Part shown: one piece after another, positions 1 through 64,000 of the stretch
Position numbering within the stretch: the first letter of the stretch is position 1
Layout of the letters: each line of letters opens with the position of its first letter
NCBI GenBank assembly: GCA_004022145.1
Contig: RCNU01000001.1
Source: Paecilomyces variotii
Lineage: Eukaryota
DNA: 64,000 nucleotides
Strand: one strand, 5' to 3'
The notes under the pieces: generated by a model
Database searches by the model: none
Told to the model about the DNA's origin: nothing
The model's input: the letters and a program-made list of their open reading frames with translations, nothing else
Made by a program: the position numbers and the translations under genes

Positions 1-896
1 CAGTGTGAAAAGGATGGGCTGGAGCCGTATTATATGACCCTGACCATGGGAACGACGAGCAGCTGCGCAGTGGACCGTTTCGCCGAGCTCAAGGCGGTCC
101 TGAAGGAAAAGGAATCATGGCAGAGAATATGGGTGCATATCGACGCTGCCTATGCGGGAGCGGCTTTGGTGGCCGACGAGTATCAGCAGATCGCGCAGGA
201 GTGGGCCGAAGGAATCGACAGTTTCGAAATGAACATGCACAAATGGCTCCTGGTCAATTTTGACGCTGGGTGAGTTCAAAATATCGATTCCATGTGAAAC
301 GGGACTAACTGAGTCTCTTCAGGTGCTGCTTCGTCCGCAACCGCTTGGATCTGACAACCTCCTTGGATATCACGCCGGCCTACCTGCGCAACCCTTATTC
401 AGAAAGAGGATCGGTGATCGACTACCGGAACTGGCAAATTCCCCTGGGTCGGCGGTTTCGTGCATTGAAGATCTGGTTCGTCATGCGCAGCTACGGATTG
501 GTTGGCCTGAAGAACCACATCAGGAAATGCGTGTCCATTGGAGACGTCTTCACAGACTTGGTTCGCAGCCGGCCAGACCTCTTCGAGATCATCACCAAGC
601 CTGCCTTTGCGCTCACGGTGTTGCGCGTCCGCAACCCCAAGGCAGTGACAGCCAACGGCACGGCCCACACCGTTGCTCAGCCCGACGAACTCTCTCACGA
701 TCTGACGAAAGAAGTCTACGAGCGGATTAATGCAGCGGGTGAAATCTTCATCACTTCTAGCGTTATTGCCGGTATATACGTGATCCGCGTTGTTGGTGCC
801 AGCCCGACTGTCGAGGAGAAGCACCTTCGACGGGCTTTCGACATTCTGGTCACGACCACGGAGTCGGTCCTCAAACAGAAAATGGAGAAAGCATGA
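1..896 (+). CDS. PLP-dependent aromatic L-amino-acid decarboxylase (group II), 3' part; 5' end lies outside the window
   Basis: WVHIDAAYAG and PLP-lysine motif NMHKW; intron 270-322 (GTGAGT...CTAAC...CAG) joins in frame to GCCFVRNR; DYRNWQIPLGRRFRALKIWFV is typical of DDC/TDC; stop at 896. Confidence 0.9.
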
Positions 897-1098
897 TCAG
901 CTCCCTCTGGGGCTGAATTCTCGATGGGTATTCTATAGATATGCGATTTCTTTTTGCTTTTTTATTTCATGTAAATCGACGCCAGCGATGTACAGTTACG
1001 ATCTCCTCTCCGATGTCAGAAGAGACATGGATACGATATAGACAGACCAGTTATGGGCACATATCTCTTGATTCTCCATTCTTCTTAGAAGATCTTCA

Positions 1099-1101
<3 letters not shown>

Positions 1102-1137
<36 letters not shown>
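1102..1137. repeat. poly(T) tract, 36 nt
   Basis: Uninterrupted T run read directly. Confidence 0.95.
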
Positions 1138-1879
1138 CATTGAAACATGTTGTAGCATCCTACTCTGGAGCAATATCAGAGATCCACCATGATTTCCACT
1201 CTAGGCAAGACAATGTCTATCTCCCAGAACTACTTAACTGGCGGGGAACTTCATCCGGCCGGTGATTTGTGATGTCATACTGTAGAAAGGGTGTACAGAA
1301 CAAGCCTGTTGACAATCTTGTCTGTGCACATCTTACATTTATGAACTGGATCTGGACTCTTGAAGCCTCATGTGGTGGTCTTTCTCTCTCCCTCGAGACA
1401 TCTGTCTTATAGCACGTGATCCTGTCACACTGTGGCCAGAGATTTCTTTGTTGGAAAATCTCTCAGTCGGGCGCAGTGATCAATCCATCTCAGAGCAGTG
1501 CTGTCTATCGACCTGGCCGCGATAGAGCCTGCAAAATGACAGACACATTTGTCCATCTTGTCTCGCCGGATCGATCGTGATTCTTAAGATACAAGCCACC
1601 ATCCCCCCGCCAAGTGCCTGAACCATCGTCTCGAACTCCGCAAACATGTCCCTGTGGCGGGATCCGCCGTGGGGCATTGGAAACTCCAGACAACACGCTC
1701 TATTTGGCGGATTAGCAAGTCCGGCCAACGCGAACCCTCTAGGGCCAGCAATGCCATGCGAAACGTCATCTGGGGGAGTCTCGTACGGGAGCCTGTCGGA
1801 TCCCCTGACCCTCTTGGATTCAACCACTACCTCGAGCACCACGACTCCCGCTCTGCACCTGCATATCAGCCACGAGACT

Positions 1880-2977
1880 ATGCCCGGACATCTTGGTCAG
1901 AAGATCTTGAAGACCTTTGGTCTGGACGAACCGAAGCCGCGCGAGGCGACGCCTACTGGAGATGTGCCCGGCAGGGCAGACGTCCACCACCAGGACGAGC
2001 GCATCCTCTCCGAGTTCGCTAATAACGGGACCTATCCGCGCCTCGCTCGCCTGTCGGATGGCTCCATCTTGTCCGCGACGACACGCCGCGAAGGGCCCCA
2101 GCGTGTGCTCCAAGTCTCCAAGAGCACCGACGGTGGCCATCGTTTCTTTACCTGGGGTGAGGTGACACGCGGACATGGCGACGTCGACAATCTATACCTG
2201 CTCGAGGTCGCGCCCAACAAGGTGCTGGCCGCCTTTCGCAACCACGACTTGGGTCCCCATGGCCCTACGCACTTCCGCATTACCGTCTGCCAGTCCACCG
2301 ATGGTGGCAAGAGCTGGTCCTATCTCAGCCAGGCTGCTGAGAAGGCAGCTCCGTTTGGGCTCTGGGAACCGTTTATGCGCCTTGGACGCGGGGGCGAGGT
2401 GCAGATGACGTTTTCTCAAGAATTTGCTCCCGAAGACCAGGACACCATGCTCGTGGTCTCCCACGACCAAGGCAAGACTTGGTCCAAGCCCGTCGTCGTA
2501 GCCGGCGCCGACGAGAGGCTCCGGGACGGAATGACAGGCATCGCCGATACCAGAGACAACGGGCAGGATGCTCTCGTCATGGTCTTCGAGACAACCAGAT
2601 ACGGAACGTTCTGTATTGAAGCTGTTATCTCGTATGATGATGGTGTCAGCTGGCAGCGTCGTCAACCAGTCTATATCCCTCCTCGTGGGCGCAACGCAGG
2701 CTCCCCACAGATTGCTTCTTTTGCAGATGGCTCTCTGGCCGTCGTGTTCATGACCGACGAGGAGGTCCAACACTGCCACTGGCCGGGCCGAGCAGCTGTC
2801 AAGGCAGTCTTCTCAGGGCCACCGCAGCATGGAAAGCTGCACTGGACTCCACCGACCCTCGTCGGCCCAGAGGCCAGCGTGTGGCCGGGCATCATGGCCA
2901 TTGACGAAAAATCCGTCCTGGCTACTTACGACCATGGCGGACCGCGAGGTAAACTGATCACTTGGCACGCAAAATAA
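1880..2977 (+). CDS. BNR/Asp-box beta-propeller protein (sialidase/GH93 arabinanase-like)
   Basis: Intronless ORF with GTYPRLARLSDGSIL and four Asp-boxes (STDGGHRF, STDGGKSW, SHDQGKTW, SYDDGVSW); start is ATG 1880 or the upstream in-frame ATG 1646. Confidence 0.8.
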   Translation: MPGHLGQKILKTFGLDEPKPREATPTGDVPGRADVHHQDERILSEFANNGTYPRLARLSDGSILSATTRREGPQRVLQVSKSTDGGHRFFTWGEVTRGHGDVDNLYLLEVAPNKVLAAFRNHDLGPHGPTHFRITVCQSTDGGKSWSYLSQAAEKAAPFGLWEPFMRLGRGGEVQMTFSQEFAPEDQDTMLVVSHDQGKTWSKPVVVAGADERLRDGMTGIADTRDNGQDALVMVFETTRYGTFCIEAVISYDDGVSWQRRQPVYIPPRGRNAGSPQIASFADGSLAVVFMTDEEVQHCHWPGRAAVKAVFSGPPQHGKLHWTPPTLVGPEASVWPGIMAIDEKSVLATYDHGGPRGKLITWHAK

Positions 2978-3704
2978 TTGACTCTCGGAGCGTTTTTACC
3001 TATTTTGACGTCGTCTCGACCCGTTTTCTTTTCACTCTAGTGAATGTCCTTGATGGACTTACTATGAGTGTTCTTTCGGTTCGTATGAAGCTCTCATGCA
3101 CCTAGGTATGCCGTTACCTAGTCTTAGCTCGGCCTGTCCTAAGTTTTTTTTTTTACCCTACTGTCCGGGTGAACTACGAAAAAAAATCCTCCTCAAAGGT
3201 CATAAAAATAGTAGCCTTGATGCCTGAGTAGATGTTGCTCTGTAGCCTACGTGAAATTTCTAATTAGTCACGACTATCGGATGACATATCTAAGCTTTCC
3301 TTTCCAGTATACAAAATCGGGCACTGTACAGGAATGTTCTAACAATTGCATACGCTTGAGATTCTGACTACCCGAGTAAGAATTCCGCGCGCAAGGGGGC
3401 TGCTTACTTGATTCATATTTTTCATTAATAATAATTTAATCTCCACTGTAAGCAGCAGTGCTGCAGCTAGTTACTTACCTCGTATTTGTGCCGTCTTTCG
3501 CTCACCGCACTAGGATAAGATGCAACTGGAGTAGTGGGTCCTTGTGTTTAACTTGATCCCTTCGATATATGCAAGATTCTAGCCAGCTTTAATTATTAAT
3601 AGACCATTGAGTTCCTATTATCATATCTGATCAGATCTACGATTGAGTTCCCTTCTAGTTTCCCCGGATACTTAGATCAGCGCTATACGGATACTTCAAC
3701 GACC

Positions 3705-4549
3705 ATGACTGCCGAGATCGGTAATGTCACTGACTCCGCCAACGCGCCAAAAAGTACCGTCACGTCTTCATCTACCCTTCGCGTGGAACATGCCACAGTC
3801 TCTGACGTCGAAGAACTGACCGATATCTGGTATGCTTCCTTCGGGTCCAGTCTCGGAAATATGTTCCCTGACACGCCCGCGGTGCGCCAATGGTGGAACG
3901 ACGCCCACCGGGACGATATCCTGAACAAGCCTTTCCAGCACTACCTGAAGGTCATCGATACAGCTAGTGACGGGAAGATTATCGCGTACGCAAAGTGGGA
4001 TTTATCCGTGCCTGCGGAGAGAGGTAGTCGGTTCCCACCATGGCATGAGGAATGCGACAAGGAGCTGTGTAGTCGGCTCTTCGACACTCTGGAAACTGAG
4101 CGGGAGAGACTGTTGGGTGGGAAGAAGAATTATTGTATGTTTTTTTTTTTTCTTTGCCCTTTTTCGTTTTCATTGGTATTTCCTTTAGTTGATTATATTA
4201 TAGTTATTGGTGATGGACAAAACCCAGTTAGTTAGTTGGATAACCCAGTCTGAAGGAAGAAGGTGGGAAGAGATCGATCGATCGATTATTATTACTAACG
4301 CAGTAAACAGATCTCGATATGCTAGCCACGCGCCCAGAACATGAACGAAGAGGCGCAGGCTCAATGCTAGTTCAGTGGGGATGTGATATCGCCGATGAAA
4401 ATGGAGTACCTGCGTATATCGACGCGAGCAAAGCTGGTGCCCCACTCTACAAGAAGTTTGGTTTTGAAGATAGAACCGAGCCAGGGCTTGGCTTTCCAGG
4501 TATAGCATCGATGGTTCGGGAACCTAGGGCTCGAAATCAGGAGAAATGA
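3705..4549 (+). CDS. GNAT-family N-acetyltransferase
   Basis: Two exons, intron 4135-4310; acetyl-CoA motif LATRPEHERRGAGSMLV and LYKKFGF. Confidence 0.88.
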
Positions 4550-7424
4550 GAGCCGTGGCTATTGTTTTATACCCTAGGGAAATCAGTCCTATCTAGTGTC
4601 ATCATGGATGTCCGCCATGATCGGCAGACTTGAGAAAAAGTAATGGGGGGTTTACTGTATCTGAGAGATAATATCAGATATTGTTAAACAGCGTTGATAT
4701 TGCATACGGTAGCTTCGACTAGGAATTGGATAGTTGCTAACGAACCATGGTGACGGAGAAATTTCGGGGCCAATGAAGAAGTGGATAGTCCAATCCAACA
4801 ATACAAACCGTCATTAACAATTGATGTGCATTCCAATTGCTAGTTTCCTCATGGAATAGTCATTTGTGTCTTTATTTACATGAAATAATAGTATTTGGAA
4901 AGGGATATTTAATTTATGCGATAGGGGCAAGTGTTTCCAGCCGGACAAGGATGCCATGACTGAACCCGTGCTCCGCCAAGCTTCCTTCTTCTCACATATT
5001 TGACTATACTACTACTGTATGATCATCAGACCAGTGTAGCTTTTGCTGAACATAATCATCGTCGTCATCATCATCATCATAATAGCGCAGCCTCATCTAG
5101 AATATCAGAGACACAGTGCCGGGATAAGGAATTGCTCCGTCCAGTCACAACCTGCAGGCTGGGTCATGTGCGACGCGAGATATTCACACAGCAATATTTT
5201 TCGCCTTGGTAATACGTTGATCTTTACTGGAGAACAAGATGAATGCTGACCGTCATGTCTCTAGAAATCCCTCATGGGGCTCTGAGGGAAGAGACGAGCC
5301 CCCTCAATTGATGGGCAAACGGCGAAAAGGGCACTGCATGATAGCCAACAACGCCATGATCTCATTGAGGCACGTTCATCTGCAGCGTCGCTCGATTAAA
5401 TGCATCCTTGAGCTAGACTATCGGCCGAGATGCTTGGCTCTAATAATAATGAGATGGGCTGCATGTTGTTCCACGCGCTTCTGTGCTTTTGCTAACCGGC
5501 TACAGAAACGACGTATAGAACCGACTACAGAACCAACATACGGAGTACTGCATACAGTGCATCTCAGACGGACCACTAACAAGCCGGAAATAGCTTTCAT
5601 TACCAAGCCCTATTACTTGGCATCCATTCGATACCAGATTCCGCCTAATACAGTAGTACCCCACGGCTGGAAATACGTACCAGGCTCATAAGCGTTTATT
5701 TTTGCTGCTCAGGAATAAAGTCGAAAGTGAGTGATGTACGCCGAGACCAGTGGTAGTCTTTAGCGGCGGTTAGAGTAGACTAACTATCCCGCTTCCCTGA
5801 AGAAGCGGAGAAATTCAACAGTCCACTGTACCGGAAGCAAGTGGTTTCACTCTCTTCGTTGCTAGCAACGCTCTCGTTGGATTAATTAATTCGCGGATTC
5901 CATCACGCGCATCCTTTCCTCCGGAATCTAGATAATCTGGTCGCCTTTTCTGCGCCTCTTGTGGTATGATCCGCGGATGCCCGGTGTTGAATTGACCGCC
6001 AGCCGCTCCTTTGCAGGGATATCTCCAGGAACCGTGTTTATCGAAGAGCCTGGCTATATGCAGTGGTCCACCAATAGCAGCATTTGCATATTATACCACA
6101 GAAACCAAGCGTCTCAGGATTCAGCGGCAGAAGCTTGAGGTATAGCGGTCGACGTGCAATATCCACAAGAAGCAGCTCCCAGATGGTATGTGGCCGCTAT
6201 GTCTTCATTATTGCGAGTTTTGCCATCGAACCAGCGAAGATTAAAACAGAGCCAAGACCAGTGGTGGAATACATACGTGTTGATAATTGCCACTAACGTC
6301 TTGGTATCGGCAACGAAGCATGGTGTCGTCAATTGTCTGTCTCTGGGTCTCGGTAGCGACGAGTCTTGGCCCGGTTGAGCTCCTGGGCTATCGCACCACC
6401 AAGTTCAACAGGGACCTGCATCAACTTGTACGCTTTCCGTATGGTTCGACTGCACTGAGGCTAGTCTATCGGAAAAACAGTTCGGAAACAGGAACAGTAA
6501 ACAAAGTGGTGCAGATCTGTCGCTGCTCCAGACTCCAGCTATTACCAAGCAGCACGGCCTCGACCGCCCCGGATCACAGATCGTTTAACTAAGCGCGATG
6601 ATCATGATACGCATTGCGGCGGTAAGGCTTTTCAATTCACCTCCCGAGAGATCACTTCCACCGGTGTCATGGAAGTTTCTTGTTAACGGTTTCGGCCCTA
6701 GTTGACCTTGTGCAATATCGCCCACTCTCCATTCAAGTTGTTCAACAGACGACTATACCGCGGATCGCCGTGTGATAGTAAATTCATTGCACATTATTGG
6801 CTGCTTACCTCTCCAGTTTAGGAGTAATTTTTCTGTCTTCGATATATTCCATGCGTCCAAACACGCTGGAACTCTTTCTTCATGATTCTTGCTTTTTCCT
6901 TAGGGCCGGACACGGCTCGGAATGGCATGTACATACGGCTACATGCATTCCAAGCTTCTGCTGACGCTATTTCAGAACCCATTGGGTCACACAAGAGACG
7001 GAAGAGATGTCTAGCTGGATCTATGTGGGGACAGTGGTGTCGATTCCGTATTACTATAGGAGGCAATATTGACCAGGCCAAAAAAGAGTACTGGCCGTGA
7101 TGCTTGGCTACCATGTGGTGTATCCATTTGCACCATGTTAGCTAAGGGTGTGATCATGCAGTTCCTGTTCCTACCAAGAGAAATTATTGGCGACTTAGAG
7201 TGGCCCTATCTCCATCGCGGTCACCCGTGTGGTCCCCTGCGGATCAGTTGAGTTCTTCAGGCCCATCTACAGATGGCTGTTCGGCCTGTATCTCTATACC
7301 GTCTCTCCGGGGCGCGGCTACCAGTCTTTATAAACGAGTACCTTCCCCATCCTCATGAAGACCTTGTGCTCAAGCTCTGCTTCCTATCCTTCTGACGGCC
7401 TTATATGCTATGAAGCCTGACAAG

Positions 7425-9921
7425 ATGCGTTCAATTGGACTCTTGCTGGCTCTCGTCGGCACTGCGCGTGCAGCATGTCCTGTCATGACAGGCGAGCTTC
7501 CAGCTTCCTTTGCTAACAACCCTCATGGCCTTCAACGTCGTGATGAAGAGAGTGCATCTGTAGAGACTGAGCAGTTCCTGTCCCAGTTCTACCTCAATGA
7601 CAGCAACACCTACATGACCTCGGACGTTGGAGGTCCCATCTCCGACCAGACCAGTCTGAAGGCTGGCCAAAGAGGTTCCACCCTGCTTGAGGACTTTATC
7701 TTCCGCCAGAAGATCCAACACTTCGACCATGAGCGTGTAAGAACAGCCCATTGGACTTTTCTTTTTACCCGTCAAGTATAACTAAATGAGCGATCTAGGT
7801 ACCTGAGCGTGCAGTCCATGCTAGAGGAGCTGGAGCTCATGGTGTTTTCACCTCGTACGGTAACTTCTCCAACATCACGGCGGCCTCCTTCCTATCTGCG
7901 GAAGGGAAAGAGACACCTGTATTCGTGCGAATCTCTACTGTGGCTGGAAGCCGAGGAAGCGTTGACACAGCCCGTGATGTACATGGCTTTGCCACCAGAT
8001 TCTACACGGATGAGGGAAACTTTGGTGGGTTCGACGCCATTGCTAACTGCACGACATATGATCTGACTGTCTTGCAGACATCGTAGGAAACAATATCCCC
8101 ATCTTCTTCATCCAGGACGCGATTCTCTTTCCCGACCTCATCCATGCGATCAAGCCCAACCCGAGCAATGAGATCCCGCAGGCAGCTACTGCTCATGATA
8201 CCGCTTGGGATTTCTTCAGCCAGCAGCCCAGCTCTCTGCACTGTTTGTTCTGGGCTATGGCTGGACATGGAATTCCCCGTTCACTCAGAACTGTCGACGG
8301 CTTTGGTATTCACACCTTCCGTTTCGTCACCGACTCCGGTGCTACCAAGCTCGTCAAGTTCCACTGGACTTCGCTCCAGGGCAGAGCCAGTTTGGTGTGG
8401 GAGGAAGCGCAAGCCACAGCAGGCAAGAACGCCGACTACCTCCGTCAGGATCTTTATGAAGCAATCGAGGCTGGGAGATACCCCGAGTGGGAGGTAAGCT
8501 TTTCACATCCTTCTAGGTATCTTCGATTGTACAAACTAACTATACGCAGTTGGGCGTCCAAATCATGGACGAAGATGACGCGTTGCGTTTCGGATTCGAT
8601 CTCCTTGATCCTACGAAGCTTGTTCCTGAGGAATATGTGCCCATCACGAAACTTGGCAAGATGCAGCTCAACCGCAACCCACTCAACTACTTTGCTGAGA
8701 CTGAACAGATCATGGTAAGTTAAGAACCGAGGACGTCATGGCTGGCTCCGGTCAACTAATGGTCTGTAGTTCCAACCTGGTCACATCGTCCGGGGTATTG
8801 ATTTCACCGAAGACCCTCTGCTGCAGGGACGTATATTCTCATACCTCGACACGCAGCTGAACCGCCATGGAGGTCCCAACTTTGAACAGCTCCCGATCAA
8901 CCGACCTCGCGTGCCAATTCACAATAACAACCGCGACGGTGCTGGTAAGATTCCTAACTCCTGTTCCTCGATAACTTCAGGCGTCCTCTAATTACATACA
9001 GCTCAAAACTTTATCCCTCTGAACCCCGCTCCTTACAGCCCTAATACTGTCAACAACGGCTACCCGCTGCAAGCCAACCAGACCGCTGGAAGAGGTTTCT
9101 TCACTGCTCCCGACCGCACTGCTAGTGGAAGACTTGTTCGAACTGTCAGTGATACTTTCGCGGATGTCTGGTCCCAGCCCCGTCTGTTCTTCAACTCCCT
9201 GGTGCCAGCGGAGCAGCAGTTCCTGATCAATGCAATCCGCTTCGAGACGTCCAATGTCAAGAGCGACGTCGTGAAGAAGAATGTCATCATCCAGCTCAAC
9301 CGTGTCAGCCACGATCTGGCCAAGAGAGTCGCCGAAGCCATTGGCGTCGAAGTTCCACAGCCTGACCCAACATACTATCACAACAACAAGACCGCCAACG
9401 TGGGCAGCTTCGGTACTCCCCTCAAGAGAATCGACAACTTCAAGGTCGGTCTCCTGGCTACGGTCAACAAGCCAGAGTCTATCTCTCAGACCTCCAGCCT
9501 GAAGGACGGCTTGGCCTCCGACGGCGTCGACCTCATAGTCGTTGCTGAGCGATTCACCGACGGCGTCGACCAGACTTACTCCGCTAGCGACGCTACCAAC
9601 TTCGACGCCATCATTGTCGCCAACGGCGCTGAGGGTCTGTTCTCTCCCAAGAGTTTCACTGGTGCGACGACCAACTACTCCACCTCCACCCTCTACCCTG
9701 CGGGAAGACCGCTCGAGATCCTGGTCGACGGCTTCCGCTTCGGCAAACCAATCGGCGCTCTGGGTAGTGGCTCTGCTGCTCTCAAGTCAGCCGCTATTGA
9801 TACTTCCCGGGCTGGCGTTTACGTCGCCAACTCGAGCAGTACTGACTTCGTTAACAACGTCAAGGATGGTCTTCGCACGTTCAAGTTTCTTGACCGGTTT
9901 GCGCTCGATAAAGAAGCGTGA
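7425..9921 (+). CDS. catB: Secreted large-subunit catalase (CatB/Cat1 type)
   Basis: Signal peptide [31 protein letters not shown] across intron 1; [12 protein letters not shown] heme-Tyr motif; C-terminal flavodoxin-like domain; several short GT-AG introns. Confidence 0.95.
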
Positions 9922-10478
9922 GTGAGTGGACGAAAATAAGAAATAAAATAAACTTTCCCCTATCCCATATTACTCTCTACAACAATAATGGTTGAATAAT
10001 GTCTAGATAGGTAGTAAAGAGATAGAAGTACACATTTTGAAGGCCTCTTGGCCACTCATTATGATTTTGTTTATCTTTACATCGAACGCTTCGTCCAAGC
10101 GAGTGGTAATTTGTTTTCTTGAAGGGACAGACAGGGTTAGGTAACCCCCGCTTGCAGTAAAACGACGCCGTCGATTTCTGTCACACACAAACTACAGCCC
10201 TACCAGGGTGGTGAGGCTACCGAATCGAGATCGACAGATACTGACCAAATCTTTTCATCCTATGAGTGAACGTAGGCAATCACATGGGCCATGCATAGAC
10301 CTTACTAATATCCCCTGTCAACGTCTCCGCATTATCTGTCTGCTCCCCTCACTGACTATAAGTATAGGATGGCTCAGAACCGTATGGGAAGTGTTGCAGT
10401 GCAGAAGCAGGCTAATGGGAATGCTTGGGCATCTCTTTCTCTATAGAGAAGTCGGAGTCTGCCCATCCATGGAACTTG

Positions 10479-10505
10479 CACACACACACACACATACACA
10501 CACAC
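10479..10505. repeat. (CA)n microsatellite
   Basis: cacacacacacacatacacacacac-type run. Confidence 0.9.
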
Positions 10506-10742
10506 TGGTTAGAACCTGGTAGTCTCGTTTGCTATCGCCAGGATGATACTCCGTATATTCCGACGAACCAAGTTGTCAGCCTCGAGAATTGGGACACTTT
10601 GTGTAACTGTGGTAGAAGCAATAGACTCCGTTGCCTGAGGATAGTATATGAAGGGGCAAAGACCCCAGATTCCTTCTAGCAAAATGTCCATCTGCATGTA
10701 TAACATTCAGACCGAATGTGTCTCTAGCGCATTATAGCAGTG

Positions 10743-12549
10743 ATGTTTTTATCAAACTGGTTATCCGGGTCTCTCCCGATCTTCGTCCTCGTTCTACTGA
10801 TAGCAGTAGCGATCGACGTTGCTTTTCGGATACTCTACAATCTTTACTGGCACCCTGCCGCAAAATTCCCTGGTCCTTGGTACTGTGCCTTGTCGTCGTT
10901 GCCGCTCTCGATAATATCTGTCTTGCGAATCGAGCCTCAATGGCTTCTGTCTCTTGCGAAGAAATATCATAGTATGTCCCTCCTTTCCCAAAAAAATTAC
11001 CTACATAGAGTACCTACGTACAAGAAGGTCGAAGCTAATAAAGACGTACCCGGGATTTTCAAGGTCAACCAATCCGCATCGCACCTTCTATGCTATTCTT
11101 TCCGAAATCGTCTGCTCTTAAATCCATCTACTGTGAGTCTGAATTGAATCAGAAGATGAGCCTATATGGAACTGGAATCTTGGGACCTCCTCACCTATTC
11201 ACTACATTGGATGGCGATACGCACCGAGCTCTGAGAAAGGCCCTTGGCGGTTCGCATTGGAATATCGGTTATCTGAAGAACCACTGGGAGTCGAGTATCG
11301 ATGAATTAATACAGCTGTTCATTGATCGGCTTGGCGAAAATGCTAAAAGAAAGGAGAAGGTTGTATTAGGCGATAGATCAGCGTAAGATCCTCTTCCACT
11401 GACGAAGCCCTGCTGGACGTCAGCTAAAACAAAACGTTTCTAGATGGTTTTCGGCTGATGTCATGACCATGCTCTCTTTCGGTGAGCCATGGGGCTTCGT
11501 GAAAAATAATCGCGATGAGCGAGGTATTCTCAAGAGTTGGCGACAGGGACTTGACTTGTTTGGGTTTGCCGGACGGTTCAAGTTTTTCCAGAACTATATT
11601 ACACCCCTTCCTGGTGTTGGCGCATTATTTCTGCCGAAGACGACAGATGTTGGGGGAATGGGATGGTTGATGAACCAGGCCATCATTCAGGTCCAGACTC
11701 GGAAGCAGCAGACGGAGATGAATGCCTATGGAGGAAAGCGGGATTATATGCAATAGTACGTTCCATGACTGATATTATGCTATTAAGAAACATACTGATG
11801 ATGAAGCCACAGCTGCCTAGAGGCTCGAATAAACGGGAAACCTCTCACTGATGTGCAGAGAGTGGCCCACGTCACGTTATTGATCCAAGCCGGTGCCGAC
11901 ACAACTGGGACAGGCATTGGATCCACGTTGCGTTTTCTTGTATCGAATAAAGAAAAGATGAAGAAGGCAACCGCGCAAATAGAAGCAGCAGAACAGGCTG
12001 GGAAACTCTCTACTCCAGTGAAATACGAGGAAGTCCGTGAACACCTCCCATACGTCGTTGCTTGCGTCAAAGAGGGACTGCGACTCAACCCTCCAGCAAC
12101 GAATCTCTTTGGGCGCGTCACCCCTAAGAATGGGGCTATGATCGATGATCATTATATCCCAGCTGGCCTGGATGTCACTAGCAATGCTTATGTTGTCCAC
12201 AGAGACACGGAATTTTATGGCCCTGACGCTGAAGAGTTTCGTCCTGAGAGATGGTTGGAGAGCGAATCACCCGCTAAGCTGGATGCCAATAGCTTCGTGT
12301 TTGGCATGGGTGCCCGAATTTGTTTGGGAAAGGATATTGCTATCATGGAGAGCTACAAATTGGTCACTGAGGTACGTGGATTATTGTTGCTATTATTAAT
12401 CATCGAGACCTGGAGAGATGGTCCAGTGTTAATAGTCTTGCTAGGTTATCCGCCGTTTCGATATGGAACTCATCAATGAGGGTAAATTTGTTGTCGCTGG
12501 CGGCGTTGCCTATAACAGAGACTTCTCTGTGGCTGTGACTCGCAAATAG
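10743..12549 (+). CDS. Cytochrome P450 monooxygenase, 5 exons, apparently intact
   Basis: N-terminal TM followed by HPAAKFPGP; I-helix AGADTT, EGLR, FRPERW, heme motif FGMGARICLG; introns about 10972-11063, 11383-11443, 11756-11811 and 12372-12444 keep the frame. Confidence 0.92.
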
Positions 12550-12763
12550 TCGAATACGGACCACTTCCAACTTCGAATGAGCACCTAGGCATGTGTACAT
12601 TTCTATACCATACCATGGCTTCCATGCTTTCAGACGGTTCTTTTTGTTCCGTGACTTTGCGCGCATGCTAGGATGTAACTCGAGAGATCAGGCAGCACAC
12701 TATATTACACATCATTCCATATCTCATGTGTAGTTAGGACTTTTCTTTGGACTCAAGGTATAT

Positions 12764-12923
12764 TGTCGAATATTGAATCGCACAGAAGTAAGGTCTGACC
12801 TGAACAACCGAATTGCTTCTAGGTCTAGGGGCGATTTGAACCCGTATTTATCTCTAGCATACAAAGAACCTGCTGCAAACGGATGATTGACAGATCACCT
12901 GGCATTCGTTTTGTGCGCCAACA
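12764..12923 (-). mobile_element. LTR (about 160 bp, TGTT...GACA on the minus strand); 3' LTR of the Copia-like remnant
   Basis: On the minus strand the purine-rich tract TTAAGGGGGTG directly precedes TGTTGGCGC; ends TATTCGACA; homologous to 14020-14205. Confidence 0.75.
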
Positions 12924-12976
12924 CACCCCCTTAAGCTGGCAATCATCCGGCTAGCTCAGTGGCCTTTTTTCCAACA

Positions 12977-13729
12977 TCATTTGCAGAACTTTGGTGTTCC
13001 TCCTCGAGACCTGTTCCCACGAGAGTTTTGCTTTCCCTTCTGGGCCTTGATCAGGTTTGACGACATTTCGGAATTGAATTTGACACGCCGTTCCTCCTGA
13101 ATCAGCCGAGTAGCAACGGAGTCAAAGGTGGCTGTTGCGGCTTTGTACTCACTGTTCAGGAACACTATCATGAACGTATCCCACTTCTCGTCGAGGTTGC
13201 ATAGAAGGAACTGGGCACCTAAAGCTTCTGGCCAGGGTTCTCCAGAAAGGCTTCGCTTGATCTTCCGGATAGCAGCTTGCATCTTGTGGATATACTCCTG
13301 CACATCCTTGCATGTAGAGTAGTGGGTTCTCATGGCAGTCTTCAGTCCTTCCAGAGATTGAGCGCCGGATATAACGTCATATTCCTTTAGGTATGTCCAG
13401 ATCTCCGCTGCGTGTTCAAAGTTTCTCTTCCTGACTTCGTCAAAGATTGCTTTAGACAGGGTACGACAGATTGCATCCATTGCTTTATGGTTCTTTTGAT
13501 CCCATTCGTCCTTTTCCTTTCGCAGGGCGTTTTCCTCCTCCGTCTGACATCGAGTGCTGATGCCGGCTTGTTGTTTGTTGAAAATGTCGGGATACAGTTC
13601 AGCTGGGTCCTTCTTGGTCCCATCGACAATACGCCAAACCTCCTCGATGGTCAAATAGAACCTCAATCTGTTCCTCCAACTCCGGTAGTTATCAGCGCCT
13701 GATAATACCGGAACGTCGTAGTTCGACAT
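12977..13729 (-). mobile_element. Ty1/Copia gag-like ORF (about 250 aa), truncated at the zinc knuckle, no pol
   Basis: VPVLSGADNYRSWRNRLRFYL...WRIVDG, WDQKNHKAMDAI, AAEIWTYL and LIQEERR match the Copia gag (DUF4219/UBN2-like) pattern; ends ...PKFCK*. Confidence 0.85.
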
Positions 13730-14019
13730 GGTGTTTTTCAAAACGCGATGTTGAAATCGCAAAGGGAGATCCGAAGCTCTAACGAGGCTCAGAGCATTTG
13801 ATACGGGAATCAAATCTTGATTGAGAGGGTGCAGAAAATTTATGCCCCCAGACTCTATCCTGGACTCACGGCTTCCGTGGAGGCGAGCTGCAAACCCGCT
13901 GCTACTACCCTATACAAACGGGGTAGAGCAAAACAGCGGGAAGCCACATATATCAATCACAGATACCCTGGAACAAACCATGGATGCTCAGAGACAGTGT
14001 TCCAGCGCAGCAGTAAATA

Positions 14020-14205
14020 TGTCGGTGTATGTACAAAGCGAACGCCAGGTGACCTGTCAATCATCCGTTTGCGGCAGATTCTTTGAATCCTGATTATAGG
14101 ATTGATTACTGGATTACTAGATTACTAGGATCTAGATTCTTTGTATGCTAAAGATAAATATGGGATCAAATCCCCCCCTTAGACCTAGAAGCAAGCAAGC
14201 AATTC
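14020..14205 (+). mobile_element. Second, inverted and truncated copy of the LTR at 12764-12923
   Basis: Aligns with the reverse complement of about 12810-12923 (e.g. GCCAGGTGAYCTGTCAATCATCCGTTTGC; AGACCTAGAAGCAA) with mostly transition mismatches and a 58-bp insertion. Confidence 0.8.
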
Positions 14206-14499
14206 TGTCGAATACTAGGATCACGGAAGCAAATATGCTGATTCATAAGATATTCAGGTATGCGAATATATTGACTAGATTGCTTGAAGACTCGAAGAAC
14301 ACCATAAACTGACAGCTATTTATGCTCATAGAATCCCGCTGCTTTTACCTTACCCCTCCTATCCTTTAATTGAGCAATTGCCTAAATAGGCAATTGACGT
14401 GGCATAGTATAGGAGTTGCATATAGGATGCATTAGGGTATGAGTTGGATATTTGCAGATCGGCTGATTAATCGGGGAACCGACGATTTGGATGCCGACA
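14206..14499 (-). mobile_element. Putative further solo LTR
   Basis: Begins TGTCGAATA (same 9 nt as the 12764 LTR terminus) and ends ATGCCGACA; starts exactly where homology of the 14020 copy stops; no TSD seen. Confidence 0.45.
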
Positions 14500-14693
14500 T
14501 TCCCACATATGTGAGCTCATTTTTAATTACTGTACATCGGGTGTTTCTATATATTTCCAGGCTTTGACTTAAACAGGAATGATATTATTTTCTCAATTTC
14601 CTTTTATATACATAGCAGGCAGGCAAACATGCATCGAGAAATGTCTGGGGTGATACCTTATAAGATCATCCGCAATTTCTCATCGAGTTTTGG

Positions 14694-17600
14694 TTAGTTA
14701 CGCCGAGGATCCCGCGCGTAGCGTCCAAGAAGTTGAGAGCTTCTCTTCAGTCTCCTCTTCTCTGCATCAGGGTCAGAAGCAACAATAGTACTGTTTCCTG
14801 CGAGAATAGACCACTCAGCAACGGTAGCTCCAGTTCCATTCTTCGCCTGAACCTCAGCTTCGGATAAGGCCTGGTTTCCGACAATCAAGAGCGTCGCAAA
14901 CCGCGGAACTGGCACGGGGTTTGTAAGCGTGACATTTGTGCTGTTCCCGCGAGGGATATTGATCGCGTTGAGGTCGGTCGTTTTTGGGTTATATGGGTCC
15001 GAAAAGCTAATGTTGTGCAGGCTGAGGACCACGGAGTAGTCGGATTTCGAGCTCGAGTCCGATGTAGAAGAGAATGCAGACACAGGATTCTCCACGGAGT
15101 TATTGTGGAATATGACGGTCGCGTTGACAGGTGGAGCTTGTGCCCAATCGAAGTAGAATCCCGAAATAGGCGCTCCAGACTCGGTTTGGCTCAGAGAAAC
15201 GGTCACTGCGCTGACATTGGCCGCATACGATGGCTGCCACTTCGTAGACGTAGCGCCGTCGACAGCTGCAATGGGGAACTGGCCAGGCTCAAATTCTGAG
15301 GTTGACGTTACTGGCTTGCATTGAGCAATGTTTCCGGCAACTGTATACCGGGATGCAATCTGCCTGTTCGTAACAGTGAGAGTTCCGTTGACTGGTAGTC
15401 GATACACCGTTGCGTTACTCTCAGATCCAACGTGCACGGGGATCGTGACGTTAGCAAATTTAGGGTCTGCTGTGTCAAGCGGAGAAACGTCCGTCGCTCT
15501 CTGGATCGTAGTGTGGGTGTAGTTGGACTTCGCAGAGATAGGCCATCCTCGCCAGTAGAAGGTGCGGTACTTGACATGAGGCACCTGTGGTGGCAGGTTC
15601 GGGTCAATATGGATAACGTTGTCTGGAAGGAGACGCAGGCCAAGGTAGCCGAATAGGACGACCTGATTAGCGCCACCACTACCGGTCAAGAAGGGATACG
15701 CTGGGTGAGTTCCGCCATTAAGAGAGGCGTCATCAATCATCTGCTCTGAGAGTTGATAGAAGGGTGCTCGCGCATACGGAACATAGGCGTTTTGGCCGTA
15801 AGTATATGCCGAGCAGCCTGATGGCGACACCTCGCTAGCTACAATAGAGAAGATAGCCCATGTCATGGCTGGACCATCAGGAGATTGACTTCCGGCGTAC
15901 TTGAGATTTCATTAGCGTCGTAGAACTTGCGCATTGGGGCTTTCCATATTCAAGGCGCACTCACATAATCCAGATCATTCAGGGCATCCTGGGCACTGTA
16001 GCCCGAGTCATAGTTCAACGGGTAAGTATCCAGCACCACATCTGCCTGCTTAACTGCAGCTGTTCCGTTCATCGTTGTATATTCCAAGGTGACGCCGTTT
16101 TCGCGTAGAAGCAATACATTCTCGGACATGTCCATCCATGTGCTGTTCTGTTCGATGCCGAACTGCTTACGGAATGCATTCGCGTAGAGCAATGTCTGCG
16201 CAATCAGGGGCATCGTGTATCCACCCGCATCGACATGGTTTGCATATTCGTCCTGTTCTGAGTGTTAGGTAGTTGCTTTTTCTGTAAGAGAATGGTCGAC
16301 ACCTACCGGATCAGTCATATTTGTCAACGTCCATGATGTACCGTTCCGCTCAAGCAAGTTGGAAAACATCGTCGCGATGGAGTCGTAGATCGGGAAAAGC
16401 TTTTCTTTGAAGAAAGAATCATCTCCGGTAGCGACCCATTGGTTGATAAACGACAAACCGATATCCCCGTTCAGATGGTACTCATAGTCGAAGCAAGGTC
16501 CCGTACCCGTGCAGTTCCCAAAACGGCCGCTTGTCCAGGAATAAATCGCAGCGGAGTCAGAAAAATGAGTCTTATTCTTCGAACTCGTAAATGCTGTGTG
16601 GATATTTTCACGGGCCTGGCCGTACTTGGCAATGCGGTAGTTTGTGATGCATTGTGCGGCTTCTGGGTGCGAAGCTGCAATACCAGGTTGCATCCAGGTA
16701 TCCGCATCCCAGAAGATCTGGCCTGCGTATGAGTCCGAAGTCAGGCCACCGACGGAGATACTCTCTGAGTTCAGTGATGTAGAGGAGGATTCCCGGATCG
16801 CATTCTTGCCGACCGTGTTCTGTAGGAGATAGTAAGGATTTGTGACAGCACTGACGGCCGAGTCAATGATATACTCATCCTGGGGGAGAGTGCCGTTTTC
16901 TGGGAAGGTAAAATCATCGACAGATCCATCAGGCATAACGTTTGCCCATTCTGAAACATGTGAGTGGAGAGACTTTTCGTAACCAGTGGCTCGGGCTTTC
17001 AATGCTGCCTTCTTGGCTGTCTGCTGAGGATTGGAGAATGCATCTGAGGATGCAGCCCCGACGAACTTGGTAATACTGACAGTCTTCCCGGCAGGGAACT
17101 TGACGTTGACGAGTTGCGCAATGGACGAATCGTTTGTGTGGAGATAAGGCTTGTCTTTAGTGACAATTGGGGTTGACGTGTTAACTCCTTGAGAGCCACT
17201 CATGATGGCATAGACATACGCCGTCACGTTGTTGATTCCCCATGGTCTAACGGCTGAGTAGATCGCAGGTCCATCCTGGCCAGATTCCACGAAGTCTGTG
17301 CGGACAGCTGAATAACCATCTATCACGTTCGCAACGGTAGCTTCTGCGTCGGCTGAAGCGGTCACCTCCAGGTGCACGACAGCTTGGTTGACATACAACT
17401 TGTGGGCGAAGAGCCTATATGTGACATTAAAGGAGGCGTGAACGTCTTTTGGTTTCCATGTATATGACCATGAAAGGAGCCCAGCTTTATAGTCGAAGGT
17501 CGTAGTATAATCGGAGATAGTTTCGTTATCGACAGTGGCATCGAGATACGTATCATTTCCCAGGTCGAGAATCAGACCACTCCAGTGTGGAACACCACTA

Positions 17601-18127
17601 ATGACGCTTTCGCCGCCGTACTGATTCAACCAAGGAAAGTTCGACCCGTTTGTCTCAGCCTGAAGGTCGAAGAATCCACTGATGGTAGCGAAAGTCTGCC
17701 GTCTGGAGAAGAGTGGCCAACCGCTGATTACATCGCCATCTACTGGGACATCGAGCTCGAAGAAAGGACCCGCGCTAGCGACATTGATACCGATATAGCC
17801 GTTGGCAACAGAGCCACGCGACTGGAAATGACCCTGATCGAGAGTCGTGCTTTCAAGGCGCCAGTTCTCTTGGTCCCAGCTAACGCCAGGAAATCTCGTG
17901 CTGTATACATGGCTTGAATTCCCAGCAACATCACTGCGTCGTCCAATGCCGGAACGTCCAGAATACCTTTGGAGTACCCTATCAACTCTAGCATCATGGG
18001 GGAACGCGGATACAGATGCAGACTGAAGAAGGGATGCCAGTAGGCCCCATTCTAAGAACTTCCCAGAACATTAGCCCGGCCATTCTCTCTCCAGATATAT
18101 AGGAAGCAGACTCACTGTTAGCCGCAT
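14694..18127 (-). CDS. treA: Acid trehalase, GH65 (TreA/Ath1)
   Basis: Signal peptide MRLT|FLEWGLLASLLQSASVSA; GSVANGYIG, YAGQIFWDADTWMQPG, TNMTDPDEY, VKQADVVL, GPAMTWAIF; C-terminal F5/8-like AVDGATSTKWQP; 3 introns. Confidence 0.95.
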
Positions 18128-19984
18128 TTCGCGACGAAGTCACCCAATTTCTGGCTCTAGGCTACCGTCTTTGTTTCTTTGCACATCTAGGATCCCAACG
18201 GTTTGTATGACGCTCCGTAGTAACTGACCCCGGACCTGATCGTACGTTTTGACGAGTGCAGACACGGAGGTACAAATACGAGCAACATTATTTAATAATC
18301 ATAGAGCCCGCATTTGATCTCATTGGAGCTTGAGGCCCTCGTACCGCAAATAATAATGCCGGCACATGGTACTAAGTTTAAGACCGTCATCGAATTTTCC
18401 GGAACTAAGGTACCATGCCGTCCGGATTCAGAGGTACGGCGTGCGGACCTGCCTCTCAGAGTTAGGCTGACCCCACGCCATCCCCGAGCACAGTACAAGT
18501 GAGGGAAAGCTGTGGAGGATACTCTAACCCGGATCTGAATGGTAAAAATCAGCCTCTTACGTCTCCGGCGCGGAGACAGAGGCCATTGGTTTCGTAGTCG
18601 CCCAAGCCATTGCAGGGGAAATAGCATCCTCGACACCCCGTGACGTTCAGACGGGAAAGCAGAGAACGGTTAGCCATAGCTAGACCGTTACAGCCTGAGT
18701 AGGAAACATTATTATTATTGTTCAGCCAGAGAAGCCGTTGAACTGTTGAAATCCCTGAGAGTTTGCGCTGCGCCGCTCCCGGGTTGTTTTAGCGGGGATC
18801 TTGCGGAGGGAAGTTGTGGGGTCTGGAGAAATGCCGGGATTTGTCCGAGTCGGACATCCGAATCGGCCAAGATGGCTCACACGGCTTCTTTTCAGCGTTC
18901 CATGCCGAAGGATTGGTGTCTCAGAGCTGGAGGAATAGCTTTCGCTTGATTGTTCCGTTGGGGATTTAGCAAGTCCCTATTCTTCACCGGTAAGAGTTTA
19001 TACACACTAGTGCAATGCTCCAGTGGGCGGGAATTACTCTCTCGTCCCTGAAAGGATCGAAAAACGCGCATCTCATTACATCGGAAGTACAGAAGAGCAT
19101 CGTGAGATGGTGAAACTCATAGATGAAGGAGATTCTATTGTGTCGAGGGGGAAAAGAAGAACAGAAGACGAAGACTGAAAAACAGGAGAAACTGGTGTTG
19201 GGTCGAAAGACGTCGGTGTTTTAAAAGATCAGGGATGCCGATCAGCTTGGGGAAGCACGCGGTCCCTCGATCTGATCTGGGTTCCACTGCTGCAGTCACG
19301 CCTGACTCCGACCTCAGGCACCACGAATTGTACTTCCAGCAGTGGAATGATCTAGAAGCTTTTATAAACAGTGATACTGTCTCCCTAGTGTCATGTTGTC
19401 ATCCTCGAATAATAATTAATACTTTTTGCAGGCGGATAATATTCTCTATTTCTGGCTCTATTCTCTGGCATCAATTCTGCCTCGAATATAGGAAGATGCT
19501 CAGACGCTCAGTGGAAGGATCAATGGTCCTCCGTCTCACGTAGAGATCATCTGCATCTGCCCCTGTCTCGGCGGATCGGTGCCACTGTTTCTCTGGCCAT
19601 ATAGTCTTCGCTGGATCCGTCGACATCTGAGACATGCAGGCATCACAAGGAAGGTTCATAGAGACCCTGATAGGTATGCAAGATAAGCCTGGCAGTATCT
19701 CTAATCCATCCAGTCAGTTGTATCTCCTTCTTAAGGAGAGCAGGTATCTTCTGTTTTGCAAGACCTGCATCCCGGCTGTTCCGGTGTAATTGGCCGCTAG
19801 CAAGGCTCTGCTGACTGAGGAGCTATCATCCGATGTCGGGCATCCAGGGAACTGTCCGACCTAGAAACTATCCTATATCAGGAGGGATGTCCATCTCGCT
19901 GTGGTTTTTACACTTCTGGGTATCGTATCAAGCCGGGTCGAGCGAGTCGCAAGAAAATAGTATCTGTAGATACTAAGTTCAACT

Positions 19985-21127
19985 TCAATCCGCTTCACCT
20001 TCCGCGTCTTCCTCTTGCTCGTCTCCTTCAATAGCGGATGCACTGGCGGTAGCATTGCTCACGCGTTGGGTGTTCCCACTGCGTCTCTTTCCTTGCTGGT
20101 ACTGCTCCGTAGTCGTAATGGCCCTCTCTCCGACGAATTTATTGTGTGGCCAGTCGGCCTTGCATACAGGGCACTTCTCAGCCTGCTGCATACGGAAAAA
20201 GTTTCGCATACAGATATCGTGAAGTCGTCCCAGGCAGTCACGGTTAGCACAACGCTGGCCCTGTCCGCAAGTCAAGATTAGCACCATATCTCTCTCGACA
20301 AGTGCCATAACCCAGATACTCACGGCAGTGATTATATCCTTGCAAGCTGCGCAGAACTTTATCTTGTTGACCCGTCGTCCCTCGTCGTCTTCCTCATTAT
20401 ACGTTGCAACCAGCCAGCCTCTTAGTTCCATGAGAGCACGAGGACTTAACGAGTAGAACCCCTTTCTACTCTTCTCGAGCCATCCTTCATCCAAGAGTCG
20501 CTTCATGACTGACTCGGCCTGCTGCATCGTCAACGACTGTGCTGCTCCGCCTTGAGGCTGCTGCGTCGCCGCCGACTCCCGCCTGTCTGCGGAAGATACT
20601 TTTGCCAGCTGCACGGCTTGCATCCCAGTCACAACCATAGCTTCTGATCGCCGCGTGTTGTACGTGTCAAATATTGCATCCAAAATACGCTTCACAAAGG
20701 CAATCTCATCTGCTGTATATGTTGTCGCAAGTTGGGTAAGGGGGTCGCTGGTAGTGTTTACGAGAGCGTAGACGCGGTGACTGCCGCCGTTGGTCCCATT
20801 ATCATCAGGCAACTGATGCAACGTGCTCCGGATCTCCAGGTCAAAGGGAGATATGGCTGTATTCGCCGCGGCGATGTATGAAGACAGATCCGCTTGTGTG
20901 ACATCCTCTGGAAGAACCGGGCGGCGTTCTGTAGGACATCATAGGTCAGCGATTATTTTTTCGACATAATCCCCCAGAAAAATAGTCGACTGCGCACCAT
21001 GAGTTGAAAAGATCGCTGCTAGCACAGGCTTGGCTTCTTCGAAAGTCATAGTCGAACGCGCCAGAAATGCCTGAAGAAATGCGCGGTTGCTATCATTGTA
21101 GCCATCTTCGTCCACGTCGTTGGACAT
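19985..21127 (-). CDS. nse1: Smc5/6 complex non-SMC element 1 (RING)
   Basis: YNDSNRAFLQAFLAR, YALVNTTSDPLTQLAT, LSPRALMEL and RING C-x2-C...C...C..H..C...C-P-x-C; two introns. Confidence 0.92.
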
Positions 21128-21686
21128 CACTGTTGAATGTAAACGAACCAGAGCTGGATGTTTCTGATACGTGTCTGTAAGCTACAAATGATGAAATTGA
21201 GCTGCAGTTGGCTGTAGTTTGCAGCCAGTCCAGGTGTATTTGCCCCGACGCGATAAAGTCCTCGCAACGCGAACCGCGCGCGCCAAGCCCATTTCTTACT
21301 TAGGGATTAGTCTACGGACGTTGTGCCGCCCTGGCCACTATGAGCCACGTGATCTGGGTCAGCCATAAGTTATAGGCCTGGCCTGCCGTGCTCTGGCCCA
21401 TGCTGAAGAAATGTGGACGAAATGTTGGGAGAATGATTACAAGAAGAGAGAATGGTACAGTACTTCCGGAAATCGCTGCCATCACCCTCAACTTGGAGAT
21501 CTCTCAAACACGGTCTAATAATACATCACAACTCTAACTTGGAAAATGGCAATCTCTACTAGGTATACAGTAGGTTAGGTAGGTATGCTGATATACTAAG
21601 ATATGAACGAATAATAGGAGAAGAATCAATGCTTCAAAGTCTTGGATAACGTCGTTCCAGTAGAATCAATTCCCTAAATGAAACGA

Positions 21687-23032
21687 CTACCGACGATGAG
21701 AGCGGACACCAAAATGTCCGTTGAGCCTTGGAGGTGTTCTATTTTCCCCTCGCAGAAATCGAGTTTTGTTGGAGGCTCCGTACTTCTCTTTTGAGGTTCC
21801 TGAAGTCTCCTCCTTTAAATCTTCGATAGCGATGTCCTTGTTGGCATTCTCCCTTCGGGGCTCTTTCATGCGGGCGTGCTTCTTACTATTTCTAGTTCGG
21901 AGCTCTTCGATAAAGGCGTCTTTAGTGGCATTTTTGGTTTGGAGCTCTTTGATACGGGCGTCCCTTTTCTTGAGATTTTTAGTTCGCAGCTCTTTAATGC
22001 GGGTGTCCTTCTTGTTATTTTTAGTTCGGAGCTCCTCGATGTGGGCGTCTTTGGTAGCATTTTCGATTTGGAGCTCTTCGATGCGGGCGTCTTTGGCGGC
22101 ATTATCGGCTTTGATATTTTCGATTATACCCGCCATATTCCTAGGAACAACATCTAAATCCCTTTGAATGACCAGGATCTCGTCGTCTTTGGCGGCATTA
22201 TCGGCTTTCAGATTCTCGATTATACCTGCCATGTTTCTAGGAACAACATCTAAATCTCTTTTAATGATCATGATCTCATCGTCTTTGGCGCGTACATCTT
22301 CCTCAAGACCTTTGATCTGATCGACATTAGTTGTGCTGTTGGAGTGCTGGATGTTATCCAGGTTATCATTAGACATCTTGAGTATGCTGACCTGTTCTTG
22401 AAGCTTCTCCTTTAACTTCGCGAAGTCTTTTTCACATCGCTGAGCTCGTTTCCGGAGTGCGTCGGCTTCTTTGGTGTGCTCTTGGATTTTATTCCTCGTG
22501 TTATTATCGGTCGTCTTGAGTCTTCTGGCCTCTTCTTGATGCATTGAAAACTCCTCCCCTAACCTCGCGAAGTCTCTCTCATATTGTTCCCGAACCGTGT
22601 TGGTTTCTTTGTCGACAGCGATTCTAATCGTCTGGTTTTGGCTATCAATAAGTTTTTCCATAGTCTCTAGAAGTCGGTTGTTTGCCCATCTCTGGAGAGA
22701 AGGTTCCGTTGGGAAGAGAGTAACGATAGCTCGAGACAAAACAATCGCGCACTACCTTACAATTAGTGATTATACCAGTAAAGACAGTGAAACAGGCTTA
22801 CTATCGCAACTAAGAAAACCTTGATGTAGTAGGTAAGAGATGTCGCCGCAGGTATGGTTAAGCCGACCGTGACATATGCAAGAAGCGCAAATGTACTGAT
22901 CTGAATCAGAAGCAGCAGCAGATCCGGGGTAAGCTGCACCAGATGGAGTGCTAGAGAATGAAAACGGATAAAGAACTTTTGTTTGATGCGCACTAGCCGA
23001 TCGCTGGAATCTATGGATTCGTACATGGCCAT
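21687..23032 (-). CDS. Orphan protein with N-terminal hydrophobic segments and a long repeat-built coiled coil
   Basis: ORFs 22763-23035 and 21687-22739 join in frame through a GTAAGC...CTAAT...TAG intron (about 22752-22801); no recognisable family. Confidence 0.55.
21834..22280 (-). repeat. Coding tandem repeats: 2 x 96 bp plus 6 x 42(45) bp
   Basis: GTCTTTGGCG recurs at 22089, 22185 and 22281; 14-aa units KDARIEELQIENAT / KDAHIEELRTKNNK etc. Confidence 0.9.
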
Positions 23033-23936
23033 CAAAGTATGATACAGAAGATCAAGGAATAGAGCCCAAGGTTTTTGGAGAACAACTTTGAAATTCAGGA
23101 TGTAAGCAGTGCGGGGTAAAAGATGTTGTTAGAAAACAACTGCTGGTTGGACTCATGCTTCCATTGGTTAATGTTGGCATGGTATTATCTTGGATGCAGC
23201 ATTTAGCAAGGACCGGTCGACATATAAAACATCTTCAATATCCAGGTGAATTTATATCAGGAAACAAATGCATTCTGAACCAGCTCAAGTATGGTCAAGT
23301 TCAATAGTCAAGGTTCAGGCCCATCCCGGTTGTCATATCTACTAGCCCATTTACTCGTTTACTTGGGTGGCCTACCTACCCATGAAATATGTTGGTTACC
23401 TTAACTAACCGACTATTTTACATAAGACACGAACACGCAATGAACAAGGGAGAGTTGAAACAAATTCCTACTGACCCATGTTATATATAAATCAGTGGAT
23501 CTTAGTATATAAGTTGGAGAAAGAGCTATTGACAACCGGTTTCTGAAATACTGCACAGACCGATAGTACTTAGAGATCACTTCGGTCTTATTATTCAACC
23601 TGCTTACCGCAGTCCTTCATATAAGGCTTCTACTGGTATAACTAGAACGGGTCTTGAAATTGAGTAAGTAAATAACACAATAGCTAAGTCAGAAGTACGG
23701 TCTAGTTAAATCGTAACCCCCCCCAAATTAACTGTCTTACTGGCCGTGGTAGATAGTGTAGATAACTGAATGACATTGAGCGCGAAGAACTAAATATCTT
23801 TTGGACTTCAATTTTGCAGTCCTCTTTGGTTCATCCCCTTATAGTCCCATATAGGGAGGACTTGGTAAATTCGGGCCTAAAGTGTTCCTATTGTCAATAT
23901 TATCAAACTTCTAATAAAATCACTTCAGTTCCAAGA

Positions 23937-25339
23937 TCAAAGGACCAATCCGCTAATATCCGCTGAAGTCTTTACTCCGTCCACCATCTCTGCAACAACT
24001 TTCCCAGTTCCCAGCGAAAGCGAGATTCCCCACGGTCCATGGCCCGCGGCAATGAAGACACCGCCTTTCTTCCTACCTTCGCTTGAACCCTCCAGGGACC
24101 CTGTTTTGATACCTGTACCCAGTAATTCGTCGCCGACTCGAGAAATAATGGGTGATCCTCTATTTGTCACTGGTCGGAAACACAGCCCTTCACGGAGGAC
24201 TTCGAGGTCATCCGTGTTAGGAGCATCGTCGGATGACACTAGACTTCCTTCCGCCAACTTTCCCAATAGTCGAACAGAAACATCTTTCAGTTCTTGTATT
24301 TTATCTTTCTGGATGAGTGATTTTGATTCTTCCGCCTTGCTTGGCAATGGGATCTGCGTGCTATTCAACCCGGCAATATATATCTCGGCACCGCGCCTCG
24401 AGAATATTTCGGGAGAAAACCCGCATGACGCAGGGTGGGTTGTGAAAACAGCATGACTTCTACCTTTGTATGCCTCGCGCTCAAGCTTCTCTGTATGCCG
24501 TGGAGATCGCAAGACCAGCGAATATCCCGCTAGCTGCGAGATGCGGACTCGGGCTTTTGATGATGGGAAGAGGCCTTTAAAGACCGCTGGAGTCCAAGGC
24601 CCGGCGGAAATTACGAGATTTGTGCACGGAACAACAGACTCGATCTGAGTCTTCAGGTCTCTGACCTTGACGCCGGTGATCATTCCCGTGGCGCTGTCTG
24701 TGATGACAGATGTTGCCTCCGCGGGATGATGAAGCTGAACACCGCGAGAGATGCAAGTATCCATAAGATACTTGCAGAGTCTTAAAGGGTCCCTATAAGA
24801 GCATTAACTTCTGCTCCAGTCCATCAGAGAAAGCACAGGATCGGAAAGGGGTTTACTAACACCTGGGCAGCCGTCTCGCCATGGCTAATATTGTCGATAG
24901 TTCCACCTTTTTGTCTAGTCAACCAGAGCGGAATCTCATCCGAGATATTCGAGACTGCTTCTCCTAGAGAAGCGGCCTCCGCTCTCGAGGTACCCTCCCT
25001 CAACCAGTCACCTCCCCGCGCACCGGTACGTGCTGCAGACACATCGCTCACATCCAGACTAAGAGCTGTGCTCTTCATATAACCCCATTTCTCCTCGCCA
25101 CCATTCTCAGATGCTACTTTGCCATGCAGATCAAATGAAAGAGCACCCAGAGGTGCTACGGATGACGAAAACCAATCCTTAGCAATAAAGCCAGCGGCAT
25201 ACCCCGATGCAGCGCTAAAGAGTTGCGAAGATGATTCGATCACATGAATTTCTTGATCTCGATGAGGTGATGACTCGCTGGATAAGTAATAGGCGATCGA
25301 CGATCCGATAATGCCGCCACCGATAATCACAGTTGACAT
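23937..25339 (-). CDS. FAD-dependent oxidoreductase (DAO/glycine oxidase family)
   Basis: MSTVIIGGGIIG Rossmann motif, ASGYAAG, ISAGPWT, LCFRP, AAGHGPWGISLSLGTG; one intron near 24794-24860. Confidence 0.9.
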
Positions 25340-26504
25340 CTTGATAGGATTCTGCAATCGCACTTTTCTGGTGACAACCGGGTATGGGGGTAGTAGATCT
25401 CAATAAGAAATGTGTACAGATTATCGACAAGTAAATTCTAGAGTCGGTCAGAAAATTGTCTTGTGAATCGTGTAACTCAAATGGTGGATATATACCAAAC
25501 GTGGTCCCTAACTGATATGGAAAGCTTAACCTGCTTATCAAGTAGCAGACAGGTTTATTATATCTATACAGCTTATCAGATCACTCGGTTCATAGAGTAC
25601 AGCATCGCTGAGAACAAGTCTCCAAAGGCGCAAGTATTCGCGATAACGAGACTAGGTCTGACGCAGATGTAGGGATAGATTCCGGAATAACTAAATACTG
25701 CAGTTCGGGGGATGGGCCCTCAAGTATAAATAAGCACCTAGTCAGTGGAAACCAATAGATAAGCCATTCAATATGTCGGGCTGGCCAGGTAAAGGATTTG
25801 CGATCTGGAGGTAATTCATATGTGACGATGATATGGACAGTCCATTACAGGTAGGGTCCAACAAGTGGGTAATACGCAATCCCTAGTACGAATTACATAT
25901 CCATTATCATTTGCATTTGTTTAAACATTGAAAGGGAGTAGATATCTTGGTTCTTATTCTTGAAAATGGCATATTTATCAGCCGAAGAGGGGTTCCATGA
26001 AGAAGCGCGCCGCTCCGCCCGCCACACAATGACGTTGAACCACCGAGATCCGATCCCGTCCAAGTACCCCTCCAATGTCTGCTCCGTTCACTGAATGCTT
26101 TTCTTTAGAGTTCTGACTGCTGCTTGAGCCTCATCGAGACACTATCCTAAAATTGTTGGTCTTAGGTAAGTCGGTCCAAGGACATATTTATTTCTACTGC
26201 TTGTATGTTATTTCTTCGTTGTTTCAATTCGCACCAGCGTCGAAAAGAAGAAGGGAAAAATAGGATGTATGATTATCCGGGCCTTGCCTGTCGGTTCATG
26301 GGATGAAGTTTTTGATATCTGGGCATTGATCATCACGCAAGGATCCAATGTCTGAGATCAGTGTTTCCCTGTCTGCAGGGAGTATGGTGCAACCTCCAAT
26401 GCTGCGGTTCTTTCACATTTGAAGCCTCTGAAACCAGCATTTTATATGTCTTGTTCCGATTGTATGAGAAGCTAATGTTACAAAGCAGATAACAATTAAT
26501 CAAC

Positions 26505-27442
26505 ATGGGAAAGACAATCATTGTCACCGGTGCCTCTAGAGGTAAGTTTCATGAAGAAAAAACGTCCATATCGCTGGTAAAAAGCACAATGCTAAGCGAA
26601 ACAAATCAGGAATCGGTTGGGTCATCGCTCAGTACTTGCTCAAAGCACCCGGATCCAACAATGTGCTTGTTATCGCTCGTAGCCAAGAGCCCCTGCAGAA
26701 GCTTAAAGAGCAATATGGTAGCCAGGTCGAGTACATGACCGGCGACCTTGCTGATCTCTCCATCGCAAAGAAGGCCGTCGACAAGGCCCTAGCATCTTTT
26801 GGCAGATTGGATGGTTTGGTCCTCAATCACGGAATTCTTGGACAGGTGGGCAAGATTGCCGAAGCGGATCCTCAGCAGTGGAAGCATGGATTCGATGTCA
26901 ATTTTACGAGTCTTGTGGCATTTGTAAGTGGCCTTCCGCTCGAGGGAAGTCGGCACGCAGAGATATCTAACCAGGGTTCACCAGGTGCGAGCCGCTATCC
27001 CTTCGCTTCGCCAGTCGAAGGGAAGAATTGTATTCACGTCCTCAGGAGCTGCCATTTCAGCATACAAGGGATGGGGTCTATACGGTGCTACGAAAGCTGC
27101 TATGAACCATCTTGCTTTGACACTGGGTGCGGAAGAACCTGACATTACTACTGTATCTATTAGACCAGGAATGGTCGACACGGAGATGCAACGACAACTA
27201 CGCGAAGACCACGCAACCAATCTCGAGGCTGATGTACATGCCAAGTTCACCGGCGTGCACAAGGAGGGCAAGCTCCTCAAGCCCGAGCAACCAGGCCACG
27301 TTATGGCAAAACTCGTGCTTGATGCACCCGCTTCCCTCAGTGGACGATTCCTCACGTGAGTTCTAGAAACCAACACCTCGTCGCGAATCTTGCTAACTAT
27401 CCCAGATGGAACGACAAGGACTTGGCGGCTTTCCAAGAATAA
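26505..27442 (+). CDS. Short-chain dehydrogenase/reductase
   Basis: TGASRGIG across intron 1, LNHG, SSGAA, YGATK catalytic motif, IRPGMVDT; 3 introns. Confidence 0.92.
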
Positions 27443-28537
27443 TTGGGACACTCCACTAAATAGCTTGTTGATGTCAGTATGAGACATGTATATAAAATTC
27501 AGAATAGTATAGTGAATAGAATTAGACATCAGCCGAAAGATGAAAAGCGAATACATGTAATAAGCATTAGGTACCAGGGCACCTTCATGTTTAGCATGGA
27601 ATGTATGGTGTTCATCACTTGTCTGTGGAGGTGTAGAAGAAGGGAAACGTACTCTTATAGTAAACCTATCATAGATATCTAGTGACCTAGTGCTTTCTCC
27701 TAGTTAGTTCCTGCTGTAGGCAATTTTCTGGTGGCCTGACGAGTGTTGTTGACAGTATCAGGAAGAGAGTTATGGTCGGTCATCGATATGTCCGAATTTG
27801 ATAGTACATTTCTTCAAACATCATGCTGTCGATAGGAAGGTCTCCTAATTATGCATACCGTGAAATGTAAGTTATCTAAGACTCTGCCGGACACGAGCCA
27901 GAGTCCGCGTCTACATATGATTAGGATATCAATGTCTGCCCTATTATACTTCAGCAGTGTTAGCTGGTTATCTCGAACGACTGTGTGCGATCAAAAAAGA
28001 GATAAGGGGTTATTTTCTTTTTTTCAGATAGTCCGTTTGGCTTGGACAGGTAAGTCACCATAGAATGGTCTGATAGGGGCGACAACAAGGTTCATCATTG
28101 AATAAGAGCATGGGAGAAAAGATGGATATTTCTTACCTTGAAAAGAACTACAACTAACACGCAGCTAGTGCAGAGAACTCATTATGAAACTGATTCCATC
28201 ATCAAGGAATCCTTCTTCCGCTCGTGAGAAAAGCTGGAAAGAAATGGAGTTGTGCGTTGAAGAGAAGAGAAAAAGAAGATTTCCCAGGGTCGCGAGCAGA
28301 ATATAAAGAGAAAAAAAAAAGGCGGCTAGTTGATTTTAAAGAGTGGAGCGCCGGAAGATACATTCTGCCATTCCGACCGAGCGCGCGCCGCGCCTCTATT
28401 AAAGAAGCTGGGTCAGCCCCACGTGAAGGGAATCGCTACTAGAAGCTGCCGCAATAATTCACGTCACTATTGAGACCGTTTGAACAATTTAATTTATTTA
28501 TACACCCAGCTTCCCTTTGTACGGTCAATAGACAGCC

Positions 28538-29299
28538 ATGTCAGACAGAGAATTTAGCTGTAAGTCTTTCCCTCATGATTTTTTTTAAAATTATTTTTCT
28601 GCTATCCATGTGATAAATGCTAATCCATGACTCGTACAGCAAATGACGATCTCTCGCTCCCAAAAGGTACGCTACATCCTACCTTTCTCTTCCGCTGCGC
28701 GTGTCTATGAAGCATAGGTTCATGCATTAAGCGATTAGACCACCACATCCCTCTAATACTCCTTGCCCTCGATTTGCGTCTGTATATGACGCGCCAACGT
28801 GTACCCCTCATCGTCATGATTGATCTTAGGATGTAACTCACATATTTCTACAGCCACGGTGCAGAAGATAATTTCGGAGATCCTTCCGCCTTCCTCCGGG
28901 CAGACTTTTGCAAAAGACGCGCGTGATCTATTGATGGAATGCTGTGTCGAGTTCATCACTCTCATTTCCTCGGAAGCAAACGACATCAGTGAGAAGGAAG
29001 CGAAGAAGACGATCGCATGCGAACATGTTGAGAAGGCTCTACGTGATCTTGGATTCGGTGACTATGTGCCGGAAGTCCTCAACGTTGCCGAAGAGCATAA
29101 AGAACAGCTAAAGGTACGCGACTTACTACTCCTTGGCTATTCTACCTGAACCATCATTCGCTGATAAATTACGCCATAGACACGCGAGAAGAAAACGAGC
29201 AAGATGGAGCAGAGTGGCTTGTCAGAAGAGGAGCTTCTTCGACAGCAGCAGGAACTCTTCCGTTCAGCAACCGAGAAATACAACGCCGGTCCGGAGTAA
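28538..29299 (+). CDS. ncb2: Negative cofactor 2 beta subunit (Dr1/Ncb2, histone fold)
   Basis: MSDREFSSNDDLSLPKATVQKII..., CCVEFITLISSEANDISEKEAKKTIACEHV, GLSEEELLRQQQELF; two micro-exons at the start. Confidence 0.95.
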
Positions 29300-30100
29300 C
29301 GTTTCTACTCTTCTATCATGGATGCAACAATCACGGGCGTAGGTGGGCATAGCAAAAGGGGTTTTCAATGGACTTTCGCTGGTTCACGGCGTTTTGGGGC
29401 TTTGGGATACGCAAATAAGGTATTGAATTATGACTACATGAGGTCGCAGGTATTTCGGCTGGTCCCCCGGGCCTCGAAGCGTCAATTTTGATATGAAAAA
29501 TATGGATACAAGCATAGAGACAAACGGGTTCGCAAGTTATTATTGTTCGAGAGTCTATCCTTGGTTTGCTGCGACCGGGACGATATTGGTATTGTAGTGA
29601 ATCCAGCGCCGGGCACTGGAGCATAGCGATCAACTACAGTTTGAAGCGGTCCAATAGCTTTTCCGCTATCTTGTATAATGATAAATGTGACATGACGATC
29701 TTATTTTTGGATCTCTCTTTTCCGTTCCATTAATTCTAGCGGTTTGATAGTACCATATTCGGGATTTACATTACGCTACCAATAGGGTGTGATCCGTTTT
29801 CTTCGGCGCGGCAGTGTTCCCCATTATCATCAGCCCATACGCTTCAGCATGAGGAGGAAGTGTGTTGTCTTTGAGTAGAACGCATTTTTAGAAGCACAGT
29901 CGATATATCATAGAAATTTATCTATAGAACCGCGATGTACGCGGGGTTGAATCGAAGGGGCCGGCCTATCAGTGCCTGACTGGCCCTAGACTAAATTGGG
30001 CGGAGGAGTGGATCGGCGAGCCGATGCAAACCTCCAAAAGGCTGAGCTCGAACACGGCCGAGCTCCCATCGCGACAACTGCCCGCATCGCGTCGCCCAAG

Positions 30101-32305
30101 ATGCCGCCTTTCAAGGATGAGCATATACTGGTAAGTGCAACCGTATTTATATGGGATTTCACGTATCCAGATGATATCCGCGACAGCGCTAACGGTCTCT
30201 CCAGATAATTGCGCCAGGTTCGCAAACGACCCTGGCGCAGTTGGGTCTGCCTGAGTCGTTCACCCCTGCTCGCTTTCGCTTTCCTACGCGCATGTTTCCT
30301 GCTGAGAAAAAGGGACAATTTGAACCGTATAAAGTACGCGAAAAGCGGGTGGAGGCGAAGTCCGCCAATGGCGCTGTCCCCAAGGAGGATGTCGAAATGA
30401 AAGATGCCGAGCCTGCGCAACAGGATAACGCAGAGGGTACGACGAACACCGGAGACGGAAAGACAACAGAGGCAGCGGACGGTTCTAATGAGGCTGAAGG
30501 CACTGAAGGTGGACAAGGCACGGAAGAACCAAAGGAGGAAATCATCTACGAGGAGGACATCACATCAGACGAGGGTGCAGTGTATCCGCTGCAGAATGGT
30601 CGCATCGTCGACTGGCCTTGCTTTTTCTCTCTCTTAACCCACATCTACAACTCTCTCAGTCCTCCATTTCACACACCCATTATGTTTATATCCGAGCCCG
30701 CCTGGTCGGCCCGGGATCGCGAGATCATAACGCAGTTCGTCTTCGAAAAGTTCAAGACTCCTGCCTTCTGCATGATGGACTCTGCGCTGGCCGTGTGCTA
30801 CGCATACGGAACAGCAACAGCTACTGTGGTAGATGTCGGTCATGGAAAAGCGGATATCACTGCCGTCACTGATTTCTTGGTCAACGAACATGGCCGAGGG
30901 ATTGCGGTTGAAGGCTGTGGTGGAGAGGCCATGACAGATCGCCTCGTGGAGCTTCTAGGCCCGAAGGGCTTCACCAGGGAGATGTGTGAGCAGTTAAAGA
31001 GAAGCAATATTACAGAAATTCTACCCCCTGGGACACCATTACCGGGCACCGCGACCACCGCCATGCAAGGTGGCAATCCCGCTGCCGCGGCCTCCACTGG
31101 CGCTGGCGACGGCGGTGCACCGAATATTACTGTTCCTCGAGGACCTGGAAGTGGCACGCAGACAGGGGCCGAAGGCGGAGAGGGCGGAGAGGTTGAGGAT
31201 GACGAAGGTGTGCTGAATGTGGCTGCGATCGTCAGCGGCAACACGAGCGAGTACCTCGCAAAGAGAGAAAGAGAAAAGCAAGAAAAGGCCGCTGCGAAGA
31301 AAGCAGCTGCAGGAGAAGCCAATAAGCCACTTCGACTCCCCAACTCAAAGAAAGAGAAGGCATCGTTCCAGTTCCAAGAGTATGTGAGAATCGAGCCAGA
31401 GGAACCTACCGGTCCTACTCGTTACATTCGCCAAAAGCGTGATATTGAAGTTGGCGTTGAGCGTTTCCTGCTAGCAACTCCTCCTGAGAAGACATCTGAT
31501 CGTTTGAGCAACGGTATCCTCGAAGACATTGCCGCTCAAATTCATCATACCATCCTATCTGTACCGGATGCAACGAAACGCAGTGAGTTATGGGACTCGC
31601 TGATCGTGCTTGGAAACGGTAGCAAGATCAAAGGTGAGATATAAACGTTCAGAGCATATCGATGTGATCAGCACGCTAAACTACAGACAAGGTTTTACCC
31701 AAGCTCTAGTGGCCACGATAAATCAGAAGTACATACTTTCTCCGTCCGCCACCATATTCACATCCGAAATCCCCTCCAGTTTCTCTACTCCTCTTCCCAC
31801 TGGTGGCACAAACACTCCCGCTCAGGCTGGTCAGCCGGGTCCTCTTCATCATCCAGGAGGCCATGGTGTCAATCCCCTCCTTGTTGCTGCAACTCACGGC
31901 AACGCTCCCGGAAACCCCAACATGGGCAGTGCAACACCTGGAGCTGGAGATCCCAACGCTCCCCTCCACCATCGTTCCACAGGCCACTCCCAGACGCCGA
32001 CATCTGTCAGGACGCTCAAAGCCCCAGAATACTTCCCCGAATGGAAGGACCAAGGTGGGAACAGCAATGCGCCCGGCGCTACAGGTGCCGGAGGCAGCAA
32101 CACCGCAGGCCCCAGTGCCCCTGGTGGTCCAGGAGCACCAGGAACAACCTACACTGGCCATGGATTCGAAGAGGCAACCTTCCTCGGTGCCCAAGTGGCC
32201 GCTAAGGTCATCTTCGTGGTTGACCAGGGTCTCAGCAAGGGCTTTTTGAGCAGAGTCGAGTACAACGAAAACGGCCCCACAGCCATACACGAATGTGCGC
32301 TATAG
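30101..32305 (+). CDS. arp9: Actin-related protein of RSC/SWI-SNF (Arp9-like)
   Basis: MPPFKDEHIL|IIAPGSQTTLAQLGLPES, YPLQNGRIVDW, FEKFKTPAF, VVDVG, EVGVERF, FLGAQVAAK; 2 introns. Confidence 0.88.
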
Positions 32306-33263
32306 AGCCCAACCCGGCGCTATCTATAGGCTAATTATTAACCCAGCAATGCTGGGGAGTACGCGAGATATTTCTTCTCGGGTCCTGCCTGTGTTTCAAG
32401 TCTATTCCATGACGCACAACCTCAGTTGACGGTGCTTGTACTCGTTGATGCTTTTTTTGGACTGTTTTATCTTATTTCGTCTTTTGTACTCTAGGAAGAC
32501 TCAACACAAAAAAGAGGCTTGAGGGATTGGTGGAGTCGGGCGATTTTATTGCTCTCGTCGGGTATTTCCAATCAAGCTACATCGGACAGCTGAGTTCTTG
32601 ACGAATGAATTATTTTAACTTTTTATTAGTCTAGGCCTTTCTGTGTAGAAGTGCGTATCATTAACCTTAGTTGCTGAGTGGGCGATATCAAAGTAATTCC
32701 TCATTTCCAGTTTCTTAGTTATTCCCTCGCCCCTTAACCAGGTTCCATCTTTGTAGGATATCGTGTATCGTCAAGTAGTTGGTTGATTCATGGATATATT
32801 GTGCTTTACTAAGCAAAGTAATACTCTACCTAGATATTTTGACTATCCGGACAGAGTCGAAATATGTATTTGGTCAGGATGCTTTCTGCTAAGAAAGCAT
32901 CAAAGAAAGCCCACGCCTCGAGTCGAACAAGAGATCTTCTCATAGATCTCTGACGAGTGAGACACTCTAATAGTTTTAGTATAGTAAGCTTCCCGTTTGA
33001 TTTTGATCTATATAACAATGCCACGCGATATGTAGTTTGTATGAAGTCACGTGATCCGCCACATACGAGTCAGCATACAAATCACATGACAAATTCCGAT
33101 TATCTAACATCGCCGCATCTATTGCGGCTTCAGTCTCCGTCATAACGAGTATTCGCGAATAATCAAGGCCGCCTACACTTGCTACGGTTATCGCACGTAT
33201 CCTGCCTTGTATACTGGGAAAAGCTGATATTACGAGCTTGGTTTATCACTTCCGCCAGCCACA

Positions 33264-34450
33264 ATGCCGCGGGCAGAAGCTGGATCGACCAAAGCGATCA
33301 GCAACAAGATCAAATCGGTATGCGCAGCTGCCTCTTTCCCTGGATTCTGAGCGCTGGGGGGCTAACTCTTGTCTCTAGAAAGGTCTAACACGTTTACGAT
33401 GGTACTGCCAAGTCTGCGAAAGGGCTATGAGAGATGAGAATGGATTCAAATGGTGAGTCGGGTCCCGAGAGGAGACAGCCATCGATGCAGTGCTAATCCT
33501 TCCTCGATGCAACAGCCATGTGCAGAGCGAGAGTCATGTGCGACAGATGCTTCTGATCGGTGAAGATCCCAAGAAGTACATCGACGACTATAGTCAGCAA
33601 TTTGTGCGCGATTTCATCAATCTTCTGAAGACAACCCATGGCGAGAAGAAGATTCATATCAATCAGTTTTACCAGCAGGTTATTGCTGATAAGGTACGTT
33701 CGACAGGATCTCTATGCGGCAGTGGTATCAGTTTCTTTACTGACAGTATTCCAGAACCATATCCACATGAACGCCACGAAATGGTCCAGTCTGACACAAT
33801 TCGCCGCATACCTTGGACGAGAAGGCATTTGCCGCGTGGAGGAAACGGAGAAGGGTCTTTTTATTTCTTGGATTGACAACAGTCCGGAGACGCTCAAACG
33901 CAGAGAGGCTTTGCTTCGAAAAGAGCGACAAGACAAGGGCGACGAGGAAAGAGAGCAGAAACAGATCCTGGAGCAAGTGGCACGGGCGCAGCGTAAGCTG
34001 GACAGTAACCGTTCACCTTCGCCTGAGGCCAAGCTGTTGCAACGAAATGAGGGAGAGAAGGTGAAACTATCGCTTGGCTTTGGTCAGAAGGAGCCAGCAG
34101 GAAAGAAGTCTGAATCTCCTCGGGACGAGCTTCCTCCTGCGGAAGGAAGTGAGAAATCGACTACCCCTCCGCAGACGACCAGTCCTCAGGCTGCATCGAC
34201 AGAGGCTCAGGATGCTCCTAAACCTGCGGTGAAGTTGTCTATGTCGATGGGAGATAAGAAGCCAAAGAACGTCTTCGCTGCAGCCGCCAAGAAGAACCCC
34301 CTTTCGGGCAAGAAAGGACCTCTGATTGAACAGCCCAAGAAGATGACCGAGCAGGAACGGATCATGAAGGAAGAAATGGAAGCCATGGAAAGGAAACGGG
34401 CCCGTGGTCCACCTGGGTTTCCTCATGCCAAGCGCCAGAGAGTTACCTGA
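33264..34450 (+). CDS. kin17: Kin17/Rts2 zinc-finger protein
   Basis: KSKGLTRLRWYCQVCERAMRDENGFKCHVQSESH; HIHMNATKWSSLTQFAAYLGREG; 3 introns. Confidence 0.93.
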
Positions 34451-35340
34451 GCTGGTGCACATGGAAATGTCAGCCTAGGCCGGCTCGTGAGGGACATATG
34501 CCGTCCATAACGTACACGAGCTAACTGGGTATGTCGAGTAAAGAAACCTCCATGTCTAGCCACCGTCGGATAGCCTCACAAAGCCTCAGAATGAACCGTG
34601 GTCATCGATTGACCAGAGTTCTGTCCTGGTAGGAGACCAGTGGCCCTCGCGAAAGGGAAATGTTATTACTGGTCGAAACGGTTCCCTTGAGCTTTGTTAC
34701 TCGCCCAGGGCCTCGAGTTATGAGTCTGGGGAAACTGGGGCCCAGAGAGAATCGAACAACCGTCATTGGAACGGACAGGATAGAGACACTGGATTTATAG
34801 CAGAAGGATAGAAGTTGTTTTCAAACAGCCAAGCTGCGATATTCTTAGTGCAGGGTTGAACCAACCTTTTGGTTGTGTATCCAAGGCGATCAGGAGCTCC
34901 GCGCTTCTTTAGATAGGCTCACGAGAAGATAAAGAGATATTTTGGATCCCACCCTGAACCTGTGCATAATGAGTAGATGGTAAATAGACTCGAATTCGCC
35001 TTTCTGATATTAACATATATTGCCATGATTCGGATCGAAGCCACCATAAGAAGTACCCGTTCGCAGATAAGTACAGCGGGCCGGATCCACTGCTAAGAAA
35101 GCTTGTTTCGGGCGAGTCTGAGCGGCCCGGCCGTGTCTTACTTATTGGTTATTATGATCCCACGAAAGAAACGTCCTTCAATACTCAACTAGCGACGTCC
35201 TCTCAATTAAAAGGTTTTCTCCTCCTGAAATGGTCCTGCTGTGATCTCAACCGAGGAGACTTTCACTCCAGAAAAAGCCTTCTGCGATTTCCAGCTTTAC
35301 TGTTTAAATCGGCGAATTAGTGCAGCATCTAGGCATCAAC

Positions 35341-36962
35341 ATGACCGGTGACCAAGAGACTCGCCCGGCTTGGTCCCGGGCTCTTCTCAAGGTGACGGAT
35401 GAGCTGGGTCTTGCTTCTGTGTGGCAGTCATCGCGGGATGTGAAGCTGCTCTGTCTACAGCGCTTCGTCCGCCTCTTCGCCTACGGTGGATCGACCTTGA
35501 TTCTAGTATCGTACCTATCCGCTCTGAATATCTCGGAAGACCGCGTCGGTCTCTTTATGACTCTTACCCTAGCAGGAGATGTGGTCATCAGCTTCTTTCT
35601 CACCCTCTATGCGGATAAAATGGGAAGGAAGACTGTTTTGGCTCTTGGTTCGGCGTTGATGGCGTCCAGCGGTGTTATCTTCGCCTTGTTCTCGGATTAC
35701 TGGATTCTGCTGGCCGCTGCCGTTTTTGGCGTCATTAGTCCGAGGTCTGTTTCCCTTCATGCCTATTAATCGTCGTTGGGATTTTGATACTGACATGCCT
35801 TTTCAGCGGAAATGAAATTGGTCCGTTCCGCGCTGTGGAGGAGTCTACGCTCGCTCATTTGACACCGCATGAGATCCTCAGTGACATCTTCGCGTGGTAC
35901 TCTTTGATCGGAACCGCAGGAACCGCTTTAGGGATGATTACCAGTGGATGGATCATCAACTGGCTCCAGGCATCTAAAGAGTGGGATTTCATCTCGGCTG
36001 CTCGAGCCATTTTCTATATCTATGCCATCATCGGAGGCATCAAGTTCATCCTCTCGCTTGCATTGACTTCCAAAGTTGAGGCTGAGAAGAAGAACAAGAA
36101 GCCTCAGAGACCGCAAACCCAGCAGCAGACACCTAATGAGACCGAGCCATTACTGGGTGAAGCTGCCGACGAGGCACCCGCCCAGCCACAGAGAAAGATG
36201 CCGTTCCTGGCATCTCTCGATAAGCAACTTGCCTCTCTTTTCGTTCAGCTCGCTGTTCTATTTGCCTTGGATGCGTTTGCGTCCGGTCTGGCACCACTGT
36301 AAGTCTGCCCTGGCAGGGTGTGGGAGATTTAAATAGATTACATTATACTAACCTAAAGCCAGGTCATGGGTCACCTACTTCTTCAAGAAGAAGTTCGACA
36401 TTCCCGAAGGAAAGCTGGGTTCGATCTTCTTCACTACAAGCATCATTTCTGCGGCATCTATGTTGGTCGCTTCCTCCATCGCAAAGCGGATTGGCAATGT
36501 CAAGGTAGGCTCTCTTCTAATTTGTACGTACAACACGAACTGACCGCGATACAGACCATGGCTTTCACACATCTTCCATCCGCAGTGTGTCTGGCTATGA
36601 TCCCGATTCCATCCTCACTGCCGCTTGCCTTGATGTTTCTCATCCTGCGTTCGTGTACCCAAAGCATGGACGTCGCACCACGGTCCGCCTTCCTGGCCAG
36701 CGTTCTCCCGTCGGACAAGCGTACGGCCATTATGGGTGCGATCAACGTTGTCAAGACCTGCGCCCAAAGTCTTGGTCCGTTCCTTACCGGTATCCTCGCT
36801 AGCGTGAACCTCTTTTGGGTCTCTTTTGTCCTGGCGGGATCGTTGAAAGCCATCTATGATGTTGGCATCTTGATCAGCTTTGCGGAGCACGAGATGAAGC
36901 GGAGGAAGTCTCTGCAGCAACGGACGGAGACTGAACGCGATGGAGAGGGAGATGCAGCATAA
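35341..36962 (+). CDS. MFS transporter
   Basis: Motif A ADKMGRK, multiple TM segments, ISPSGNEIGPFRAVE, QSMDVAPRSAF; 3 introns. Confidence 0.9.
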
Positions 36963-38187
36963 ATGCCGTCACAGTCGACTTGTACAGTTTATGTATATAT
37001 AGCAGCGACCTGGCCCATTCCCATTCGACATTTACTCCAATTAGGGCCAGGGTACTATCCTACATCTGTATCAACTCGCACAATTGTATTGCATGTGGTA
37101 TTAGAATTAGACGGGGCATTTGACCTGTAATAATATAGGACAGTATAATTGCAGCGACCTGCTTCGACGATAGATCAGCATCTCAGCCCTGTACCTATTA
37201 ACTAAACCCCGCCAACGGACCTTGGGGAGAACCGTTCGATCCCCTCGTGAATTATGAGAACACTCTAGGCAGATCCATACTGAGGTCCCCGAGTCCCGTT
37301 CTGAATGTCACTCCTCGATTGTGACTGGTCGACTCGACACGAAAAAAAAACCGACTAGAATCTCCGCGGGTTACGCAGCGTTGAACTTAAACTATGGGAG
37401 ATTTATTTATAGTGACGGAATAGATAACAGAAGGGGAGAAAGGAAGAAAAAAGGGAATGCTGACGCGTGATGCATGTCTTTGTTTCCCTGTAGCAACTAG
37501 CAATTAACTACATATGTATGTACGATGTATACTACTGATTAGTGTTGCGGGAAATCACGGCAGATGCAGTCAGAACTAGTAGACCACGAATTGCCTACCT
37601 AGGTAGGTAGAGTTAATTGACTATCAAGCCATCTTTCCATCTTTTCAGCAGTCTTTTATTTCGTACTCCGTACAGTATCCGCATTCCCCAGGCTTGGAAT
37701 GGCCGTAACGAAACGACACCAGAAGCGTCGTCCGCTCCGAAAGTAGAAGACGATCTCCGTTTCTCCACCTTGCGCCATATGGTGCAAAGCTTCGCCTGTT
37801 GCTTGTCTTGAACAAGCCTTCGTTAGTTACATGGCCGTAGCGTGGTTGATCTCTCGATCCCGTCCGTGCCGCTATTGGTGTTCTCCGGAAAAAAAGGACT
37901 CGATTGAGGCATTTAACCTGCAGGCTCTGGATTATTGGATTTGGATGTGGCTTGACCCTTCTCGTTTTCCATTTCTTTCTTGACTTTTTTTTTGGTTTCC
38001 TTTCTGCCTGGAGCTTTGGTTGGCGTTAATCATTACTACCTACTTGCTAAATAATATTGCAGACTCCAGTTCCCTGAAGATGGAATTAATATAGGATCTC
38101 ACTGAGAGGAATAACTTTTCTCAATTTTTAATCCCCAAGGACGAAACAAAGTCGCAACCTCGTCCAGCAGTATTAACAACAGTGACA

Positions 38188-39637
38188 ATGAGTCCTTCGT
38201 CCAGTCTGAGACCCTACGGGGCTTCAAACGAATCTTCACCCAGCGCCTTCCACGCCATCCCTTTACATACAATCCGGGAGGAAGCGGCTTCAGACGCTGA
38301 TATCGACTCAGATGAGTCTGCTGAGTCTGCTGGATTCCTAACAGCGCCGAGAGATGTCTATCGCCAAAAACGCCCTCGCAGGGTATTTACCACGTATCGC
38401 TCCCTACCATTCTGGCAGTGTGGGCACGCATCATGCCATGCTCGACCGTCCTCTGGAAGAGCTCTACTCTGCAAGTTGCTACGACGGCCTTTTTTGCTTC
38501 TGATCCTGTTTCTGTAAGTTCACACTCTCTCTCTTTCGCGGATACCCGTTGCGTTTTTCTTTCTTTCTCCAATAATCAAATATCCTGACTGTCCCATATA
38601 GAGGAGTATTGAAATTCTGCTCCCTCGCATGGGACGCCCTAGTCTATCTCTTCCCCGACAATCTCGACAGTCAACTAGGCGCCTGGCACATCCCCGGGGG
38701 ACGCTACTCGATATTCTCACACTGGAGCACCCATGGCGTGATCCCTGTTGGATGCCATTCACACAACGACTACTGGCGAGAGATCCCGCTGCGATCCGCC
38801 GTAGACGCGGGCTGTATCGGTGTCGAAGCGGATATCTGGCTATCGGATAACGACCTGTTAGTCGGCCATACTCGATTCACCCTCCACCACGACCACACTC
38901 TTCGCAGTCTCTATCTCGATCCCCTGCTGGATATCCTCGACAAACACAACACGCCCTCTAGCCGTCTGCAGCCGCGGCGGGGAAATGGCTCCGACTTAGC
39001 TGGCGTCTTTGCCAACGATCCTTCTCAGACTTTGGTTCTGTTGCTCGATTTTAAAACTGACGGCGACGTCCTCTGGCAACATGTCGTTGATCAACTCGAT
39101 AGTCTCCGTCAGGCAGGGTACTTGACGCACTTTAATGGTACGGCTGTCGTGCAACGACCCATCACCGTCGTGGCAACGGGGTACGCACCATTCCATCTCA
39201 TCGTAGCAAATACCACCTATCGAGATATCTTCCTCGATGCGCCCCTGGATAAACTACGATTCAGGGACCCATCCCCTTTCGACCAGCCAGCAGAACAACA
39301 AGAAACCGACCGAGAAGAAGAAGAAGGAGAATACATTTCCGAAGACTACAGCCTCTCCAACAGCTACTACGCCTCCGTTGATTTCCGCAAAGCAATCGGT
39401 CCTCTCTTCCACAATCGCTTCTCGCAAGCCCAGCTCGAGCTCCTACGAGATCAAGTCCGCGCAGCTCACACGCGCGGTCTCAAGGTTCGGTATTGGGGCA
39501 CACCGACTTGGCCGCGCGGTCTACGGAATCATATCTGGCATATCCTGGTGCGCGAGGGTGTGGATTTGATTAATGTGGATGATCTTCGAGAGGCGACGAT
39601 GCAGGATTGGAGGAAGCATCGGAGTTGGTTTTCTTAG
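38188..39637 (+). CDS. Aim6-like PLC-like phosphodiesterase, membrane anchored
   Basis: CHSHNDYWR, GVEADIW, LLVGH, LLLDFK, GLKVRYWGTP, GVDLINVDDL; intron about 38514-38601. Confidence 0.82.
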
Positions 39638-40532
39638 TTGTAGCGAGTATATGTGTGCGGGTGGAGTTTCTTTCTTTCTTTTTTTTTGTTTTTTTATGTT
39701 TTTAAAGATGGATTATTATTGTAGAGTAATGAAGGTCACATGTGCGAAATCTGAACTGAACCTGTGTGTATAAATAAATAATGAATATGACTGTTTCACA
39801 GAATAATACCGTTTCTCAGAGAATCGTATCATTCCCAGCATGAATCGATCATCATCCTCCTACTCTAATCCCATGTATTCGTCCTAATTTATGGCTGCGG
39901 ATTCATTAACTCGATTGTAGACAATATTCCCACTAACTCCCTCATTTAGTTAACTATCTTGGTTAATTATCATCCTTGACTTTGTTTATCTATCTATCAA
40001 TCAATTTACTTCAGCTCGCTCTCTCGCCATGATCAGGAATCGCAATGTTACTGATTTCGAAACTTGGAAATATATCTTATTCTGTAGTTAACTATCATGT
40101 ACGCTGATATAAAAACAGATAGAACTAATTATAAACACGAAGCGCCGTATCGCCATCCAATCCTGAAAAAGAAAACACAAATCGATGTATCCGCTGAGTC
40201 AGTCAGTCATTCATTCTAGGCCTGAGAGCGAGGCCAGTAGGCTTTTTCTTTTCTTTTCTTTTCTTGTAGTCGTGATCATCTGCGGTTCTCTCCCGGATGT
40301 TCGTCTCTGAAACGATGTGTCCCATTATGGGACTCGAGGGAAGTGTCGCGGTGAAATATCTGAATATCTCCTGAGGATGAACTGTAGAGCAATATGCAAT
40401 ATCGTCCCACTGTCTCAACCTGATACCGACGTGAACAAATCCCAGAATCGAATCGAATCGAACCTCAGCAATATGCAGAGAGAGTCACACTCGCATATCC
40501 TCAAAATAACGAATATAAACCTTTCCCCCAGG

Positions 40533-41335
40533 CTAAGAACCAGCCCTCAACGCCCTCAACCTCGCACCCAACGCATCCTCCACATCCGCATCCGCATGCA
40601 CCGGCTCCGCCGCCGCCCTCTCCCTCACCTCCTCCTTAGGCGCCGAATCCTGCTCGAGCGTCATCCTCAAATCCACACCAGCCTTATCAGCCAACTTCTG
40701 CATCAACCGATCCACCTCCTCCTGGCCCTCGGGACCGTTCTCCTGCATCGACACCCCCTGCGCCACCTCCTCGATGGCATTACTCGCAATCTTGAAATCC
40801 TCCGACCGCGCCAAGAAGTTATTCGCATGGGACAGGAGGTTCTCCAAATTCACACTCCTCGACGCTGCTTCTAGGCCCTTACTCGCGACCGCGAGGGTGT
40901 AGGCCGTGTCGCGGGTGGATTGGACGGCTTTGAGCTCGTTGATGATCACTTCGGCGTGCGCGGCTTCGTATTTCAGTTTGATTTGGCGTTTCTTTTCGCG
41001 GACGGCGGAGCCGGCGTGGATGCGCGCGATGTCGAATTCGCGGTTCTCGATCGCTCGGTCGGCTTTCTTTTCTTCGGCTTCGGAGGTCTTGCCGGCGCGG
41101 ATGGCTTCTTTTTTGAGCCGGTTCATGTGCCACTGTATAGATTTGTTAGTGTTTCAGTAGTAATGGGTGATGTATTGTTTTTGGAAGATCGTGGAGAGGG
41201 TGATGATGTGACTTGACACACCCCTCATTCCCGGACCTGGGGTATAATGAGGGGAAAGAGGAAGAGCACGCGGAAAGACCAGAAACTCACTTGCACTTTG
41301 GCACGGGCTTCGAAGATGGGATCTTGCCGAGGCAT
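40533..41335 (-). CDS. didB: ESCRT-III associated Snf7-family protein Did2/Vps46 (CHMP1)
   Basis: IARIHAGSAVREK, EEVDRLMQKLADKAG, C-terminal MIM1-like DALGARLRALR; intron about 41133-41290. Confidence 0.85.
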
Positions 41336-42029
41336 GTTGATAGATACCTACGGCGATGATCCAGGGAGAGACAGATGGATGTGTTGGGAGAGAAGAAGAG
41401 CAGTCGAGATGTGGCGAAGACGTGATACATGGTCGATCCTCGTCCGTCGGAGACGTCCGCCGGGTAAAGAAAGACGACTAGACCAGCACGGGACTTGGCA
41501 ACGCAATTATTCTTTCTGCCTGAAGATGAATCAAATAGATATCGAGAAATTCAATTCAAGCATCATATTAACATGAAAAAATGACAGGTTATCACGTCGA
41601 ATGTATGGAATTAGTTCAGTGAATCAAGCATATCATATCGTACATACAACACCATACATGACTACGAACTACAGTTGGAACACAAGTAACAGTAATAATT
41701 AATAGCAAGTAGATTTATGTAGTGTACAACCTAACAACTAACAAGGCTTTCCCATCAGCAGCGACGTTAATGTCTGGCCGCCGTTCAGACCCCACGAACT
41801 CCGAGTACTCCCATGATAATCTTCGTAGCCAGAGTGCCCACTCCGCTTTGCCCGTTCTATATCCCTGGACCGTCGCTTGAATTTGCTGGACTTCCCAATA
41901 CAATCAATGGCAAACGCCATGGTCAACAACAACTCCCAATCCGGCCGGCCGGACCGGTCACCGACGGGCGACCAGGCCTGTCCGGCGAAGCGCTCCCTAA
42001 CCGCTAGCTGCAAGGTCTTGCCCGTCGCA

Positions 42030-43144
42030 TCACGAAGCGGACGCGCCAAGGCAGGGCTGCAAGCCAGAAGTCTGGTGAGAAGCTTCTTCCGAAAGACCGA
42101 TCGCCGGGTCTGTGCCGGAGAGGCCGACAGGCTCGGGGTCGAAATCAACCAGAGAATCAAAGGGAAATGCCGAGAGATCTCCTCCGGCGAGAAGGTCAAG
42201 GGCGAGCCCGTCTTCAGGGAGCGGAGAATCCGGCTCAGCGGGTGAATCACTGTAGAATAGGCGGCGGAAGTCATCGTCAGAAAGAGGAGCTGCATGATCA
42301 CGTACAGCGTCCGCTGGAACGCTGGATCGGCCGTCAAAGAGAGAGAGCGCGCCTGCGGAGCCTTCGAGGCCGCCGACTGACACTGCAGGTCACACAACAT
42401 CGCTGCAGGATGTTGTGTCAGGTCGGCGGCCTCAGCCAGATCCGAGGGCTTCAGGCTGGGGGGGTAATCGGTGATGGAGGGGGTCGGGAAGGGGATGCGG
42501 TCGAGGGAAACGTCGTCGCCCTCCTGCTTGAACAGGGTCGGGGTCAGCGTGGGCGAGGCCGCACTGCTGGGGACGGCCTTGGGGGAGTTGCTGCGGGATC
42601 CACGAATCTCGGCGGAGAGCTGAGCAACCTGCCGGTTAAGGCGACTGTTCTCTGCTTCGATCTGCGCGAGTCGCTGGAGCAGGAACTGGTTCTGCTGCTC
42701 CATCCGTTGCTTCTCCCCCTCGAGTTTCTCGACCTCGAGCCTCTTGCGCTCCCGGGAGGTCTGCGCTGCCGCTCGATTCCGCAGGACGCGTTCGATGCGG
42801 CGCTGTTCTTTTTCATCTTCTGTTTTGGCTCGTTTTCTGGGGCACAGTTAGCGGCGCTGGGTTCGAGGCGAGGTAATATTTATATAGTCGCCGTGACGGG
42901 ATGCTCACCTTGGAGGTAGGTTGGTCTTGGGAACGGGGAGCTCCTGGCCCCATGATTTCCGCTTCTTGACCGGCTTCTTTTCCTCTGTCTTGCTGTCTTC
43001 GGCCTTGGGCTCTGGGGAGGCGGAGAGAGAGGTATCGGCGGGGGAGATGGTCAGCTGGGGCACGTCCGATCCTGGCGTGGAGGGCGACGGGTCCAGCGAG
43101 AAGAGGTTGTCGTGTTCCATGGTGTCCATGTTGGTTCTATCCAT
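42030..43144 (-). CDS. hacA: UPR bZIP transcription factor HacA; spliced form about 340 aa, unspliced form runs to 41738 (about 444 aa)
   Basis: KKRKSWGQELPVPKTNLPPR|KRAKTEDEKEQRRIERVLRNRAAAQTSRERKR; spliceosomal intron 42837-42908; 20-nt Ire1 intron. Confidence 0.97.
42386..42405 (-). other. Unconventional 20-nt Ire1-cleaved intron of hacA
   Basis: Minus strand ACAACATCCTG^CAGCGATGTTGTGTGACCTG^CAGTGTCA: two CNG^CNG loops in paired stems; removal shifts to the frame AVSVGGLEG...ASAS*. Confidence 0.95.
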
Positions 43145-43168
43145 TCTTTTTTGTCTATCGTGAATTCC

Positions 43169-43259
43169 TTAGAGATTCTCGATCATACAAAGAAAGAAGA
43201 GAGAGACGTCTGGTAGAGATGATGGAGACGATCTAATGGGCCATCTGCCACGGTGTCAT
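43169..43259 (-). promoter_or_regulatory. Two short uORFs in the hacA 5' region (MTPWQMAH* 43233-43259; MIENL* 43169-43186)
   Basis: ATG-stop ORFs read on the minus strand just upstream of the hacA ATG; transcript start not known. Confidence 0.6.
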
Positions 43260-45007
43260 CACGACTAACCCCAGGAGGGGGAGAAGACAGAGAAGATAGA
43301 CAAGTTCCGCTAGCTGGTCGAGAAGAGGACACCTGGCCAGAAGGAGTGATGGATAAATGGCCGCCTGGAAACAGCAACTTGATCTGGGGACACGACGGCC
43401 TTTAAGAAAGGCCAGCGTGGTCTCATCCAGGGGTGAGCCTGGTAATCATCATGTACTGTACTGTCACGTAACAATGAGACTCCGCCACCGCCTGCTCTTC
43501 CGGTGGATCCGGAACATCTGGTCCGTCGCCGTAGAAGGACGCCAATTGGTTCTAGCGGCCCCTGCTATTTTTACGTTACGCACGCCGATTACGTGCTGGA
43601 CCGGTTATATGATGACTGCTATTATTATCAATTATCATCATCATCATTATTCTCCTTTTTATTATGATAATAATATCATTGTATTGGGGTCAATAGATCC
43701 CTCTTAAGTTACTCTTCACAACTACTATACACTCCTACATACCTCGTTCCCCAGTGGAATGTTGGGCAAGAGCAGATACATCCATCCATTCATTCATCCC
43801 ATTCTCATTCCCACTCTTATTCTCCCTTCTCCACTCTTTGTCCCCCCTCCTTGCGGCATCTGAAACAGTCGGATTTCAGCTCTGGTCTGGTCACCCCTGG
43901 TCTAGTCTAGTCTAGTCTACCGTATTCTAGTCCCGCCCCCGTTCAGCGGCAGCCTGATCGCTGATCGACCAGATCAACTACTGTATCTACTATCTATTCT
44001 ACTTTAGACAACGCTCGAGAACACACTAAGAACAATACCATTCTACACCGATTATTCTCTAGTAATCACTCTACGGGAGGATACTGAGTTATTATTATTA
44101 TCATTATTATTACTTTCGAGTAACTCCGTAGTACGGAGTATTTGTAACTAGTAATGGATAAGAACAGTTAATAAGGGGTCTATCTTACGTACCTCTGTCA
44201 CGTAACTTGATTGTAGACCATCCCCCTCAAGGGCGGGAAAGGAGGGGGGCAGTGTCGATCGCGCCATGGAAGTACTACCATAACATGAATTCAAATATTA
44301 CCTGAACCAACACTCGCATATTGGCACACACACACAGCCTCTTAGAAGTCAATAATGTAATTAATTGATTACTGTGTTGAACACTGCAGCAGAGTAGTTA
44401 ACTATGGTAGAATGCCTTATGGTATTCAGCCCCCATTCTTCCGATCAGTGTCCAATTTCTCACGTCATTCATCTATTTTGGATTGTCATTGTCCCTTTTT
44501 ATTCATCCGATGAGGAATAACTGATTCAGTGGTGTGCTATTCTAAGCACTTACTCGAGAGTGCAGCACCCGGTTTCTAGTAGTCGAAGTGCATGCATGCA
44601 CTTGTAGTTAGTTTATGATATGGATTAGTTACGAGATACAAAGAAAAGAGAAAAGAAAAGAAATAGTGGCTCAGTACTTCTTCAGTTCAGCATATGCATG
44701 GTCATTTCTCAAGTCAGTCGGTATGTCACACTGCCAAGTTAAGTGATGTAATATATATAATAATGTAATGTTTCGAGGCCAATTCAATAGGAATGCTTTT
44801 GTGTCTAGGATGATCGTTCCATTGTAAAATAAAACCAAGGGCCATTGAACACCGCTGCGAGGTATATCAGGAAAACGTAGTAAAGAAAGTCAAACATGTC
44901 CCAATCAGATCGCACAAACGCCCAGTCAAGCCATGAGAATGTGCCGCATTTCTATTCCGTTGCATTCAACAAATTCCCTGCCTTCTCAATTCGAGTTTCT
45001 TCCTCGT

Positions 45008-46636
45008 CTAGAGAGCCATGTCCATCGTGTCATCGCCTGCATCGCCCGCTCCCTGTCCGGCTTCCGGAGCTACAACTCCCCGGCCTCTGCCTGCCAGCAG
45101 CTCGCGACGCACCTCGGGTCCTATATCCTTGTGGCCCCGCACGAGCAACAGGTCCAGCAGCGCCTCACGCTGGTCCTCCGTGATGTCGTTGCGGTACCGC
45201 TGCGCAAACACCAGCAGCGACTGATGCCACAGCACCGGCAGCTTAAAGTTCTTCGCGGCCGCCGCAGACGGTGTCTGTCCCTGCATCAGCGTATCCTCGC
45301 TGTTGTCCATCGCCCGGAATCGAAGGAAGTGGAAGACCAGAGCGTCAATGACCTTGTACGGCAGCGCGTACTTCTTCTCCAGGAAGACCCGGATGAACGT
45401 GTTGACCGCGCCGGTGCCCTCGGACGACAGCGACGCCGACGTCTGCTCGGCGGAAATGTCGCACATGCGCAGCAGTGCAGCAGCCGAGTGCAGAACTGGA
45501 ATCGACACACGGGCGATCACAGAGGAAATAATGTGGGCTTCGCGAAGGGTGCAGGTGCCGGTGCCGACGAGGGGGAAGAGAAGGCCCTTGAAGAAGCAGG
45601 CCGGCTTGTAGAGCGCTTTCTTCAGAGCGTTGTAAATGTGCACATTCAGCTTCTTGGTCTCGTGGATGTCGTGACGAACACGGTCCAGCAGGACGATATT
45701 GATAAATTCCTGGGCCACAACGGGCTTGTGCGAGATGAAGATTTTCGTGCCGGCGTAGACGGCGTTGGGAGACCAATTCTCCGGTCGGGTAATATCAAGC
45801 AGCGTCTGCCATTGAGGAAGGGTAGGAAGGATCTTGAAGGGCTTCGGTAGCGGGCCGGACTTGTATCGCGAGAGAAGCATACCGACTCTGGATGAACGTT
45901 AGCATCCATGGCTCCGGATGACAGTATATCTATCTATACTTACTTCTCATACACCTCCACTGCCTTGGCCGGGATCTGGACAGCATCCTCGGGCAATCCA
46001 CCGCCCTGGATATGCGGTCCGGTGTTTCCAGCCTGCTTGGCCTCGTACGCGGCAATCTTCTCCAGGATAAGATCTGTCAGATTCGTGCCGGGACCTTCGT
46101 CCTCGTCTGCTGAACGAGGGTTGAAGATGGGGTCCTGATCACCACCGGGAATAAACTTATGGAACAAATCGAGGTCGTTAGGGTCGAGTTCCTATGCTCA
46201 ATTAGCATCTTCTTCCAGTAGTGAACGGCCTCTATACGCAGGTGCCCGCGATATATGATAGCATTCAACAACATACCACTTCCTCGACCTCCTCCTCCCA
46301 ATCCTCCTCACCAAACTGCGCACCATCATCTGACATATTATCATCATCTTCAAACCGCGACTCGAAGTGGAATGCAGAGTTTATCTTCGGCTCCGTCTCT
46401 CCCAGCGCGGCCCTGGTTTCCGCCGCATCCTCATCGGCGAGATCCTGACCGATCTGCAGGATCTTTCGTGATGCCTTCGCATCGATGTAGTGCTCGCCCT
46501 CATCATCGCTGGTCTGCTGCGACTTGCGTTTACCGGAAGATTTCGTACGCAAATGTCCTGTCGCAACCAAATCGTCGGCGAGCGGATTGTGCCTGCGGGC
46601 AGCGGCCGCGGAGCGGGAAGAAGTAGCCTTGGGCAT
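45008..46636 (-). CDS. enp1: Bystin / Enp1, 40S ribosome biogenesis
   Basis: RRHNPL, ASRKILQIGQD, YKSGPLPKPFK, LKKALYKPACFFKG, LPVLWHQSLLVFAQRY; 2 introns. Confidence 0.95.
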
Positions 46637-47079
46637 GGTGATACCCTTTTTTCGCGTTCTCCGAAGGGGGTCCGGAGATATTCGAGATTCAGTATAGATG
46701 TGACCCCGTTCAGAAACACAGACTCTTCTTTTCGTCTTGCTGGGAAGAGCAATTCTGCTGTCTTCGTCGCCGCTTGCTCCAATCTCATGCCCCTCAAAAT
46801 TGTGTGTAAATTTTTGGTCATGTGACTTTAAGCGTTGCCGTAGTGCGGGCGGTGAGAGCCCGATAAGCCAACCACGTGACAGTATACAGGCTAGACCCGT
46901 TCGGGTTAGAGGGTAGGTAGGGCACCCCTCTGTCAAGATCAGCGATTGTAACCCTCGGAATAAGTACTCCGTACTACGAATGGTATATTCGCGACAAGTA
47001 TCTCGCGATCATCTAAATATATCTAAGTGGTAACGGATGAACTGGCCCGCAACAAAAGTCTATGTAGCTATTCGCCGGA

Positions 47080-48405
47080 TCATACTGCCAGTTCTTCGAC
47101 AAGGATTCTTTGGATTTCGTCCAAATATGTCTGAATATCACTGGGAGATTCGTACCCGTCATTGAAACTGTAGACCAGGCGGAGGCTGTCCCGAAACGTG
47201 TAAACGAAAAACATGCTCATGCCCAAAACAACATCGACTCCGATTTTCACATCTTTAACAGTGAAAGCGTCACCGTACGTGCGCTGCAGGTGACGCTCAA
47301 CTATACCTAAGCTACTTACCAGTGCGTCTCTGGAGATTGGCTTTTCAGCGAACTCTGGTGTCTGGACAGCGTCGAGCATGCTGCGTGTGAAAGGCTCCTT
47401 GAGTCCTAGGTTGTCCGGGTTTCCCTTGAAGGTATTCTTATAGTAGTTGTCCAAGAGATATGCTGTGTCCCAGAAGGAAGAAGGAAGGTCCATCCGAAAA
47501 GCAAAAGGTGTATAGTAGACCGAGACAGCATAGGTGCTGGTACAGTACGGCCCTGGGAGATATGGTCGCAGGTTGAACTGGTTTGCGGTCACATATTGCG
47601 AACTTTTGAAGTTGAAATCCCCATGCTTGACGACCATTTGGATGTATGCTGCATGTATAGCAGCAGTGACAGTCACACCTTTATCTTTACATGCCTTGAC
47701 AATGGCCGCAGTCATGTTCGAGGGAAAGACAAGCTCCGTGTGCTGACATTGACCGGACGGTGCATTTCCGACCTTCGAGACAGGGCCAATTCCGGGAAAA
47801 CTATCAAACCAGTCTGCAACGAGAGTGCGCACTTTCTCGTCCTTCTCAGCTTGTTCTGGGTAGCCCAGAATTTCTTCCGTAGTGGGCGCCAGTCTGGTAT
47901 GCTCGTCACCGAACTTGATATCCTGCGCAGGAGCTGTCAGGGCGCTCAGGTATCTGTGCCAAAAGAGCAGCACGCCAGTACCATCAATCAAGTAGTGGTG
48001 AGCACGAAACACAAGCTCGGAAGACTTTGGGATATAGTACAGCGTCGCCTGTTTAATTGGTGTGGCTTTCCGGTACAGTTCCTCTGCGTCTGAAGCTGAT
48101 GAAACAATAAATGTTGAGGTAACCCATTCCTGTAAGGAGGTCTCATCTGGCACCTCATACACCAATTTCATGCCTTCGACCGTCGCCGCTATCTGGGGCT
48201 GTTCGTATCGTAGTTGTGTCCAGGCGTGTTTTAACGCGGACTCCGCATCGGTCAGATCAGTCTCGATGGTAAGCTTGGAGTAGAGAACATAATGCTGGCG
48301 GCCGTCGCACAATCATCCCGAGAATGCCCCGGCGACGACAAAGTAGCCTTCAAGGCCGTCAAGAGGACGCTCCCACCGGTTGTATGATGTATTTGACCAA
48401 CCCAT
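47080..48405 (-). pseudogene. CoA-dependent (HxxxD) acyltransferase, Tri3/alcohol-acetyltransferase-like, with in-frame TGA at codon 31
   Basis: ATG 48405 MGWSNTSYNRWERPLDGLEGYFVVAGAFSG*LCDGRQHY...; AWTQLRYEQPQIA, AHHYLIDGTG, TVTAAIHAA, VSSLG, YTFRDSL. Confidence 0.8.
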
Positions 48406-49079
48406 GATTCCTCCTGTATACACTCTATGTGCGATTGAAAGCTATCCCAGTCTTGAATTTCAATAGCAGTGTGGCACAATAACAAGAAATTCTGAAGTTG
48501 AAAATGAGAAATGTGCCGAATCTTATGGTACCGAAGCAATAGTAAATGTTGAACCTCTAGCTGGTAGAGCGAGTTGCTTGCCTGACTATAGGTCTAGGGT
48601 GAGGTGATATGTTTCCTAGACATACAAATAATCTAGCTTCTAGTGATCTACATACTAGCTTCTGGCCCCCAAAACCAAGGTGATGAAGCTAAGCACGAAG
48701 AACAAGTTGTAAACGGATGATATTACAGATTACCATGCGTGTGGCCTTTGTGCAACGACAATAGGGATGATTGTCAAGCTTAGCTGACGACCCGATAGCG
48801 GCAGGTGGCCTAAGTCTTGGTTTAATGTCAATGCGGCTGACTCGATAGAAAGGAAAATACGCATAATTAATGCGAAGCCACGATGAATTCTGTGCACTAC
48901 AGTTAGTTGATAAGTATAATTTGACTGACTTTCTATCTTCAGCCTGTTGCAGTCCGATATCAGCCCCCTGCCCCGCGTCAATTATGCCGCTGCTTTAGGC
49001 AAGGCCACCTGTAAGGAAATATAAAAGCTTATCCAGAACGAACTAGAGTAGAAATATAGCAATATTATACAAGGCAACC

Positions 49080-50465
49080 ATGCCGTGGAGCCAAAGTGAA
49101 GATAATGTCTTTTCTCGCCCCTTGGGCGAGAACGAGACTTTCCTGAAGCTCATCGGTGATTCAGGCCTTAGTTTGCAGCGTGAACACTGGGCAGTCAACT
49201 TCACGGCAAAAATAGACACAACTGGCTCTTTCGATGATGATGATGAATTCCTCGCTGCCCAGCTGCGGCGGGCCTGGGCTCATTTGCGCTTCCAACATCC
49301 CAGCCTGGCAGCCGAGCCGGAGGGCAACCATCTGCGGTATACAGTGCCCCTGTCCAAGATAGCGCTCCAGGACTGGGTCGACAAGACATTCACAGTGGTA
49401 TCAGATGCACCATCTACGTCTGAACTCATCACGACACTAAAGCCTACGCCATATGCACAATTGTACTTCTTGCCCAAGAGCCGCGAGATCCTCGGGCACA
49501 CAGCGCATTGGCGCTCCGATGGAGTTGGAACGATGATGCTTCTCAATGCGCTTCTGGAGCTTTTAGCACGGCCAGATCTACCACAAGATCCATGGACTGC
49601 TCTCCCGTGGGGACAAGAAGTTGGTTCCCTACCACCAAGCGTGGAAGAAGCAGCTGCAGTACCAGAGGAACCATCAAGCGCGCAAGCCGCACAAGGAAGA
49701 AAAGCCTTCGAGACGTTTGGTCTAGCAGCAGGCGCTATAGGGATTCCTTGCCTGGGGGACAGCACTACTATACCAAGGGGAACCCGATGTGTATGCGTCA
49801 CGCTGTCACCACAGACAACCGCAGCAGTAGTGGAGGCTGTACGATCCCGAGACCTGAGCGTGACCGCTGCTGTACATGCCAGCATCGCGGCAGCGAATTT
49901 CCAACTCGCAGACCCATCACAGCGTGATAGACACTACACCAGCACAATCCGGTTCACCCTGCGGCCATATATGCCAAAGCCATACAGTGGACCGGAGTAT
50001 GCCTCCATGCTTCTGACAACTGGATGGATGGCACAAGTAAGCCCAGCAGAGAACTGGGCAACGCATGCGCAGAAATATCGGCAGGAATATCGCACAGCTA
50101 TCTCGCCAGAATACCTGGGTGGCCATCGCGAGTATGCACGACTCCTATGCGATCTACTACGCAACAGTCCTGAAACAGAGGAGAAGCCACCTAGCGAGGT
50201 AGATATAAGCAGTATCGGCGTGATCGAAAAATGGATACGCCGTGAGTACGGCACGCCGAATTCGTCCATTCGAGTGCAGGCAATCAGCGTTGGGCTGGAA
50301 ATGCTGACTCGGCAGGCTGTTTGCTTTGTGTGGACTTTTAGAGACTGTTTGAATTTGCAGATTGTTTATAACAAGGCTTTCCATGCGCCAGAACAGATGC
50401 AGGCCTTTGCAGAGACGACCAGAGCTGTGCTGTTAAAAGAATTGGGAGTGATGGGTACGGATTGA
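49080..50465 (+). CDS. CoA-dependent (HxxxD) acyltransferase, Tri3/alcohol-acetyltransferase-like
   Basis: Intronless 461 aa; AWAHLRFQHPSLA, TAHWRSDGVG, SVTAAVHAS, ISSIG, WTFRDCL. Confidence 0.85.
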   Translation: MPWSQSEDNVFSRPLGENETFLKLIGDSGLSLQREHWAVNFTAKIDTTGSFDDDDEFLAAQLRRAWAHLRFQHPSLAAEPEGNHLRYTVPLSKIALQDWVDKTFTVVSDAPSTSELITTLKPTPYAQLYFLPKSREILGHTAHWRSDGVGTMMLLNALLELLARPDLPQDPWTALPWGQEVGSLPPSVEEAAAVPEEPSSAQAAQGRKAFETFGLAAGAIGIPCLGDSTTIPRGTRCVCVTLSPQTTAAVVEAVRSRDLSVTAAVHASIAAANFQLADPSQRDRHYTSTIRFTLRPYMPKPYSGPEYASMLLTTGWMAQVSPAENWATHAQKYRQEYRTAISPEYLGGHREYARLLCDLLRNSPETEEKPPSEVDISSIGVIEKWIRREYGTPNSSIRVQAISVGLEMLTRQAVCFVWTFRDCLNLQIVYNKAFHAPEQMQAFAETTRAVLLKELGVMGTD

Positions 50466-51225
50466 GCGGGAATTGATTTGTATATACTTCAATCTGGGGA
50501 TATATGCTTGTTTCCAGAACTTGATGTCTACTGCTCTCGTCTTCAAGATCTGCGACATGTCAGTGTTCTTCTACGTCGTATACCATCGTCTATTATAGTC
50601 CGCTCAATCCCGCAGCTAGGACTGGGACCTATCTGATCTGCTCAACAAAGCCATGGACGATTTGGTCCTCGTAGACACCATTATAATAGCGCCCTCAGGG
50701 TGACCTGGATAATGGACATTGCTTATAGACCTAACAATGAATAGCAGGAGAAGAGGATATCGCACAATATCCTTTCAACAAACAAGGAATTAGAAAGAAC
50801 AGCGCTAAAAGGCAATGTCCTATGTATCTATGCCAGGCTGATCATTGTACGGTATGTTGTCTAGTGATGAATGAAGAGGGGTGCTTAGCAAGTGAAGCTG
50901 GAAGAGTGAAAGACCCGCGTGAAGGGGAACACACTCACCCTGAAAGGGAAAAGCTCTATCTAGTCAAAACTGTCGGCCATTTCCTGCAACTTGACCAGAT
51001 TCCATTCACCAATCGCCTGAGATTGTTGGACATTCCCTTCATAAATATTCTCTGGATACTCCTCCTCTCCTCACCGCCTTCATCGCAACCCACGCTTACT
51101 GGCTACTCTTCTGGCTATCTTCCTCACCGCCTTGCACACAGCGCCTCGCTAGTCCTGATTCTGATCTCAGCACGTGCTGTTCGGATATTTTGACCAGCAA
51201 AACAAGACTCTCACCGCCTTCGACA

Positions 51226-52388
51226 ATGGCGTCTCATTCCCAACCGTGTAAGTTCTGCCCTCCGCTTTATATATTTAGCTGCTCTTCCTCGAGGACGAAC
51301 TTCTCCCCGCATCGCACTCGTTCTCTGTATCTCTATATACACTGACCTAACGCGCACCTCTTCTTGCTCTGTCTGTTTTATATATATTCGAGTGCGATTG
51401 TACATTATCTTATATACATATATATACTAACTCGCAGCAGTTACTGCTGCTCCGGCGGCTGCTCCAGCCAACCAACCTCCAGTCTTACCGGAGTCAGCAG
51501 GGACTCGCTGGGCCCCTCGAGATCCGTTGAGGCCCGGCGCGGCGGGCGAAGCTTCGAGCCTTTGGGTCAAGGAAGCTGCCGCATTTGGGGGAAGGCTTCT
51601 TTGGGGCTGCGCACACTGCGGCAGCACGGCAACCCGCTTCAAGGGCCTCCGTGATCATCACAGTGGGAGGGACGGCTCTAGGGGCATGCACCCGGATCAT
51701 CCCTTTGAGGACTTTACGTGCTGTATAAATAATCCGAATGTGAGTGGTTCCGCTATACTTTTCGCCCATGGTTCCCATTGTGGAGGCTATCCAGGTGGGA
51801 GATTTGGAGATTTGGATAGACTTATGCTTGACAAAGAAAGATGCTGACATTGGTGATCATTCACAGCTGCAAACCCCGCGTCCTCTCATTCCCGAACTCA
51901 GGGAAGCGGCAGTCAGGGCAATCAACGAGGGCAGAGTGCTGCCATATACTCTCCAACGCTTCGACCAATTTTATACCGGCCCTGCGCTCCCTGCATACCC
52001 TCCTGGCCTTGCGCCAGCCGGCCTCGCTCCCTCTTTTGCTCCAACTCTGGCCCCAGCCCCGGCCCTTGGTCCTGGTCCTCTTCTTCCTACTCTTCCTGAC
52101 TTCGGTCATCTCACCAGTCTAAATCAGCATACGCCTGCTGCCAACAATTTCCCTGCCCCTTCCTCCGCCTATTCCTCTGATCAAGCTGCCGGCCCGGCTT
52201 TCGAGGATTTCCCCACCACGTCTGACCAGTGGCCTTTCTTCCCAGAAGAGGACTACCCGGTTCTGGGAGAACAGCAAACAGGGGCAGGCACAGAAGTAGA
52301 ATTCGGCAGTCAGTACTACTCGTATAACCCCGGAGAATACGAGGAAAGGTACGAGGAAGAAAACCAGGAAGGCGAGTCGTCTTTCTAG
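51226..52388 (+). CDS. Putative 3-exon protein (about 281 aa) with a C2H2-like finger and Pro-rich/acidic tail
   Basis: Exons 51226-51247, 51438-51739, 51867-52388; donors GTAAGT/GTGAGT, branch sites CTAAC/CTGAC, CAG acceptors; total 846 nt in one open frame; WGCAHCGSTATRFKGLRDHHSG. Confidence 0.65.
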
Positions 52389-52497
52389 GAGCTCGAGCGG
52401 TGTGCCATCGGTCAGCATCTAACAGATTATTTTTATTGCTCTATTGTGGTTGTGTTGCTCGGCCTGTACCAGGCGGCTATTTCCTTCTATTTCGAAA

Positions 52498-54315
52498 ATG
52501 GCGTCTCACCAACAAGCGGGCTCCTCTGTACCGCCTTCTAGCATCAACTCTCCAGCCCCTGCATCCACCAACGGTCAAGAAACTAGCAACACAATGGCAG
52601 ACCATGCGAAATCATCTCCTGCTCCCTCCCTGGCAGCCGATAGTGCCAGATCCAAACGAAATAAACGCGATAGTCGCAAAAAACGCGAGGCAAAAGGCCT
52701 TGATCAGGACAATATGCCCCCTAAAAAGAAAGCCGTCATTGCTCACAGCTCAGCTGTCCCCTCTTCTGCTCTTTCGATCCTTCGTCCTATGCTCCTTGCC
52801 GATCCTCGTCCCTCTGACCTCCTACCCGCGCAGCCCCGTCATCTGAACTTTGTGTATCAGAAGACTTCTGATGTCCTCAACCAGAGTTGGCGTTTCTACG
52901 AAGTCGTCGATAAACTCACAAACAAGAACGGCTTCCGTTACAGCTATGCCGTTGCCGATCCCGGATTTCCACACATCAAGTACCGCCAAACTGATGTCCC
53001 GCCTTATCATGCTCGATTCAGCTTTGAGGATTCTCCTGCTGCGATCACCTTCACCCAAGATGCTTTGGCCGTTACGACCAACGAGCCCTGGCACACTGCT
53101 CGTGCCAACGTCTGTGCAAGAGAGGGGTCTTATTATTACGAAGCTCGCGTCGTGAGTGGCATCGTCGATCCAGCACGGCGTGTGTCGAGCGCTGGTTCTG
53201 ACTCCACGTCTCGCGGACATGTTCGCCTCGGTTTTGCACGGCGTGAAGCTGAACTCGACGTCAACGTTGGGGTTGACTGCTATGGTTACGGCATACGTGA
53301 CGTGAATGGCGAAGTTGTCAATCGGATGCGCTGCGAGTATTTCTTCCCCAAGGGAGAGGCCATTCACGAGGGCGACGTGATAGGCATGCTTATTACTCTT
53401 CCACCTCTCTCCCTCCACAAGAAAGTCGTCGAAGGCACCTATGACCCCGCTGTCGATGGCGATGGCAAGAACCTCCACTCTGACCAACCTTACTATACCA
53501 ATATGATCCGCGACCGTATCCCATTTCACCTCAAATCAGATTTCTGCTGGCAACAGTCCAATATCTTCCCAACCAAACATCTTCGAGACTACGCATTCAA
53601 CCTGAAGGAGACCCCCACCTTCGGCCCACCATCACCTCTGAACAGCGAAGATCCGTCTCTTCGTACCCTGCCTGGTTCTAGCATCACTATCTTCAAGAAT
53701 GGCGTCAAGATGGGTACGCCTTTCAAAGAGCTCTACGCCTTCCTTCCGCCCGCCAGTCGACTGGCCAACGGGTCGAACAACCTTGGTATTGGCGAAAGAG
53801 AAAATGCAGACGATGGCATGATTGGGTACTTCCCCGCCGTCAGCTGCTATGGGGGAGGTGCGGTGGAATGTCGTTTCGAAGGACCCTGGTGGGTTGGTCC
53901 CCCTTCAACCACGGAGGACGGCCAGCCGATCCGTGCTATTGGAGAGAGATTCAACGATCAGATCGTGGAAGATGTCCTCGCTGACATCATTGATGAAGTC
54001 GAAGCTATGTTCCTGTGGGGTGGCCTGGAGGGAGACATTGTCGCGCGCAATACGGGCTTTGACGGTCAGGGAACCGGTGGCATTGGAGGCGCGGATGTGG
54101 CTAACGGCGGCGTGGGAGCCGTTTACCAGGCTGCTGCCGCATCATCTACTCGCTCTGCGCCTGCGGATGGGGACCATGATGAACCTGCCGGTCATCATCT
54201 CAGTCATATCGGTAACGAAGATGGAATGAGCGTGGACGCAGTAAGCACGCCAGACGCCGGTCCTGTGGGCGCAGGAGTTGATGGCGCAGATGACAAGGAT
54301 GTTGAGATGACCTGA
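52498..54315 (+). CDS. cclA: COMPASS/Set1C subunit Bre2/Ash2 (SPRY domain)
   Basis: NKNGFRY, WHTARANVCAREGSYYYEARV, HVRLGFARREAEL..VGVDCYGYGIRD, GDVIG, FKNG, GYFPAVS. Confidence 0.93.
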   Translation: MASHQQAGSSVPPSSINSPAPASTNGQETSNTMADHAKSSPAPSLAADSARSKRNKRDSRKKREAKGLDQDNMPPKKKAVIAHSSAVPSSALSILRPMLLADPRPSDLLPAQPRHLNFVYQKTSDVLNQSWRFYEVVDKLTNKNGFRYSYAVADPGFPHIKYRQTDVPPYHARFSFEDSPAAITFTQDALAVTTNEPWHTARANVCAREGSYYYEARVVSGIVDPARRVSSAGSDSTSRGHVRLGFARREAELDVNVGVDCYGYGIRDVNGEVVNRMRCEYFFPKGEAIHEGDVIGMLITLPPLSLHKKVVEGTYDPAVDGDGKNLHSDQPYYTNMIRDRIPFHLKSDFCWQQSNIFPTKHLRDYAFNLKETPTFGPPSPLNSEDPSLRTLPGSSITIFKNGVKMGTPFKELYAFLPPASRLANGSNNLGIGERENADDGMIGYFPAVSCYGGGAVECRFEGPWWVGPPSTTEDGQPIRAIGERFNDQIVEDVLADIIDEVEAMFLWGGLEGDIVARNTGFDGQGTGGIGGADVANGGVGAVYQAAAASSTRSAPADGDHDEPAGHHLSHIGNEDGMSVDAVSTPDAGPVGAGVDGADDKDVEMT

Positions 54316-54933
54316 CCGTGGCAACCATCTTTCAGTGGTCACATCCCTTGAATAGTCCCGGGGCACATCCTCTCTTAATATTGTCCTCTACAGCATCTCG
54401 CTCTCATTTTCAGTCTGGTCTCTTCGGAAAAGGCTATCTGGCCGCTCCTGGTTGTTAAAAATGGTGTTGGTTTTGCTCTCCATGGGAATAGATGGCTTAC
54501 GGGATACCTTTTCAAGAGCTTGTTTTTTAACTGCTCCTTTTCAGCAAAGTGATGTGGCTTTCACATTGTGCTGTACGATTACGGATTATGGATTTGGTGG
54601 TTTTCTTCTATTCCCCTGTATGTATGTACGCGAATATGTTCTCAAGAAAAAGCCGCGTTTGGACTTTTCCAATCCTCCTTTTACCTTCCAGGAATAGTCC
54701 CTTGCAGTGATCAGGTAGCTATTATAGCTATCCTCTAACTGTCATTGTAATTTGATATCAGGTGACATTCTTAATCATACATCGAGGCTGATTAAACCTC
54801 AGAAGAAAAAGTTCCCAGCTGCAGCCAGCCTGCAGCGATAACTAACACTGTACACATACAATCTAATCCAAGCCCAGCCAAGCCAAGCCATGGAGATAAA
54901 TATTCATCATAGACAAAACGTGAAACTTCGACC

Positions 54934-56687
54934 TTAATCCGTTCTCGCATCTTCTAATATATTACCGACTTTCATCACCAGGTCGTCATCGCCGAATTGG
55001 CCGATTACCTGAATACCGATCATGTCTGTGCCGTGCTCGTTTTCGGGGTTGCGGATAGGCACGGATATGGCTGGTAATCCGGCCAAGCTTGCAGGAACGG
55101 TGAAGACGTCGTTGATGTAGGCGTTGACGGGGGGGATGTTGGGGTCTGTTAGGGAGGAGAGGTGTGGGGGGTACGAAGGAGCGGTGGGGGAGATGAGGAC
55201 GTCCACGCCGAGATTGTCTGGGTGTTTTTGGGGAGTTGGTTCCGCTGTGGAGGTTTGGGAGGAGGAGGATGAGGAGGGAGAAGAAGCAAGCGGATTAGGC
55301 CGGGTGAAGGTATTATCAAAGTCGTTCTGGACGAGACGACGGACTTTCTGAGCTTGGATGAAGTAATTGTCCATCGCGTGGGCGCTTAACGTGAAGGCTC
55401 CGAGCAGTATTCGTCTCTGGACCTCTGGGCCGAATTTATCTCCTCGCGTGCGGGCGTAGAGATATCCATCGGGGTCACCTCCGCTGTCTGGGCCTTCTGC
55501 GCGACTGCCGTAACGGATACCGTCGTATTTGGCCAGGTTGGAGGATGCCTCTGCCGGGGCAATGACATAGTATGCTGATAGCGCCAGCTTTGTTGCCGGT
55601 AGAGAAACTGGATGGATTGTGTGGCCTTGTTTTTGAAGATGGCGCAGGGATGAGAGCCAGGCATCACGGACAGGCGGTGCTAGTTCAGAGATGTTGTATT
55701 CGACAGGGACACCCACTCGAAGGGGCCGCGAGACTAGCCGCTTCGACAAGGACGACTCAGCTAGCTGATCTATGATTCGGGAGCGTGTCGATTGTGAGAG
55801 ACTTGTAGGATCTCGAGGTTCATGGTAGTTGAGAACATCTGGAGTCATGTAAGCAGACTTGACTTGTTACAGCCAGATCTGGTTTTCATGAAGGGACAGA
55901 CATACCAAAGACCTCGCGCACTGCAGCTGTATTCCTGGCAATAATACCAACTGTATCGAGAGAATTTGCATAGGGAACCACTCCCCATCGCGAGATGAGC
56001 CCGTATGAGGGCTTGAAGCCCACCGTTCCAGTATAAGCGGCCGGAAGCCGTACTGAACCACCAGTATCCGTTCCCAAGGCCCTAAGATGATCTTAGCAAT
56101 AGCAACTAGAAGCAAGTAATGACATCAAGCAGAACATACGCATAACATTGCTCCGTAGCAACCGCAACAGCACTGCCGCCAGAGCTTCCACCCGCAGATA
56201 ACTCATGACCGCCATCCTTCCGATGTTGCTTAACTGGACCGAACCAGGACTGTGTCGAATGAGACCCCATGCCAAATTCATCAAGGTTCGTCTTCCCTGC
56301 AACTACCGCTCCTGCACTGCCTAACTTCTCAACGACCGTTGCGTTGAAGGGGCTGTTGAACTTTTCTAGGATCCCCGAAGCGCATGTGGTCGGTAAGTCG
56401 CGCGTGCAGATGTTATCTTTCACAGCGACGAGTTTTCCGTCGAGGGGAGAGCGTGGATTTCCTTAATCACCATCAAAATTCAAATTAGCAACGATCTCCT
56501 TTTGAAAGAGAACATTAGGAATGAGGACGTAAGAGCTCCCCTCCTTACCATGCTGTCTCCGCGCATCCGCATCCCTCACGGAGTCCAACCACGGACCGGA
56601 GCGCTGCAACGGCGTGATGAAGGCATTGAGGCCAGCATGTTTCTGCTGGTTAACGATGCATCTTTCTGCCTCGCGCAGGACAGACAT
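54934..56687 (-). CDS. gatA: Mitochondrial glutamyl-tRNA(Gln) amidotransferase subunit A
   Basis: [64 protein letters not shown]; 3 introns. Confidence 0.93.
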
Positions 56688-57534
56688 TTATTTATGCCTG
56701 GGGATATATCGCTTAGATGAGGTTTACACTTGCATTTCTTTCTCCCGCAGCGGAGATGGAGAGTCCAGTCCGCGCGTGGTCCGTGCATCGAGCCTTTGGT
56801 TGGTTGGAGTATGTATTTAGTAGTTATGGTAAACTGCGAACTACAGCAGAAGTTAAGGAGAGGAACTGTCAATTAAACAGCTACACGTTAAGAAGGAAGA
56901 ATTAGTATTACACTAGATAGAATTGTGTGTGGTGAGTCCTCCTGAATCTCGTATGACCTGCCTGTACTTGAACACACAATGGGCAAATATCTATATTTAA
57001 CCCAACAAATGTCCGTTTGGACGGCAGCTGTGGCATTGAGACTGATTATTTTGCTCCTAACTAGTCCTAGATGTCCAATGTCATCTGCTGCATGGCAACT
57101 GGACCGGGAGACGTCAAGACTAGCTGCGAAAGGATGGAAGAAGATCAAGAGCCGGAATAACAATAGAAACATCCATATACACACGCAGTATAATTACATA
57201 TCAAAATAAAACCATCCCCCGTCTCCACAGTGGCCAAACATGTGCCTATATTAATAATATCAAACGGACTAGTTAGTTATCGCATTGTCTAAGTAACTAA
57301 CTTACCTCGGGTGAGCAGATCCCTTAAGCGACCGGTAGTTAGAAAAGCAGACAACGTCATCCCGGCTATGGAGAAGCTTCGCTCCGCCTTCCGCTAAATA
57401 AATAATGATATGAGCGAGTCGTTGCTCCAGTCGCTGCTCCAGACCAGACCATCATAGTTAAGACTCGAATCCATCTTTCTCTCTCGCATTCGTGGTCAGT
57501 GAACATTGGTTACTTATATCTCCCAACAGTCACC

Positions 57535-58866
57535 ATGTTCTCTCGGGGCGCGCTTCGAACTGCTGCGAACAGGGTCCGCAGTGTCCCAGCAGCTCCCTTC
57601 GGTTTGGGATCTCCTCTGACCCGAACATGTCTGGAGCCAACCCGGAGGGCGGTTGCTGGTCAATCGATCGAGGGTCGCAGATTCGTCTCTGCATACGGCT
57701 ACCAGCAGGCCAAAGCTCTGGTCTACTCGAAGTATGGAGAGCCGAAAGACGTGCTCAAGTATGTGTGCCTGCGACAGCAATCAACGTTTTGGCGGGGATA
57801 GCGTGCTAACATGATCCTCGAAACGATTTCTAGGCTCCATAAGCACTCAATTGCCCCTCCTCATGGGTCGCAGGTCACCCTCCGTCTGCTAACTGCGCCG
57901 CTGAACCCCGCGGATATCAACCAGATTCAGGGCGTCTACCCCAGCAAACCACCCTTCGAGACCACGCTGGGCACGAGCGAGCCGTCCGCCGTCGCTGGAA
58001 ATGAGGGTGCCTTCGAAGTCATCGCAACCGGTTCCGGCGTCAAGAACCTCAAGAAGGGCGACTGGGTGATCATGAAGCGCACGGGGCAGGGCACCTGGCG
58101 AACACACGCCCAGATGGACGAGTCGAAGCTGATCAAGGTCGACAAGGAGGGTTTGACTCCCCTCCAGGTCGGTACCGTCAGCGTCAACCCCGTGACTGCC
58201 TACCGCATGATCAAGGATTTCTGTAACTGGGACTGGCTGCGCGCTGGAGAGGAGTGGCTGATCCAGAACGGCGCCAACAGCGGCGTCGGACGCGCTGCCA
58301 TCCAGCTGTCGCGGGAGTGGGGGATCAAGACTCTCAACGTAGTTCGAGACCGACAGACCCCCGAGGAGACGGAGGCGTTGAAGAAGGATCTGTATGAATT
58401 GGGCGCTACGGCCGTCGTGGCCGAGTCGGAGCTGCTTTCGAGCAGCTTCAAGGAGATCGTCAATGAGCTCACCCGCAAGGGCAAGGAGCCCATCCGGCTG
58501 GGTCTCAACTGCGTCGGTGGTAAGAACGCCACGGCACTGGCTAAGGTTCTTGCTCCCGGATCGCAGCTTGTCACGTACGGTGCGATGTCCAAGCAGCCAG
58601 TGGCCCTGCCGTCCGGACTTTTGATCTTCAAGGATTTGGTCTTCAGCGGCTTCTGGGTGAGCAAGTGGGGAGACAAACACCCTGAGTTGAAGGAAGACAC
58701 CATCAACGACGTGCTTCGTCTGACGAGGGCTGGCAAATTCAAGGACATCCCCGTCCAGGAGGTCAAGTGGACCTTTGACAAGGGCGAAACCGAGCTGGCA
58801 GAGGAGGTGAACGGTACCCTGGGTGGTTTCCGCAGTGGAAAGGGTGTGTTTGTCTACGAAGAGTAA
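57535..58866 (+). CDS. etr1: Mitochondrial enoyl-ACP (2-enoyl thioester) reductase
   Basis: Arg-rich presequence; APLNPADINQIQGVYP, GNEG, GTWRTH, VNPVTAYRM, QNGANSGVG, VTYGAMS; one intron. Confidence 0.93.
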
Positions 58867-59016
58867 ATTAATGCCTGATAGTTTCTGTAAGATTACAGTT
58901 GGATCTTGTTGGAAATCTCGACGTGGTTCTTATGTATATTCTGTCGAGCTATGCTATGGTCGTCTACACTTCTGCACGTAACAAAGTTGTGTTATACTGA
59001 AGTTACAGTGACCCAT

Positions 59017-60939
59017 CTACTGTTCGCATTGCCAGTTCTTTTGGATCCAACTGAGAATCGTGCTGGTTAGTGTCTTCCCTGCCATGTAGACTTCGGCATC
59101 CTTTTTGAAGTCTACATCCAGCCCGGCGAACTTGGCCGCAATCGTCACGTACGGCTCGATAAAGTCAAGATAGACGAGATCTACAGTCTCAGGCTCGGAC
59201 GAACCCTGAGAAGGGCCCGGCACAAAAGCCTGGATACAGTTAGGAACGCGGTAGAAGGAAATTGGCGAATGGACGGTATCATCGCCATCATCGCCCGCAT
59301 CGTCATGTGTCGTGTAGCCAGGAACCAGTTCTGGCTCCGAGTCTGCGGAAAGCGGAACTTGAGATGCGGCTCTCCCCACGTCGATTGAGGTCGCCGCATT
59401 GAAGTCTTCATACTGTACGTCATGGGCGAAGGCCAACTGCTCTGGAGGGGTCAGAGGAACCCTCCGGGCATCATTGGAAGATGCCTCTGTGAAAACTTGA
59501 GGCTGCTTATTCAAGACCTCCACAACCTTTTGGGCAGTATTGTAAGGGACGTCCTTCACATACCGGAACCCACTCGTGAACGGGGACACAATGTAGACAT
59601 CGTCCTGCGTAAATGGTCCCTTGAAGATGTCAAACCTGATAGCACCCGTGTTGATTATGGCCAGTGCGGGTTTGTCAGCTCGGGAGGCATCGTGCACTGA
59701 GCCGGGGAGGACATCCTTCTCCAACCAAGTGTAAATGCTGTCTTCACTTGGATACTTGGCACGAGTCATCCAAAGATCTTTGGGCGCGCAACCATGCACC
59801 AGATCAAGATGAAGTGCGCGCCGGGATTCTTCAATCAGACGGGATACATTCTGCCCATGTGCAGTGGGGAACGTATCTGCGTCCAAGCCGGTATGGTGAT
59901 AGTAGGAGAAGAGGTTGTTGTCAATATATTTACGGTTGAAGCTGGGCGTCTTCGAACTGGGATTGGCAGCAGTAGAGAGACCATCGATAGACATGAATCC
60001 AACGGTCTCCATGAAGCGGCCGCTGGCCAGGCCATATGCCTGAGCATCGTACTTGACGTAGTCTCGGATATGCCAGTGGCCACCGAAGAATTGAATGGGA
60101 GTGTCCCATCGGATACTTCGGATCTCCTTGAATATCGCCAGATATTCCTTCGAGCGGACCGGAACATGACCTGCCACCAAGAATAAATCGACATCCTTAT
60201 CCCGGATGGCCTCCTGAAACCAGTCCTCTTTGATCGTCTCCTCCACTGGCTGTACTACCGTGTTGTTGGCGTTGCCCGTAAAGTCAAATAGGAAGCCGAA
60301 GGCGACAATCCGAATTCCCTGGTTTTTGGTGGTAAATTTCTTGAATCGGGGAGCCAAGGGGACCAATTGTTGGGTCTGGGGGTCGTAAATATCGATGTTC
60401 GATGCGAGATAGTTTCCTCTGAAATTAGGAACCGTGGTCAAGAACTCGGCTTCGGAGGTGTTTTGCTTGTAAAGCTCGTGGTTCCCGGACGAAAGGAGAT
60501 CGATGTGCTGATGCTTCAGAATTTCCGCTGTATAAATTCCCTTCGGTTCCGACGAGTCGTACAGGCCGTTCCCTTCCACACGATCGCCAGTATCGATCAC
60601 CAACAGATCCCATCCTTGCGCCTCCGCCTTCTCCCGCATGTGAGTCGCGAACGAGACATAATCACCCCAATCGGCCGAGAACGACGGCCTGCAGCTCTAC
60701 GGTCAGCCGCAGTCAACCACCGGAAGTGAAGAGGAAAGGTCACGGACGAGCTCCAGATGGACATACTCTTGCAGATGGCCGGCCAGCCAGCCGTGGGTAT
60801 CAGTAGTGTGGAGGAAATTGAGCTGGCCCCATGTCAAATCCCGCAACGGCGCGGGGATAGGGTCGGATGCGGAAGGCTGGGATGCGAGAACAGCAGTTGC
60901 GAGCGAAAGGAAGATGGAGGAATAACAAAACATGTTCAT
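59017..60939 (-). CDS. Secreted calcineurin-like metallophosphoesterase / 5'-nucleotidase-like protein
   Basis: Signal peptide; [19 protein letters not shown] and GGHWH metal ligands; one intron. Confidence 0.88.
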
Positions 60940-61504
60940 GGACGATGAAGGAGATCAGAAGGAGAACGAGAACAAGAACAAGACCAGCTCGAACACACAA
61001 TGCCTGATAAGAGATCCCCAGTGATATCAGACGGGGAGGAATGAATTAAGGAAGGGAGAGAGAAGGAAAGCATCGCATATCAGCGGAAGCTCCGTTCGGG
61101 ATGGGGAACTTGGGAGGAGAGCTCGACAGTCCGAGGTCCGTCGTATGGTACGGTAACATACACAATAGCCGGGTTGCGAGGGGGGACAATGCGGGCGGGA
61201 GTGTTGACATCGGGCGGGTAAATACGGGTACGGAACGGTAAAAAGACCAGGCCATGCCGGTGAGCGTATACAGAACGCTTAGTCAACGCTGGCCCAACAG
61301 ACTCGCGCTTCTCAAGCAACAACGATAAGTCGAACTTCGACTCTATCTCGGCCGGTTTTCCTCTCTTCTTCTCTTCCTTTCTTTCTCGTGCGCGCGAGCC
61401 TTTCTCCTCAGCCGGTCTTTGCTCCGTTCCTTCGTCTTCCAAGGAGTCAATCCCCCTCCGGTCTATCCAGTCGCGCCCTCTCCGCTCTGGTGTCACCACT
61501 CATC

Positions 61505-62828
61505 ATGGCTGCTCCCCGATTTTTCCGCCCAGCAGCTCCCCTGCTTTCCTCTCGTCTTGCTTCCTCCTTCGTCCGTCACTCTGCTCGTCGATCGGCCTGT
61601 GCGCCATCGATCTTCAGCCCGAGGCAATATGCTACTGAGAGCGGCACCAAGGAAGTCACTGTCCGAGATGCGCTGAACGAGGCCCTAGCGGAGGAACTGG
61701 AGAGCAACCCAAAGACCTTCATTCTGGGTGAGGAGGTTGCACAGTACAACGGCGCGTATGGCTCCCTTTCTGGTGCTGCATGCGCACAATTGGATTCCTG
61801 GCGACGGCGCTGACACAACTTTCTTGTCTAGATACAAAGTTACTCGAGGTCTATTAGACCGTTTTGGCCCCAAGAGGGTTATTGACACTCCTATCACCGA
61901 GGCTGGTTTCTGCGGTTTGGCCGTCGGTGCCGCTCTGGCTGGATTGCACCCGATTGTAAGTTCAGCGATCGACTGGAAGCTCTGGTGATACAGTGTTTCT
62001 GACAAGATATGTCGGCCAGTGCGAGTTCATGACGATGAACTTTGCCATGCAAGCCATCGATCACATCATCAACTCTGCCGCTAAGACTCACTACATGTCT
62101 GGTGGTATCCAGCCCTGCAACGTTACTTTCCGTGGACCTAACGGCTTCGCTGCCGGTGTCGCCGCCCAGCACTCCCAGGACTACTCCGCCTGGTATGGTA
62201 GCATTCCCGGTCTCAAGGTCCTGGCTCCCTGGAGCGCCGAGGACGCCAAGGGTCTTCTGAAAGCTGCTATTCGGGACCCCAACCCTGTGGTTTTCTTGGA
62301 GAATGAGTATGTGCTCAATTAAGTCCCAGATGATCTCGAGTGCTGACCACAGATAGGCTCATGTACGGTCAATCCTTCCCCATGAGCGAGGCTGCTCAGA
62401 AGGACGACTTTGTGCTGCCCATCGGCAAGGCCAAGATTGAGCTTCCTGGAAAGGATCTCACTATTGTTTCTCTCTCCCGTTGCGTCGGACTGTCGCTCAA
62501 TGCCGCCGCCGAGCTCAAGCAGAAGTACGGAGTCGAGGCTGAAGTCATCAACCTCCGCTCGATCAAGCCCCTCGACGTCGAGACTATTATGAAGTCCTTG
62601 AAGAAGACTGGCCGCCTCATGGCCGTCGAATCCGGCTTCCCTATGTACGGTGTTTCATCCGAGATCCTGGCTCTGGCCATGGAGTACGGCTTCGACTACC
62701 TGACTGCCCCTGCCGTCCGTGTTACCGGTGCCGATGTCCCCACCCCCTACGCTGCCAAGCTGGAGGAGCTGAGCTTCCCTCAGCAGGATACGGTAGTCGG
62801 CCAGGCCGTCAAGCTGCTGCGGTTGTAG
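61505..62828 (+). CDS. pdb1: Pyruvate dehydrogenase E1 beta subunit
   Basis: [54 protein letters not shown]; 3 introns. Confidence 0.97.
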
Positions 62829-63400
62829 ATGGGAGCGCAGGAGGAGTCAAGATCTATTAATATATTGTCATGTGCCCAGTACCCTTTCATTTTTCACTAG
62901 TCAAGCCTGAGGAATTGTACGACTAGAACGTTCTACCAATTTTACATCCCTCACCACTTCTAATGACCGAATGAGGTTCCCTGTGTTGGTTCACATGTAT
63001 CTGTTCATCAAACATCATGCATGGATTTCCTTCTGCGAGCGACTGGCTGGGTCACATACGATCCGATGTGGCCATTTCCAGACCCCTCCAGTAGCCTGTT
63101 TGATATGACTCCGGCGGGTTGAGGTGTTTCGGGCGTGTCAACCCGCTGCGTTTTCCAATGCATCGACTATTTCCGAGGAGATCGATCAGACATGCTGACT
63201 GGAGCGTATATCGTCCCCTGAAAGCGCTTGGCTCTCAGTGCAGTGGAGCGCTTCTGTGGATCACCGGAGATATCGCTCGTAAGCTCGAATTTGGGGGCTC
63301 AGCGGGTATGTGAAACCCCTTTCCCTATCAATTCCAGTGGTTCCTCATGTGCCCGTATCGCCTCCACGCGACTTTGCTCGTCGTATATTCTGTAGTAAAT

Positions 63401-64000
63401 TCATGAAACAGTAACTCCGTTCATACCTGCGCACCCAACTGGACAGTCCGTAGGTCTTCTCGGGTCATAATACTCCTCATCCGTATCACTTTCCGCATCG
63501 ACATCCACTTCCTTCACCTGGGATGACCTGGCACGATCTCGCACATCTGCCGATGTACTTTCATCCTCGTCATCATCAGCCAACACATTTTTCTTCACTG
63601 GAGGCGCCGGAGCAGCCGGTCCCTTGACGGTGGTGAACGAGCTCTTGAATCCCCCCTTCTTAAAGCCACCACCGGTCCCCGTCTTCGTTCCCGCACTTGT
63701 CTCTTTCGTATCGACAACGCGTAATCCAGCTTCCTCGTCTGCCTTCCTTGCATCCTGTTTAGCTCTTTCTGCCGCGTTTGGATCGCGCGAGAGCTGTTTC
63801 AGATCCCGTAGGCGCTTGCGGTGTTGGTGGTCATAGGATCCAATATGTGCTTCGTACTCGGGATGGCGCGAGTAGGACTTATTGCAAAGTGTGCAGGTGA
63901 AGGAACTCAGTGCTGATCGCGCGGAGTCAGTCTGGAAAGGGTTAGCTATCGAGAATGCGCGCGGGAATCCGTTGGGATGGTTGAAAGGTACCTTTGGTGC
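63401..64000 (-). CDS. C2H2 (matrin/jazz-like) zinc-finger protein, 3' part; start lies outside the window
   Basis: Exon 63931-63401 reads FTCTLCNKSYSRHPEYEAHIGSYDHQHRKRLRDLK...GGGFKKGGFK; intron 63932-63991. Confidence 0.8.
   Translation of the reverse strand, partial: APKVPFNHPNGFPRAFSIANPFQTDSARSALSSFTCTLCNKSYSRHPEYEAHIGSYDHQHRKRLRDLKQLSRDPNAAERAKQDARKADEEAGLRVVDTKETSAGTKTGTGGGFKKGGFKSSFTTVKGPAAPAPPVKKNVLADDDEDESTSADVRDRARSSQVKEVDVDAESDTDEEYYDPRRPTDCPVGCAGMNGVTVS

What the first reader, a model, noticed from the sequence alone, without database searches (positions are those of the whole stretch)
51070..52520. Hidden 3-exon zinc-finger gene packed directly in front of cclA and sharing its start context
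Seen: three exons with canonical splice signals give an uninterrupted protein of about 281 aa that the ORF track splits into fragments. It has a C-x2-C-x12-H-H finger, a Pro/Ala-rich middle and a very acidic Tyr/Glu tail, an activator-like layout. Its stop (52388) is only 109 nt before the cclA ATG (52498), leaving almost no room for a terminator plus promoter. Both genes start alike: CGACAATGGCGTCTCATTCCCAACCG (MASHSQP) versus CGAAAATGGCGTCTCACCAACAAGCG (MASHQQA). CTCACCGCCTT occurs three times upstream (51070, 51123, 51210). Established: CclA/Bre2 is a COMPASS H3K4-methylation subunit that affects secondary metabolism in Aspergillus. Inference: the gene may have arisen by duplication or capture of the cclA 5' end. 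It may be co-transcribed as a bicistronic or giant-uORF unit, or alternatively spliced into cclA (a CTAAC near 52420 and a CAG near 52470 lie in the gap), and so could control COMPASS levels.
Basis: partly seen in the sequence, partly recalled or inferred. Interest (0 to 1): 0.72.

Follow-up and report, generated by a model that had tools for sequence, protein, structure and literature searches.

The report
ATG-poor zinc-finger gene before cclA
A small zinc-finger-like gene, already annotated, lies directly in front of the histone-methylation gene cclA in Paecilomyces and in a distant relative, and it is almost free of start codons along its whole length, which suggests that ribosomes scan through it to reach cclA.

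Summary
A 3-exon gene (ATG 51226, stop 52386-52388) ends 109 nt before the cclA ATG (52498). Its 280-aa product is letter-for-letter an NCBI 'hypothetical protein' of Paecilomyces variotii, so it is not a new gene. It encodes a divergent single C2H2-like finger of a rare fungal family, with dN/dS 0.06 in the core.

The gene is next to cclA in 9 of 9 P. variotii strains with both tags shown, and by consecutive accessions in strain No. 5 and P. lecythidis. The pair also occurs in an unnamed Eurotiales fungus from metagenomes (L002), where synonymous sites are saturated.

Two new results:
- From the first ATG to the cclA ATG, with intron 2 removed, ATG is the most depleted of all 64 trinucleotides in both fungi (1 vs 11.0 expected; 0 vs 9.0). 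This stretch is the ATG-poorest of its length on either strand of the window and of L002.
- CTCACCGCC(TT) clusters just 5' of the gene's ATG in both fungi.

RNA contigs confirm intron 2 and bridge the spacer, but they show no splice into cclA. RefSeq fuses the two genes (858 aa); that intron is not conserved.

Best reading (about 0.5): cclA is translated, at least partly, from long transcripts that run through the zinc-finger gene. Origin by capture of the cclA 5' end is not shown.

The parts
51070..51220 (+). Three copies of CTCACCGCCTT (51070, 51123, 51210) in the 5' region. The last copy ends 5 nt before the ATG.
   Evidence: 3 found vs 0.02 expected; the orthologous locus L002 has 4 copies of CTCACCGCC (5634, 5674, 5725, 5737) just 5' of its ATG at 5752. 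X1 contig record 2 covers 51059-51218.
51226..51247 (+). Exon 1 of the zinc-finger-like gene (22 nt, MASHSQP plus 1 base, phase 1).
   Evidence: The L002 ortholog has a 34-nt exon 1 of the same phase with the same GTAAGTTCT donor. No RNA joint was seen for this intron.
51248..51440 (+). Intron 1 (193 nt). It is rich in TATATA runs, holds a conserved CCTCGAGG block, and has no ATG.
   Evidence: No ATG vs 2.56 expected; 83 of 2000 shuffles also had none. Its last 141 nt are present, unspliced, in X1 contig record 3.
51441..51739 (+). Exon 2, holding the conserved core with the C-x2-C-x12-H-H finger-like motif and the CCINNP motif.
   Evidence: dN/dS is 0.064 for residues 23-165 vs L002.
51740..51866 (+). 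Intron 2 (127 nt, GT..AG). It holds 3 ATGs plus 1 that spans the exon 2/intron 2 junction.
   Evidence: The joint 51739^51867 is seen in X1 contig record 3. The same intron position occurs in the L002 ortholog and in paralogue B.
51867..52388 (+). Exon 3: a helical segment, a Pro/Ala-rich middle, an acidic Tyr/Glu tail, and TAG at 52386-52388.
   Evidence: The AF2 model has pLDDT 74-85 only in the 10-residue blocks covering residues 111-150.
52389..52497 (+). 109-nt spacer with no ATG. It holds a T-rich stretch whose length varies between strains.
   Evidence: The other-strain contigs of X5 and X10 lack 16 nt in all between 52430 and 52447. The L002 spacer is 230 nt, also with no ATG.
52498..54315 (+). 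cclA/bre2 coding sequence (605 aa, no intron).
   Evidence: It matches PDB Bre2 chain 6ven_O at E 3.9e-30. 886 homologues have E <= 1e-20, many named Bre2 or SPRY.
51229..52497 (+). ATG desert from the first ATG to the cclA ATG. In the RNA with intron 2 removed the only ATG is the in-frame Met89 codon at 51686.
51219..51236 (+). Start context TTCGACAATGGCGTCTCA, matching 17 of 18 bases at 52491-52508 (the cclA start).
52349..52541 (+). GT..AG intron implied by the RefSeq fusion model XP_028489235.1 (858 aa). I reject it as a conserved feature.
   Evidence: P0150 is the first 267 aa of the upstream gene plus CclA from residue 15. No such joint appears. The acceptor is not present in L002.

Best explanation
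Shown:
- 51226-52388 is a real three-exon protein-coding gene, already annotated. It encodes a small, mostly disordered protein with one divergent C2H2-like finger.
- It has been kept immediately upstream of cclA, on the same strand, in Paecilomyces and in a distant Eurotiales fungus.

Inferred:
- The gene body also serves as a scanned leader for cclA. Part of the cclA mRNA starts upstream of, or inside, the zinc-finger gene and runs through exons 2-3 and the spacer.
- Selection has therefore removed ATGs in all three frames from exon 1 onward. That covers intron 1 (which is sometimes kept), exons 2-3 and the spacer, but not intron 2 (which is always removed).
- 40S subunits that do not start at the first ATG then reach the cclA ATG unhindered.
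- Three routes past the first ATG remain open: leaky scanning, a transcription start inside the TATA-rich intron 1, or retention of intron 1. Retention turns the first ATG into a short uORF (39 codons here, 22 in L002) that would be followed by reinitiation.
- The CTCACCGCC repeats are a conserved cis element of the shared upstream control region. The factor that binds them is unknown.
For: The gene is real:
- The spliced product is identical to P0139 over 280 of 280 residues.
- The core has dN/dS 0.064 while pS is 0.745, i.e. saturated.
- The intron 2 joint is present in an RNA-derived contig.
- Intron phases and positions are shared with L002.

Linkage to cclA:
- Locus tags are consecutive in 9 of 9 P. 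variotii strains with both tags shown. Accessions are consecutive in strain No. 5 and in 2 P. lecythidis assemblies.
- In L002 the ortholog lies at 5752-6917 and the cclA ATG at 7148.

ATG desert:
- The longest ATG-free stretch of the 64-kb window is 51841->52498. The longest in L002 is 6369->7148. Both end at the cclA ATG.
- With intron 2 removed, ATG counts are 1 vs 11.0 expected (window, 1142 nt) and 0 vs 9.0 (L002, 1244 nt). ATG is the most depleted of the 64 trinucleotides in both.
- CAT occurs 15 and 8 times in the same stretches.
- Dinucleotide shuffles of exon 3 plus spacer had no ATG in 1 of 2000 (window) and 4 of 2000 (L002).
- With the protein held fixed, out-of-frame ATGs are 0 vs 3.07 expected (37 of 2000 resamples reach 0) and 0 vs 3.62 (15 of 2000). 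cclA itself is not depleted: 27 vs 23.6 and 21 vs 22.9.
- The locus is the global minimum of ATG count on either strand in the window (5 vs mean 21.4) and in L002 (4 vs 22.3).
- In both fungi the ATGs that are not coding lie in intron 2, plus one in the window that spans the exon 2/intron 2 junction and is lost on splicing.
- Orthologs P0006, P0007 and the L002 protein have no internal Met.

RNA:
- X1 record 3 carries 141 nt of unspliced intron 1, has intron 2 removed, and then runs collinear to beyond cclA.
- A contig bridges the upstream stop codon and the cclA ATG in each of X1, X2 and X10.

Cis element and precedent:
- The motif clusters 5' of the ATG in both fungi.
- Under-representation of AUGs before ORF 2 is a described hallmark of leaky-scanning bicistrons (PMC11892635, abstract and passages).
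Against: - Contigs cannot show single molecules, starts or ends. X1 record 3 (4946 nt) also runs about 2 kb past 54400 towards the convergent neighbour, so bridging may only reflect overlapping transcripts.
- No long reads or raw reads were available.
- Much of the ATG poverty follows from the Pro/Ala-rich, Met-poor protein. Given the protein, only about 3 out-of-frame ATGs are expected. The own-codon permutation in L002 reaches 0 in 250 of 2000 trials.
- An ordinary catalase-like ORF in the same window has a 585-nt ATG-free stretch.
- The first ATG has A at -3 and G at +4, the same as cclA. The algal leaky-scanning loci have weak ORF 1 contexts instead.
- P. variotii has an in-frame ATG (Met89, 51686) in the path.
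- Intron 1 is no better conserved than intron 2: 46% vs 44% identity over the longer sequence.
- Polycistronic transcripts were not found in the ascomycete N. crassa by the criteria of PMC4503453 (passages).
Confidence: 0.5

Rival explanations
1. These are ordinary tandem neighbours. Each gene makes its own mRNA, with at most short overlapping UTRs as in any compact fungal genome. The ATG poverty is a by-product of a pyrimidine-rich, Pro/Ala-rich, Met-poor disordered protein together with two short ATG-free UTRs.
For: - Given the protein, only 1.7-3.6 out-of-frame ATGs are expected. The own-codon permutation in L002 gives 0 in 250 of 2000 trials.
- Spacers alone are ATG-free in 194 of 2000 and 276 of 2000 shuffles.
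- A 585-nt ATG-free stretch lies in an ordinary ORF at 9281-9866.
- Contigs that bridge genes do not show one transcript.
- All annotations seen except the RefSeq model call two genes.
Against: - ATG is the single most depleted trinucleotide in both fungi even though synonymous sites are saturated.
- The depletion covers the AT-rich intron 1 but not intron 2.
- The locus is the global ATG minimum on both strands in both sequences.
- The tail evolves fast (dN/dS 0.39), yet no lineage has gained a Met there.
Confidence: 0.35
2. The two genes are one. A GT..AG intron (52349-52541, as in RefSeq XP_028489235.1; or 52349-52472, which is in frame and would keep all of CclA) splices the zinc-finger protein onto CclA.
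For: - P0150 (858 aa) is the first 267 aa of the upstream gene plus CclA from residue 15.
- The window shows GTACGA at 52349, CTAAC at 52419, CAG ending at 52472 and TAG ending at 52541. The frame arithmetic is my own reading of that sequence.
Against: - No such joint appears in the contigs of X1, X2 or X10. All three are collinear across 52349-52541. Contigs can drop rare forms, so this is not proof of absence.
- The RefSeq intron deletes MASHQQAGSSVPPS, part of an N-terminus conserved across Eurotiales: 97 of 120 representatives start MAS.
- L002 has no AG at the matching place, and the tail that carries the donor is not conserved in P0006, P0007 or L002.
- The 11 other P. variotii cclA protein records listed, plus those of strain No. 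5 and P. lecythidis, are two-gene models of 605-607 aa.
Confidence: 0.04
3. This concerns the start likeness only and does not exclude the readings above. The 18-nt start context, and perhaps exon 1, was copied between the two genes by a micro-duplication or short-tract gene conversion. That would explain why His4 occurs in both proteins only in Paecilomyces.
For: - 17 of 18 bases are identical, including 7 bases 5' of the ATG. This is the only such ATG-centred pair in the window outside true repeats.
- CclA starts MASH in only 1 of 120 listed representatives, the Paecilomyces cluster.
- In L002 the two starts also share CGCCATGGC. That differs from the Paecilomyces contexts.
- Type B relatives have long, unrelated N-termini.
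Against: - Only 18 nt match, and nothing matches in the flanks.
- MAS followed by small residues, with A at -3 and G at +4, is a favoured start in any case.
- The species-specific contexts could simply reflect G+C content: 0.51 vs 0.60 in the 200 nt upstream.
Confidence: 0.25

Closest known systems
Nuclear bicistronic loci of green algae translated by leaky scanning (PMC11892635; abstract and passages read)
   Same: Two conserved ORFs lie on one strand with a short inter-ORF spacer, and AUGs are strongly under-represented before the ORF 2 start.
   Different: - Here ORF 1 has a strong context (A at -3, G at +4), not a weak one.
- ORF 1 is 280 codons long and has two introns.
- A single transcript is not shown.
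- The host is an ascomycete.
Glarea lozoyensis IGG1 bicistron and its 9-bp derivative IGG6 (PMC10352335; passages read)
   Same: It is a native fungal (ascomycete) gene pair expressed from one mRNA, with both proteins made separately.
   Different: That system is explained by reinitiation after the full upstream ORF, driven by a short intergenic sequence. I did not see or compare the sequence of that element, and an ATG desert is not part of that model.
Polycistronic transcripts of Agaricomycetes (PMC4503453; passages read)
   Same: These are conserved tandem gene pairs with read-through transcripts.
   Different: They are known from long reads in basidiomycetes. The same criteria found 0 in N. 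crassa, and how they are translated was left open.
Classical C2H2 zinc fingers (Pfam zf-C2H2 families)
   Same: C-x2-C-x12-H is present. Type B relatives have the full C-x2-C-x12-H-x4-H. Poly-finger proteins hit residues 51-78.
   Different: - In the cclA-linked type the next His after the HH pair comes 9-10 residues later.
- All Pfam scores fall far below their cut-offs (best 14.2 bits vs 27).
- The finger is single and is followed by a family-specific CC-x-NNP motif.
RefSeq model XP_028489235.1 (C8Q69DRAFT_494918, 858 aa)
   Same: It covers the same two genes of P. variotii.
   Different: It joins them through an intron that neither the RNA contigs nor conservation supports.

Membership tests
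C2H2 zinc finger (Pfam zf-C2H2 type) | Ligand spacing C-x2-4-C-x12-H-x3-5-H | tested here: not met
   The window protein has C64-x2-C67-x12-H80-H81, and the next His is H91 (x9). L002 is alike. Type B relatives (P0131, P0133, P0134, L002 paralogue B) do meet the spacing with H-x4-H.
C2H2 zinc finger (Pfam zf-C2H2 type) | Score at or above a Pfam gathering cut-off | tested here: not met
   The best score is 14.2 bits vs a cut-off of 27 (PF23225). 4 of 9 family members hit it, with best E 0.16. PF13894 hits 1 of 9. The PDB profile search gives a best E of 0.02, to ZNF24.
C2H2 zinc finger (Pfam zf-C2H2 type) | Beta-beta-alpha fold around a zinc ion | tested here: inconclusive
   The AF2 model has mean pLDDT 48, with residues 60-107 below 50. 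No fold search was run on it.
CclA/Bre2 COMPASS subunit (the downstream gene) | Sequence homology to Bre2/Ash2 across the SPRY core | tested here: met
   Matches to 6ven_O (E 3.9e-30), 6bx3_K and 6chg_B, and more weakly to ASH2L chains. Orthologues at 65-92% identity are named Bre2 or SPRY. Pfam itself gave no hit at E <= 1.
Leaky-scanning bicistronic mRNA (green-alga type) | AUGs under-represented between the ORF 1 and ORF 2 starts | tested here: met
   1 vs 11.0 expected in the window and 0 vs 9.0 in L002. ATG is the most depleted trinucleotide in both.
Leaky-scanning bicistronic mRNA (green-alga type) | Weak initiation context at ORF 1 relative to ORF 2 | tested here: not met
   Both starts have A at -3 and G at +4, and the two contexts are 17 of 18 identical. 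The genome's own consensus was not derived.
Leaky-scanning bicistronic mRNA (green-alga type) | One capped, polyadenylated molecule carrying both ORFs | not testable with these tools
   Only assembled contigs were on hand. They bridge the spacer in X1, X2 and X10 but cannot show single molecules.
Spliced fusion gene (RefSeq 858-aa model) | Junction 52348^52542 in RNA, and conservation of its splice sites | tested here: not met
   No such joint appears in the contigs that cover it. The acceptor is absent in L002. The donor region is not conserved in P0006 or P0007. Rare forms cannot be excluded from contigs.

The most novel reading that the evidence does not exclude
The zinc-finger gene and cclA form one conserved two-protein expression unit in an ascomycete, and the fate of intron 1 (or a start site inside it) decides the output.
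- If intron 1 is spliced, the first AUG opens the 280-codon zinc-finger ORF.
- If it is retained or bypassed, the same RNA carries only a short uORF, or none, followed by a kilobase-long AUG-free leader. That leader delivers ribosomes to CclA.
The dose of a COMPASS subunit, and with it H3K4 methylation and secondary-metabolite silencing, would then be set after transcription and in opposition to the zinc-finger protein.
Probability: 0.2. Interest if true: 0.8.

Novelty: new member of a known kind. Interest (0 to 1): 0.6.

Why it matters
In Aspergillus nidulans, deleting cclA abolishes H3K4 di- and trimethylation and switches on silent secondary-metabolite clusters (PMC3901194, passages). Any built-in control of CclA dosage therefore bears on chromatin control of fungal metabolism.

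If ribosomes do reach cclA through an upstream gene purged of AUGs, this would be a conserved case in a filamentous ascomycete of a design so far documented mainly in green algae. The design can be recognised from sequence alone, by an ATG desert that ends at the next gene's start. That gives annotators a simple test for other such pairs.

The work also flags the 858-aa RefSeq model as a probable false fusion. It defines a small fungal family of single-finger proteins and a conserved CTCACCGCC promoter or leader element.

Tried and rejected
Searches and models that gave nothing useful:
- The 'longer' protein search with exon 3 found nothing. This was my mis-setting; 'near' then found the annotated proteins.
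- No whole genome is held for the window, so paralogues elsewhere in P. variotii could not be sought. tblastn found none in the 64 kb.
- The AF2 model was too poor (pLDDT 48) to justify a fold search.
- The Atlas gave only unnamed clusters at 0.91 or below.
- Rfam gave one noise hit, 17.7 bits against a cut-off of 160, on the opposite strand.
- Paper search for cclA plus Paecilomyces: 8 papers listed, none on this locus by title or abstract.

RNA contigs:
- Stretches without cover (51219-51299 in X1, 52227-52280 in X2), contig ends at 51300, 51867 and 52281, and per-contig depths (8.5, 8.9, 52.4, 253.9) tempted me to place transcription starts in intron 1 and in exon 3. Contigs cannot show starts, ends or local depth, so I draw nothing from them.
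- X5 is a 23-kb contig that still holds both introns. It is DNA-like and therefore uninformative.
- The exon 1-exon 2 joint was not seen in any run.

Ideas considered and dropped:
- Intron 1 as an especially conserved element. It is no better conserved than intron 2.
- Naming the factor that binds the CTCACCGCC motif. I found no convincing match among binding sites I recall, and no tool was available to test this.
- The whole gene as a copy of cclA. There is no similarity beyond the 18 nt.


Full report
**Observation.**
- The ATG is at 51226.
- Exon 1 is 51226-51247. Intron 1 is 51248-51440 (GTAAGT..CAGCAG, a tandem acceptor). Exon 2 is 51441-51739. Intron 2 is 51740-51866 (GTGAGT..CAG). Exon 3 is 51867-52388 (TAG).
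- With the 51441 acceptor the product is 280 aa. With 51438 it is 281 aa.
- The gap to the cclA ATG at 52498 is 109 nt.
- CTCACCGCCTT occurs three times in the 64 kb, all at the stated places. The expectation is 0.02, and 0 of 100 shuffles reached 3.
- The two start contexts match in 17 of 18 bases. Of 2200 ATG-centred 18-mers in the window, only 6 pairs reach 17 of 18, and the other 5 lie in real repeats or palindromes.

**What the gene is.** The organism is Paecilomyces variotii.
- The 280-aa product is identical, residue for residue, to P0139. That is an NCBI 'hypothetical protein' of strains DTO271D3 and DTO212C5. Near-identical records exist for other strains, so the gene is annotated, not hidden.
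- Orthologues in 'P. variotii No. 5' (P0006) and P. lecythidis (P0007) match exon 3 at 55-57% identity.
- An exhaustive phmmer search with exon 2 found only 11 proteins at E <= 0.001. P0007 was the best. P0130, P0131 (Myotisia sp., Onygenales), P0133, P0134 and P0135 are further fungal relatives. Four were long multi-finger proteins that match only residues 43-78. One (P0136) was an unrelated repeat protein.
- The family core runs from about residue 30 to residue 150. Invariant residues are G63, H66, C67, R73, K75, L77, D79, H80, H81, H91, C101, C102, N104, N105 and P106.
- The distant relatives have a canonical C-x2-C-x12-H-x4-H. The cclA-linked type has a longer loop after the HH pair.
- Pfam and a PDB profile search give only sub-threshold C2H2 hits. 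The AF2 model is poor: pLDDT 48, and above 70 only in the blocks covering residues 111-150. The Atlas gave no lead.
- I therefore call it a divergent single C2H2-like finger protein with a disordered Pro/Ala-rich and acidic tail. An activator or adaptor role is only a guess.

**Linkage to cclA.** The downstream ORF is CclA/Bre2. It matches solved Bre2 chains (6ven_O, E 3.9e-30) and hundreds of Eurotiales orthologues.
- Locus tags of the two genes are consecutive in 9 of 9 P. variotii strains for which both tags were shown. Accessions are consecutive in strain No. 5 and in two P. lecythidis assemblies.
- A scan of metagenome contigs with the family alignment gave 6 loci. L002, L003 and L004 are identical over the 12.5 kb held.
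- Their CclA (P0011) is 72-76% identical to the CclA of Paecilomyces, Rasamsonia and Aspergillus alike.
- In L002 the ortholog matches at 68% identity over residues 23-160. It has a 34-nt exon 1 of the same phase, the same GTAAGTTCT donor and the same second intron position. It lies at 5752-6917, and cclA starts at 7148 on the same strand.
- By my reading of the two translations, the convergent downstream ORF is also shared.
- Between the window and L002, synonymous sites are saturated (pS 0.745). The core has pN 0.206, giving dN/dS 0.064 over 138 codon pairs. The tail has dN/dS 0.39 on a weak alignment. The core is clearly under protein-level selection.
- L002 also carries a second family member about 2.5 kb upstream (ATG at 2015). 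It has a long N-terminus, the canonical finger and the same intron position. The window has no such copy.

**ATG desert.** This is the main new result.
- The longest ATG-free stretch of the whole window runs from 51841, in intron 2, to the cclA ATG (657 nt). The third longest runs from the upstream gene's ATG to 51686. The fifth longest is the 355 nt before that ATG.
- In L002 the two longest stretches are the matching ones: 6369->7148 and 5752->6281.
- Between the two start codons the window has ATGs only at 51686 (in-frame Met89), at 51738 (spanning the exon 2/intron 2 junction and lost on splicing), and at 51768, 51824 and 51841 (intron 2). L002 has four, all in intron 2.
- With intron 2 removed and intron 1 kept, ATG counts are 1 vs 11.0 expected in the window (1142 nt) and 0 vs 9.0 in L002 (1244 nt). 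ATG is the most depleted of all 64 trinucleotides in both. CAT occurs 15 and 8 times in the same stretches.
- Dinucleotide shuffles of exon 3 plus spacer lack ATG in 1 of 2000 (window) and 4 of 2000 (L002).
- With the protein held fixed and codons resampled, out-of-frame ATGs are 0 vs 3.07 expected in the window (37 of 2000 resamples reach 0) and 0 vs 3.62 in L002 (15 of 2000). With own-codon permutation the figures are 30 of 2000 and 250 of 2000. The cclA coding sequences are not depleted.
- Intron 1 has no ATG in either fungus: 83 of 2000 and 367 of 2000 shuffles also had none.
- The locus is the global minimum of ATG count for its length, on either strand, in both the window and L002.
- None of the 15 strain differences checked between 51351 and 52489 creates an ATG.
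- Paralogue B has 14 ATGs in 1161 nt.
- Because neutral sites are saturated between the two fungi, the shared absence of ATGs is not inherited identity.

**Caveats on the desert.**
- Most of the deficit comes from the Met-poor, Pro/Ala-rich protein itself.
- An ordinary catalase-like ORF has a 585-nt ATG-free stretch in the same window.

**RNA.** Only assembled contigs were available.
- In X1, one 4946-nt contig covers 51300-51739, skips 51740-51866 (GT..AG), and then runs collinear from 51867 past 54400. Intron 2 is therefore confirmed. The same RNA-derived contig holds the last 141 nt of intron 1 unspliced.
- Contigs bridge the upstream stop codon and the cclA ATG in X1, X2 (52281-54400) and X10 (51879-52670).
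- No contig shows a joint within 52349-52541.
- X5 is a 23-kb contig that still holds the introns, so it says nothing.
- Contigs do not show single molecules, starts, ends or local depth. The X1 contig also runs about 2 kb beyond 54400 towards the convergent neighbour. Bridging is therefore compatible with merely overlapping transcripts.

**Cis motif and start likeness.**
- L002 has CTCACCGCC at 5634, 5674, 5725 and 5737, all on the + strand within 120 nt of its ATG at 5752. It has a further cluster near 300-380, upstream of a TATA-like site.
- Given saturated divergence, this is a footprint of a functional element. The factor is unknown.
- X1 record 2 covers 51059-51218, so at least two copies can be transcribed.
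- CclA begins with MAS in 97 of 120 listed representatives and with MASH in 1 of 120, the Paecilomyces cluster. The MAS start of cclA is therefore ancient, and only His4 and the flanking bases are Paecilomyces-specific.
- In L002 the two starts share CGCCATGGC but little more.
- A short copy or conversion tract is possible. Chance combined with start-site preferences is also possible. I cannot decide between them.

**The fusion model.** RefSeq XP_028489235.1 (P0150, 858 aa) is the first 267 residues of the upstream gene joined to CclA from residue 15. That implies an intron at 52349-52541.
- This intron removes part of the conserved CclA N-terminus.
- Its acceptor is missing in L002.
- Its donor lies in the unconserved tail.
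- No contig shows it.
It has no support either.

**Mechanism.** I commit to the following at about 0.5.
- The gene is a separate coding gene.
- Its body, with intron 2 removed, is also travelled by scanning ribosomes on long cclA-bearing transcripts. This is why AUGs have been purged up to the cclA start.
- Three routes could let ribosomes pass the first AUG: leaky scanning, a start site in the TATA-rich intron 1, or intron 1 retention. Retention makes a 39-codon uORF here and a 22-codon uORF in L002, by my reading, and would be followed by reinitiation.
- Against plain leaky scanning, the first AUG has a strong context. The algal loci have weak ones.
- The main rival, at about 0.35, is ordinary neighbours with composition-driven ATG poverty.

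**Known systems.**
- AUG under-representation before ORF 2 marks green-algal bicistrons (PMC11892635, abstract and passages).
- A native bicistron with reinitiation is described in Glarea (PMC10352335, passages).
- Polycistronic transcripts are common in Agaricomycetes, but 0 were found in N. crassa (PMC4503453, passages).
- Two earlier notes of this scan describe similar ATG deserts in other fungi. I did not check them.
- cclA's role in H3K4 methylation and cluster silencing is taken from PMC3901194 (passages).

**Verdict.** The gene itself is known and ordinary. The conserved pairing with cclA, the ATG desert and the motif are new and worth a test. Long-read and cap-mapping data would settle the question.

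Noticed in passing
L002:1997-3291: A second family member (type B) lies about 2.5 kb upstream of the cclA-linked copy in the metagenome fungus. It has a long N-terminus, a canonical C-x2-C-x12-H-x4-H finger and the same intron position after CINNPH. The window has no counterpart.
   Followed up: partly
L005:3728-4033 and L006:3522-3644: A degenerate fragment copy of the cclA-linked finger gene (finger region only, frame broken afterwards) sits in an AT-rich stretch of another large contig. P0130 in the protein library looks like a mis-called product of such a copy.
   Followed up: partly
window 52430-52447 and after 54322: Contigs from other strains (X5, X10) lack 16 nt of the T-rich part of the spacer. 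They also carry a 26-nt insertion just after the cclA stop codon.
   Followed up: no
window 9281-9866: The second-longest ATG-free stretch of the window (585 nt) lies inside an ordinary catalase-like ORF (8992-9921). I used it as a caution for the ATG-desert argument.
   Followed up: partly
window 22102-22249 (- strand): Two pairs of identical ATG-centred 18-mers lie exactly 96 nt apart, which points to a tandem duplication of about 96 nt.
   Followed up: no
window 12860-12883 and 14064-14145: Identical or near-identical 18-mers occur on opposite strands about 1.2 kb apart, which suggests an inverted repeat.
   Followed up: no
L002:300-380: A further cluster of the motif (AAGGCGGT twice on the - strand, CTCACCGCCTT once on the + strand) lies about 100-180 nt upstream of a TATA-like site at about 480. 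The motif is therefore probably a general promoter element in that fungus.
   Followed up: no
window 50900-51073: An X1 contig of 2001 nt covers the upstream 472-aa ORF region and stops at 51073 with an adapter-like loose end (GATCGGAAGAG), at the first motif copy. I drew no conclusion from it.
   Followed up: no
window 50741-51226: One strain's annotation (P0141, 400 aa) extends the protein upstream through the ATG-free 5' region. This is probably an artefact of an indel or of the gene caller.
   Followed up: no
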